In this document: positions 1-7,936 of the stretch, piece by piece
Layout: the number at the start of each line of letters is the position of its first letter
How positions within the stretch are numbered: position 1 is the stretch's first letter
Source of the DNA: a virus
Lineage: Duplodnaviria; Heunggongvirae; Uroviricota; Caudoviricetes
Length of the DNA: 7,936 nucleotides
Virus record (IMG/VR): IMGVR_UViG_2654587792_000005
Coordinates: 1-7,936 of that record
Reading direction: 5' to 3' (one strand)
Made by a program: the position numbers and the translations under genes
The notes under the pieces: generated by a model
The model's input: only the letters and a program-made list of their open reading frames with translations
What the model was told of the DNA's origin: nothing
The model's database searches: none

Positions 1-411
1 GCTATCCTCCAGCAGGGAGTGATGGCTAACGGCGATTTCTTTGATGAACGCCACGGCCTGGACTGGTTACAGAATTATGTGCAGACCAACCTCTATAACC
101 TGCTTTATACCAGCACCACGAAAGTTCCCCAGACTGAAGCCGGTATTACCCGACTGTTATCAAATGTTGAAAAATCACTGGATCAGGCCGTTCAGAATGG
201 ACTGATTGCTCCGGGCGTATGGAACGGGGGCGACCTTGGTCAGTTGTCATCAGGTGACACACTGCCCAAAGGTTATTACGTATACGCCCAGCCGCTGGAT
301 GAACAGGCACAATCAGAACGTGAAGCCCGTAAGGCTCCGGTGATTCAGGCTGCAATAAAACTTGCAGGCGCGGTTCATTACGCTGACGTACAGATTAACG
401 TTGTTCGCTAA
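1..411 (+). CDS. Contractile tail sheath protein, C-terminal part (5-prime end lies upstream of the window)
   Basis: The frame is open from nt 1 ([15 protein letters not shown]...), so the GTG at 19 and ATG at 22 are probably internal codons. Stop TAA 409-411. It lies immediately upstream of the tube, chaperone-with-frameshift and tape measure genes, the canonical sheath position. The call rests on synteny, not on a recognised catalytic motif. Confidence 0.55.
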
Positions 412-421
412 GGGGAAGTGA

Positions 422-862
422 ATGTCTACCTATTCTTTTATGGATGTCACTGCGACGCTGACCGGCCCGACCGGTTCGATTGACCTCGGGTACGGTTCTG
501 CAAGTTCTGAAGAGGGGATTGTGGTTGCGATGGGCGGTCCTAAAAACACCATGACCATCGGTGCTGATGGTGAAGTGATGCACAGCCTCCATGCAGATAA
601 AAGCGGGACGATTACCGTTAACCTTCTGAAGACATCACCGACAAATAAAAAATTGTCGCTGGCGTATAACGCACAGAGCCAGTCTTCTGCCACATGGGGG
701 AATAACGTTATCGTGATCCGCAACAAGGTCAGCGGCGACATCATCACGGCACGCAGTGTTGCGTTCCAGAAACAACCGGATAATGCCAACGCTAAAACCG
801 GTAATACGATGCCGTGGGTGTTTGACTGCGGCAAGATTGACCAGGTTCTCGGGGAGTTTTAA
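422..862 (+). CDS. Tail tube protein (146 aa)
   Basis: ATG 422 follows a purine-rich RBS (AGGGGAAG, 411-418) and the sheath stop by 10 nt. Size and position directly upstream of the chaperone gene are typical of a myovirus tube protein. Stop TAA 860-862. Confidence 0.6.
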   Translation: MSTYSFMDVTATLTGPTGSIDLGYGSASSEEGIVVAMGGPKNTMTIGADGEVMHSLHADKSGTITVNLLKTSPTNKKLSLAYNAQSQSSATWGNNVIVIRNKVSGDIITARSVAFQKQPDNANAKTGNTMPWVFDCGKIDQVLGEF

Positions 863-865
863 TAC

Positions 866-1321
866 ATGGAATTCGAAATCAAAGGCGTGAAATATCGCGT
901 GGCAAAACTCAGCGTTTTTGACCAGCTGAAAGTGACCCGCAAACTTCTGCCGGTGGTACTGGCGGGAATGATGTCAGATTTCGGGAGCATTCGCTCCCGT
1001 TTGCCTGCTGACGGCAAAATCGACACCGTGAAATTCGAGCAGTTAAAACCGGTGTTTGAAACCATGCTCCCGCGTATCGCTGAGGAACTGTCTTCCCTGA
1101 CCGAAGATGACACCGATGCGATTATTCATCCCTGTCTTGCGGTGGTATCGCGGCGTCATATGGACGGATGGGTGCCGGTATTTACCCAGGGCGAACTGAT
1201 GTTTGATGATATTGACCTGCTGGTCATGCTGCAGCTGGTGGCGCGGGTGGTCGCCGATTCGCTGGGAAATTTTTTGCCTACACCCCTTACCAGCACGACG
1301 CAGAGCCTGCAACAGGGCTGA
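866..1321 (+). CDS. Tail assembly chaperone, short in-frame product (151 aa; gpG / P2 gpE analogue)
   Basis: ATG 866 has GGGGAG (851-856) 9 nt upstream. It is a small protein directly upstream of the tape measure gene and carries a slippery site near its 3-prime end. Stop TGA 1319-1321. Confidence 0.7.
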   Translation: MEFEIKGVKYRVAKLSVFDQLKVTRKLLPVVLAGMMSDFGSIRSRLPADGKIDTVKFEQLKPVFETMLPRIAEELSSLTEDDTDAIIHPCLAVVSRRHMDGWVPVFTQGELMFDDIDLLVMLQLVARVVADSLGNFLPTPLTSTTQSLQQG

Positions 1322-1518
1322 CGTTTAACAGCCTGCCGGACGGGCTGTCCTACCTTCTCAATCCGGTTGACGCCGGGTTAATTCCTTATACAGCACTTAA
1401 AGATGGCTCTGTCGATTTGTACGACATTGCTCTCTTGAATGACCATCTGGCGGTAAAAGCGGATAACCAGCGGCGCATTGAGAAATGGAGAGAGGATAAT
1501 GAACGCCGAGACTATTAA
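866..1518 (+). CDS. Tail assembly chaperone, -1 frameshift fusion product (about 217 aa; gpGT / P2 gpE+E-prime analogue)
   Basis: After the slippery run at 1264-1276 the -1 frame has no stop for 82 codons (FFAYTPYQHDAEPATGLTFNSLPDGLSYLLNPVDAGLIPYTALKDGSVDLYDIALLNDHLAVKADNQRRIEKWREDNERRDY), ending at TAA 1516-1518, 17 nt past the tape measure ATG. I translated this by hand; the extension has no start codon, so the ORF track cannot show it. Confidence 0.6.
1264..1276 (+). other. Programmed -1 ribosomal frameshift slippery site (GGGAAAT overlapping TTTTTTG)
   Basis: Sequence GGGAAATTTTTTG. In the chaperone frame the codons are GGA AAT TTT TTG, so both G_GGA_AAT (1264-1270) and T_TTT_TTG (1270-1276) fit the X_XXY_YYZ heptamer rule. 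Phage lambda G/GT uses the closely related G_GGA_AAG. Confidence 0.55.
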
Positions 1519-3487
1519 AGATTTCCTCGTCTCGCTTGGCTTCAGTGTGGATGATGCAGGAGCGAAAAAATTCGGTTCTGTCCTCGCCGGTACAACTGCA
1601 AATGTCATCAAAATGGGGCTGGCCGTCGAAGGAGCGGCGCTGTCCGTGGTGGCCTTCACGGCTAAGATCGCCTCCGGCCTGGATAATCTTTACTGGGCGT
1701 CACAGCGCACCGGCGCGACAGTCCAGGGAATTCAGTCTATTGGCTATGCGGTTTCGCAGGTTGGCGGCAGCGTGGACGCTGCGCGATCTTCTCTGGAAAA
1801 CCTCTCCCGGTTTATTCGTAATAATCCCGGGGCGGAGGGATTTCTGAATCGTCTGGGGGTACAGACACGGGATGCCAGCGGTAACATGCGTGACATGGCC
1901 GCTATTTTTACAGGGGTAGGCCAGAAGCTCAGCGACATGCCGTATTACCGTGCTAACCAGTATGCGCAGATGCTGGGCATTGACGAAAATACCCTGTTGG
2001 CTATGCGTCGCGGTGTGGGTGGCTTCTCCGGGCAGTACAGCGCAATGGCGAAAGCTATCGGCTTCAATGCTGACGAGGCGGCCAGAAGCTCCAACAAATT
2101 TATGACCTCCCTGCGTGAGTTTGGCGCGATGGCAGGCATGGCCCGTGACAAAATCGGCTCTAATCTTGCGGGTGGGCTTGCGGGTTCGCTGGACACACTG
2201 CGCCGCCATATCCTGGACAACTTCCCGCGTATCGAGCAGACCCTGACGAAAGCCATAAAAGGCATTCTGGCGCTCGGGGATATTATCGGGCGGCTGTTCT
2301 TCAGACTGATTGAGGGGACATCAGGCCTCATCACCTGGTGGCAATCGCTGGATAAGCAAACGCGGGAGTTGATCTCGCTGTTTGGCGCACTGACGATTGC
2401 GCTGCGCATTCTGAACAGTACGTTCTGGATGTCGCCGATTGGCCTCATTACCGCGCTGGCGGCGGGGATTGCCCTCCTGTGGGAGGACTATCAGACCTGG
2501 AAGGAAGGCGGCGACAGCCTGATTGACTGGGGCAAGTGGAAACCGGAGGTTGATGCCGCGCTGAAGATGGTTCGTGACCTTAAAACGACCGTTAACGACC
2601 TGGTGAAAGCGCTGGCGAAACTGCTCAATATTGACCCCAAATCATGGTCCCTGAAGTGGGATTTCAGCAACTTCATCGACCAGATGGGCGAATTCAGCAA
2701 AATGCTGAACATGATCGCCGACCTGCTCAACGCTATCAAAGATGGCCGCTGGGCTGATGCCGTCAGCATCGGCAAACAGATACTTAATCAGGGCAGCGAA
2801 AATCCGTCAGCGATGCCGATGGTTACAGACAGCGCTAACAGTACTGCCGACTGGATTAAAGAGCACTGGGGATTTGATCCCCGCAGTGTGGGCCGGACGG
2901 TACGCGGCTGGTTTGGTGATGATGAGCCGGAACAACATGCACAGGCTACGAAACGAGGAGAACGGAATAACAATCCGGGAAACCTTAATTTTGCTGGTCA
3001 GGCAGGGGCTTCTCTTGAACGCCCGGGCGGGCGATTTGCCAGATTTGAAACTGCCTTTGATGGATTACGGGCTCTTGCTCGTCAGTTAATGCTGTACGCC
3101 GGACGGGGAATAAACAGTGTGGAGAAAATTATCTCTACCTGGGCACCTGCGTCTGATAATAACAACACAACCGCGTATATCAGGGCTGTATCGCAACGAC
3201 TGGGAGTGGATCCCCGGGCTGCCCTGAATATGAGCGATCCGCAAACCATGTCAGCATTGATGAGCAGCATTATCCAGCATGAGAATGGAAGAAATATCTA
3301 TTCTCGGGAGCTGATTAATAAGGCTGCCGTGGCGGGAATTAGTGGCAAAGTGACAGAGGTTAACCAGCAAAATACCTACCACATTTACGGTGGCGGAGAT
3401 CCGCACGCTGTCGGTAATGAGGTTGCACGTCGGCAACAGTCTGCAAATGCTCAGGTCATGCGAAGTAATCAGGTGAGGGTGGGTTAG
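1499..3487 (+). CDS. Tail tape measure protein (663 aa from ATG 1499; the ORF track begins at in-frame TTG 1478)
   Basis: Longest gene in the window, immediately after the chaperone/frameshift gene. ATG 1499 is preceded by GGAGAGAGG (1487-1495). The N-terminal half is Ala/Gly-rich. There is a long hydrophobic segment (LISLFGALTIALRILNSTFWMSPIGLITALAAGIALLW) and a distinct C-terminal module (NNNPGNLNF...IIQHENG). Stop TAG 3485-3487. Confidence 0.8.
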   Translation: MNAETIKDFLVSLGFSVDDAGAKKFGSVLAGTTANVIKMGLAVEGAALSVVAFTAKIASGLDNLYWASQRTGATVQGIQSIGYAVSQVGGSVDAARSSLENLSRFIRNNPGAEGFLNRLGVQTRDASGNMRDMAAIFTGVGQKLSDMPYYRANQYAQMLGIDENTLLAMRRGVGGFSGQYSAMAKAIGFNADEAARSSNKFMTSLREFGAMAGMARDKIGSNLAGGLAGSLDTLRRHILDNFPRIEQTLTKAIKGILALGDIIGRLFFRLIEGTSGLITWWQSLDKQTRELISLFGALTIALRILNSTFWMSPIGLITALAAGIALLWEDYQTWKEGGDSLIDWGKWKPEVDAALKMVRDLKTTVNDLVKALAKLLNIDPKSWSLKWDFSNFIDQMGEFSKMLNMIADLLNAIKDGRWADAVSIGKQILNQGSENPSAMPMVTDSANSTADWIKEHWGFDPRSVGRTVRGWFGDDEPEQHAQATKRGERNNNPGNLNFAGQAGASLERPGGRFARFETAFDGLRALARQLMLYAGRGINSVEKIISTWAPASDNNNTTAYIRAVSQRLGVDPRAALNMSDPQTMSALMSSIIQHENGRNIYSRELINKAAVAGISGKVTEVNQQNTYHIYGGGDPHAVGNEVARRQQSANAQVMRSNQVRVG

Positions 3488-4074
3488 TGGATATTCTCTC
3501 TACACTTTTTCATCAGCAGAGCAGAAAAATAGGAATGATTGTTCCCAGTGTTGTTATTTCAGAGAAGCATACAGATATGCTTGAAATAACAGAGCATCCG
3601 GTAGAGGTTGGGGCCGCTGTCGCTGATCATGCCTATAAAAAACCGTCAGAAGTGGTGATGGAGGTTGGTTTCGCCGGTGGCGGCGCATTGCTGGATTTTG
3701 CCAGTAATCTGACGGCTACCAGCCTGCTCGGCCTGAGTCCTCAGCAGACGTATCAGGAGCTACTGGATCTGCAGGAAAGCCGTATCCCCTTCGATGTGGT
3801 AACCGGTAAACGACTGTACAGCAACATGTTGATCCGGGCGCTGGAAGTGACGACGGACAAGACAACCGAAAACGTCCTGTCCGCCGTCCTCACCCTGAGG
3901 GAGGTCCTTATCTCCCGGACACAGCAGATTACCGTCGCGGATAAAACCAACATGAAGGAAGGGGCCAGCACGTCGGCGGTACAGAATAGCGGCAACAAAA
4001 CCACAAAGCCTCCAGATACTTCACTGCTGAAAAGCATCACGGGTAACGTGGCGTCATTACTGGGGGGCGGCTAA
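3487..4074 (+). CDS. Tail or baseplate-proximal protein of unknown function (195 aa)
   Basis: GTG start overlaps the tape measure stop (TAGTG, 3485-3489), indicating translational coupling. GC is like the rest of the tail module. No motif I can name. Confidence 0.5.
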   Translation: MDILSTLFHQQSRKIGMIVPSVVISEKHTDMLEITEHPVEVGAAVADHAYKKPSEVVMEVGFAGGGALLDFASNLTATSLLGLSPQQTYQELLDLQESRIPFDVVTGKRLYSNMLIRALEVTTDKTTENVLSAVLTLREVLISRTQQITVADKTNMKEGASTSAVQNSGNKTTKPPDTSLLKSITGNVASLLGGG

Positions 4075-4376
4075 TGACAATTCAGGAAATTCCGCTGACA
4101 GCGGACAACCAGCAGTTCAGCATCGTCCTAGGTGGTGTCACCTGGCGGATTAGCATCATATGGCGCGATCTGTACTGGATTATGGACCTGCAGAACGACA
4201 GAGGGGAGCCGGTAATCTCCGGTATTCCTCTCGTCACTGGTGCCGACCTGCTGGCGCAGTACGCCTGTATGGGACTTGGTTTTAAGCTGTTGGTGGTCTG
4301 CGATGACAACACACAGGATTATCCCACGAAAACTGACCTGGGCGGGCGCAGTCATTTACTGGTATCAACGGAGTAA
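4074..4376 (+). CDS. Small tail/baseplate protein of unknown function (100 aa)
   Basis: ATG overlaps the preceding stop (TAATG, 4072-4076) with a G-rich stretch upstream. It sits between the tape measure-proximal gene and the hub-like gene. Function is not recognisable from sequence. Confidence 0.45.
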   Translation: MTIQEIPLTADNQQFSIVLGGVTWRISIIWRDLYWIMDLQNDRGEPVISGIPLVTGADLLAQYACMGLGFKLLVVCDDNTQDYPTKTDLGGRSHLLVSTE

Positions 4377-4378
4377 GC

Positions 4379-5443
4379 ATGACACAGAACTGGATGAGAC
4401 ATTTCGAGCTGCAGCTTGTGGACGGGAACGGTCAGGGAATTGAGCTAAGTGATTTTAAAGTCACCTTTACGATCGACTGGTTCAACATCAGCAGCGCGTC
4501 CCGGGTAGGGACTATCAAAATTTATAACCTCTCGGCAGATACTGTGAACCGAATTACCGGGCAGGAGTTTTCGAAAGTGCGTCTGATTGCGGGTTACGAC
4601 GGTATCGCGCCGGAGGTGTCGGCAAGCGATGTCGGGACCGTGCGGGAGGTTGATGCGGCGGACGTGGGCCAGAGTGATGGCCGCAACTACGGACTGATTT
4701 TCAGCGGTGAAATTCGCTACTCGGTCACAGGAAAAGACAGCCCGGTTGATTCCTACGTCCTGATTCAGGCAGCAGATACTGATCTGGCTTTTGCCACCAG
4801 TATAACCTCACAGACGCTGGCTGCCGGTTACACGGTCGCTGATGTAAACCGTGCGCTGATGAAAGACTTCGAAGCCAAAGGCGCGACCGAAGGCCTGACG
4901 CCTGAAATGCCTGCTACTGTATTCCCCCGGGGGCGGGTACTCTTTGGCATGACGCGGCATCTAATGGATAACGTAGCCGGACAATGTGGCGCAACATGGC
5001 AATTCGTGGACGGTCAGCGCCAGATGGTGGCGAATAACGAATATGTTCACGAAGCGATTGTGCTCAACAGCGCTACCGGGCTTATTGGAATGCCGCAGCA
5101 GACTATCGGTAACGGCGTAAACGTCCGCGCGCTTATTAATCCGAACATCCGGGTTAACGGGCTCATTCAGCTGGATCAGGCTTCCGTCTATCGTACCGCG
5201 TTGTCGAACAACGATATTGCGATGGCTGGTGGTCAGATCACCGACCAGAACACGGACGGAAATATTACGCTAAGCGGCACCACATCGCAGCCTGCCAGCA
5301 TCGCAACGGATGGCGTTTATATTGTTCGCGGGATTATGTACACTGGCGACACAAGGGGCCAGGCGTGGTACATGGATATGATGTGCGAAGCGCGTGGGGC
5401 TAGCGATATACCTAGCCAGTTGGCAATGCAACGGGGAGCGTAA
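4379..5443 (+). CDS. Baseplate hub-like protein (354 aa; assigned by size and synteny)
   Basis: ATG 4379 lies 2 nt after the previous stop, with ACGGAG upstream. A roughly 350-aa protein between the tape measure and spike genes is where gp27/gpD-type hub proteins sit in contractile tails. I did not recognise a specific motif. Stop TAA 5441-5443. Confidence 0.45.
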   Translation: MTQNWMRHFELQLVDGNGQGIELSDFKVTFTIDWFNISSASRVGTIKIYNLSADTVNRITGQEFSKVRLIAGYDGIAPEVSASDVGTVREVDAADVGQSDGRNYGLIFSGEIRYSVTGKDSPVDSYVLIQAADTDLAFATSITSQTLAAGYTVADVNRALMKDFEAKGATEGLTPEMPATVFPRGRVLFGMTRHLMDNVAGQCGATWQFVDGQRQMVANNEYVHEAIVLNSATGLIGMPQQTIGNGVNVRALINPNIRVNGLIQLDQASVYRTALSNNDIAMAGGQITDQNTDGNITLSGTTSQPASIATDGVYIVRGIMYTGDTRGQAWYMDMMCEARGASDIPSQLAMQRGA

Positions 5444-5445
5444 GC

Positions 5446-5907
5446 GTGAAAAAACAGGTGATAGTTGCAATAACGATGCTGATTTCTACGACTTCTTTTG
5501 CCGAACCAGGTAAGTTTGAATTTAAAGCAGCCGACCTGATGGAGCAGCAAAAGTTTACGGAATGGCAACATTACGCATCTGTGAAGCCTTTTTTCTCAAT
5601 GAATGGGCGACGTTTTACAATGACCTTAGATGATTTCGCTGACATCATCAGGAACACATTCCAGCAATGTAATGATTTGGACGCATACACCAACCGCAAA
5701 GGAACCCGGGATTCTTGTCAGGAATATATTTACAACGGTATGAAAGAGTGGATAAAACTGTCAAAGGATCCTAGTGTTAGTCCGCAAGCATGGAAAATTG
5801 GTGCTAGATATGCTTTCAACACAAATAATCCTGTCCCCGGTAGTAATGTGATTGATTTTAATGGTTGGGCTGGTGGTATTCGTGTTGCAAAATCAAAAGG
5901 GTTCTAA
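5446..5907 (+). CDS. Secreted or periplasmic protein of unknown function with N-terminal signal peptide (153 aa); accessory (moron) gene
   Basis: GTG 5446 has GGGGAG (5433-5438) 7 nt upstream and lies 2 nt after the hub stop. The N-terminus MKKQVIVAITMLISTTSFA-EP has two lysines, a hydrophobic core and a probable SFA cleavage site. The mature part has two Cys (QQCNDLD, DSCQEY). Hand-counted GC is about 38% at 5461-5520, versus about 58% at 2401-2460 in the tape measure gene. Confidence 0.6.
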   Translation: MKKQVIVAITMLISTTSFAEPGKFEFKAADLMEQQKFTEWQHYASVKPFFSMNGRRFTMTLDDFADIIRNTFQQCNDLDAYTNRKGTRDSCQEYIYNGMKEWIKLSKDPSVSPQAWKIGARYAFNTNNPVPGSNVIDFNGWAGGIRVAKSKGF

Positions 5908-6022
5908 TGGCACTAGAGTAGAAAATCCTCGATTTTTCAGGGAAATGGGCTCGTAGTAAAATCTAGAGATTCATTTTCTAAGGGGGATTTTGTGCGAAAC
6001 TACTAAGTAGACCAGATGTGGA

Positions 6023-6052
6023 TTGACTAAACTGTATACGCGAACATAAAAT
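6023..6052 (+). promoter_or_regulatory. Candidate sigma70-type promoter for the two-gene operon
   Basis: TTGACT (6023-6028), an 18-nt spacer, then TAAAAT (6047-6052), in the AT-rich 173-bp intergenic region about 30 nt upstream of GTG 6081. Sequence match only. Confidence 0.4.
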
Positions 6053-6080
6053 CTGACAAAAAATAAGTAGTGAGTGAACT

Positions 6081-6851
6081 GTGGCGAGACCAAAACTAAA
6101 AGCCGAAGAGCGTTTTGACCAGTTGATTAATGTAATCAACAGTGGGGAGCCACTTGATATGTGGACTTTCCGAGAAGTGGTTTCGGAGTATGGTTCTAAT
6201 CATACTCCTATGGCTGAAGCACTTGTAGCGTTGGCTTATATAGCTAAGGGTGAGGTGCTCTTTGGGATTGAGTCGCTTGAGGTCATCCTTCCACATGCTG
6301 ACGTTAATTTCGCACGGATCTTTTGTAAACTTCTCGAGCGATTTTCTCTACTCGAAAAACTGGATTACTACATATATTCTTTAGCTGATAAGTTTCCTAC
6401 AAAGTGGTTTACTTACAAAGCTGGCGGCGTTGCGTACTTGGTAGGGAAACTATCGAAATGCGTGGAGTATTTAGGGCGTCATTGCAAAATGTTATCCGAA
6501 GAAGAGCATAGGGATGACGCAGAAACCTTCTTGCAGGAGGTAATTAACGATATGGATGAAGCTTATAAAAATTCAGGGTGCTCTTCAGAGCAATATAGGC
6601 AAGTTGCCTTGGCTGTGCACAGAGTTATGGCTGAATTCCCGTCAACTGAATATCGCGCGGACATTAACGGGGCGTCTGGTGGAACGTATTTGGTTGAGGT
6701 GGTTAAGGCGTCTCCAGAGCGGGTTGTTGCAATGAATATGCGACTTGCTGATGAAATCTGCTCGATCGATTTGCTTGATGATTGTAACCTGATAGCAAGA
6801 TTTTCCGTTGAAAGAAATGGATTAAAAGAGTGTAAATATGCCTATAACTAG
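6081..6851 (+). CDS. Hypothetical protein, first gene of accessory two-gene operon (256 aa from GTG 6081, or 230 aa from ATG 6159); putative HEPN-like partner or effector
   Basis: Low-GC ORF (about 42% by hand count at 6081-6140). GTG 6081 has a weak RBS, whereas the in-frame ATG at 6159 has GGGGAG (6144-6149) 9 nt upstream, so the true start is uncertain. The C-terminal half contains YRQVALAVH (R173-x6-H180, nt 6597-6620), preceded by the acidic helix DAETFLQEVINDMDEAYKN. The stop TAG 6849-6851 overlaps the next gene by 14 nt. Confidence 0.55.
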   Translation: MARPKLKAEERFDQLINVINSGEPLDMWTFREVVSEYGSNHTPMAEALVALAYIAKGEVLFGIESLEVILPHADVNFARIFCKLLERFSLLEKLDYYIYSLADKFPTKWFTYKAGGVAYLVGKLSKCVEYLGRHCKMLSEEEHRDDAETFLQEVINDMDEAYKNSGCSSEQYRQVALAVHRVMAEFPSTEYRADINGASGGTYLVEVVKASPERVVAMNMRLADEICSIDLLDDCNLIARFSVERNGLKECKYAYN

Positions 6852-7233
6852 TTCTGAGTTTTTGTCTTCGGCCGAACGTTGTTTTGCTGAAGATTGTGAG
6901 ATTGGTTATCGTAATGCTATTTCACGAGCATATTACGCTCTCTACCATGAAATTAAAGATAATCTAACTAGTCTTCCTGCTTATACTCGGGATCATCATG
7001 CCAGCCTTATCTCTTATCTTAAAAATAAGGGAGAAAATAAACTGGAACCCTATGATCCTCGAAGTCTAAAATCTATGGCTTACAAACTTGAGCAACAGAG
7101 GTTAGCTCGGAATGAGGCTGATTATGATTTAAGTAGTTGTGGCATAAATAAAGCAATGGCACAACAATCAATCTTGGAAGTAAAAACAATTTTTTCTCAA
7201 TGGGAACAAATGAAGACTGATGTAGCCGTTTAG
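6838..7233 (+). CDS. Small HEPN-like protein, second gene of accessory two-gene operon (131 aa)
   Basis: ATG 6838 with AAGAG 8 nt upstream, overlapping the upstream gene. The helix SAERCFAEDCEIGYRNAISRAYYALYHEIKD carries R30-x6-H37 (nt 6925-6948). A second His pair follows (DHHASLISYL), then a C-terminal helix QQRLARNEADYD. From memory this resembles canonical HEPN-domain proteins; the domain call is unverified. Stop TAG 7231-7233. Confidence 0.5.
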   Translation: MPITSSEFLSSAERCFAEDCEIGYRNAISRAYYALYHEIKDNLTSLPAYTRDHHASLISYLKNKGENKLEPYDPRSLKSMAYKLEQQRLARNEADYDLSSCGINKAMAQQSILEVKTIFSQWEQMKTDVAV

Positions 7234-7252
7234 GTCTAACTGATTTATTAAT

Positions 7253-7280
7253 AAAAACCCGCCACTTGGCGGGTTTTTTG
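7253..7280 (+). terminator. Rho-independent terminator (A-tract, GC stem-loop, T-tract; potentially bidirectional)
   Basis: AAAAA-CCCGCC-ACTT-GGCGGG-TTTTTTG: a perfect 6-bp all-GC stem (7258-7263 with 7268-7273), a 4-nt loop, then six T. It lies 20 nt after the HEPN-like gene stop; the flanking A-tract would allow function on the opposite strand too. Confidence 0.8.
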
Positions 7281-7298
7281 CTTTCTGGAGCCTACTAA

Positions 7299-7936
7299 AT
7301 GGCAGTATCTGACCAGACCCGCAGCGGCGACCTTGCCGAAACATTCAAATCTGAACGGGAAACAACAAAGAACCAGATCCGTGTCGCCTTGCCTGGCATT
7401 ATTCAGTCATTCGATCCTGATGCGGTGACGGCAGTTGTGCAGCCTGCTATCCGTTCGGTTGAAAAGGATAATGACGGCAACCGCATTACCCAAAATTACC
7501 CATTGCTGGTGGATGTGCCAGTGGTATTCCCGCGTGGCGGAGGCTGTACGCTAACGTTTCCAGTTAAAGCCGGTGATGAATGTTTGGTGATTTTTGCCGA
7601 TCGTTGTATTGATTTCTGGTGGCAGAGTGGCGGGATACAGGAGCCGGTCGATGACAGAATGCATGATTTATCGGATGCGTTTTGTATTGTCGGTCCCCAG
7701 TCGCAGGCAAGGAAGATTAGCGGTATTAATACCAGTGCCACACAGTTGCGTAGTGATGACGGCAGCACCTATTTTGAGCTTAATCCTGATACCAGGAAAA
7801 TTAAAATTGTCGCTCCGGGGGGCCTTGATGTGGTTGCCCCTCTGGCTGATTTTTCTGAGAAAGTAACCATTCATGGCCTGTTAACCTGGATGGGAGGCAT
7901 GGTGGGGTCTGTTGTTTCTGGTGTGGCTTCAAAAAT
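7299..7936 (+). CDS. Baseplate central spike-like protein (gpV / gp138-like), N-terminal part; 3-prime end beyond window
   Basis: ATG 7299 has GGAG (7287-7290) 8 nt upstream. The frame has no stop over 212 codons to the window end (hand translation: MAVSDQTRSGDLAETFKSERETTKNQIRVALPGIIQSFDPDAVTAVVQPAI...LVDVPVVFPRGGGCTLTFPVKAGDECLVIFADRCIDFWWQSGG...). The ORF track omits it because it has no stop. GC returns to the tail-module level. The spike call rests on position after the hub gene and on a remembered N-terminal pattern, so it is tentative. Confidence 0.5.
   Translation, partial: MAVSDQTRSGDLAETFKSERETTKNQIRVALPGIIQSFDPDAVTAVVQPAIRSVEKDNDGNRITQNYPLLVDVPVVFPRGGGCTLTFPVKAGDECLVIFADRCIDFWWQSGGIQEPVDDRMHDLSDAFCIVGPQSQARKISGINTSATQLRSDDGSTYFELNPDTRKIKIVAPGGLDVVAPLADFSEKVTIHGLLTWMGGMVGSVVSGVASK

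Follow-up and report, generated by a model that had tools for sequence, protein, structure and literature searches.

A predicted -1 ribosomal frameshift in the tail assembly chaperone gene of an E. coli prophage and its conserved DUF6889 extension

The DNA analyzed here (the window, i.e. the whole stretch of 7,936 nt) belongs to a temperate E. coli prophage whose tail is contractile, the tail type following from the presence of a sheath gene (DUF3383). A programmed -1 ribosomal frameshift at positions 1264-1276 of its tail assembly chaperone gene very probably yields a 217-aa long form of the chaperone, in which the 151-aa zero-frame product is replaced near its C-terminus by a domain of the DUF6889 family. 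As judged by comparison of homologous loci, the frameshift appears real and strongly conserved and, being already annotated in closely related phages, it is an ordinary one. The orthologues in Klebsiella phage Mulock and Burkholderia phage Magia carry such an annotation. The same comparison indicates that DUF6889, usually treated as a separate small protein, would be the frameshift-encoded C-terminal domain of Phage_TAC_15 chaperones.

Results

The features on which the analysis rests are listed below in window coordinates.

19..411, plus strand: tail sheath gene, 3' end (Pfam DUF3383, 2.1e-39; the complete gene is found in locus L001)
422..862, plus strand: tail tube gene, just 5' of the chaperone gene (Pfam KPP10_Orf10, DUF3277, 8.8e-61)
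866..1321, plus strand: tail assembly chaperone, zero frame, 151-aa short product, stop TGA 1319-1321 (Phage_TAC_15, PHROG 1688)
1264..1276, plus strand: slippery run GGGAAATTTTTTG, single occurrence in the window, close to the chaperone gene's 3' end
1264-1270, plus strand: zero-frame heptamer G_GGA_AAT
1267-1273, plus strand: zero-frame heptamer A_AAT_TTT, predicted as the most likely shift site
1270-1276, plus strand: zero-frame heptamer T_TTT_TTG
1273..1518, plus strand: -1 frame extension, stop TAA 1516-1518, with coding periodicity in the -1 frame
1384..1500, plus strand: DUF6889 core, carrying ...YTALKDGSVDLYDIALLNDHLAVKADN... (residues 41-79 of the 1264-1518 translation)
1499..3487, plus strand: tape measure-like gene, 662 aa, ATG 1499 (ORF list; position after the chaperone gene)

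The ORF list and Pfam searches gave the order sheath (19-411), tube (422-862), chaperone (866-1321) and tape measure-like gene (1499-3487), with DUF3383 for the sheath, KPP10_Orf10/DUF3277 for the tube and 662 aa for the tape measure-like product. The tape measure-like gene showed a weak match, under the cut-off, to Pfam PhageMin_Tail, and annotations of relatives call it “tail length tape measure protein” or “lytic transglycosylase”. The chaperone matched Pfam Phage_TAC_15 (PF21822) over residues 6-139 (4.4e-29, 102 bits against a cut-off of 22) and PHROG 1688, “tail assembly chaperone” (2e-63), and its orthologue is named “phage tail assembly chaperone” by PGAP. It lies between the tube and tape measure genes, the position of G/GT-type genes. 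A terminator-like hairpin at 1360-1379 was at chance level only.

An earlier note made from the sequence alone had described a double slippery run 43 nt before the chaperone stop. The run is there, but it consists of three overlapping zero-frame X_XXY_YYZ heptamers rather than two, and the gap to the stop is 42 nt (1277-1318), the figure of 43 including the last base of the run. In-frame heptamers are otherwise scarce: the genes of the window, 2258 codons in all, contain only seven, and three of these seven are at the slippery run. Reporter data in E. coli place the H_HH.U_UU.Y class among the most efficient heptamers and point to cognate re-pairing in the A site as the main rule for efficiency, and G_GGA_AAU and U_UUU_UUG, which need non-cognate A-site re-pairing, are expected to be poor in this host (PMC4066793). 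A_AAT_TTT is thus, on its sequence, the most likely of the three to act as the shift site.

No stop interrupts the -1 frame between 1216 and TAA 1516-1518. As claimed before, this gives 82 sense codons from the codon at 1270 (84 if counted from 1264). The ORF ends 17 nt inside the tape measure-like gene, and the anticipated fusion of about 217 aa was computed as exactly 217 aa for each of the three shift registers. Only 2.1% of in-gene codons start a -1 open run of at least 82 codons, and the +1 frame shuts two codons past the chaperone stop. In the A_AAT_TTT register the fusion is join(866..1273,1273..1518), the coordinates joining at 1273 because T1273 is read twice; it comprises chaperone body residues 1-136 and an 81-residue tail with DUF6889. 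The predicted junction peptide of the fusion is ...SLGNFFAYTPYQ..., the fusion reading ...GNFFAY..., with ...SLGNFFAYTPYQHDAEPATGLTFNSLPDGLSYLLNPVDAGLIPYTALK predicted for the A_AAT_TTT or the upstream register and ...SLGNFLAYTPYQ... for the T_TTT_TTG register. The -1 translation matched Pfam DUF6889 (PF21829) at 73.3 bits (cut-off 23.9; E 1.3e-20), covering positions 2-40 of the 40-position profile, and the DUF6889 region matched PHROG 4364 (2e-23). An AlphaFold2 model of the fusion built from a chaperone-only alignment had a mean pLDDT of 60, with values <40 across most of the -1 part, so that structural support for a tube-binding domain was not obtained; Foldseek of this model against the PDB gave nothing at E <= 0.001 and a PDB sequence search gave no match.

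Conservation was examined in 17 phage or prophage loci and 60 bacterial genome loci of 26-99% identity, with a slip-site census of 75 loci covering 37 distinct contexts. A Phe codon preceded by T (T_TTY) occurs at the matching place in all 75 loci, X_XXT_TTY in 60 and T_TTT_TTN in 61; at least one canonical heptamer is found in 70, and the T_TTY tetramer alone in the other five. In reporter assays, a slippery tetramer worked only with a strong stimulator. The identical 13-mer is present in 78 of 80 close relatives and the remaining two retain AGGAAATTTTTTG; viral-contig relatives at 93-99% identity served as a check of 13-mer invariance and brought no added diversity. When the 151-aa protein was searched against phage genomes by tblastn, all 40 matches ended at residue 136, the position of the slip site. 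In the homologous loci the -1 frame stays open for 55-75 codons beyond the zero-frame stop and encodes a common LPxGED...MND...ADN domain, the only exception being L136, a degraded prophage in which the normal extension has been lost, and the +1 frame is usually shut within 2-8 codons. This extension, recognizable as DUF6889, extends from Escherichia to prophages of Burkholderia, Acinetobacter, Pseudomonas and Desulfovibrio. Conservation of the slippery site and of an uninterrupted -1 frame, one of the checks named in the earlier note, therefore holds from 99% down to 26% identity, and of the computational tests proposed there only the search for a stimulatory structure was unfavorable.

Selection on the site was visible in 55 unique enterobacterial genes, which all use one and the same codon for Asn135 (AAT), for Phe136 (TTT) and for Leu137 (TTG), with a synonymous entropy of 0, compared with about 1-1.9 at other conserved codons such as Phe106 and Phe113 (0.99). 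A conserved slippery sequence thus lies within the overlap, as in G/GT-type genes. Selection also shows in the -1 frame: nucleotide variation is greatest at the third position of -1 codons, the overlap included, with entropies at codon positions 1/2/3 of 0.69/0.53/1.32 downstream of the overlap and 0.95/0.86/1.35 inside it. Amino-acid identity within the overlap is 0.58 in the -1 frame vs 0.34 in the zero frame.

In signals of the dnaX and IS3/IS911 type, a stable conserved hairpin or pseudoknot follows the heptamer by about 5-9 nt. The downstream stem-loop or pseudoknot suggested by the earlier note could not be detected in 1277-1380, nor was one conserved in the enterobacterial clade. Single-sequence folds of four window stretches were no better than shuffles (z -0.33 to +0.31 for three of them and -0.90 for 1277-1380), RNAalifold on 24 enterobacterial sequences gave 0 consensus pairs, the 24 enterobacterial homologues had a mean folding z of +0.25 with 0/24 positive in a reverse-complement hexamer test, and Rfam returned no match. 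With no such structure detected in the window, the efficiency of the shift could be very low. A structure of this type was found only in distant relatives, where a covarying hairpin begins 6 nt after the Phe codon in 8 of 20 loci, with five arm sequences (null mean 0.33, maximum 3). It was revealed only by per-sequence folding together with the reverse-complement test; RNAalifold gave 0 pairs on the 20 distant relatives, owing to loops of varying length and to 3' arms that MAFFT failed to align.

Upstream stimulators of the Shine-Dalgarno (SD) type were considered as conserved elements 6-17 nt upstream of the motif. GGGTGG at 1245-1250 lies 16-19 nt upstream, and, as read from synonymous variation in the 55 genes, its codons vary normally (synonymous entropy 0.8-1.7), so a conserved SD-like element is not evident. 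The upstream nucleotide element GTGGCGCGGGTGGTCGCCGA seemed not to vary among the first few phages and was dropped once its synonymous sites were seen to vary normally across the 55 unique genes.

It is possible, if rather doubtful, that the ancestral signal of this chaperone family was one X_XXT_TTT heptamer with a hairpin 6 nt downstream, and that the enterobacterial clade replaced the hairpin with the triple-heptamer run GGGAAATTTTTTG. The X_XXT_TTT plus hairpin form, with compensatory changes, occurs in phages of Burkholderia, Acinetobacter and Edwardsiella as well as in some MAG prophages. If this history were true, the shift rate would be set by slip-site redundancy and not by RNA structure, and the family would provide a natural evolutionary trade between two components of a -1 frameshift signal.

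Discussion

Among other explanations for these data, transcriptional slippage fares best, although we consider it improbable. RNA polymerase could add an extra U within the T6 run (1270-1275) in some transcripts, which would lead to the same 217-aa fusion and to a protein product indistinguishable from that of a ribosomal shift. The enterobacterial clade conserves the T6 run, and a natural T7 variant of the DNA has exactly this fusion in one frame, which shows that indels readily arise in the run. For slippage, bacterial RNA polymerase normally requires a stretch of about 8-9 or more identical bases, irrespective of phase, but the run here has six T, and distant homologues in which it has only four (CCT TTT ATC, AAT TTT ATT) retain the -1 domain. 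Furthermore, the first T of the run is invariably the third base of the preceding zero-frame codon, and the four T are always in the zero-frame X_XXT_TTT register, a register that matters to tRNAs and not to RNA polymerase; the four-T relatives also have the hairpin at a spacing typical of ribosomal frameshift stimulators.

Expression of the DUF6889 region as an independent small gene, i.e. as a protein of about 54 aa made from CTG 1345 with no frameshift, is more improbable still. A separate ORF is annotated by PGAP and several depositors, and both Pfam and PHROGs keep a stand-alone family. Yet the -1 frame has no ATG, GTG or TTG from 1216 to a TTG at about 1417, which is already inside the domain, so that the second ORF overlaps the first and lacks a start of its own, as in G/GT-type genes; 48 of 54 homologues likewise have no such codon between the slip site and the conserved motif. 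The starts given in annotations are spread over six alignment positions and cut into the conserved LPDG motif, no promoter-like site was found in 800-1700, selection on the -1 frame is present in the overlap upstream of any such start, and the slippery codons are frozen at synonymous sites. The last reading, that the open -1 frame has no function, being a relic or an effect of sequence composition, and that the 151-aa protein is the one product of importance, could draw on the lack of a detectable stimulatory element in the enterobacterial clade but is the least credible, and is already contradicted by the conservation data, namely a domain kept from Escherichia to Desulfovibrio prophages with -1 codon periodicity, the strength of the Pfam DUF6889 match and the closed +1 frame.

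Under the preferred explanation of a programmed -1 ribosomal frameshift, most ribosomes would stop at TGA 1319 and release the 151-aa short form, and we infer that a minority slip back by one base within 1264-1276. At A_AAT_TTT, tRNA-Asn would occupy the P site and tRNA-Phe the A site, the latter re-pairing cognately from UUU to UUU, with G_GGA_AAT and T_TTT_TTG as possible minor or back-up registers. Shifted ribosomes would then follow the -1 frame to TAA 1516, giving the 217-aa long form. In this clade the shift would take place with neither a detectable downstream RNA structure nor an evident conserved SD-like element upstream. Lambda gpG/gpGT and P2 E/E+E', taken as analogues, suggest that both forms may coat the tape measure protein, and that the -1 domain of the rare long form may recruit the tube protein so that tail polymerization starts, neither chaperone form staying in the virion. 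The tube protein encoded at 422-862 is the presumed partner of the -1 domain, an analogy taken from the binding of lambda gpT to gpV (PMC5009743).

The main value of these observations is for annotation. As the earlier note anticipated, ORF callers miss the long product: PGAP/RefSeq gives a separate 54-aa “DUF6889 family protein” starting on CTG, phrog_4364 is labelled “unknown function”, Pfam DUF6889 also treats the -1 part as a separate small protein, and older nr entries call it “NTP pyrophosphohydrolase”. With DUF6889 assigned to the chaperone, the family gains a testable function, recruiting the tube protein, and the annotation of several hundred E. coli prophages would be corrected, related DNA being present in 388 of 5426 complete genomes. 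Relatives with and without the hairpin also form a small, convenient comparative system for frameshift efficiency. The current understanding of tail assembly and recoding is unchanged.

Comparison with known systems

The G/GT-type class of recoded tail assembly chaperone genes was reportedly defined by Xu, Hendrix and Duda in 2004, and lambda gpG/gpGT is said to have been studied by Levin in 1993 and by Xu, Hendrix and Duda in 2004, 2013 and 2014. In this type both products are made, the long one as a minority, and both are needed for tail assembly and absent from virions. The earlier note had assigned the locus to this type, which stands for mechanism and gene order but not for sequence homology to lambda gpG/gpT: hhalign of the chaperone alignment with gpG gave a probability of 1.9% over 21 N-terminal columns, and that of DUF6889 with gpT gave 0.1%. 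The locus thus appears, from its sequence, to work like G/GT while being outside the gpG/gpT sequence families, and DUF6889 is indicated as what corresponds to the lambda T domain in tails built with a sheath of the DUF3383 type and a tube of the DUF3277 type. In lambda, too, the long form has an extra C-terminal domain and the signal begins with G_GGA_AA, but the tail is non-contractile and the heptamer, G_GGA_AAG, involves tRNA-Lys instead of tRNA-Phe. The lambda shift and its product ratio of about 30:1 were established by experiment (PMC5009743), whereas the shift in the window is predicted from sequence. As the tail here is contractile, P2 E/E+E' is as close an analogy as lambda G/GT.

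A conserved -1 frameshift with a GTTTTT motif has been described in chaperone genes of Vandenendeviridae and Andersonviridae in the Pseudomonas phage Adele paper, which covers Pakpunavirus and its relatives (PMC12846349). Compared by description, these phages are likewise myoviruses, the tail-tube Pfam family being named after Pseudomonas phage KPP10. Their short chaperone ORF has a T-rich slippery motif at its 3' end, the -1 frame continues without interruption, and annotations routinely mistake the downstream ORF for a hypothetical gene. They differ in being lytic, in belonging to other families and in having GTTTTT instead of AAATTTTTTG.

Burkholderia phage Magia (NC_070954) shares the protein families and gene order of the window and has an annotated joined CDS, and a programmed translational frameshift in its tail assembly chaperone gene is stated in the Magia paper (PMC7883833). 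Its proteins are only about 26-33% identical, and there is just one heptamer, C_CCT_TTT, which contains four T and is followed 6 nt downstream by the start of an 8-bp GC-rich hairpin (GGGCUGCU/AGCAGCCC) that the window does not have. Klebsiella phage Mulock (MN098327, CPT_Mulock_014/015) is a free temperate Klebsiella phage with a different zero-frame tail, and the paper on its genome makes no mention of the frameshift. Its chaperone is an orthologue, with 63% identity over the chaperone body, encoded in a gene order that matches the window (sheath, tube, chaperone, tape measure) and with an identical GGGAAATTTTTTG. The -1 extension of Mulock has the length past the zero-frame stop that is seen in the window (62 codons) and encodes the same domain, and the joined CDS is given in GenBank as a predicted “tape measure chaperone frameshift product”.

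Organization of the predicted frameshift site

The 13-mer GGGAAATTTTTTG has a single occurrence in the window (1264-1276); the zero-frame codons of the tail assembly chaperone gene there read CTG GGA AAT TTT TTG. The earlier note had located a double slippery run here; the location is right, but three overlapping X_XXY_YYZ heptamers were counted, all in the correct phase.

Features of the site in the window (strand as given)
866-1321: chaperone ORF, 151 aa, stop TGA 1319-1321
1264: heptamer G_GGA_AAT
1267-1273: heptamer A_AAT_TTT
1270: heptamer T_TTT_TTG

No stop interrupts the -1 frame between 1216 and TAA 1516-1518, a span with 82 sense codons counted from 1270; the figures first given for it were correct within one nucleotide. 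The predicted fusion, estimated then at roughly 217 aa, is 217 aa from each of the shift registers (CDS join(866..1273,1273..1518) for A_AAT_TTT), with the junction ...GNFFAY... for the two upstream registers and ...GNFLAY... for T_TTT_TTG. Across their 2258 codons the window's genes contain just 7 in-phase heptamers, 3 of the 7 at the slip site, and -1 open runs of at least 82 codons begin at only 2.1% of in-gene codons. The +1 frame is closed two codons past the chaperone stop.

Conservation of the slip site and choice of register

In a set of 55 unique chaperone genes from enterobacteria, synonymous entropy was 0 at Asn135 (AAT only), Phe136 (TTT only) and Leu137 (invariant TTG despite six Leu codons), with values of about 1-1.9 at other conserved codons of the same alignment and 0.99 at each of Phe106 and Phe113. 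The identical 13-mer was found in 78 of 80 close IMG/VR relatives. A wider census covered 75 loci with 37 distinct contexts.

Slip-site census
T_TTY (Phe codon preceded by T): 75/75 loci
Phe-in-A-site heptamer (A_AAT_TTT, C_CCT_TTT/C, G_GGT_TTT): 60/75 loci
Phe-in-P-site heptamer (T_TTT_TTN): 61/75 loci
At least one canonical heptamer: 70/75 loci

Judged by natural variants, G_GGA_AAT is dispensable, because CTC/CTT GGA AAT and AGG AAA versions, which lack it, retain the -1 ORF. The -1 frames of Limnobaculum, Arsenophonus and Erwinia phyllosphaerae contain a stop codon precisely at the position of the window's AAA, so that -1 reading there starts only at the T run.

In E. coli reporters the most efficient motifs permit cognate A-site re-pairing, with H_HH.U_UU.Y belonging to the best classes and U_UU.Y ranking second among tetramer classes (Sharma et al. 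2014, PMC4066793). Taken together with slip-site conservation, these data point to A_AAT_TTT (1267-1273) as the window's most likely shift site; T_TTT_TTG may serve as a second register, and G_GGA_AAT is the least likely since the AAU to AAA shift is non-cognate for tRNA-Asn.

At 1896-1909 of L159, a homologous locus on a Logan SRR23924998 contig, the run reads GGGAAATTTTTTTG, with T7 replacing T6 and chaperone and DUF6889 in a single frame; its product is the 213-aa protein P0001 (a cluster of 16 member sequences; predicted fusion junction ...SLGNFFAYTPYQ...). This T7 could be a homopolymer sequencing or assembly error, or a real mutant making the long form only. Two loci carry Flavobacteriia host labels: L107 ('Chryseobacterium sp. 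18061'; chaperone 71% identical to the E. coli one, run GGAAATTTTTTG) and L008 (Elizabethkingia phage EKP1; 53% identical, full GGGAAATTTTTTG). These labels look doubtful, unless transfer was recent.

Stimulatory RNA structure

The stem-loop or pseudoknot to be looked for in 1277-1340 was not borne out: folds of 1277-1340, 1277-1380, 1225-1276 and 1225-1345 showed no extra stability over dinucleotide shuffles (z -0.90 to +0.31). RNAalifold predicted zero pairs for 24 diverse enterobacterial homologues, the 60-nt downstream segments of 24 enterobacterial homologues had a mean z of +0.25, and an Rfam search of the window gave no match. An upstream stretch, seemingly invariant in the first phages compared, was rejected as a conserved element, showing normal synonymous variation in a larger set.

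Distant relatives have four T only and a single heptamer, and in many of them the 5' arm of a hairpin starts at +7, i.e. 6 nt after the Phe codon. The +7..+12 hexamer had an exact reverse complement in +16..+60 at 8/20 distant loci, with five arm sequences (GGGCUG/CAGCCC, GGACUG/CAGUCC, GGUCUG/CAGACC, GGGUUG/CAACCC and GAGCUG/CAGCUC). In 1000 shuffle trials the count averaged 0.33 and never exceeded 3, and the enterobacterial clade that includes the window gave 0/24. The hairpins (L004, L014, L017, L012, L015, L148, L154 and L010) are GC-rich, with compensatory changes between lineages. A hairpin at the typical spacing of -1 stimulators supports ribosomal frameshifting in the chaperone family, and suggests that the window's clade may have exchanged it for a longer slippery run. 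Transcriptional slippage on T6 would yield the same protein, but is disfavoured, as in the relatives with four T the heptamers always lie in the zero-frame register and a hairpin is present at ribosomal spacing.

Coding by the -1 frame

The -1 translation matches Pfam DUF6889 (73.3 bits vs a cut-off of 23.9, E 1.3e-20) and PHROG 4364. When 50,697 phage records were searched by tblastn with the 151-aa protein, all 40 matches stopped at the Phe codon of the slip site (residue 136), so conservation does not extend to the final 15 zero-frame residues. The comparison proposed in the earlier note covered 17 phage/prophage loci and 60 from bacterial assemblies (one genome per species), and showed slippery site and open -1 frame to be conserved. 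In all loci except L136 the -1 frame continues for 55-75 codons beyond the zero-frame stop, with the shared domain LPxGED...L.DG..DL.DIA.MND.L.V.ADN; the +1 frame usually meets a stop after 2-8 codons.

L136 (Izhakiella australiensis) is a degraded prophage that has undergone a large deletion. From about 1850 its -1 ORF leaves DUF6889 mid-domain and continues for 241 codons unrelated to the normal extension (baseplate protein-like by eye only), a break indicating that the deletion took the tape measure and neighbouring genes. The window's own -1 ORF ends ...NERRDY (1507-1518), three codons longer than the ...NER of most relatives (L001, a homologous locus, 13504-13506); 11/80 close relatives have the longer form.

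For 54 unique enterobacterial sequences, the entropy of nucleotides at positions 1/2/3 of -1 codons was 0.69/0.53/1.32 downstream of the chaperone stop and 0.95/0.86/1.35 within the overlap, indicating that selection tracks the -1 frame, overlap included. Over the 12 codons past the slip site, mean pairwise identity was 0.58 (-1 frame) vs 0.34 (zero frame).

RefSeq gives the -1 region its own 54-aa entry, a 'DUF6889 family protein' starting at CTG 1345 (window coordinates), as independent initiation would have it. This is disfavoured by selection on the -1 frame already within the overlap, and a gene of its own is very unlikely because start codons are mostly absent (no ATG/GTG/TTG between slip site and conserved domain in 48/54 unique enterobacterial sequences) and annotated starts inconsistent (six different alignment positions, some within the conserved motif). 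Database proteins for the region are few, with 26 clusters among 5.8 billion. A non-functional relic is excluded by conservation of the -1 domain across Proteobacteria and beyond.

Many nr entries call small ORFs of this region (window 1345-1518; P0122-P0145) 'NTP pyrophosphohydrolase', a name that no family scan supports. The present evidence marks DUF6889, phrog_4364 and these entries as the frameshift-encoded C-terminal domain of the chaperone family.

Genomic context

E. coli APEC-O117H42 carries a prophage with 99% identity to the window, and related DNA is present in 388/5426 complete E. coli genomes, chromosomal every time. Its gene order is that of a contractile-tailed phage tail module.

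Tail module in the window
Sheath: DUF3383
Tube: KPP10_Orf10/DUF3277
Chaperone: Phage_TAC_15 (4.4e-29), PHROG 1688
Tape measure-like gene: 662 aa, after the chaperone
Baseplate genes: after the tape measure-like gene

Downstream of a baseplate hub-like gene (4379-5443) and ahead of the spike gene (from about 7296), three ORFs at 5446-7233 form an island of 41-43% GC vs 50-58% elsewhere in the window. One encodes 153 aa with a signal-peptide-like N-terminus; the others (256 aa, phrog_17809; 131 aa, phrog_5176) share a 14-nt overlap. Similarity of the 131-aa protein to HEPN is weak and sub-threshold (Pfam E 0.0023; PADLOC HEPN_IX 0.003). Island content differs between E. coli prophages, E2348/69 for example having a 342-nt ORF in place of the 462-nt ORF. 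The island may be a moron, toxin-antitoxin pair or defence cargo.

Comparison with known systems

The orthologue in Klebsiella phage Mulock is 63% identical over the chaperone body, has an identical GGGAAATTTTTTG, and appears in GenBank as a joined CDS named 'tape measure chaperone frameshift product'; Burkholderia phage Magia is annotated likewise, with the frameshift stated in the accompanying paper (PMC7883833). For Pakpunavirus-like and Moogle-like myoviruses, a 2025 paper used the same grounds to argue that their chaperones share a conserved -1 frameshift with a GTTTTT motif (PMC12846349). This is a textbook recoding event, annotated before in orthologues with the same signal; the remaining value is mostly annotation, with a modest comparative point in the hairpin-containing vs hairpin-free versions of the signal.

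The reading as G/GT-type recoding is upheld by the conserved slip site, the conserved -1 domain and the tail gene order. Ribosomes would shift by -1, and probably only seldom. By analogy with lambda gpG/gpGT, short and long forms would coat the tape measure protein, and the DUF6889 domain may recruit the tube protein; in lambda the T domain attaches to the major tail protein, with a ratio of ~30:1 required (PMC5009743). An AlphaFold2 model of the fusion (mean pLDDT 60, -1 part mostly <40) gave no structural support and no Foldseek match, and no sequence homology to lambda gpG or gpT was detectable. The locus thus appears to function like lambda G/GT, but with families, Phage_TAC_15 and DUF6889, that are not those of lambda.

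Follow-up and report, generated by a model that had tools for sequence, protein, structure and literature searches.

Does this tailed phage carry an insertion of accessory genes between its baseplate hub gene and its spike gene, and if so, how is the insertion organized and what could its genes do? The window, that is the whole stretch of 7,936 nucleotides analysed here (positions 1 to 7,936 of the IMG/VR record IMGVR_UViG_2654587792_000005), carries the hub gene at 4379-5443 on the + strand (Pfam E217_GP41 hub, E-value 6e-5, below the gathering score). The 5' part of the spike gene occupies 7299-7936 on the same strand, where it runs off the window; RefSeq names its product 'membrane-puncturing spike protein'. 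The initial annotation described the sequence between them (5446-7280) as a low-GC island with three genes, an internal promoter and a terminator, built like a moron and possibly occupying a variable cargo site. Very probably, this part of the late (tail) operon serves Brunovirus (SEN34)-like temperate myophages of Enterobacterales as an accessory hotspot with two slots. The complete explanation, which joins to the hotspot a model of expression and a toxin-antitoxin or defence role for the second slot, is reasonably probable.

Composition and limits of the interval

The GC content of 5446-7280 is 0.407, against 0.533 for positions 1-5443 and 0.499 past 7299. Counted in 100-nt bins, the mean is 0.407 inside (n = 18) and 0.530 outside (n = 60), a highly significant difference (Mann-Whitney p = 1.5e-9), and a two-breakpoint maximum-likelihood segmentation of the whole window sets its breaks at 5440 and 7260 with a log-likelihood gain of 43.6. 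The low-GC island that had been proposed from hand counts is thereby confirmed. Codon usage points the same way, GC3 being 0.39 in orfA, 0.42 in orfB and 0.24 in orfC, below the 0.58-0.64 of the tail genes. The figure of about 58% GC given earlier for the tape measure gene was too high: the mean of this gene is 0.542, with local peaks of 0.59-0.595.

Three open reading frames lie on the + strand of the interval, orfA (5446-5907, 153 aa), orfB (6081-6851, 256 aa) and orfC (6838-7233, 131 aa), and the RefSeq annotation of the 99%-identical APEC-O117H42 prophage has the same three genes. As the initial annotation had reported, there is no sign of flanking repeats or a transposase: a search of the interval flanks for direct and inverted repeats returned only short chance matches, and neither the ORF list nor the profile search contained a transposase or integrase ORF in the interval. 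An Rfam scan of 5300-7400 yielded sub-threshold, terminator-driven matches only.

Alignments define the borders more finely. Homology to relatives with other cargo ends at about window position 5400, and the last ~43 nt of the hub gene (5401-5443, ~14 codons) are already part of the variable region; hub C-termini vary according to the type of gene that follows. Homology to all relatives returns at about 7253. The hub stop overlaps the spike start in two distant relatives, the virulent Salmonella phage yarpen and the cyanophage Pam3, and this comparison supports the view that the island divides two genes that abut elsewhere.

The right border coincides with an intrinsic terminator hairpin at 7253-7278, AAAAACCCGCC-ACTT-GGCGGGTTTTT, with a GC-rich stem of 11-12 bp followed by a T-run; together with an A-run, the T-run potentially makes it bidirectional. 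Downstream come the ribosome-binding site of the spike gene (GGAG, 7287-7290) and its ATG at 7299. The hairpin had been predicted, but as a part of the insertion, and this attribution does not hold. The same stem, T-run and GGAG-spacer-ATG adjoin unrelated cargos in 16/16 aligned loci from four genera (E. coli, Salmonella SEN34, Yersinia and Klebsiella), the one phage without it being Yersinia phage YP3. Since it is kept beside unrelated cargos in all of these loci, the terminator is a conserved backbone element and the right edge of the hotspot, not cargo. A terminator adjoining phage cargo is thus not necessarily owned by that cargo.

The low GC of the island is not evidence of a recent acquisition, because cargo GC lies 4-12 points below that of the flanking genes in all hosts examined, and because, among Yersinia and Klebsiella relatives, the divergence of the orfB-orfC pair approximately matches that of the hub (in the Yersinia comparison, 60% for the hub, 58% for orfB and 77% for orfC). 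The locus is a case in point of low GC without value for dating an acquisition. Co-divergence of the pair with the hub would be expected, too, if the pair served the life cycle of the phage itself.

A probable two-slot hotspot in the tail operon

The tail module is present in 388 of 5426 complete E. coli genomes (~7%), among them EPEC E2348/69, ETEC H10407 and O55:H7, and at least 80% of the window is covered in only 12 genomes of the 5426. The orfB-orfC pair was found in 10 of these E. coli genomes and orfA in three. Far from being uniform among relatives, the three genes occur together in three of the 388 genomes with the module, and unrelated cargo lies between flanks that are 98-99% identical to those of the window. 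The suggestion that the hub-spike junction is a variable cargo site was therefore well founded: hub and spike abut in yarpen and Pam3, and relatives in E. coli, Salmonella, Klebsiella and Yersinia have no fewer than a dozen other cargos in the same interval. Since ~7% of complete E. coli genomes carry the tail module, the interval represents a widespread and easily located reservoir of exchangeable genes, mostly of unknown function. No description of a hub-spike hotspot or of the orfB-orfC pair was found in the literature searched.

The first slot is occupied here by orfA (5446-5907, + strand), which starts 2 nt past the hub stop with no promoter-like site upstream. It is predicted to encode an exported protein, with the N-terminus MKKQVIVAITMLISTTSFA|EPGKF and two invariant cysteines. 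Its homologues form eight clusters with 56-80% identity, and those whose position was looked up (in Klebsiella pneumoniae prophages and in the E. coli loci L005 and L007) lie directly 3' of the hub gene. Slot 1 is filled in most relatives by a family of 113-aa proteins that we regard as unrelated to orfA, with no relation detected, since only the signal peptides align. Used as single sequences or as family profiles, orfA had no match in Pfam, PHROG, NCBIfam, PADLOC or PDB, and the 113-aa family none in Pfam, PHROGs (function), NCBIfam, PADLOC or PDB. All temperate relatives examined have a gene in slot 1, and all slot-1 variants examined have a signal peptide; at least three unrelated protein families share the slot.

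Between the slots, a spacer on the + strand (5908-5973) contains what is, on a weak alignment, a decayed remnant (~5917-5960) of the 113-aa gene's 3' end. In L005 and L007, a near-intact copy of the terminal ~55 nt of the 113-aa gene comes directly after the stop of the orfA paralogue, and it is to this copy that the window weakly aligns. In this phage, the unrelated orfA has probably taken the place of the usual 113-aa gene.

The second slot can be delimited by comparison with E2348/69, which has a different slot-1 gene and the same pair at ~85% DNA identity, with homology extending from window position 5974 up to the spike gene without a break. On this basis, the slot-2 cassette (5974-7252, + strand) consists of a promoter-like site and the orfB-orfC operon. 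The site, a sigma-70 type TTGACT-18-TAAAAT at 6023-6052 on the + strand, is the best consensus match in the window (10/12) and ends 28 nt upstream of the orfB GTG. Promoter-like matches are no more frequent in the window than chance predicts (9 found, 9.3 expected). This one lies inside a 33-nt block that is identical in E2348/69 amid surroundings of ~85% identity, and a -10-like TATAGAAT stands at the same place in the Yersinia and L017/L018 homologues. The internal promoter announced for the island is thus retained as a promoter-like site for orfB-orfC, one of a number of matches no greater than chance, and has no counterpart for orfA.

Across the relatives, the site holds at least 12 types of slot-2 cargo alongside three slot-1 families. 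The alternatives in slot 2 include second and third variants of the TPR+HEPN pair described below, a 192-aa protein with a YafO toxin, a TM protein with a 57-aa protein, a 170-aa protein, DUF4282 and DUF2335 proteins, a 140-aa TM protein and a 148-aa protein; TM proteins among these cargos gave weak PycTM-like matches, and slot 2 is empty in one locus (L003). The 170-aa cargo of phage 689R2 was considered as a further HEPN protein for its 'RNNLFH' motif and dropped, as hhalign gave no support against the orfC family. In Klebsiella pneumoniae relatives, slot 2 holds a trio resembling CmdTAC/PD-T4-9 (PD-T4-9_C, E-value 8.8e-7; PD-T4-9_A, E-value 0.013), which is absent from the window and unrelated to orfB or orfC. 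For CmdTAC/PD-T4-9, a toxin-antitoxin-chaperone defence system, abortive infection has been validated by experiment (Vassallo et al. 2022, PMC9519451). At least one cargo at the site therefore resembles a validated anti-phage system, and slot 2 may hold modules of this type.

These data suggest how the hotspot might be used and renewed. The slot-1 gene would be translated from the hub transcript into a small product of exported or lipoprotein type, and the orfB-orfC pair would be expressed from the prophage via its own promoter-like site. In lysogens, the terminator would halt transcription of the pair ahead of the spike gene, while late antiterminated transcription would pass through it. Contents would be exchanged via homologous recombination, with no dedicated recombinase, between three conserved anchors. 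One would be the 3' region of the hub gene (junction near 5400), another the ancestral slot-1 gene at its 3' end, and the third the terminator together with the 5' end of the spike gene.

A moron, in the concept of Hendrix and Juhala for lambdoid phages, is a promoter-gene-terminator unit within a late operon. The island shares several traits with this concept: it is inserted between genes that are adjacent in relatives, it differs in base composition, it includes a promoter-like site and a terminator, and expression in the prophage with late genes silent is presumed. The moron interpretation of the initial annotation is accordingly kept as regards an accessory insertion of distinct composition and abandoned as regards a single promoter-gene-terminator unit, because the island has two slots, orfA is promoterless and sits in a position that all temperate relatives examined fill with a gene for an exported protein, and the terminator is part of the common backbone. 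Of the two slots, only the second holds a unit that fits the concept.

Another parallel may be drawn with the defence hotspots of E. coli prophages described in P2-like phages and P4-like satellites (Rousset et al. 2022, PMC9122126). These also have a fixed position, conserved flanking genes, many alternative cassettes that are mostly of low frequency, and no dedicated recombinase, and their cassettes include HEPN-containing and toxin-antitoxin-like systems, as at the hub-spike site. The latter differs in belonging to a SEN34/Brunovirus-like lineage, in lying inside the tail operon, and in having two slots, with an obligatory gene for an exported protein first and a conserved terminator as right border.

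The orfB-orfC pair

The first gene of the pair, orfB (6081-6851, + strand), encodes a 256-aa TPR-like protein. Its predicted structure combines an N-terminal TPR-like repeat (~1-185), in which antiparallel helix pairs form a repeat superhelix as in TPR-like proteins, with a small C-terminal alpha/beta domain (~190-245) of ~55 residues arranged beta-beta-alpha-alpha-beta. A fold search of BFVD returned two full-length matches to uncharacterised viral proteins, the rest being generic TPR proteins.

The product of orfC (6838-7233, + strand, 131 aa), whose gene overlaps the orfB stop by 14 nt, is a predicted RNase toxin with the HEPN helical-bundle fold in its predicted structure. Compared with the PDB, the family profile retrieved 9xbd (E-value 1.3e-6), 9xbc (8.9e-6) and 2hsb (1.1e-4); the single sequence scored 18.5 bits against Pfam HEPN, below the 22-bit gathering score. 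The 2hsb entry is AF0298 (UPF0332), and the AF0298 HEPN-T family is the branch to which orfC is assigned. The canonical Rx4-6H motif is absent, as R91-N-E-A-D95-Y96 has the arginine and no histidine, and this very deviation has been described for the AF0298 family (PMC3710099). The residues D52-H53-H54, between the helices 21-41 and 53-66, are invariant in close homologues, as is R91, and one histidine at the H53/H54 position is kept in all diverged variants of the pair. Conservation thus points to an alternative Arg/His active site (R91 with H53/H54), which matches the description of AF0298-like HEPN domains. With the canonical motif absent, the predicted RNase activity of orfC rests on published structural inference.

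No PADLOC system matched the pair (only HEPN_IX, E-value 0.003), and no NCBIfam model exists for it. HEPN toxins of the type VII HEPN-MNT systems (HepT/MntA) are paired with a minimal nucleotidyltransferase, and orfB was considered for this part; sequence searches of Pfam, NCBIfam and PDB and the structural model all lacked a nucleotidyltransferase domain. As the partner is a 256-aa TPR-like protein instead, the AMPylation mechanism of type VII systems should not be assumed here. HEPN genes with helical-repeat neighbours have been described in conflict and defence contexts (2013, PMC3710099), a gene pairing like orfB-orfC. Those pairs, likened here by description, involve other HEPN subfamilies, and orfB has an additional conserved C-terminal domain.

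Overlap or abutment of the two genes is preserved in all variants of the pair. Pairs with the same architecture also occur in other backbones, a sign of mobility: within a siphovirus-type tail module and a Mu-like tail module, and in a P2-like Vibrio phage between portal/late-control genes and replication gene A. Profile comparison with orfB gave no similarity for the Pseudomonas PG1 partner and a weak one for the Vibrio partner (E-value 3e-4, probability 40%); what speaks for their putative relatedness to orfB is a common length, the gene order and a shared C-terminal motif recognised on visual inspection. One Klebsiella aerogenes prophage is so degraded that it lacks most of its head and tail genes, and it still retains the pair. 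The siphovirus-type contig has a MliC-domain lipoprotein gene ahead of its pair, which led us to consider the 113-aa slot-1 family, with cysteines near both ends, as MliC-like; sequence comparison lent this no support.

Possible functions of the cargo

The best reading of slot 2 is that it would carry modules of toxin-antitoxin or defence type, and for orfB-orfC itself we give such a role an even chance. OrfC would act as an RNase toxin and orfB would neutralise it, perhaps doubling as a sensor, and the translationally coupled pair would work as a toxin-antitoxin-like abortive-infection or defence module. The product of slot 1 is most likely, if speculatively, an envelope-acting factor, for superinfection exclusion or directed at a receptor or at peptidoglycan. 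Llp of phage T5 and Cor of phi80, N15 and HK022 are exclusion lipoproteins encoded in phage tail regions. Like the slot-1 proteins, they are small, exported or lipoproteins, and located among tail genes, a functional analogy that implies no sequence or fold relationship with orfA or the 113-aa family.

A bolder version of this proposal, which we hold as tentative and somewhat doubtful, regards the pair and its diverged variants as an unnamed abortive-infection system and the hub-spike interval as a dedicated two-layer 'immunity locus' of Brunovirus-like prophages. Slot 1 would then provide exclusion at the envelope and slot 2 an intracellular abortive defence, in which the TPR-like protein would keep the AF0298-type HEPN RNase in check until it detects a competing phage's protein. 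Should this be true, the system would span phages of E. coli, Klebsiella, Yersinia, Vibrio and Pseudomonas. The interval is a defined place for mining toxin-antitoxin or defence modules and exported exclusion factors, and the pairing of a TPR-like protein with an AF0298-type HEPN is a concrete candidate that simple cloning and phage challenge could test.

The toxin-like HEPN fold and the overlapping two-gene operon would also suit a plain addiction module, which would stabilise the prophage or the segment by post-segregational killing with no anti-phage role. Toxin-antitoxin cargos elsewhere at the site (YafO, the CmdTAC-like trio) and the retention of the pair in the degraded K. aerogenes prophage agree with this. 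We judge it unlikely as the whole answer: simple antitoxins are not usually as large as the 256-aa TPR-like partner, and many such toxin-antitoxin modules, CmdTAC for instance (PMC9519451), have turned out to be abortive-infection systems, so that the two roles are not exclusive.

A service to the phage's own lytic cycle, rather than to the lysogen, is distinctly improbable. The orfA and 113-aa families would be periplasmic helpers of lysis or of tail-mediated penetration, or would protect the progeny from receptor-bearing debris, and orfB would be a TPR chaperone for tail assembly. This would account for the slot-1 gene, found in all temperate relatives examined and coupled to the hub gene, for a pair that co-diverges with structural genes and for similar cassettes inside the tail modules of other phages. 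It accords poorly with the exchange of at least three unrelated families in slot 1 and of a dozen unrelated cargos in slot 2, which can also be empty (L003), and the site is without any gene in virulent and cyanophage relatives that share the baseplate genes. Signal peptides make virion proteins less likely, a promoter-like site comes with the slot-2 unit itself, and the similar pair of the P2-like Vibrio phage does not lie among the tail genes.

Phage genes that are accessory, quickly exchanged, low in GC and of no known function can have an anti-defence role, and TPR proteins can serve as binders or decoys, from which one could propose that orfB and orfC inhibit or evade host immunity during infection. 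This is very improbable, since HEPN domains of the nuclease type typically belong to toxins and defence effectors (PMC3710099), alternative cargos at the site are of TA or TAC type, and a location in a late operon, together with a separate promoter-like site, agrees better with expression from the prophage than with early anti-defence expression.

The tail module and its low-GC island

The window is the tail module of a temperate myophage akin to Salmonella phage SEN34 (genus Brunovirus). Its top match is a prophage of E. coli APEC-O117H42, with 99% identity across the full window length, and its other relatives are Escherichia phages vB_EcoM-689R2/606R2, Yersinia phage YP3 and SEN34 itself. 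The genes run from the sheath C-terminus (19-411, DUF3383 match) through the tube (422-862, KPP10_Orf10 match), tail assembly chaperone (866-1321), tape measure (1478-3487), Dit-like protein (3487-4074), plug (4074-4376, Pam3_gp18 match) and hub (4379-5443, weak E217_GP41 match) to three island ORFs, orfA (5446-5907), orfB (6081-6851) and orfC (6838-7233), all on the plus strand, and then to the spike (from 7299).

The initial annotation had described a sharp drop in GC between hub and spike, and this was confirmed: GC is 0.407 at 5446-7280, the left flank having 0.533 and the right flank 0.499, and 100-nt bins average 0.407 inside and 0.530 outside (Mann-Whitney p=1.5e-9). It placed the edges at 5443 and 7299; when the full window was scanned for two breakpoints by likelihood, with no preset position, the low-GC segment came out at 5440-7260. 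Its three ORFs, promoter-like site (6023-6052) and terminator (7253-7278) were all found, and no credible flanking repeats surround the island, as it had stated; its 58% GC for the tape measure gene was too high, the gene mean being 54%. GC3 follows the same division, at 0.24-0.42 in island genes versus 0.58-0.64 in tail genes. In every context compared, cargo GC lies 4-12 points under that of neighbouring phage genes irrespective of host GC, so that low GC is typical of such cargo and not the mark of a donor.

Several minor observations concern the surrounding prophage. The APEC-O117H42 match (NZ_CP172331.1) measures 7933 nt against 7936 in the window, which implies a small indel upstream of 6838. 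RefSeq annotates a 54-aa DUF6889 ORF (window ~1345-1509) between chaperone and tape measure, overlapping the tape measure start; the annotation of its counterpart in phage Mulock is a chaperone product made by programmed frameshift. For the tape measure start, our own ORF list gives TTG 1478 and RefSeq ~1499. Elsewhere in the same prophage (locus L038, NZ_CP172331.1 2116000-2133200), a Rac/lambdoid early region holds recET, kilR, ralR, ydaT and hokD, and a second accessory-looking pair, an sce7726 family protein and a convergent 'beta family protein', lies between the replication genes and the late region. At locus L001 (22277-25121), an invertible tail-fibre segment lies downstream of the baseplate genes, its opposed pair of tail-fibre assembly and tail-fibre C-terminal genes sitting beside the pinE recombinase; the end of the prophage adjoins pphA/yebW/yebV.

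A two-slot hotspot between hub and spike

Among 5426 complete E. coli genomes, 388 possess the tail module, and only 12 have a match over 80% or more of the window. The orfB-orfC pair occurs in 10 E. coli genomes (three at 100% and seven at 84%, including EPEC E2348/69), and orfA in three, with a 72%-identical paralogue in another nine. The suggestion that the hub-spike junction might be a variable cargo site was borne out by unrelated DNA between the two genes in genomes whose flanks are 98-99% identical. We read 25 hub-spike intervals from E. coli, Salmonella, Yersinia and Klebsiella, and all share one plan: hub, small gene, variable cargo, terminator, spike. Comparison of variants alike in one part and unlike in the other divided the interval into two units, and the site is established as a two-slot hotspot whose contents are exchanged by recombination while the terminator stays fixed.

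Slot 2, which starts at ~5974 in the window, holds a TPR-like and HEPN pair in three diverged versions (256+131, 243+142 or 243+140, and 272+127 aa), YafO toxin together with a 192-aa protein, a membrane protein and its partner of 57-59 aa, a DUF4282 protein, a DUF2335 protein, proteins of 170, 140, 148 and 119 aa, or a Klebsiella pneumoniae trio (186+81+122 aa). The third protein of this trio resembles PD-T4-9_C (E 8.8e-7) and the first PD-T4-9_A (E 0.013); for PD-T4-9 (CmdTAC), a function in abortive infection has been validated by experiment (PMC9519451). A query concatenating all known cargos left, at its stringency, ~125 module-bearing genomes without recognisable cargo, and in many others, within a sampled listing, the first gene alone was recognisable; the diversity of the site therefore exceeds our catalogue.

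In the virulent Salmonella phage yarpen and cyanophage Pam3, which have the tape measure-Dit-plug-hub-spike order in common with the window phage, hub stop and spike start overlap and no other gene intervenes, which identifies the island as an insertion splitting an otherwise coupled gene pair. In a temperate Burkholderia phage, a single gene of opposite orientation lies there. Homology among variants stops on the left at ~5400, 43 nt ahead of the hub stop, and the last ~14 hub codons travel with the cargo.

On the right, homology returns from ~7253. Loci with unrelated cargos share an identical series of hairpin (AACCCGCC-loop-GGCGGGTTTTTT), spacer, GGAG and spike ATG, in which the loop alone differs. 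Hairpin and T-run keep a constant distance to the spike ATG in 16 of 16 aligned loci, Yersinia and Klebsiella phages among them; only YP3 lacks the terminator. Morons are an established concept, and the island had been read as such a promoter-gene-terminator unit. The terminator is indeed present, but its persistence beside unrelated cargos makes it a backbone feature at the right edge of the hotspot and not the cassette's own. It would shield the spike and downstream tail genes from slot-2 transcription, and late transcription may pass it by antitermination; the prophage layout is lambdoid, with a DUF1133 gene where Q would lie, immediately upstream of the holin gene. The stem is nearly invariant and the 4-nt loop varies (ACTT, ATTC, GGAT, AAGT, ACCA, ACCC, TAAC, TTCG); junctions of recombination events, or mutations of independent origin, may be concentrated in this loop. 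YP3 (L010:6976-7100) has a 266-aa orfB-like TPR protein with no HEPN partner annotated; a near-identical protein at an E. coli locus (L027) does have a 127-aa partner.

Hotspots for defence and accessory genes are already known in P2-like phages and P4-like satellites (PMC9122126). We found no description of the present one in the searchable literature (the search was not exhaustive), PADLOC, Pfam or NCBIfam.

Slot 1 and orfA

At every locus compared, the slot-1 gene starts 0-3 nt past the hub stop and its product has a predicted signal-peptide or lipoprotein-like N-terminus. Three unrelated families occupy the slot. The first, of 111-122 aa (phrog_3443), fills it in SEN34 and most other relatives; the second, the orfA family (153-158 aa), also comes straight after the hub in prophages of Klebsiella pneumoniae; the third is a 241-aa lipoprotein. 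Comparison detected no relationship between the first two. At two loci with the orfA paralogue (L005 and L007), its stop is followed immediately by the last ~55 nt of the 113-aa gene of the first family, nearly intact, and a decayed trace of the same 3' end remains at ~5917-5960 in the window; an orfA-type gene has thus displaced most of the ancestral slot-1 gene. OrfA matched nothing in any library searched and is a predicted exported protein with two invariant cysteines. Slot 1 would be translated off the late tail transcript to yield an envelope-located protein, possibly acting in exclusion.

RefSeq labels the tape measure protein 'lytic transglycosylase', and relatives carry a Pfam SLT domain, so the tail supplies its own peptidoglycan-cleaving activity; this is possibly relevant to periplasmic slot-1 proteins.

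The orfB-orfC pair

The promoter-like TTGACT-18-TAAAAT sits in a 33-nt block identical in E2348/69, in a cassette ~85% identical overall, and a -10-like TATAGAAT occupies the matching position in homologues from Yersinia and other hosts. From this putative promoter, slot 2 would be transcribed in the lysogen.

OrfC lacks the canonical Rx4-6H motif of HEPN proteins, having R91-N-E-A-D-Y96 in its place, and carries an invariant D52-H53-H54 between helices 2 and 3. Anantharaman et al. (PMC3710099) described this arrangement for HEPN domains of the AF0298-like type and proposed that their active site is completed by an alternative histidine from a helix 2-3 insert. Unlike the partners in HEPN-MNT systems, orfB is no minimal nucleotidyltransferase, and the pair is therefore not such a system. 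OrfB and orfC share 14 nt, and in all pair variants the genes still overlap or abut. Throughout the pairs compared, the HEPN partners have in common NAISRAYYxxYH, the helix 2-3 loop histidine and RxxxDYxL, and the large partners a C-terminal 'MNxxLxDE...ARF'-type segment. Among solved structures, those nearest to orfC in sequence are two recent PDB entries, 9xbd and 9xbc, of a 'HEPN domain-containing protein' of 125-131 aa; they differ by Y to F at the Y96 position (RNRSDYDL vs RNRSDFDL), which suggests that the depositors regard this tyrosine as functionally important.

We propose that orfC is an RNase toxin restrained by orfB, and that the pair may constitute a toxin-antitoxin-like abortive-infection module. 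That it serves as a plain addiction module seems unlikely, and a role in the phage's own lytic cycle is slightly less probable still; counter-defence is very improbable. The combination of a TPR-like protein with an AF0298-type HEPN protein is undescribed in PADLOC, Pfam, NCBIfam and the searchable literature, within a non-exhaustive search.

Homologues at the hub-spike site show 85% (hub), 76% (orfB) and 82% (orfC) identity in Klebsiella aerogenes, and 60%, 58% and 77% in Yersinia. Pair and hub have diverged to about the same extent, which makes the pair a long-standing resident of some lineages and not a recent arrival. Two K. aerogenes loci (L014 and L015, 4689-9870) represent a degraded prophage with the hub almost directly after the portal gene; head and most tail genes are gone, and the slot-1 gene, the pair and the spike are retained.

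The same pair or similar ones reside in other backbones: in another myovirus contig, upstream of the tape measure gene in Klebsiella phage ST405-OXA48phi1.3, between tape measure and hub-like genes in Pseudomonas phage PG1, between portal/late-control genes and replication gene A in a P2-like Vibrio phage, and in a siphovirus-type tail module behind an MliC-domain lipoprotein. The last (L019:2409-4090, metagenome contig ERZ27245333 k141_173954, with terminator_5, tube_2 and YdaY) has a 114-aa lipoprotein with the Pfam MliC (lysozyme inhibitor) domain ahead of the pair, an order that echoes the exported protein and pair of the hub-spike site. At a further locus (L020), the MliC gene and orfB are both truncated.

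What the first reader, a model, noticed from the sequence alone, without database searches (positions are those of the whole stretch)
5446..5907. Signal-peptide protein gene coupled to the hub gene
A low-GC gene starts 2 nt after the hub stop and encodes a 153-aa protein with a textbook Sec signal peptide (MKKQVIVAITMLISTTSFA, then EP) and two cysteines in the mature part. An exported protein is not expected in a tail module. Phage-encoded exported morons are often superinfection-exclusion, envelope-modifying or host-interaction factors. It could also be an envelope-located component working with the downstream two-gene operon.
Basis: partly seen in the sequence, partly recalled or inferred. 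Interest (0 to 1): 0.5.

Follow-up and report, generated by a model that had tools for sequence, protein, structure and literature searches.

The report
Exported accessory protein beside baseplate hub
A real gene in an E. coli prophage encodes a small protein that is almost certainly exported to the periplasm, belongs to an undescribed family recurring inside the tail-tip genes of related phages, and is most plausibly a blocker of infection by other phages, though no function has been tested.

Summary
The ORF is real: 5446-5907 (+), 153 aa, GTG start 2 nt after the hub stop, with a Shine-Dalgarno site. It has a Sec-type signal peptide and two cysteines invariant across 47 relatives. The mature part is under strong purifying selection, and GC is 0.41 against 0.54 for the hub.

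No Pfam, PHROG, NCBIfam or PADLOC family matches. A confident model (pLDDT 92) has no convincing match among solved structures.

The window is a SEN34-like E. coli prophage tail module. The ORF opens a ~1.85-kb variable island (about 5401-7254) between the hub and spike genes.

- In all 33 related enterobacterial loci read, the first gene after the hub encodes an exported protein.
- That protein is either this domain ("family A", sometimes a lipoprotein) or an unrelated ~110-aa "family B".
- Distant relatives have hub directly followed by spike, so the slot is accessory.
- Family A also sits between tape measure and Dit, between plug and hub, and in satellite-like islands.

Best reading: a periplasmic, non-structural accessory protein, probably for superinfection exclusion. 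That function is inferred, not shown. It does not depend on the downstream HEPN-like pair. Exported proteins in tail operons are precedented, not unexpected.

The parts
4379..5443 (+). Baseplate hub gene (354 aa). Its last ~14 codons (from about 5401) already belong to the variable cassette in loci that carry family B.
   Evidence: PHROG 196 'baseplate hub' E 4.5e-88 and Pfam E217_GP41 E 6e-5, below Pfam's cut-off. Homology breakpoints by blastn.
5433..5438 (+). Shine-Dalgarno site GGGGAG, 7 nt upstream of the GTG start and inside the end of the hub gene.
   Evidence: Read directly from the sequence.
5446..5907 (+). ORF153: the precursor of an exported protein of an undescribed family ('family A'). 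GTG start; the TAA stop is included.
   Evidence: homologues; purifying selection.
5446..5502 (+). Codons 1-19, a Sec-type signal peptide (MKKQVIVAITMLISTTSFA). Cleavage after Ala19 is predicted, not shown.
   Evidence: Heuristic scoring and aligned cleavage motifs. The region diverges freely, with pN 2-7 times higher than in the mature part and much closer to pS.
5503..5904 (+). Mature domain of 134 aa. Predicted fold: one helix, a three-stranded sheet, then five helices.
   Evidence: AlphaFold2 model with pLDDT 92 and pTM 0.85. No convincing match in the PDB or in BFVD.
5668..5670 (+). Cys75 codon, invariant in the family. Presumed partner of Cys91 in a periplasmic disulfide.
   Evidence: Invariant in 47 sequences. 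The disulfide itself is inferred.
5716..5718 (+). Cys91 codon, invariant in the family.
5401..7254 (.). Variable accessory island between the hub and spike genes. ORF153 is its first gene.
   Evidence: blastn breakpoints against 15 related loci; low GC throughout.
6023..6052 (+). Sigma-70-like promoter (TTGACT, 18 nt, TAAAAT) for the downstream two-gene unit. This is a separate module from ORF153.
   Evidence: 10 of 12 consensus matches. The surrounding stretch from window 5974 on is 87% identical in E2348/69, and the motif can be read there.
6081..7233 (+). Neighbouring module: a 256-aa gene (6081-6851) overlapping a 131-aa HEPN-like gene (6838-7233). It is independent of ORF153.
   Evidence: Pfam HEPN E 0.0023 and PADLOC HEPN_IX E 0.003, both weak; PHROGs 17809 and 5176. 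Distribution across loci.
7253..7278 (+). Perfect 12-bp hairpin followed by a T run. It marks the right edge of the island, just upstream of the spike gene, which starts at 7299.
   Evidence: Homology to related loci resumes at 7247-7256 in 14 of the 15 loci compared.

Best explanation
**What it is.** ORF153 is a non-structural accessory gene of a SEN34-like temperate myovirus integrated in E. coli. It is translated from the late tail transcript, coupled to the hub gene. Expression from the repressed prophage is possible but was not tested.

**How it probably works.**
- The precursor is exported by Sec and cut after Ala19.
- This releases a soluble 15-kDa domain into the periplasm, probably stapled by a Cys75-Cys91 disulfide.
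- There it most likely binds a component of the envelope-crossing step of infection. The target could be the incoming tail-tip complex (tape measure, hub, spike) or a host periplasmic partner of that complex.
- The result would be superinfection exclusion: other phages with this type of tail cannot complete entry.

**Shown versus inferred.**
- Shown by computation: a real gene under selection, signal-peptide features, the accessory nature of the slot, and the recurrent placement of the family.
- Inferred: export, the disulfide, and the exclusion function.
For: 1. **Real, selected gene with export features.**. The only invariant columns over 47 relatives are the two cysteines. Many relatives carry a lipoprotein signal instead of a Sec signal: L036 has LTSC at residue 18, and P0018, P0022, P0024, P0026 and P0030 have lipobox-like motifs. 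Swapping one export signal for another on the same domain argues that what is conserved is an envelope location.
2. **Accessory slot.** Hub is directly followed by spike in Ab105-1phi and PSTCR3. The island is bounded at about 5401 and 7254. GC is 0.41 against 0.54.
3. **Non-orthologous replacement.** In 33 enterobacterial loci the first gene after the hub is always an exported protein. It is family A in 6 loci and the unrelated family B in the rest. Family B forms 7 tandem paralogues in Serratia aquatilis. Such arrays are, from general knowledge, typical of specificity-diversifying immunity or exclusion genes.
4. **The domain keeps company with the tail-tip genes.** In the same tail type it lies between tape measure and Dit (P0014, P0015), between plug and hub (P0022) and between hub and spike (P0012).
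5. **It is also cargo of satellite-like islands.** These carry an integrase and a DUF927/Toprim primase (P0013, P0018, P0026).
6. **Neighbours in the island are defence-like.** They include a HEPN-like pair and YafO toxin-antitoxin genes.
7. **Precedents.** HK97 gp15 is a moron in the tail operon whose exclusion depends on the phage tail region (PMC3594210). T4 Spackle is a small periplasmic inhibitor of the tail lysozyme gp5 (PMC7677548, PMC7650644). T5 Llp is an exclusion lipoprotein (PMC9586334).
Against: - No experiment and no homologue of known function exists. There are no hits in Pfam, PHROGs (which include the annotated exclusion families), NCBIfam or PADLOC.
- No own promoter or terminator was detected. 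Expression in the lysogen, which classical exclusion needs, is therefore unsupported. The gene looks like a late gene.
- The slot family does not co-vary with the tape-measure C-terminal domain, the hub or the spike. Loci with family A (L001), family B (L003) and the lipoprotein form (L036) share 98-100% identical versions of these proteins. This argues against a matched inhibitor-target pair.
- One relative (P0011, with Sel1 repeats) has no recognisable phage genes among its neighbours.
Confidence: 0.42

Rival explanations
1. A late-phase self-protection factor. It is made only during lytic growth, with the tail proteins, and acts in the periplasm of the already infected cell. It would stop secondary adsorbing phages from puncturing the envelope early (resistance to lysis from without), or stop progeny from wasting themselves on infected cells and debris.
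For: - The gene has a 2-nt coupling to the hub gene and a Shine-Dalgarno site inside the hub gene.
- No promoter-like site lies upstream and no terminator lies downstream.
- The same tight coupling is seen for every occupant of the slot.
- T4 Spackle acts during the lytic cycle (PMC7677548). From general knowledge, T4 sp mutants were first recognised by their loss of resistance to lysis from without.
Against: - Spackle and Llp are early genes, whereas a protein made with the tail genes arrives late for this job.
- The relatives carried by satellite-like islands are not part of any late tail operon.
Confidence: 0.2
2. A specific periplasmic inhibitor of the peptidoglycan hydrolase carried by the tape measure protein. 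This would be a Spackle-like mechanism and is a narrower form of the best explanation.
For: - The tape measure protein here ends in a lytic transglycosylase domain: RefSeq names it 'lytic transglycosylase', PHROGs 7182 and 873 match, and Pfam SLT matches in L038.
- The relatives P0014 and P0015 lie immediately after the tape measure gene.
- The protein is small, periplasmic and largely helical with a cysteine pair, like Spackle.
- P0017 lies next to a gene of the LprI lysozyme-inhibitor family.
Against: - The same domain accompanies tape measure proteins with different wall-degrading domains: SLT in the window and L038, Peptidase_M23 in L026, none recognised in L048 and L050.
- Families A and B alternate next to 99-100% identical tape-measure C-termini.
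Confidence: 0.12
3. A lysogenic-conversion fitness factor unrelated to phages. Examples would be protection of the envelope against host lysozyme, serum or antimicrobial peptides, in the manner of lambda Bor or Lom.
For: - Foreign GC.
- Carriers are animal- and human-associated Enterobacteriaceae: chicken, pig and human E. coli, Klebsiella and Citrobacter.
- Exported morons with such roles are known (PMC3594210).
Against: - The domain is repeatedly found inside the tail-tip gene string of distant phages from wastewater and other metagenomes, at four different insertion points. A host-niche factor does not explain this.
- It shares its island with defence-like genes.
Confidence: 0.13
4. An envelope-located component of the downstream 256-aa plus HEPN-like two-gene system.
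For: Physical proximity within the same low-GC island. A related pair also follows family A in Trabulsiella (L012).
Against: - The pair has its own promoter-like site, and 173 nt separate it from ORF153.
- Its homologue follows family B in L003, and a divergent pair of the same architecture follows family B in L006, L007 and L039.
- No such pair is present in the family A loci L002, L004, L036 and L038.
Confidence: 0.03
5. A tail structural or assembly protein whose hydrophobic N-terminus is not a signal peptide; or, alternatively, not a functional gene at all.
For: Its position inside the tail operon and its translational coupling to the hub gene.
Against: - The slot is empty in distant relatives with the same baseplate.
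- The slot is filled by unrelated families.
- The N-terminus evolves like a signal peptide, and some relatives carry a lipobox.
- Strong purifying selection excludes a non-gene.
Confidence: 0.05

Closest known systems
HK97 gp15 (moron-encoded superinfection exclusion protein; PMC3594210)
   Same: A small envelope-targeted protein encoded by foreign-GC DNA inserted inside a tail operon, next to genes for the parts that cross the envelope. It is an accessory gene.
   Different: - gp15 is a YebO-like inner-membrane protein, whereas ORF153 appears to be a cleaved, soluble periplasmic protein.
- gp15 has its own promoter and terminator and is expressed from the prophage; ORF153 shows neither signal.
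- There is no sequence similarity: no PHROG or Pfam hit.
T4 Spackle (gp61.3), periplasmic inhibitor of the tail lysozyme gp5 (PMC7677548, PMC7650644)
   Same: A small exported protein that acts in the periplasm against the wall-degrading part of an incoming tail.
   Different: - Spackle is an early gene of a lytic phage and is not linked to the tail genes.
- ORF153 relatives accompany several different wall-degrading domains.
Cor (phi80, N15, HK022) and T5 Llp, receptor-blocking outer-membrane lipoproteins (PMC3594210, PMC9586334)
   Same: Exported exclusion proteins. From general knowledge, they are encoded next to the tail or receptor-binding genes. Some ORF153 relatives are lipoproteins (L036, P0018, P0022).
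   Different: - ORF153 itself has no lipobox.
- It lies next to the hub and spike genes, not the fibre or receptor-binding genes.
- No sequence similarity, and no known receptor target.
Family B, the alternative occupant of the same slot (for example E2348/69 WP_012578957.1 and SEN34 gp20)
   Same: The same position, the same tight coupling to the hub gene, a signal peptide and two conserved cysteines. It too is uncharacterised.
   Different: - Unrelated in sequence and about 110 aa long.
- Far more common: at least 738 clusters, against about 26 for family A.

Membership tests
Sec (signal peptidase I) signal peptide | A positively charged n-region, a hydrophobic h-region of about 7-15 residues, and small residues at positions -3 and -1. 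| tested here: met
   MKK, then QVIVAITMLISTT, then S-F-A before EP. A small-x-small site sits at the same alignment column in most of the nine family rows; P0003 has AFC. The scoring was my own heuristic; no SignalP was available.
Sec (signal peptidase I) signal peptide | Actual export and cleavage. | not testable with these tools
   Needs a PhoA or BlaM fusion, or N-terminal sequencing. Indirect support comes from the invariant cysteine pair and from signal-peptide codons that evolve much more freely than the mature part.
Bacterial lipoprotein (signal peptidase II) | A lipobox, [LVI][ASTVI][GAS]C, at the end of the signal peptide. | tested here: not met
   ORF153 has no cysteine before residue 75. 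The remote relative L036 has LTSC at residue 18, and several others have lipobox-like motifs.
Moron, as defined in PMC3594210 | GC content differs from the flanking genes, and the element lies between genes that are adjacent in related phages. | tested here: met
   GC 0.41 against 0.54. Hub and spike are adjacent in Ab105-1phi and PSTCR3.
Moron, as defined in PMC3594210 | Its own promoter and terminator, allowing expression from the repressed prophage. | tested here: not met
   No promoter-like site between 5000 and 5446, and no terminator between 5907 and 6081. These are consensus scans only, so weak signals could be missed.
Annotated superinfection-exclusion and defence families (PHROGs, PADLOC) | Sequence similarity to a described family. 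| tested here: not met
   No PHROG hit at E<=0.1 and no PADLOC hit at E<=1.
T4 Spackle | The Spackle fold or sequence. | tested here: not met
   [not shown]
Periplasmic lysozyme inhibitors (Ivy, MliC/PliC, PliG, LprI/DUF1311) | A Pfam domain match or a clear fold match. | tested here: not met
   [not shown]
Family A, the undescribed domain defined here | The conserved domain profile: an NGR motif, C..D..AY...C, SKD.SIS..AW and F.HWAG.RV..S.GY, preceded by an export signal. | tested here: met
   ORF153 is the query and the best-scoring member. There are 23 representatives at E<=1e-3 among 1.84 billion proteins and 26 clusters in the 5.8-billion set. Alignments are A1-A3.

The most novel reading that the evidence does not exclude
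Families A and B may be two unrelated solutions to one conserved task in SEN34-like phages. That task would be a dedicated periplasmic neutraliser of the tail-tip complex of this tail type. The genes would be exchanged as cassettes at the 3' end of the hub gene, stacked in arrays where diversification pays (Serratia), and borrowed by satellites. That would be a new, lineage-wide exclusion mechanism acting between outer-membrane puncture and inner-membrane DNA transfer.
Probability: 0.25. Interest if true: 0.65.

Novelty: new member of a known kind. Interest (0 to 1): 0.48.

Why it matters
- Hundreds of enterobacterial prophages, including those of EPEC E2348/69, avian pathogenic E. coli, Klebsiella and Salmonella, keep an exported protein of unknown function in one fixed slot beside the baseplate hub gene.
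- If these proteins block phage entry, they are an unrecognised layer of prophage-encoded resistance.
- That would matter for phage therapy host range, and for understanding how contractile tails cross the periplasm.
- The two families give matched, easily cloned candidates for testing.

Tried and rejected
- **Family libraries.** Pfam, PHROGs, NCBIfam and PADLOC scans of ORF153 gave nothing. A Pfam scan of 10 remote relatives found only Sel1/TPR repeats in one N-terminal extension.
- **Other structure searches.** The PDB sequence-profile search gave only chance hits. BFVD gave one unnamed 324-aa viral protein at E 8e-3. The afdb50 library was unavailable.
- **Matched target.** I tested whether the slot family co-varies with the tape-measure C-terminus, hub or spike alleles. 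It does not.
- **Transposon-like borders.** I looked for flanking repeats; only the hairpin at 7253-7278 turned up.
- **RNA families.** Rfam found none in the window.
- **An error of mine.** My first slot survey wrongly suggested empty slots in L005-L009, L016, L017 and L019. Re-reading the frames showed family B genes whose longest ORFs begin upstream of the hub stop.
- **Literature.** Searches found no paper on this family or this slot.

Full report
**1.

The + strand carries an ORF at 5446-5907 of 153 codons. It starts with GTG, not ATG. The hub gene ends with TAA at 5441-5443, two bases (GC) follow, and GGGGAG at 5433-5438 gives a well-spaced Shine-Dalgarno site.

The N-terminus is MKK, then a 13-residue hydrophobic core, then S-F-A before EP. 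It is the only hydrophobic stretch in the protein. The remaining 134 residues are hydrophilic, with pI 8.9.

GC is 0.41 (GC3 0.39), against 0.54 (GC3 0.61) for the hub and tape measure genes.

Comparison of four alleles shows a real coding gene:
- In the mature part, pN is 0.05-0.21 and pS is 0.68-0.87.
- In the first 25 aligned codons pN rises to 0.27-0.64, against pS of 0.33-0.71.
- This is what a signal peptide constrained only in its physical character would show.

No SignalP-type tool was available. Export is therefore a strong inference, not a demonstration.

**2. Where the window comes from**

The window is 100% identical to a prophage of E. coli APEC-O117H42, next to pphA, yebW and yebV. 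Its genes, in order, are:
- the C-terminal end of the sheath (DUF3383)
- the tube
- the tail assembly chaperone
- the tape measure protein, with a lytic transglycosylase end
- a Dit-like protein
- a Pam3 gp18-like plug
- the hub
- ORF153
- a 256-aa gene overlapping a 131-aa HEPN-like gene
- the spike, from 7299 to beyond the end of the window

Cultured relatives include Salmonella phage SEN34 (genus Brunovirus), Klebsiella phage Mulock, Hafnia phage yong1 and several Escherichia vB_EcoM phages.

**3. The protein family**

ORF153 matches nothing in Pfam, PHROGs, NCBIfam or PADLOC.

Close homologues form only nine clusters, all in Enterobacteriaceae and all unnamed. Their alignment shows 60 invariant columns in the mature part and a freely varying N-terminus.

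A profile search of 1.84 billion representatives found 23 proteins at E<=1e-3. In these the domain occurs:
- alone (153-183 aa)
- followed by a C-terminal extension of about 60-70 residues rich in charged residues (about 210-225 aa)
- at the C-terminus of 290-374-aa proteins, many of them with lipobox-like signals

None carries a Pfam domain over this region.

The commonest occupant of the slot among E. coli family A members is a 241-aa lipoprotein (CREC-544, signal LTSC). It is a remote member of the same domain: hmmsearch E 2e-6 in the local set, and E 9e-30 once it was included in the profile.

Over 47 sequences the only invariant columns are the two cysteines. That fits a disulfide formed in the periplasm.

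With this deeper alignment AlphaFold2 gives a confident model, pLDDT 92 and pTM 0.85: one helix, a three-stranded sheet, then five helices.
- No lysozyme, Spackle, Ivy or MliC-type protein appears.
- The viral structure library yields one unnamed protein, at E 8e-3.

The fold is therefore uninformative about function.

**4. The slot**

blastn against 15 related loci places the variable region at about 5401 to 7254. Its right edge is a perfect 12-bp hairpin with a T run (7253-7278), from which homology to related loci resumes upstream of the spike gene.

I read the hub-to-spike interval in 33 enterobacterial-clade loci. In every one, the first gene is tightly coupled to the hub gene and encodes a protein with an N-terminal export signal.
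- Six loci carry family A: the window (L001), L002, L004 (phage yong1), L012, L038, and the lipoprotein form in L036.
- The rest carry an unrelated ~110-aa family B, which also has two invariant cysteines. These include E2348/69, SEN34 and Mulock.
- Family B is much commoner, with at least 738 clusters, all unnamed.
- In Serratia aquatilis, family B forms seven tandem paralogues. At least two short ORFs resembling the 3' end of the hub gene lie between them, judged by eye.

In distant relatives with the same baseplate (Acinetobacter Ab105-1phi, Providencia PSTCR3), the hub gene is followed directly by the spike gene. The slot is therefore accessory, not part of the machine.

Later genes in the island vary: the HEPN-like pair, a YafO toxin-antitoxin pair, and several membrane or exported proteins.

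**5. Family A elsewhere**

Four look-ups placed remote family A members in the same E217/Pam3-type tail module, at three different points:
- between tape measure and Dit (P0014, P0015)
- between plug and hub (P0022)
- between hub and spike (P0012)

Three others lie in the cargo part of integrase-plus-primase islands that look like satellites (P0018, P0013, P0026). P0013 lies two genes upstream of a tail-fibre gene.

One relative, the Sel1-repeat fusion P0011, has no recognisable phage genes among its neighbours.

**6. Interpretation**

The signal peptide sends the protein out of the compartment where virions assemble, and the slot is dispensable in relatives. ORF153 is therefore not a tail part.

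Four things point to an envelope-located anti-phage role:
- the slot is always filled by an exported protein
- the occupants are replaced by unrelated proteins of the same kind
- the domain recurs next to genes for the parts that cross the periplasm
- it also occurs on satellite-like elements, beside defence-like genes

Documented precedents are HK97 gp15, Cor and Lom (PMC3594210), T4 Spackle (PMC7677548, PMC7650644) and T5 Llp (PMC9586334). I put about 0.4 on this mechanism and about 0.85-0.9 on the more modest statement "exported, non-structural accessory protein".

Two findings weigh against the classical prophage-expressed form:
- No promoter or terminator of its own was detected, so the gene may be expressed only late.
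- The slot family does not co-vary with the tape-measure end, hub or spike.

The second finding also weakens a Spackle-like matched-inhibitor model. So does the occurrence of the domain beside tape measures with different wall-degrading domains.

**7. Verdict**

This is a genuine and well-described feature, and a member of an undescribed family. It is of a known general kind: an exported accessory gene in a tail operon. The wider pattern, a fixed exported-protein slot with two alternating families, is the more interesting result and is directly testable.

Noticed in passing
window 6081-7233 (promoter-like site 6023-6052): A 256-aa gene and a 131-aa HEPN-like gene overlap by 14 nt and have their own sigma-70-like promoter. 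Pairs of the same architecture but divergent sequence (243+142 aa and 257+126 aa; the HEPN part is 28-38% identical) sit in the same island in other loci. In L002, L017 and L018 their place is taken by a YafO toxin-antitoxin pair. This looks like a candidate toxin-antitoxin or abortive-infection module.
   Followed up: partly
window 7253-7278: A perfect 12-bp GC-rich hairpin with a T run sits in the middle of the tail operon, just before the spike gene. Homology to related loci resumes at 7247-7256 in 14 of the 15 loci compared, so it marks the right edge of the variable island. A terminator at this point would need read-through for the spike and wedge genes to be expressed.
   Followed up: partly
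L003 6144-6485, and the same slot in about 25 other loci: Family B is an unrelated ~110-aa exported protein with two invariant cysteines. It has motifs such as QCGGY, INGE.VTSQK and FLNVQLLQNSMDAPK.IGSFPC. It is the usual occupant of the slot after the hub gene, forms at least 738 clusters, and has no Pfam domain and no name.
   Followed up: partly
L022 6092-10980 (Serratia aquatilis): Seven tandem family B paralogues, one of them truncated. At least two short ORFs resembling the 3' end of the hub gene lie between them, judged by eye. The layout recalls arrays of orphan immunity genes.
   Followed up: no
L008/L016 about 6420-7159; L009 6443-6859; L042 3928-4350; L044 3905-4411; L040 1240-1479: The second gene in the island is also often envelope-targeted. 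Examples are a 245-aa signal-peptide protein with a tRNA_anti-like domain, 138-168-aa proteins with one N-terminal transmembrane helix, and a DUF4282 membrane protein.
   Followed up: no
window 2828-3487 (tape measure residues 451-669) compared with L004-L022: The C-terminal third of the tape measure protein is mosaic across otherwise 90-96% identical tail modules. Some loci match over only 19-27% of it, which suggests that the wall-degrading domain has been swapped.
   Followed up: no
L045 3457-3828 (minus strand) and L047 1963-2436: Distant relatives also carry small genes with signal peptides beside the hub gene. In Burkholderia phage Magia the gene lies on the opposite strand, between hub and spike. 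In Providencia phage PSTCR3 it lies between plug and hub. Neither belongs to family A or family B.
   Followed up: no
L011 and L024: Contigs labelled Chryseobacterium sp. 18061 and Bacillus sp. AFS073361 carry hub genes 92-98% identical to the E. coli one. Contamination or mislabelling of those assemblies is likely.
   Followed up: no
[not shown]
   Followed up: no

Follow-up and report, generated by a model that had tools for sequence, protein, structure and literature searches.

In an E. coli prophage, two overlapping genes, here called A and B, lie between the genes for the baseplate hub and the spike, where they form a mobile two-gene module that is tightly coupled and obligately paired. 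In our best reading, to which we give slightly better than even odds (about 55%), B is a HEPN toxin and A its protein partner (an antitoxin or a sensor), and the two are carried as prophage cargo that probably serves in abortive-infection defence. The cassette is real and conserved but rare. The DNA under study, referred to as the window, is the whole stretch of 7,936 nucleotides, and its features in and around the cassette are collected in Table 1 along with the settings of other copies.

Genomic setting and regulatory signals

The window holds the tail module of a SEN34-like myovirus (genus Brunovirus), with genes for sheath, tube, chaperone, tape measure, Dit-like protein, plug, hub, spike, and baseplate J, and is 100% identical to prophage DNA of the E. 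coli strains APEC-O117H42, PEC209, and PS1Thumoskin9. A scan of GC content gives 0.52-0.57 in the tail genes versus 0.35-0.46 across approximately 5400-7250. The low-GC insert begins at 5444, just 3' of the hub gene, and includes a third gene (5446-5907), so the view that the insertion consists of two genes was too narrow. The hub gene, which also has a sub-threshold match to Pfam E217_GP41, is kept in related prophages, and homology to the phage backbone picks up again at about 7245-7256. Between the same flanks, other small genes are found in SEN34, ECONIH2, IAI1, 97-3250, and phage 606R2. The spike gene is matched in 266 complete E. coli genomes, three of which carry the window's cassette and seven an 85% variant (some 10/266 with the pair). 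The segment thus shows the marks of moron or variable-hotspot cargo, namely foreign GC, patchy presence between conserved flanks, and a terminator conserved at the border, together with a promoter that is a consensus match. We conclude that the hub/spike interval of this Brunovirus (SEN34-like) E. coli prophage is a variable slot and that 5444-7250 is foreign cargo within it.

Table 1. Features of the cargo slot in the window and settings of further copies of the cassette (L-numbers are our handles for loci)
Feature	Position	Strand	Basis and remarks
Baseplate hub gene	4379-5443	+	phrog_196 baseplate hub, E 4.5e-88; left border of variable cargo slot
Cargo ORF, 153 aa, low GC	5446-5907	+	ORF list; signal-peptide-like N-terminal segment
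Sigma70-like promoter match, TTGACT-18-TAAAAT	6023-6052	+	10/12 matches; 29 nt 5' of gene A
Gene A, 256 aa, GTG start	6081-6851	+	ORF list, RefSeq CDS; putative antitoxin or sensor partner
A/B overlap, 14 nt, ATGCCTATAACTAG	6838-6851	+	start of B on stop of A; translational coupling
Gene B, 131 aa, ATG start	6838-7233	+	ORF list, RefSeq CDS; putative RNase effector
Intrinsic-terminator hairpin, then T-run	7253-7278	+	about 20 nt before spike gene; conserved right border of cargo slot
Spike gene, 5' part	7299-7936	+	RefSeq annotation mapped from L001; right flank, runs off the window
Copies L004-L007			same hub/spike slot, Brunovirus-like prophages of Yersinia and others
Copy L009			siphovirus tail module, beside MliC lipoprotein gene
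Copy L013			downstream of lysis cassette
Copies L016-18, L023-25			beside integrase at prophage ends
Copy L026			between arc/ant genes, P22-like element
Copy L028			Mu-like phage, between mor and lysis genes, beside TIR-domain gene
Copy L030			tail module of Klebsiella phage ST405-OXA48phi1.3 (MK416008.1)

This mobility bears on whether A and B could be tail-assembly or virion proteins, for example a TPR-like chaperone serving a baseplate component. Such a role is very improbable: SEN34 lacks the pair, as do most related prophages that share these hub and spike genes. The same pair is also found beside integrases, within an ant region, and within the early/lysis region of a Mu-like phage. Foreign GC and the HEPN domain of B argue against a virion role as well.

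The slot holds other genes worth recording. The 153-aa cargo protein starts with a signal-peptide-like segment, MKKQVIVAITMLISTTSFA/EP. Its ORF has no match in Pfam, PADLOC, NCBIfam, or PHROG and is not homologous to the secreted protein of about 114 aa that occupies the same position in related prophages. In the ECONIH2 slot (L019, 2786-3492; the same in IAI1, L020), where RefSeq shows nothing, we find two ORFs that escaped annotation, one of 176 aa with hydrophobic, membrane-like stretches and one of 59 aa; these may be further cargo of this hotspot.

The earlier note had credited the pair with a sigma70-like promoter and a strong terminator of its own, and both claims hold in part. The promoter match exists and recurs in the E2348/69 copy, but promoter-like matches are at chance density in the region (five observed vs 4.9 expected from shuffles). 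Since the site is a consensus match at that density, its activity is putative. The hairpin exists too and folds at -19.6 kcal/mol (z = -3.9). Its ACCCGCC-loop-GGCGGGTTTTTT form, however, is kept in SEN34, ECONIH2, 97-3250, 606R2, and E2348/69 irrespective of cargo, and because prophages with other cargo share it, it is a feature of the phage backbone and not the cassette's own terminator. The same hairpin stands just 5' of the spike gene at L002, L003, L019, L021, and L022, a terminator inside a tail operon, and in lysogens it probably shields the baseplate genes from transcription of the cargo. Among 12 cassette loci, nine have a perfect-stem terminator 4-26 nt 3' of B. A search of the whole window against Rfam at gathering thresholds returned no RNA family and hence no sign of an RNA antitoxin, and a search for repeats over 5400-7400 returned none.

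The two-gene cassette and its distribution

RefSeq has the same two CDSs, both labelled hypothetical proteins. Together with the ORF list and the GC scan, it bears out the earlier description of two low-GC reading frames with a 14-nt overlap, and the view that they make up a coupled accessory cassette inside a tail operon is upheld as well. In comparison with the 85%-identical copies of E2348/69, A has a dN/dS of 0.08 and B one of 0.05, values that mark them as real genes under strong purifying selection.

Pairing is strict. An A-family gene lies directly 5' of a B-family gene in 13/13 cassettes checked (the window, L002, L004, L006, L008, L009, L012, L013, L016, L023, L026, L028, and L030), and an overlap of 11-17 nt is kept in ten of these 13, taking the conserved second ATG in L008. 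As for the exceptions, the genes abut in L013 and are separated by a 15-nt gap in L028, while L023 was left out of the measurement. The two families also diverge together, with correlated pairwise identities (r = 0.91; Mantel 0/5000), and B is the more conserved partner in 96% of pairwise comparisons. Gene A starts with GTG or TTG in 7/13 cassettes (the window at 6081, L002, L004, L006, L008, L009, and L028) and has a weak Shine-Dalgarno sequence, whereas gene B always starts with ATG, behind a purine-rich, Shine-Dalgarno-like run inside A. A bias toward non-ATG starts is unusual for an upstream, presumed protective gene.

Across loci the cassette keeps a GC content of 0.36-0.45. At 90% identity the B family falls into about 116 clusters, and its named members come nearly all from Enterobacterales and Aeromonas. 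An exhaustive profile search of 1.84 billion representatives recovered 56 members of the A family, nearly all 250-270 aa long. Upstream of the most distant HEPN relatives (L031, L033), the partners are not A-like and have no Pfam match, so the A family is specific to the Enterobacterales/Aeromonas prophage clade.

The settings in Table 1 belong to prophages that are unrelated to one another and are places where morons or defence genes typically reside. Some of these loci deserve a closer description. In the Mu-like prophage of Aeromonas veronii (L028), a TIR_2-domain gene (2212-3027, opposite strand) lies between gemA and mor, about 1.2 kb 5' of A/B, and could be a second defence-like cargo gene. 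The Klebsiella phage (L030) encodes an intact 131-aa B homologue at 5752-6147, overlapping the A homologue, at a place where GenBank has two small hypothetical ORFs instead; the annotated start of its A homologue looks mis-set. At L033 (5586-7774) and L034, the HEPN proteins are distant relatives (P0177) whose upstream partner is a different one, with no family assigned; their genes stand beside a Gp49/HTH (HigBA-like) pair and also beside an AAA_15/AAA_21 and DUF4435 pair, which we take to resemble PARIS. These surroundings look like a defence-island setting.

A variant HEPN protein and its TPR-like partner

Profile and fold comparisons both bear out the proposal that the 131-aa product is a HEPN protein. 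B has the four-helix up-down HEPN fold, with HepT structures among its fold matches. Two results count against reading it as a HEPN toxin: a Foldseek search of B against the PDB gave no significant match, and the window's own B scores 18.5 bits against the Pfam HEPN family PF05168, below the gathering score of 22. NCBIfam has no match for B either. Of 12 close relatives, six match PF05168 (best E 2e-6). A profile of 27 diverse relatives matches PDB entry 9xbd, a 'HEPN domain-containing protein', at E 6e-12 and AF0298 (2hsb, UPF0332) at E 1.3e-8, with a sequence identity between B and 2hsb of only about 17%.

The conserved key residues of B are E21, R25, N26, R30, Y32, Y33, H37, H54, R91, D95, and Y96. 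Six of them (R25, Y32, Y33, R91, D95, and Y96) are invariant in the 27 relatives and three (E21, R30, and H37) nearly so, while H54 is invariant among relatives paired with an A gene. The canonical Rx4-6H motif is absent from the end of core helix 3, where B has R91-N-E-A-D95-Y96 without a His. Its sole R-x4-6-H is R30...H37, a spacing of which one instance is expected by chance in 39% of B shuffles. This is the motif on which the earlier note had relied; it is indeed conserved but lies in helix 2, and the counterpart of the HEPN motif is to be sought elsewhere.

Proteins of the AF0298-like HEPN-T clade have lost the His of Rx4-6H, frequently with D in its place; an insert between helices 2 and 3 contributes another conserved His, and an acidic residue of helix 2 lies near the site (PMC3710099). 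B has elements of this type: R91...D95 falls where helix 74-94 ends, the 42-73 insert carries H54, and helix 2 carries E21. On these sequence features B qualifies as a HEPN protein of the AF0298/UPF0332 (HEPN-T) type, and its RNEADY, judged in the same way, is the counterpart of the Rx4-6H motif without the His.

The closest solved HEPN structures, 9xbd and 9xbc, are two entries that differ by a Y to F exchange in an RNRSDY motif, at the position equivalent to Y96 of B, which suggests that the depositors probed that tyrosine. The literature searched holds no biochemical characterisation of the AF0298/UPF0332 clade.

The same variant site opens a second possibility. Because the canonical His is absent, B could be a catalytically inactive HEPN that binds nucleotide or protein and acts, for example, in counter-defence or in modulating host physiology during lysogeny. 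We regard this as rather unlikely.

Protein A is of another kind. Its AF2 model (pLDDT 89.4) consists of ten helices (8-185) followed by a small beta-beta-alpha-alpha-beta domain (191-243), i.e., in terms of the model, an array of TPR-like helices that ends in a small alpha/beta domain. A has no match in Pfam, NCBIfam, or PADLOC and belongs to phrog_17809, whose function is unannotated; its profile finds only a sub-significant TPR-like stretch among PDB sequences. No column is invariant across 46 representatives of the A family, and conservation is highest at positions occupied by A, G, L, F, Y, or M, plus one Asn. The lack of an invariant residue is the signature of a scaffold and not of an enzyme.

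These properties weigh on the model from which the work started, in which HEPN-like helices in both products would join into a heterodimeric RNase with two HEPN subunits. Each protein does have one R-x6-H, and HEPN RNases act as dimers (PMC13043305). In A, however, R173 and H180 vary even in close homologues (R/M/K and H/S/G/D), a single R-x4-6-H is expected by chance in 56% of A shuffles, and the TPR-like fold finds no HEPN match in fold comparison. The A family, moreover, has neither an invariant residue nor a conserved polar one. The claim of HEPN-like helices thus fails for A, and we consider a double-HEPN enzyme extremely improbable. The companion observation that no MNT partner is present stands, as A has neither a nucleotidyltransferase match in Pfam nor an invariant residue. 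We also considered A as a degenerate MNT and rejected it: family members do not preserve the GASGG stretch or the acidic residues, and the C-terminal domain is built from a beta-hairpin, a helix, and a strand, which do not make a nucleotidyltransferase core. A is therefore neither a HEPN protein nor a minimal nucleotidyltransferase.

Proposed function and comparison with known systems

Our preferred reading, a HEPN toxin with a protein partner, can be put as a working model. A, a non-enzymatic protein, would be made first, with translation of B coupled to its own. A would then bind B and hold it in an inactive state, the part played by the MNT nucleotidyltransferase in classical HEPN/MNT pairs. 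B would be a dimeric RNase with a variant site made up of Arg91, where core helix 3 ends, Asp95/Tyr96 instead of the usual His, His54, and Glu21. A signal from an infecting phage, either a phage protein bound by the repeat array of A or the loss of A, would release B. Free B would be toxic by cutting RNA and would abort the infection (or sustain prophage addiction), so that the lysogen population is protected and/or the prophage stabilised. Our analysis shows the gene pair, the folds, conservation, co-inheritance and co-divergence, mobility between accessory slots, and the absence of a nucleotidyltransferase; the A-B complex, the RNase activity, the toxicity, the trigger, and the defence phenotype are what we infer. 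The toxin-antitoxin/abortive-infection idea stays the best reading, and the accessory-slot contexts strengthen it.

On the other hand, the cassette could be a plain addiction (toxin-antitoxin) module, either stabilising the prophage or purely selfish, with no part in defence against other phages. It would have the same overlapping two-gene architecture with a HEPN effector, and the cassette is indeed carried on mobile elements. Repeated residence in prophage cargo slots beside defence-like genes (the TIR gene of L028) nevertheless fits defence better, as do the PARIS-like and HigBA genes near the distant HEPN relatives (L033), and in being TPR-like the partner resembles a protein sensor more than it does a labile antitoxin. 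We judge pure addiction unlikely.

A bolder form of the defence reading is possible, and we offer it tentatively: A and B would be a new prophage-borne immune family in which the TPR-like A, with its novel C-terminal domain, is both keeper of an AF0298-type HEPN and sensor of a phage protein. The sensed protein would possibly be a tail or baseplate component, given the frequent location of the cassette in tail modules.

HEPN nucleases are common effectors of bacterial immunity, and here the His-less AF0298/UPF0332 clade would have a previously undescribed partner instead of a nucleotidyltransferase. If our model is true, the pair offers a compact, tractable two-gene E. coli system (present also in E2348/69, a well-studied strain) for studying the His-less HEPN site, as well as a means to study how a repeat protein restrains or triggers a HEPN. 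If the keeper/sensor reading in particular is true, the function and mechanism of the His-less R...D-Y active site would become accessible for the first time. If the model is wrong, we are left with yet another two hypothetical genes of a prophage. The hub/spike junction is, moreover, marked as a cargo hotspot to mine in SEN34-like prophages.

The suggestion that the pair may be undescribed has held up. In PADLOC-DB 2.0.0, the defence-system search proposed for this locus, no model matches A, and B has only a marginal partial match to HEPN_IX (E 0.003). The four RefSeq accessions and the motifs are not mentioned in the literature searched, nor are the cassette proteins in the supplements of DefensePredictor and Vassallo et al. 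(E. coli defence screens). The cassette looks like a HEPN toxin module with a previously undescribed non-enzymatic partner.

Among known systems, the AF0298/UPF0332 HEPN-T proteins (PF05168; PDB 2hsb, 9xbd/9xbc) are closest to B, but members of this clade usually stand alone or are paired with or fused to an MNT, whereas the partner here is TPR-like. The type VII toxin-antitoxin system HepT/MntA resembles the cassette in that its two genes overlap and the small HEPN gene comes second, and in the conserved Tyr beside the active-site motif (Y96 in B); MntA AMPylates the equivalent Tyr in HepT (PMC13000451). The cassette differs in that the upstream gene A encodes no nucleotidyltransferase (neither GS...DxD nor GSx10DxD is present), which is the defining test of that system, and in that B lacks the His of R-phi-xxx-H. 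Neutralisation of B through AMPylation by A is excluded, since A has no nucleotidyltransferase match in Pfam, has a TPR-like fold, and is not a nucleotidyltransferase.

RnlA/RnlB and LsoA/LsoB are likewise HEPN RNase toxins with protein antitoxins and act against phages. RnlA and LsoA, however, are large multi-domain toxins with the canonical motif, their antitoxins are small and labile, and no sequence relationship of RnlA/LsoA to the cassette was detected. Similar in ecology are HepS of Gifsy-1 (PMC13043305) and Tha of S. aureus phages (PMC11087260), both prophage-encoded HEPN defences. They differ from the cassette as single proteins with a canonical RX4-6H and no TPR-like partner gene: HepS senses by itself as a tetramer, and Tha is controlled by an antisense-encoded inhibitor, Ith.

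AbiV, a HEPN abortive-infection RNase of Lactococcus, has been grouped with AF0298 on account of an absent motif His and an alternative His (PMC3710099), and the proteins nearest to it in structure include AF0298 (bioRxiv 10.1101/2024.05.05.592566). The AbiV paper, on the other hand, reports an Rx4-6H in the lactococcal protein and an antitoxin that is an RNA (abiV2), and AbiV, at about 200 aa with an N-terminal extension, is unlike B in build.

For the partner, parallels come from elsewhere. The HEPN families LA2681, AbiU2, and C6orf70 are genomically linked to TPR/Sel1 repeats, either as partners or as fusions (PMC3710099), although these are other HEPN clades and the associations come from comparative genomics only. 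TPR arrays also act as phage-protein sensors in Avs/STAND immune proteins (PMC9122126), from which the cassette differs in having no NTPase domain and in the extra small alpha/beta domain of A. Adjacent overlapping genes, obligate pairing, and co-divergence recall type II toxin-antitoxin systems; A, by contrast, is large and well folded, and no DNA-binding domain such as type II antitoxins usually carry was found in it. By analogy, the module is predicted to act like the HEPN toxin systems HepT/MntA, RnlAB/LsoAB, and AbiV.

Follow-up and report, generated by a model that had tools for sequence, protein, structure and literature searches.

The 131-aa protein encoded at positions 6838 to 7233 of the DNA analyzed here (the window, a 7,936-nt stretch of viral DNA) is a genuine HEPN-fold protein, as family-level profile matches and structure comparison confirmed, and it forms an obligate pair with the product of the overlapping gene upstream. 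We lean toward reading this pair as a toxin-antitoxin (TA)-like or abortive-infection module, a function that we infer, in which the partner would restrain or sense and the HEPN protein would cleave RNA. In this reading, the HEPN protein would act as the effector in a mobile cassette of two genes, which temperate phages carry in their late/structural operons as accessory cargo (a "moron").

Genomic setting of the two genes

The window is part of an Escherichia coli prophage, and positions 5400 to 7300 are 100% identical to E. coli strains APEC-O117H42 and PEC209. In the RefSeq annotation, the region carries a myovirus-type tail module (tape-measure-like gene, baseplate, plug, hub, spike, and baseplate J), and the 131-aa ORF and both of its upstream neighbors are labeled "hypothetical protein". 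The features considered here are the following.

4379 to 5443, + strand: baseplate hub gene (left flank, outside the module), with a weak match to PF22759, baseplate hub gp41
6023 to 6052, + strand: promoter-like site of sigma-70 type (TTGACT, 18-nt spacer, TAAAAT), approximately 30 nt upstream of the partner gene
6081 to 6851, + strand: partner gene, 256 aa; putative regulator, antitoxin, or sensor
6838 to 7233, + strand: HEPN gene, ATG-to-TAG ORF, 131 aa; assigned by sequence to the AF0298-type HEPN-T group, putative RNase effector
7253 to 7278, + strand: intrinsic-terminator-like hairpin (11-bp GC-rich stem and T run), located 20 nt past the stop codon of the HEPN gene
7299 to 7936, + strand: 5' part of the membrane-puncturing spike gene (right flank, outside the module), from the RefSeq annotation and ORF read-through

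The 131-aa ORF had been proposed in a preliminary description made from the letters of the sequence, and we recovered it with an identical product. Compared with the 84%-identical allele of enteropathogenic E. coli (EPEC) E2348/69, the HEPN gene has a dN/dS of 0.05 (dS approximately 1.0), and this purifying selection indicates a real gene. The partner gene is also under purifying selection (dN/dS 0.08). Clustering the close homologues of the HEPN protein at 90% identity gives only 12 groups, which come from E. coli, Klebsiella, and Yersinia. The PHROG match of the protein is phrog_5176 (4e-36), annotated "unknown function". The pair and a 153-aa signal-peptide ORF upstream of it are AT-rich, with 36-46% GC compared to 51-58% in the flanks, and NCBIfam gave no match for any of the three cargo proteins.

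HEPN identity and the putative active site

In the HEPN fold, helices 2 and 3 of an up-down four-helix core are separated by an insert, and the 131-aa protein has this arrangement. Its AlphaFold2 model (mean pLDDT 83, pTM 0.79) is all-alpha, as the preliminary description had judged by eye, with five predicted helices at residues 5-17, 21-41, 53-66, 74-96, and 105-130. What had been taken for a single N-terminal helix is two helices in the model; its likeness to minimal HEPN domains stands. Foldseek ranked 2hsb first for this model. At the sequence level, the protein alone matches Pfam PF05168 over its full length (residues 6-119 against profile positions 9-111 of 117) with an E-value of 0.0023 and 18.5 bits, below the gathering cut-off of 22. 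PADLOC HEPN_IX matches it with an E-value of 0.003, and a PDB search with the single sequence gave no match.

Searching at the family level gave significant HEPN matches. An exhaustive profile search of 1.8 billion representatives at E <= 1e-3 returned 1671 relatives, and the best 150 of these, with 24-48% identity to the window protein and lengths of 87-155 aa (mostly 115-145 aa), make up alignment A3. PF05168 is matched by 53 of these 150 relatives (best 4.3e-9), and the A3 profile matches the solved HEPN proteins 9xbd_A (2e-13), 9xbc_A (1.6e-12), and AF0298/2hsb (2.9e-8) in the PDB. These family-level matches, together with the Foldseek rank of 2hsb, confirm the minimal HEPN domain that the preliminary description had proposed.

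HEPN-T proteins occur as standalone proteins or are linked or fused to minimal nucleotidyltransferases (PMC3710099). Judged by its sequence, the window protein belongs to the AF0298-type HEPN-T group, of which it is a new and divergent representative; its identity to AF0298/UPF0332-type proteins (PF05168; 2hsb, 9xbd) is only about 20%. Its clade is associated not with nucleotidyltransferases but with a TPR-like partner and with the late operons of phages. Literature searches on PDB 9xbd/9xbc and on HEPN with UPF0332 found no relevant paper. In PDB 9xbc, a mutant of 9xbd, the tyrosine equivalent to Y96 is replaced by Phe, which suggests that this residue is under study by someone.

Among the best 150 relatives, eleven mostly polar positions are at least 90% conserved (E21, R25, R30, Y32, Y33, H37, H54, L84, R91, D95, and Y96), and H53 is invariant in the close clade only. 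The residues picked out in the preliminary description are thus conserved far beyond chance. The HEPN motif Rx4-6H is located at the end of core helix 3 (Anantharaman et al., 2013; PMC3710099). In AF0298-type HEPN-T proteins and AbiV, the Arg of this motif is kept and the His is lost, frequently to Asp; a second His, conserved in the insert that separates helices 2 and 3, could provide an alternative active site (PMC3710099). In our model, core helix 3 corresponds to residues 74-96, with R91-N-E-A-D95-Y96 at its end, and the insert helix to residues 53-66, with H53-H54 at its start. The canonical motif is absent from the end of core helix 3, where Tyr, not His, is found at R+5. R91, D95, and H54 reproduce the AF0298-type pattern of a kept Arg, a lost motif His, and a second His in the insert. 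In HMM alignments, H54 and R91-x3-D-Y align with 2hsb (THRG, REESDY) and 9xbd (SHSA, RNRSDY), and the earlier suggestion that H53/H54 and RLARNEADYD resemble HEPN positions was right. H54, which is near-invariant, appears to be the His that compensates for the lost motif His.

The preliminary description had given R30-x6-H37 as its main HEPN-like feature. We rejected it as the catalytic motif because it sits on core helix 2 and the motif belongs to the end of helix 3 (AlphaFold2 helices; PMC3710099). R30-x6-H37 belongs to a core helix 2 signature that is conserved in the family (SRAYYAxYH); the equivalent of R30 is Thr in 2hsb, and the equivalent of H37 is Tyr in 9xbd.

The HEPN protein of the type IX retron Kva2 also lacks Rx4-6H. 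Its H64 (third helix) and R122 (fourth helix), contributed by two protomers, form a site at the dimer interface, and the H64A and R122A mutations abolish both toxicity and defense (bioRxiv 10.64898/2026.07.14.738597). It cleaves rRNA and tRNA, causing abortive infection, and is held inactive by partner components (bioRxiv 10.64898/2026.07.14.738597). PADLOC HEPN_IX is matched by 39 of the 150 A3 members (best 9e-7), and by sequence the window family is a distant relative of the retron-IX HEPN effector. A HEPN domain lacking Rx4-6H and an arrangement of His and Arg are common to both, the site in the window protein being predicted. The two differ in that the regulator in the window is a single TPR-like protein, and the HEPN_IX E-value of 0.003 for the window protein is too weak for family placement. 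A retron identity was rejected: no RT or winged-helix gene is present in the window or the annotated prophage, Rfam gave no matches (and hence no ncRNA) on the window, and the HEPN_IX match is only at the level just given.

By homology to 2hsb and Kva2, H54 and R91 may cluster in a cleft. The HEPN protein would be an active metal-independent RNase working as a homodimer, with a non-canonical site composed of H54 at the start of the insert helix and R91 at the end of core helix 3, plus D95/Y96, possibly from different protomers. The first guess from the sequence, a metal-independent RNase or its regulator, holds up as a candidate. It is improbable that the HEPN protein is instead a non-catalytic adaptor that binds RNA, nucleotides, or protein and has a regulatory or virion-assembly-related role in the late program. 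The Rx4-6H histidine is missing, the motif reading R91-x4-Y96, and inactive HEPN versions exist (Anantharaman et al., PMC3710099), both of which are in keeping with such an adaptor. However, likely inactive versions are devoid of conserved polar residues altogether (Anantharaman et al., PMC3710099), and the window family has about ten near-invariant polar or aromatic residues, including His and Arg; moreover, the His and Arg pair is catalytic in the related retron-IX HEPN. The absence of the canonical His, and the fact that some HEPN-T domains are non-catalytic binders, were counted against the RNase reading that we prefer, along with the sub-threshold Pfam score of the window protein.

The partner gene and its pairing with HEPN

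The partner gene and the mobile-cassette context did not figure in the preliminary description. In the partner protein, TPR-like helical repeats span about 180 residues and precede a domain of about 60 residues (beta-beta-alpha-alpha-beta) and a YAY tail. The tail is conserved, as is an N-terminal PKLKAEE segment. The model of the partner (pLDDT 88) shows ten helices and then the beta-beta-alpha-alpha-beta unit. It has no match in Pfam, NCBIfam, or PADLOC, and nine to ten divergent partner sequences searched against Pfam and PADLOC gave only sub-threshold noise from TPR, Sel1, and HAT repeats. A word-indexed search with the partner profile returned nothing but "hypothetical protein", and the family corresponds to phrog_17809, annotated "unknown function". 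Only N219, L222, F241, and A114 are more than 80% conserved in the partner family, and with so few conserved residues it does not look like an enzyme. No DNA-binding domain was recognized in the partner with Pfam or in the fold model. The partner is also large for a classical type II antitoxin, and both points were counted against our preferred reading.

The start of the HEPN gene overlaps the 3' end of the partner gene by 14 nt, and this close linkage is retained over a wide range of divergence. An IMG/VR scan with a 13-sequence alignment gave 80 loci whose HEPN relatives range from 90% down to 28% identity. In 76 of the 79 usable viral loci, even at 28% HEPN identity, the gene directly upstream encodes a partner homologue and overlaps or abuts the HEPN gene. 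The same pairing is found in GTDB genomes of Yersinia, Xenorhabdus, Proteus, Methylococcales, Thiotrichaceae, Pseudomonadales, Massilia, Cupriavidus, Gallionella, and others. In an unbiased sample drawn with the hub protein, both genes are present in all cassette loci (31/31), and neither occurs singly. Pairwise identities of the HEPN and partner proteins are strongly correlated (r = 0.96, 52 unique pairs), and the partner diverges faster, with a mean identity of 25% compared to 37% for HEPN. The pair is thus a two-gene overlapping operon inherited as a unit on mobile DNA, which is the generic organization of TA and abortive-infection systems.

HEPN toxins paired with other genes are known. 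HepT is a DUF86-type HEPN protein with a canonical Rx4H motif that is neutralized through AMPylation by its nucleotidyltransferase antitoxin MntA. In contrast to this type VII TA system, the window partner has neither the fold nor the motif of a nucleotidyltransferase, and the window HEPN lacks the motif His. Searches of the partner against Pfam, NCBIfam, and PADLOC gave no nucleotidyltransferase match, and no conserved acidic motif residues were found. A HEPN-MNT identity was rejected on the grounds that the partner, with TPR-like repeats and a small alpha/beta fold, is not a nucleotidyltransferase. HEPN proteins of other families, such as AbiU2 and LA2681, are linked to TPR or Sel1 proteins (PMC3710099), so the combination of HEPN and TPR is not a new theme.

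The HEPN effectors AbiV, HepS (Gifsy-1), and Tha (Staphylococcus aureus phages) are carried by prophages or plasmids and protect the lysogen; phage tail proteins trigger HepS and Tha. The alternative conserved His of the window protein is also found in AbiV (PMC3710099). AbiV and HepS are described as single proteins, HepS with a canonical Rx4-6H motif, whereas the window HEPN is paired and non-canonical. Apart from HEPN_IX and PDC-M05B, no PADLOC defense model (including AbiV) matched, and PADLOC 2.0 has no model for the pair as a system. This, and the lack of known defense genes next to the pair, count against our preferred reading. In the DefensePredictor supplements, whose text was partly incomplete, four RefSeq accessions of the pair were not found, and the DS-28 HEPN system of that paper consists of proteins different from the window pair. 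Our literature searches found no paper describing the pair, its toxicity or neutralization, or phage resistance. The partner family and its pairing with HEPN therefore appear to be uncharacterized.

A mobile cassette in a cargo slot and its possible function

The pair occupies a slot between the baseplate hub and spike genes, and the contents of this slot vary between closely related prophages. We drew 80 IMG/VR prophage contigs with the hub protein (96-99% identity), 75 of which hold both hub and spike. The slot, with a length of 690-1740 nt, is occupied in all 75 contigs, by the partner and HEPN genes in 31 and by other cargo in 44. Among this other cargo are a 192-aa gene with a YafO-family toxin (PF13957, 4e-17) directly after it, DUF4282 and DUF2335 membrane proteins, a membrane protein that is weakly PycTM-like, and a 170-aa protein with an R-N-N-L-F-H string. 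The terminator-like hairpin and the spike start are kept across all cassette alleles. E. coli prophages that lack the cassette match the window only at 7245-7300, and the hairpin is thus kept there too; this conservation with and without the cassette marks the right border of the cargo slot.

The cassette is also exchanged between phages. Prophages with 97-99% identical hub and spike genes carry HEPN alleles that are about 89%, 45%, or 30% identical to that of the window, and dS is 0.8-1.0 in the cassette compared to 0.17-0.18 in the hub and spike flanks, a fivefold difference. This spread of alleles on near-identical flanks points to exchange of the cassette and not to its divergence along with the phage. 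Elsewhere, the pair is embedded in tail/structural clusters of myo-, sipho-, and podo-like phages. In Pseudomonas phage PG1, it lies between the tape measure and DNA-circularization genes, with the label "HEPN domain-containing protein"; in siphovirus-like contigs, it lies between the major tail protein gene and the chaperone and tape measure genes; and further positions are after the tape measure gene and between the internal virion protein and terminase genes. The pair is also present in bacterial genomes and contigs with no recognizable tail genes nearby. A structural tail role was rejected, as the cassette is absent from 44 of the 75 near-identical prophages. The recurrence of the module in tail/structural clusters would suit the assembly-related role considered above for a non-catalytic HEPN, but the same absence means that the cassette is not needed for virion assembly, and its presence in bacterial genomes away from recognizable tail genes also argues against that role.

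The promoter-like site is the best consensus match in positions 5300-7400 (10 of 12 positions), is predicted only, and comes from a scan in which such sites were no more numerous than in shuffled sequence. An identical promoter-like sequence is present in the 84%-identical alleles of E2348/69 and L006. This site, together with the terminator just downstream, bears on whether the module may serve the phage itself during the lytic cycle, through host RNA takeover or counter-defense for example, rather than protect the lysogen. Hypervariable phage slots hold counter-defense as well as defense genes, and the position of the pair inside late structural operons means that it would be co-transcribed late in infection. 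However, a promoter-like site of its own and a nearby terminator suggest expression independent of the late operon, the pair is also on bacterial contigs that have no recognized phage tail genes, and the HEPN and partner modules characterized so far are host- or prophage-protective. We consider a benefit to the phage in lytic growth very unlikely.

A plain addiction module, in which the TA pair would stabilize the cassette or prophage by post-segregational killing and have no anti-phage function, is somewhat less doubtful and still unlikely. The pair has the architecture of type II TA systems, a small operon in which the upstream gene overlaps a downstream putative RNase; a pair with a YafO toxin occupies the same slot in sister prophages; and no known defense gene is adjacent to the pair, all of which agree with addiction. 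However, a 256-aa TPR-like partner with no recognizable DNA-binding domain is unlike autoregulating antitoxins, and the extreme allelic diversification and exchange between near-identical prophages are more suggestive of an arms race than of maintenance.

A HEPN protein with conserved His and Arg, a fast-evolving overlapping partner, mobility as a unit, and a slot shared with an RNase toxin pair fit the TA-like or abortive-infection module that we favor. In such a module, the HEPN protein would be the toxin, and the TPR-like partner, translationally coupled to it, would bind it physically and keep it inactive, as an antitoxin and/or an infection sensor. If the partner were lost or sequestered, for instance by a protein of the infecting phage, the RNase would be freed to cleave RNA of the cell or the phage and growth would stop, giving behavior of abortive-infection or TA type and possibly defending the lysogen. 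As a far more speculative and quite unlikely extension, suggested by analogy with self/non-self discrimination by HepS and Tha, the hypervariable partner could act as a receptor that binds a structural protein (tail or virion) of competing phages directly and thereby frees the His/Arg HEPN RNase. The placement of the cassette among structural genes, and allele swapping between otherwise identical prophages, would then allow each prophage to retain an allele blind to its own virion proteins, and the pair would represent a widespread, undescribed anti-phage system.

E. coli (including the reference EPEC strain E2348/69), Salmonella, Klebsiella, and Yersinia carry the pair in prophages, and it is also present in many other proteobacterial genomes. 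If the proposed function holds, it would be a compact candidate immune or TA module that the family and defense libraries tested here do not recognize as a system. It would also provide a genetically tractable model for the long-predicted, little-tested "alternative histidine" site of AF0298- and AbiV-type HEPN proteins, and it would represent a new, non-enzymatic control of a minimal HEPN toxin, in which a TPR-like partner replaces the nucleotidyltransferase. The slot between the baseplate hub and spike genes is a cargo hotspot in a common enterobacterial myovirus prophage family, and it could be mined for more accessory genes.

Conserved features of the cassette proteins and their relatives

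The partner protein encoded upstream of the HEPN gene (window 6081-6851) is very divergent, yet across the wider family its extreme N-terminus (residues 1-10, M-x-x-P-x-x-K-x-x-E) is unusually conserved. Within the close clade (about ten clusters), a C-terminal Y-A-Y (residues 253-255) is invariant. The predicted model shows a disordered C-terminal tail (pLDDT < 50). The two conserved terminal segments may serve as contact sites or degrons.

Two PDB entries are the closest solved relatives of the HEPN protein. These, 9xbd_A and 9xbc_A, differ by a Tyr to Phe change in RNRSD[Y/F]DL, at the position equivalent to Y96 of the 131-aa protein, and therefore imply an unpublished study targeting this residue; no paper citing either code was found in the literature searched. 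A HEPN homologue with 46% identity over residues 1-126 is encoded by Klebsiella phage ST405-OXA48phi1.3 (MK416008; locus L191, 3553-3896). It is annotated in that record as two short CDS (3553-3684 and 3681-3896), so either this copy carries a frameshift or the annotation is wrong.

Tail operon surroundings

One RefSeq genome labels the gene at the tape-measure position "lytic transglycosylase", and others label it "hypothetical protein". Midway through the tail operon, directly 5' of the spike gene and with baseplate genes downstream, is a strong terminator-like hairpin, which is kept in 179 E. coli genomes with or without the HEPN cassette.

1478-3487, + strand: 669-aa protein at the tape-measure position
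7245-7300, + strand: terminator-like hairpin

Variable genes between hub and spike

In sister prophages, the slot between the baseplate hub and spike genes that holds the HEPN cassette in the window carries other cargo.

Alternative cargo of the hub-spike slot (coordinates are those of each sister-prophage locus)
L132, 7577-8573: 192-aa gene, then 138-aa YafO-family toxin (PF13957, 4e-17)
L130, 7460-7699: 79-aa DUF4282 membrane protein
L149, 7916-8488: 190-aa DUF2335 membrane protein
L113, 7422-7976: 176-184-aa membrane protein, weak PycTM match
L168, 7470-8473: 207-aa and 125-aa gene pair without family assignment
L180, 7396-7908, + strand: 170-aa protein containing YIRNNLFHGG (one sister prophage)

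The L180 protein had no match in Pfam or PADLOC. Within its YIRNNLFHGG segment is an R-x4-H string like that of canonical HEPN domains, and the protein may be a different HEPN-like cargo.

A further gene lies immediately after the hub gene, beginning 3 nt past its stop codon.

5446-5907, + strand: ORF of 153 aa whose product has a clear signal peptide at its N-terminus (MKKQVIVAITMLISTTSFA)

This ORF had no match in Pfam, NCBIfam, PADLOC, or PHROG, and homologues of 158-180 aa are present in a few sister prophages. Most sister prophages encode at this position an unrelated 87-118-aa signal-peptide/lipoprotein-like gene (64 loci) or a 241-aa lipoprotein. Because sister prophages differ in the secreted or lipoprotein-like gene found there, the first post-hub gene position is a variable secreted-protein slot in its own right.

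What the first reader, a model, noticed from the sequence alone, without database searches (positions are those of the whole stretch)
6081..6851. Upstream 256-aa partner: unrecognised N-terminal domain, a second R-x6-H helix, and an ambiguous start codon
Residues 146-182 (DAETFLQEVINDMDEAYKNSGCSSEQYRQVALAVHRV) loosely mirror the motif helix of the downstream protein, suggesting a second, divergent HEPN-like unit or a mimic of it. The first 140 residues match nothing I can name and could be a sensor or regulatory domain. The start is unclear: GTG 6081 has a weak RBS, ATG 6159 a good one. The larger-upstream, smaller-downstream order resembles toxin-first pairs such as RnlA/RnlB, so which gene is toxin and which is antidote is open.
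Basis: inference. Interest (0 to 1): 0.55.

Follow-up and report, generated by a model that had tools for sequence, protein, structure and literature searches.

The report
TPR plus dead-MNT partner of HEPN
The 256-residue protein is not a second HEPN nuclease: it is an uncharacterised repeat-scaffold (TPR) protein ending in a domain shaped like the antidote enzyme of HEPN-MNT toxin-antitoxin pairs but without that enzyme's catalytic residues, and it always travels with a small HEPN protein as mobile prophage cargo, which makes the pair a candidate new toxin-antitoxin or anti-phage module.

Summary
The ORF (6081-6851, 256 aa) and the quoted residues are real. The "second R-x6-H helix" is not a feature: such a pair occurs by chance in 24% of shuffles, and R173 and H180 are not conserved even among close homologues. 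Profile comparison with the HEPN family gives 0.2% probability.

The start is settled. An in-frame stop lies two codons upstream of GTG 6081. The MARPKLKAEER N-terminus and the GTG are conserved, while Met27 (ATG 6159) is not.

The family is small (56 representative clusters, about 250-260 aa). In every locus examined the gene overlaps a downstream AF0298-type HEPN gene, and the pair occupies at least five prophage cargo positions. The HEPN protein is always the more conserved of the two.

Best reading: an antitoxin-first, HEPN-MNT-derived module whose partner neutralises and/or senses by binding. It is an unannotated new variant of a known kind, and its function is untested.

The parts
6023..6052 (+). 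Candidate sigma-70 promoter of the two-gene cassette (TTGACT, 18 nt spacer, TAAAAT)
   Evidence: It matches 10 of 12 consensus positions. The -35 TTGnnn and the -10 (C/T)ATA(A/G)AAT are kept at the same spacing in E2348/69, Yersinia and metagenome homologue loci. The function is inferred, not shown.
6072..6074 (+). Weak Shine-Dalgarno remnant (GAG) 6 nt before the GTG start
   Evidence: The GAG is invariant in all six aligned upstream regions.
6081..6851 (+). Gene for the 256-aa partner protein. It starts at GTG 6081 and belongs to an uncharacterised family (phrog_17809).
   Evidence: ORF. Start codon. No Pfam, NCBIfam or PADLOC match; it matches phrog_17809 of unknown function at E 1.3e-49. 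RefSeq calls it a hypothetical protein with the same coordinates.
6159..6491 (+). TPR-like helical repeat array (about residues 27-137, helices of 11-14 residues arranged in pairs)
6516..6626 (+). It is in fact the two long helices that precede the beta-sheet of the C-terminal domain.
   Evidence: Helices 144-165 and 169-185 in both models. R and H are not conserved, and the motif is expected by chance in 24% of shuffles.
6510..6809 (+). C-terminal alpha/beta domain with MNT-like (pol-beta nucleotidyltransferase-like) topology: two helices, a beta hairpin with a Gly-rich loop (GASGG, residues 197-201), a helix and a third strand. It lacks the GSX10DXD motif.
6838..6851 (+). 14-nt overlap of the two genes (ATGCCTATAACTAG). 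It implies translational coupling and also explains the conserved C-terminal YAY of the partner.
   Evidence: The genes overlap by 4-29 nt in 10 of 10 loci. Sequences.
6838..7233 (+). Gene for the 131-aa AF0298/UPF0332-type HEPN protein, the presumed effector. Invariant residues include R30 and H37 (6925-6948), H54, and R91, D95 and Y96 (7108-7125).
   Evidence: Pfam HEPN PF05168 at E 0.0023, below the gathering threshold. Several homologues carry PF05168, UPF0332 or 'HEPN domain-containing' labels. A profile of the family hits PDB HEPN proteins 9xbd and 2hsb at E about 0.01. Invariant residues.
7253..7278 (+). Intrinsic terminator that closes the cassette, 20 nt before the spike gene (which starts at 7299)
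   Evidence: A hairpin with 12-nt perfectly complementary arms, followed by a T-run.
5446..5907 (+). Neighbouring variable cargo gene: a 153-aa protein with an N-terminal signal-peptide-like segment. It is not part of the pair.
   Evidence: ORF. No family match. The E2348/69 prophage has a non-homologous 113-aa gene at this position while keeping the pair.

Best explanation
The 256-aa protein is the cognate, non-enzymatic partner (antitoxin-like neutraliser and probable sensor or scaffold) of the downstream 131-aa AF0298-type HEPN protein. Together they form a two-gene cassette that is mobile prophage cargo.

Anatomy. A conserved promoter and a weak GAG/GTG start give low expression of the partner. 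The HEPN gene overlaps it by 14 nt and is translationally coupled. A strong terminator ends the unit. The partner consists of an N-terminal TPR-like array and a C-terminal domain with the fold of the minimal nucleotidyltransferase (MNT) antitoxins that normally pair with HEPN toxins. The Gly-Ser/Asp-x-Asp catalytic motif is missing, so the domain is best read as a catalytically dead MNT derivative.

Proposed mechanism (inferred). The MNT-like domain binds the HEPN protein and holds it inactive by sequestration rather than by AMPylation. The TPR array binds a further protein ligand: a trigger such as a phage protein, or a protease or adaptor. Loss or displacement of the partner would free the HEPN effector (probably an RNase) and arrest the cell, giving addiction or abortive infection.

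Shown here: gene structure, start codon, family size, obligatory pairing, mobility among prophage hotspots, the predicted folds, and the absence of conserved catalytic residues. Inferred: physical binding, the toxicity and RNase activity of the HEPN protein, the direction of regulation, and the sensing role of the TPR array.
For: Pairing. In all 10 loci compared (window, E2348/69, Yersinia, metagenomes; partner identity 20-88%) the gene overlaps a homologous 123-136-aa HEPN gene by 4-29 nt. The divergences of the two proteins correlate at r = 0.95. A further pair was found in a Klebsiella phage.

Mobility and cargo status. The pair sits between the baseplate hub and spike genes (window, Yersinia and others), between the lysis and terminase genes, beside P2/186-like and lambdoid integrases, and upstream of a tape-measure gene. 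Only 10 of 5426 complete E. coli genomes carry this variant, while 234 carry the flanking spike gene. Its GC content is 0.36-0.45, against 0.50-0.57 in the tail genes. It has its own conserved promoter-like site and a terminator.

Non-enzymatic and fast-evolving. The 46-member alignment has no invariant column, and GSX10DXD is absent. The HEPN protein is more conserved than the partner in 45 of 45 pairwise comparisons.

HEPN type. R91, D95, Y96, H37 and H54 are invariant. This fits the AF0298 group, in which the His of Rx4-6H is replaced and an alternative N-terminal His is conserved (PMC3710099).

Against: The window HEPN protein scores below Pfam's threshold (18.5 against 22 bits) and lacks the canonical RX4HXY motif, so its RNase activity and toxicity are unproven.

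No interaction, toxicity or defence phenotype could be tested. No complex model could be made. The partner has no PADLOC hit. The nearest out-group HEPN genes examined are not next to recognisable MNT genes, so this test gave no independent support for descent from an MNT pair.
Confidence: 0.55

Rival explanations
1. The partner is an active, highly divergent MNT that AMPylates the HEPN protein (true type VII toxin-antitoxin). The likely target would be the invariant Tyr96 next to Arg91, and the TPR array would be an add-on.
For: The C-terminal domain has an MNT-like fold. The window's subfamily has a Gly-rich beta1-beta2 loop, GASGG. The HEPN R-x3-D-Y motif has an invariant Tyr. A related PDB HEPN protein exists in two forms that differ by Tyr to Phe at the equivalent position (9xbd and 9xbc).
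Against: GSX10DXD, which is needed for AMPylation in studied MNTs (PMC11586414), is absent. The loop is too short, only one acidic residue (E206) is present, and that residue is not conserved in the family (D/T/E/S/V...). No invariant residue exists anywhere in the family. There is no nucleotidyltransferase signal at sequence level.
Confidence: 0.1
2. One reading: residues 146-182 form a second, divergent HEPN-like unit or a mimic of it, and the pair is toxin-first like RnlA/RnlB.
For: Only the single R173-x6-H180 spacing in the window protein and the order of a larger gene followed by a smaller one.
Confidence: 0.02
3. The pair is not a toxin-antitoxin or defence module. Instead it is a regulatory or lysogenic-conversion cassette in which a non-catalytic HEPN protein binds RNA or another ligand and the TPR protein acts as its adaptor or chaperone.
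For: The HEPN protein lacks the canonical Rx4-6H motif. Non-catalytic HEPN domains are known (PMC3710099). TPR proteins are generic adaptors. There is no PADLOC match.
Against: The HEPN family keeps a set of invariant polar residues (R25, R30, H37, H54, R91, D95, Y96), of the kind proposed to form an alternative active site in AF0298-type HEPN proteins. The compact, overlapping, horizontally mobile two-gene layout in prophage cargo slots is typical of toxin-antitoxin and defence cassettes.
Confidence: 0.2
4. The 256-aa protein is a structural or assembly factor of the phage tail, for example a TPR chaperone for the baseplate or spike, as its position between the hub and spike genes might suggest.
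For: Its position inside the tail gene cluster.
Against: The same pair occurs beside integrases, between lysis and terminase genes, and in a locus with no recognisable phage genes. Among related prophages it is present in only 10 genomes, against 234 that carry the flanking spike gene. Other cargo occupies the slot in strain IAI1. It has lower GC and its own promoter-like site and terminator.
Confidence: 0.03

Closest known systems
Type VII HEPN-MNT (HepT/MntA) toxin-antitoxin systems, e.g. Legionella pneumophila HEPN-MNT (PDB 8xeh), Shewanella SO_3166/SO_3165, and the HI0073/HI0074 gene pair
   Same: Two adjacent, overlapping genes with the partner first and the small HEPN protein second. The partner's C-terminal domain has the MNT topology (helices, a beta1 / Gly-rich loop / beta2 hairpin, a helix, a further strand), and its best PDB match is an MNT from such a complex. 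The module is mobile.
   Different: There is no GSX10DXD motif and no conserved carboxylates, so AMPylation is unlikely. The partner carries an extra N-terminal TPR array of about 140 residues and is about 2.5 times the size of an MNT. The HEPN protein has R-x3-D-Y instead of RX4HXY. There is no detectable sequence similarity to MNTs.
AF0298/UPF0332-type HEPN proteins (the HEPN-T clade of Anantharaman et al. 2013; Pfam PF05168; PDB 2hsb, 9xbd)
   Same: The downstream 131-aa protein shares the SRAYYA(L/M)(Y/F)H helix and the R-N-x-(A/S)-D-Y motif. The His of Rx4-6H is replaced while an N-terminal His is conserved, as described for this group.
   Different: The window protein scores below Pfam's threshold. 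Its partner is not a canonical MNT.
TPR-containing sensor or adaptor domains of bacterial immune proteins and other TPR scaffolds (MamA, PcrH, AimR, Avs-type C-terminal repeats)
   Different: The array is short (about three repeats) and is fused to an MNT-like domain rather than to an NTPase, an HTH domain or an effector. No ligand is known.
RnlA/RnlB and LsoA/LsoB (HEPN toxin first, small antitoxin second)
   Same: A HEPN-containing two-gene module carried by mobile elements.
   Different: The gene order relative to the HEPN domain is reversed: here the HEPN protein is the small downstream gene. The upstream protein has no HEPN features.

Membership tests
   R173 and H180 vary even among close homologues and across the 46 family members. 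The spacing arises by chance in 24% of shuffles.
Type VII HEPN-MNT toxin-antitoxin (HepT/MntA) | A partner protein with the pol-beta-like minimal nucleotidyltransferase fold | tested here: inconclusive
Type VII HEPN-MNT toxin-antitoxin (HepT/MntA) | The GSX10DXD catalytic motif in the partner | tested here: not met
   The window protein has G197-A-S-G-G-T-Y-L-V-E206-V-V, with no DXD. These positions are not conserved in the family. The motif definition is taken from PMC11586414.
Type VII HEPN-MNT toxin-antitoxin (HepT/MntA) | The RX4HXY motif in the HEPN toxin | tested here: not met
   The HEPN protein has R91-N-E-A-D95-Y96. No His is present in the motif in any of 7 homologues.
Type VII HEPN-MNT toxin-antitoxin (HepT/MntA) | Neutralisation by (oligo)AMPylation of a Tyr in the toxin | not testable with these tools
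   This needs mass spectrometry of the co-expressed proteins.
Type VII HEPN-MNT toxin-antitoxin (HepT/MntA) | An adjacent, co-transcribed gene pair with the partner upstream of the HEPN gene | tested here: met
   The genes overlap by 4-29 nt in 10 of 10 loci.
AF0298/UPF0332-type HEPN (Pfam PF05168), for the downstream 131-aa protein | A match to PF05168 at or above the gathering score | tested here: inconclusive
   The window protein scores 18.5 bits against a cut-off of 22. Homologues score 19.4-20.5 bits. Nine family members carry precomputed PF05168 hits and several have UPF0332 or HEPN names. A profile of the family hits PDB 9xbd and 2hsb at E about 0.01.
AF0298/UPF0332-type HEPN (Pfam PF05168), for the downstream 131-aa protein | The Arg of the motif is kept, the His is replaced, and an alternative conserved His lies N-terminal to it | tested here: met
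   R91 is invariant and D95-Y96 stand in place of His. H37 and H54 are invariant. The description of the group is in PMC3710099.
TPR repeat proteins (N-terminal part of the 256-aa protein) | Tandem helix-turn-helix repeats that form a TPR-type array | tested here: met
TPR repeat proteins (N-terminal part of the 256-aa protein) | A sequence match to Pfam TPR models | tested here: inconclusive
   The window protein has no hit. Eleven of 46 relatives hit TPR_2, with a best E of 5.9e-6.
Catalogued anti-phage defence systems (PADLOC-DB v2) | A match of the proteins to a system model | tested here: not met
   The partner has no hit. The HEPN protein has only a weak hit to HEPN_IX (E 0.003).
RnlA/RnlB-type toxin-first HEPN modules | The large upstream protein carries the HEPN nuclease domain and the small downstream protein is the antitoxin | tested here: not met
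   The HEPN features are in the small downstream gene. The upstream protein has none.

The most novel reading that the evidence does not exclude
The pair is a previously unrecognised prophage-borne abortive-infection system that evolved from a type VII HEPN-MNT module. The MNT has lost catalysis and become a pure binding antitoxin, and it has gained a TPR sensor that recognises a protein of an infecting phage and then releases an AF0298-type HEPN RNase that uses a non-canonical active site.
Probability: 0.25. Interest if true: 0.7.

Novelty: new variant of a known kind. Interest (0 to 1): 0.5.

Why it matters
If the reading holds, three things follow.

First, it would be an example of an enzymatic (type VII) antitoxin that became a pseudo-enzyme acting by sequestration and gained a repeat-type sensor. 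That is a concrete route by which toxin-antitoxin modules could turn into trigger-sensing immune systems.

Second, it gives a function-testable partner for the poorly understood AF0298/UPF0332 class of HEPN proteins, which lack the canonical catalytic His.

Third, it adds an unannotated family to the list of prophage cargo that may shape phage resistance in Enterobacterales. All members seen are labelled hypothetical, there is no Pfam model, and the family includes a copy in the enteropathogenic E. coli reference strain E2348/69.

It also marks the hub-spike junction of this prophage lineage as a cargo hotspot.

Tried and rejected
- **Direct sequence annotation of the 256-aa protein.** Pfam, NCBIfam and PADLOC gave nothing. 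PHROGs gave only an unknown-function family. PDB sequence searches with the single protein and with profiles gave only designed or TPR repeat proteins and noise.
- **Second-HEPN hypothesis.** Rejected by conservation, a shuffle test, hhalign and BLASTP.
- **Metal-binding site.** Five Cys are invariant in the close subfamily, but they are not conserved in the wider family, so this was dropped as a family feature.
- **Foldseek on the full-length model against the PDB.** Nothing at E <= 0.001, only weak TPR and cation-diffusion-facilitator (CDF) transporter C-terminal-domain hits. The AFDB50 library was not available.
- **Looking for canonical MNT genes next to the nearest out-group HEPN genes.** One locus has a distant 246-aa family member. 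Two have unrelated small partners. None is a Pfam MNT, so the result is inconclusive.
- **Literature.** Searches for the RefSeq accessions, for PDB 9xbd, and for HEPN plus TPR prophage systems found no description of this pair. The DefensePredictor supplements were also searched; they do not contain the four RefSeq accessions, and some of those files were truncated when stored.
- **RNA elements.** No Rfam family in the window. The only repeat of note is the terminator hairpin.

Full report
**Setting.** The window is part of an E. coli prophage tail and baseplate cluster. It is 100% identical to strain APEC-O117H42. The genes in order are the tape-measure gene (1478-3487), a Dit-like baseplate gene (3487-4074), a plug gene (4074-4376) and a hub gene (4379-5443). 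Three low-GC genes then interrupt the structural genes before the spike gene at 7299. These are a 153-aa signal-peptide protein (5446-5907), the 256-aa ORF of the finding (6081-6851) and a 131-aa protein (6838-7233). GC content falls from 0.50-0.57 to 0.36-0.45 across this insert.

**Checking the observation.** The motif itself does not stand up. One R-x6-H is found in 24% of shuffles of this protein. In homologues of 48-88% identity, R173 is R/M/K and H180 is H/S/G/D. Across 46 family members neither column is conserved. The two window proteins share no similarity (BLASTP E = 39). A profile-profile comparison of the two families gives probability 0.2%.

**The start codon.** An in-frame TGA at 6075 lies two codons before GTG 6081, so nothing upstream can be used. 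The N-terminus MARPKLKAEER is conserved in homologues down to 56% identity. Between the window and the closest loci, codons 2-11 differ only by synonymous changes. GTG is the start codon in all seven other loci aligned, and a GAG 6-7 nt upstream is invariant. Residue 27, the ATG at 6159, is M/I/L/P/A/T/D in homologues. Residues 8-21 form a confidently modelled helix. GTG 6081 is therefore the start, and the weak ribosome-binding site and GTG look like conserved features that keep expression low. RefSeq annotates the same coordinates.

**What the protein is.** Sequence libraries give nothing except a PHROG of unknown function. An exhaustive HMM search of 1.84 billion representative proteins found only 56 clusters at E <= 0.001. 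Most of them (44 of the 56) are 248-286 aa long, so this is a small family with a single architecture.

AlphaFold2 with ten homologues gave a confident model (pLDDT 89.3, pTM 0.85). Residues 8-185 are helical, with helices of 11-14 residues arranged in pairs. After them come two strands, a helix, a short helix and a third strand (191-243).

The topology also agrees with the MNT description: two helices, an antiparallel beta1-beta2 hairpin with a Gly-rich loop (GASGG in the window protein), a helix and further strands.

**The partner gene.** The 131-aa protein gives a sub-threshold Pfam HEPN hit (E 0.0023). Relatives carry PF05168, 'UPF0332' or 'HEPN domain-containing' labels. A profile of the family hits PDB HEPN proteins 9xbd/9xbc and AF0298 (2hsb) at E about 0.01, aligning SRAYYA..H and R-N-x-S/A-D-Y. 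Invariant residues are R25, S29, R30, Y32, Y33, Y36, H37, P47, H54, R91, A94, D95 and Y96. This matches the AF0298-type HEPN group of Anantharaman et al. (2013). In that group the His of Rx4-6H is replaced and an alternative His N-terminal to the motif is conserved and proposed to complete an active site (PMC3710099). It does not have the RX4HXY motif of type VII toxins.

**Context and co-evolution.** Ten loci were compared, spanning partner identities of 20-88% to the window protein. In every one the two genes overlap by 4-29 nt. The pairwise divergences of the two proteins correlate at r = 0.95, and the HEPN protein is the more conserved in 45 of 45 comparisons.

The cassette occupies several positions:
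- the hub-spike slot in E. coli, Yersinia and metagenomic prophages;
- the lysis-terminase junction of lambdoid prophages;
- integrase-adjacent ends of P2/186-like and lambdoid prophages;
- a site upstream of the tape-measure gene in Klebsiella phage ST405-OXA48phi1.3;
- a locus with no recognisable phage genes, which holds a distant 246-aa relative.

Only 10 of 5426 complete E. coli genomes carry this variant, whereas 234 have the flanking spike gene. Strain IAI1 has different cargo in the same slot. A sigma-70-like promoter (6023-6052) is conserved in position in homologous loci, and a strong terminator (7253-7278) closes the unit. All of this marks an autonomous, horizontally mobile accessory cassette rather than a tail component.

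**Mechanism.** The best-supported reading is an antitoxin-first module derived from, or convergent with, HEPN-MNT pairs. The partner's MNT-like domain would bind the HEPN protein. Because it lacks catalytic residues, it would neutralise by sequestration rather than AMPylation. The TPR array supplies a second binding surface, most plausibly for a trigger or for turnover machinery.

The fast evolution of the partner, its lack of any conserved polar site, its weak start, and translational coupling to a more conserved effector all fit an antitoxin or sensor paired with a toxin or effector. Binding, toxicity, RNase activity and any anti-phage effect are inferred, not shown.

Four rivals are scored in the report:
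- an active but divergent AMPylating MNT;
- a non-toxic regulatory pair;
- a tail-assembly chaperone;

**Novelty.** I found no description of the pair. All database names are 'hypothetical protein'. There is no PADLOC model. Literature searches found nothing, although most subscription-journal papers are outside the library searched. It is best classed as a new variant of a known kind: a HEPN two-gene module with a TPR plus pseudo-MNT partner.

Noticed in passing
window 5446-5907: A 153-aa ORF with a signal-peptide-like N-terminus (MKKQVIVAITMLISTTSFA/EP) directly follows the hub gene. It has low GC and no match in any family library. The E2348/69 prophage has a non-homologous 113-aa gene at the same place, and strain IAI1 has a 117-aa signal-peptide protein, so this looks like a second, independent variable cargo position.
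   Followed up: partly
window 7253-7278: A strong intrinsic terminator (12-nt perfectly complementary arms followed by a T-run) sits inside the tail gene cluster, only 20 nt before the spike gene start (7299). Late transcription must read through it or re-initiate, and how it does so is not explained.
   Followed up: no
L003 3286-3992 (E. coli IAI1, same hub-spike slot): The slot that holds the pair in the window contains, in IAI1, an unannotated 176-aa ORF with hydrophobic, membrane-like segments and a 59-aa ORF. The hub-spike junction is therefore a cargo hotspot with alternative contents.
   Followed up: partly
L024 4252-4629 (Klebsiella phage ST405-OXA48phi1.3, MK416008.1): An intact HEPN homologue (46% identity over 126 residues) is present. 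The deposited annotation instead shows two short CDSs (4304-4435 and 4432-4647), so the gene appears to be mis-annotated in that record.
   Followed up: yes
PDB 9xbd / 9xbc, aligned to window 7108-7125 (HEPN residues R91-Y96): Two recent PDB entries for a 'HEPN domain-containing protein' differ at the Tyr of RNRSDY (Tyr in 9xbd, Phe in 9xbc), which is the residue equivalent to invariant Y96 here. This suggests the depositors regard that Tyr as functionally important. No paper was found.
   Followed up: partly
L021 2046-2914 and L023 2501-3393: The most distant HEPN relatives found are paired with other small proteins that match nothing: a 152-aa protein upstream in L021 and a 160-aa protein downstream in L023. 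The L021 protein has a segment (KILLDIKIKTDIDSLIQMDKEF) that by eye resembles the family's Y..V...D...I..MN..LA motif, but the family HMM does not detect it.
   Followed up: partly
window 6081-6851 (residues C82, C127, C167, C227, C235): Five cysteines are invariant among the ten close homologues but are not conserved in the wider family. They could reflect a subfamily-specific metal or redox site, but this was not examined structurally.
   Followed up: no
window 5589-5601 and 7190-7202: An exact 13-nt direct repeat, TTTTTTCTCAATG, occurs once inside the 153-aa gene and once near the end of the HEPN gene. It is probably chance.
   Followed up: no
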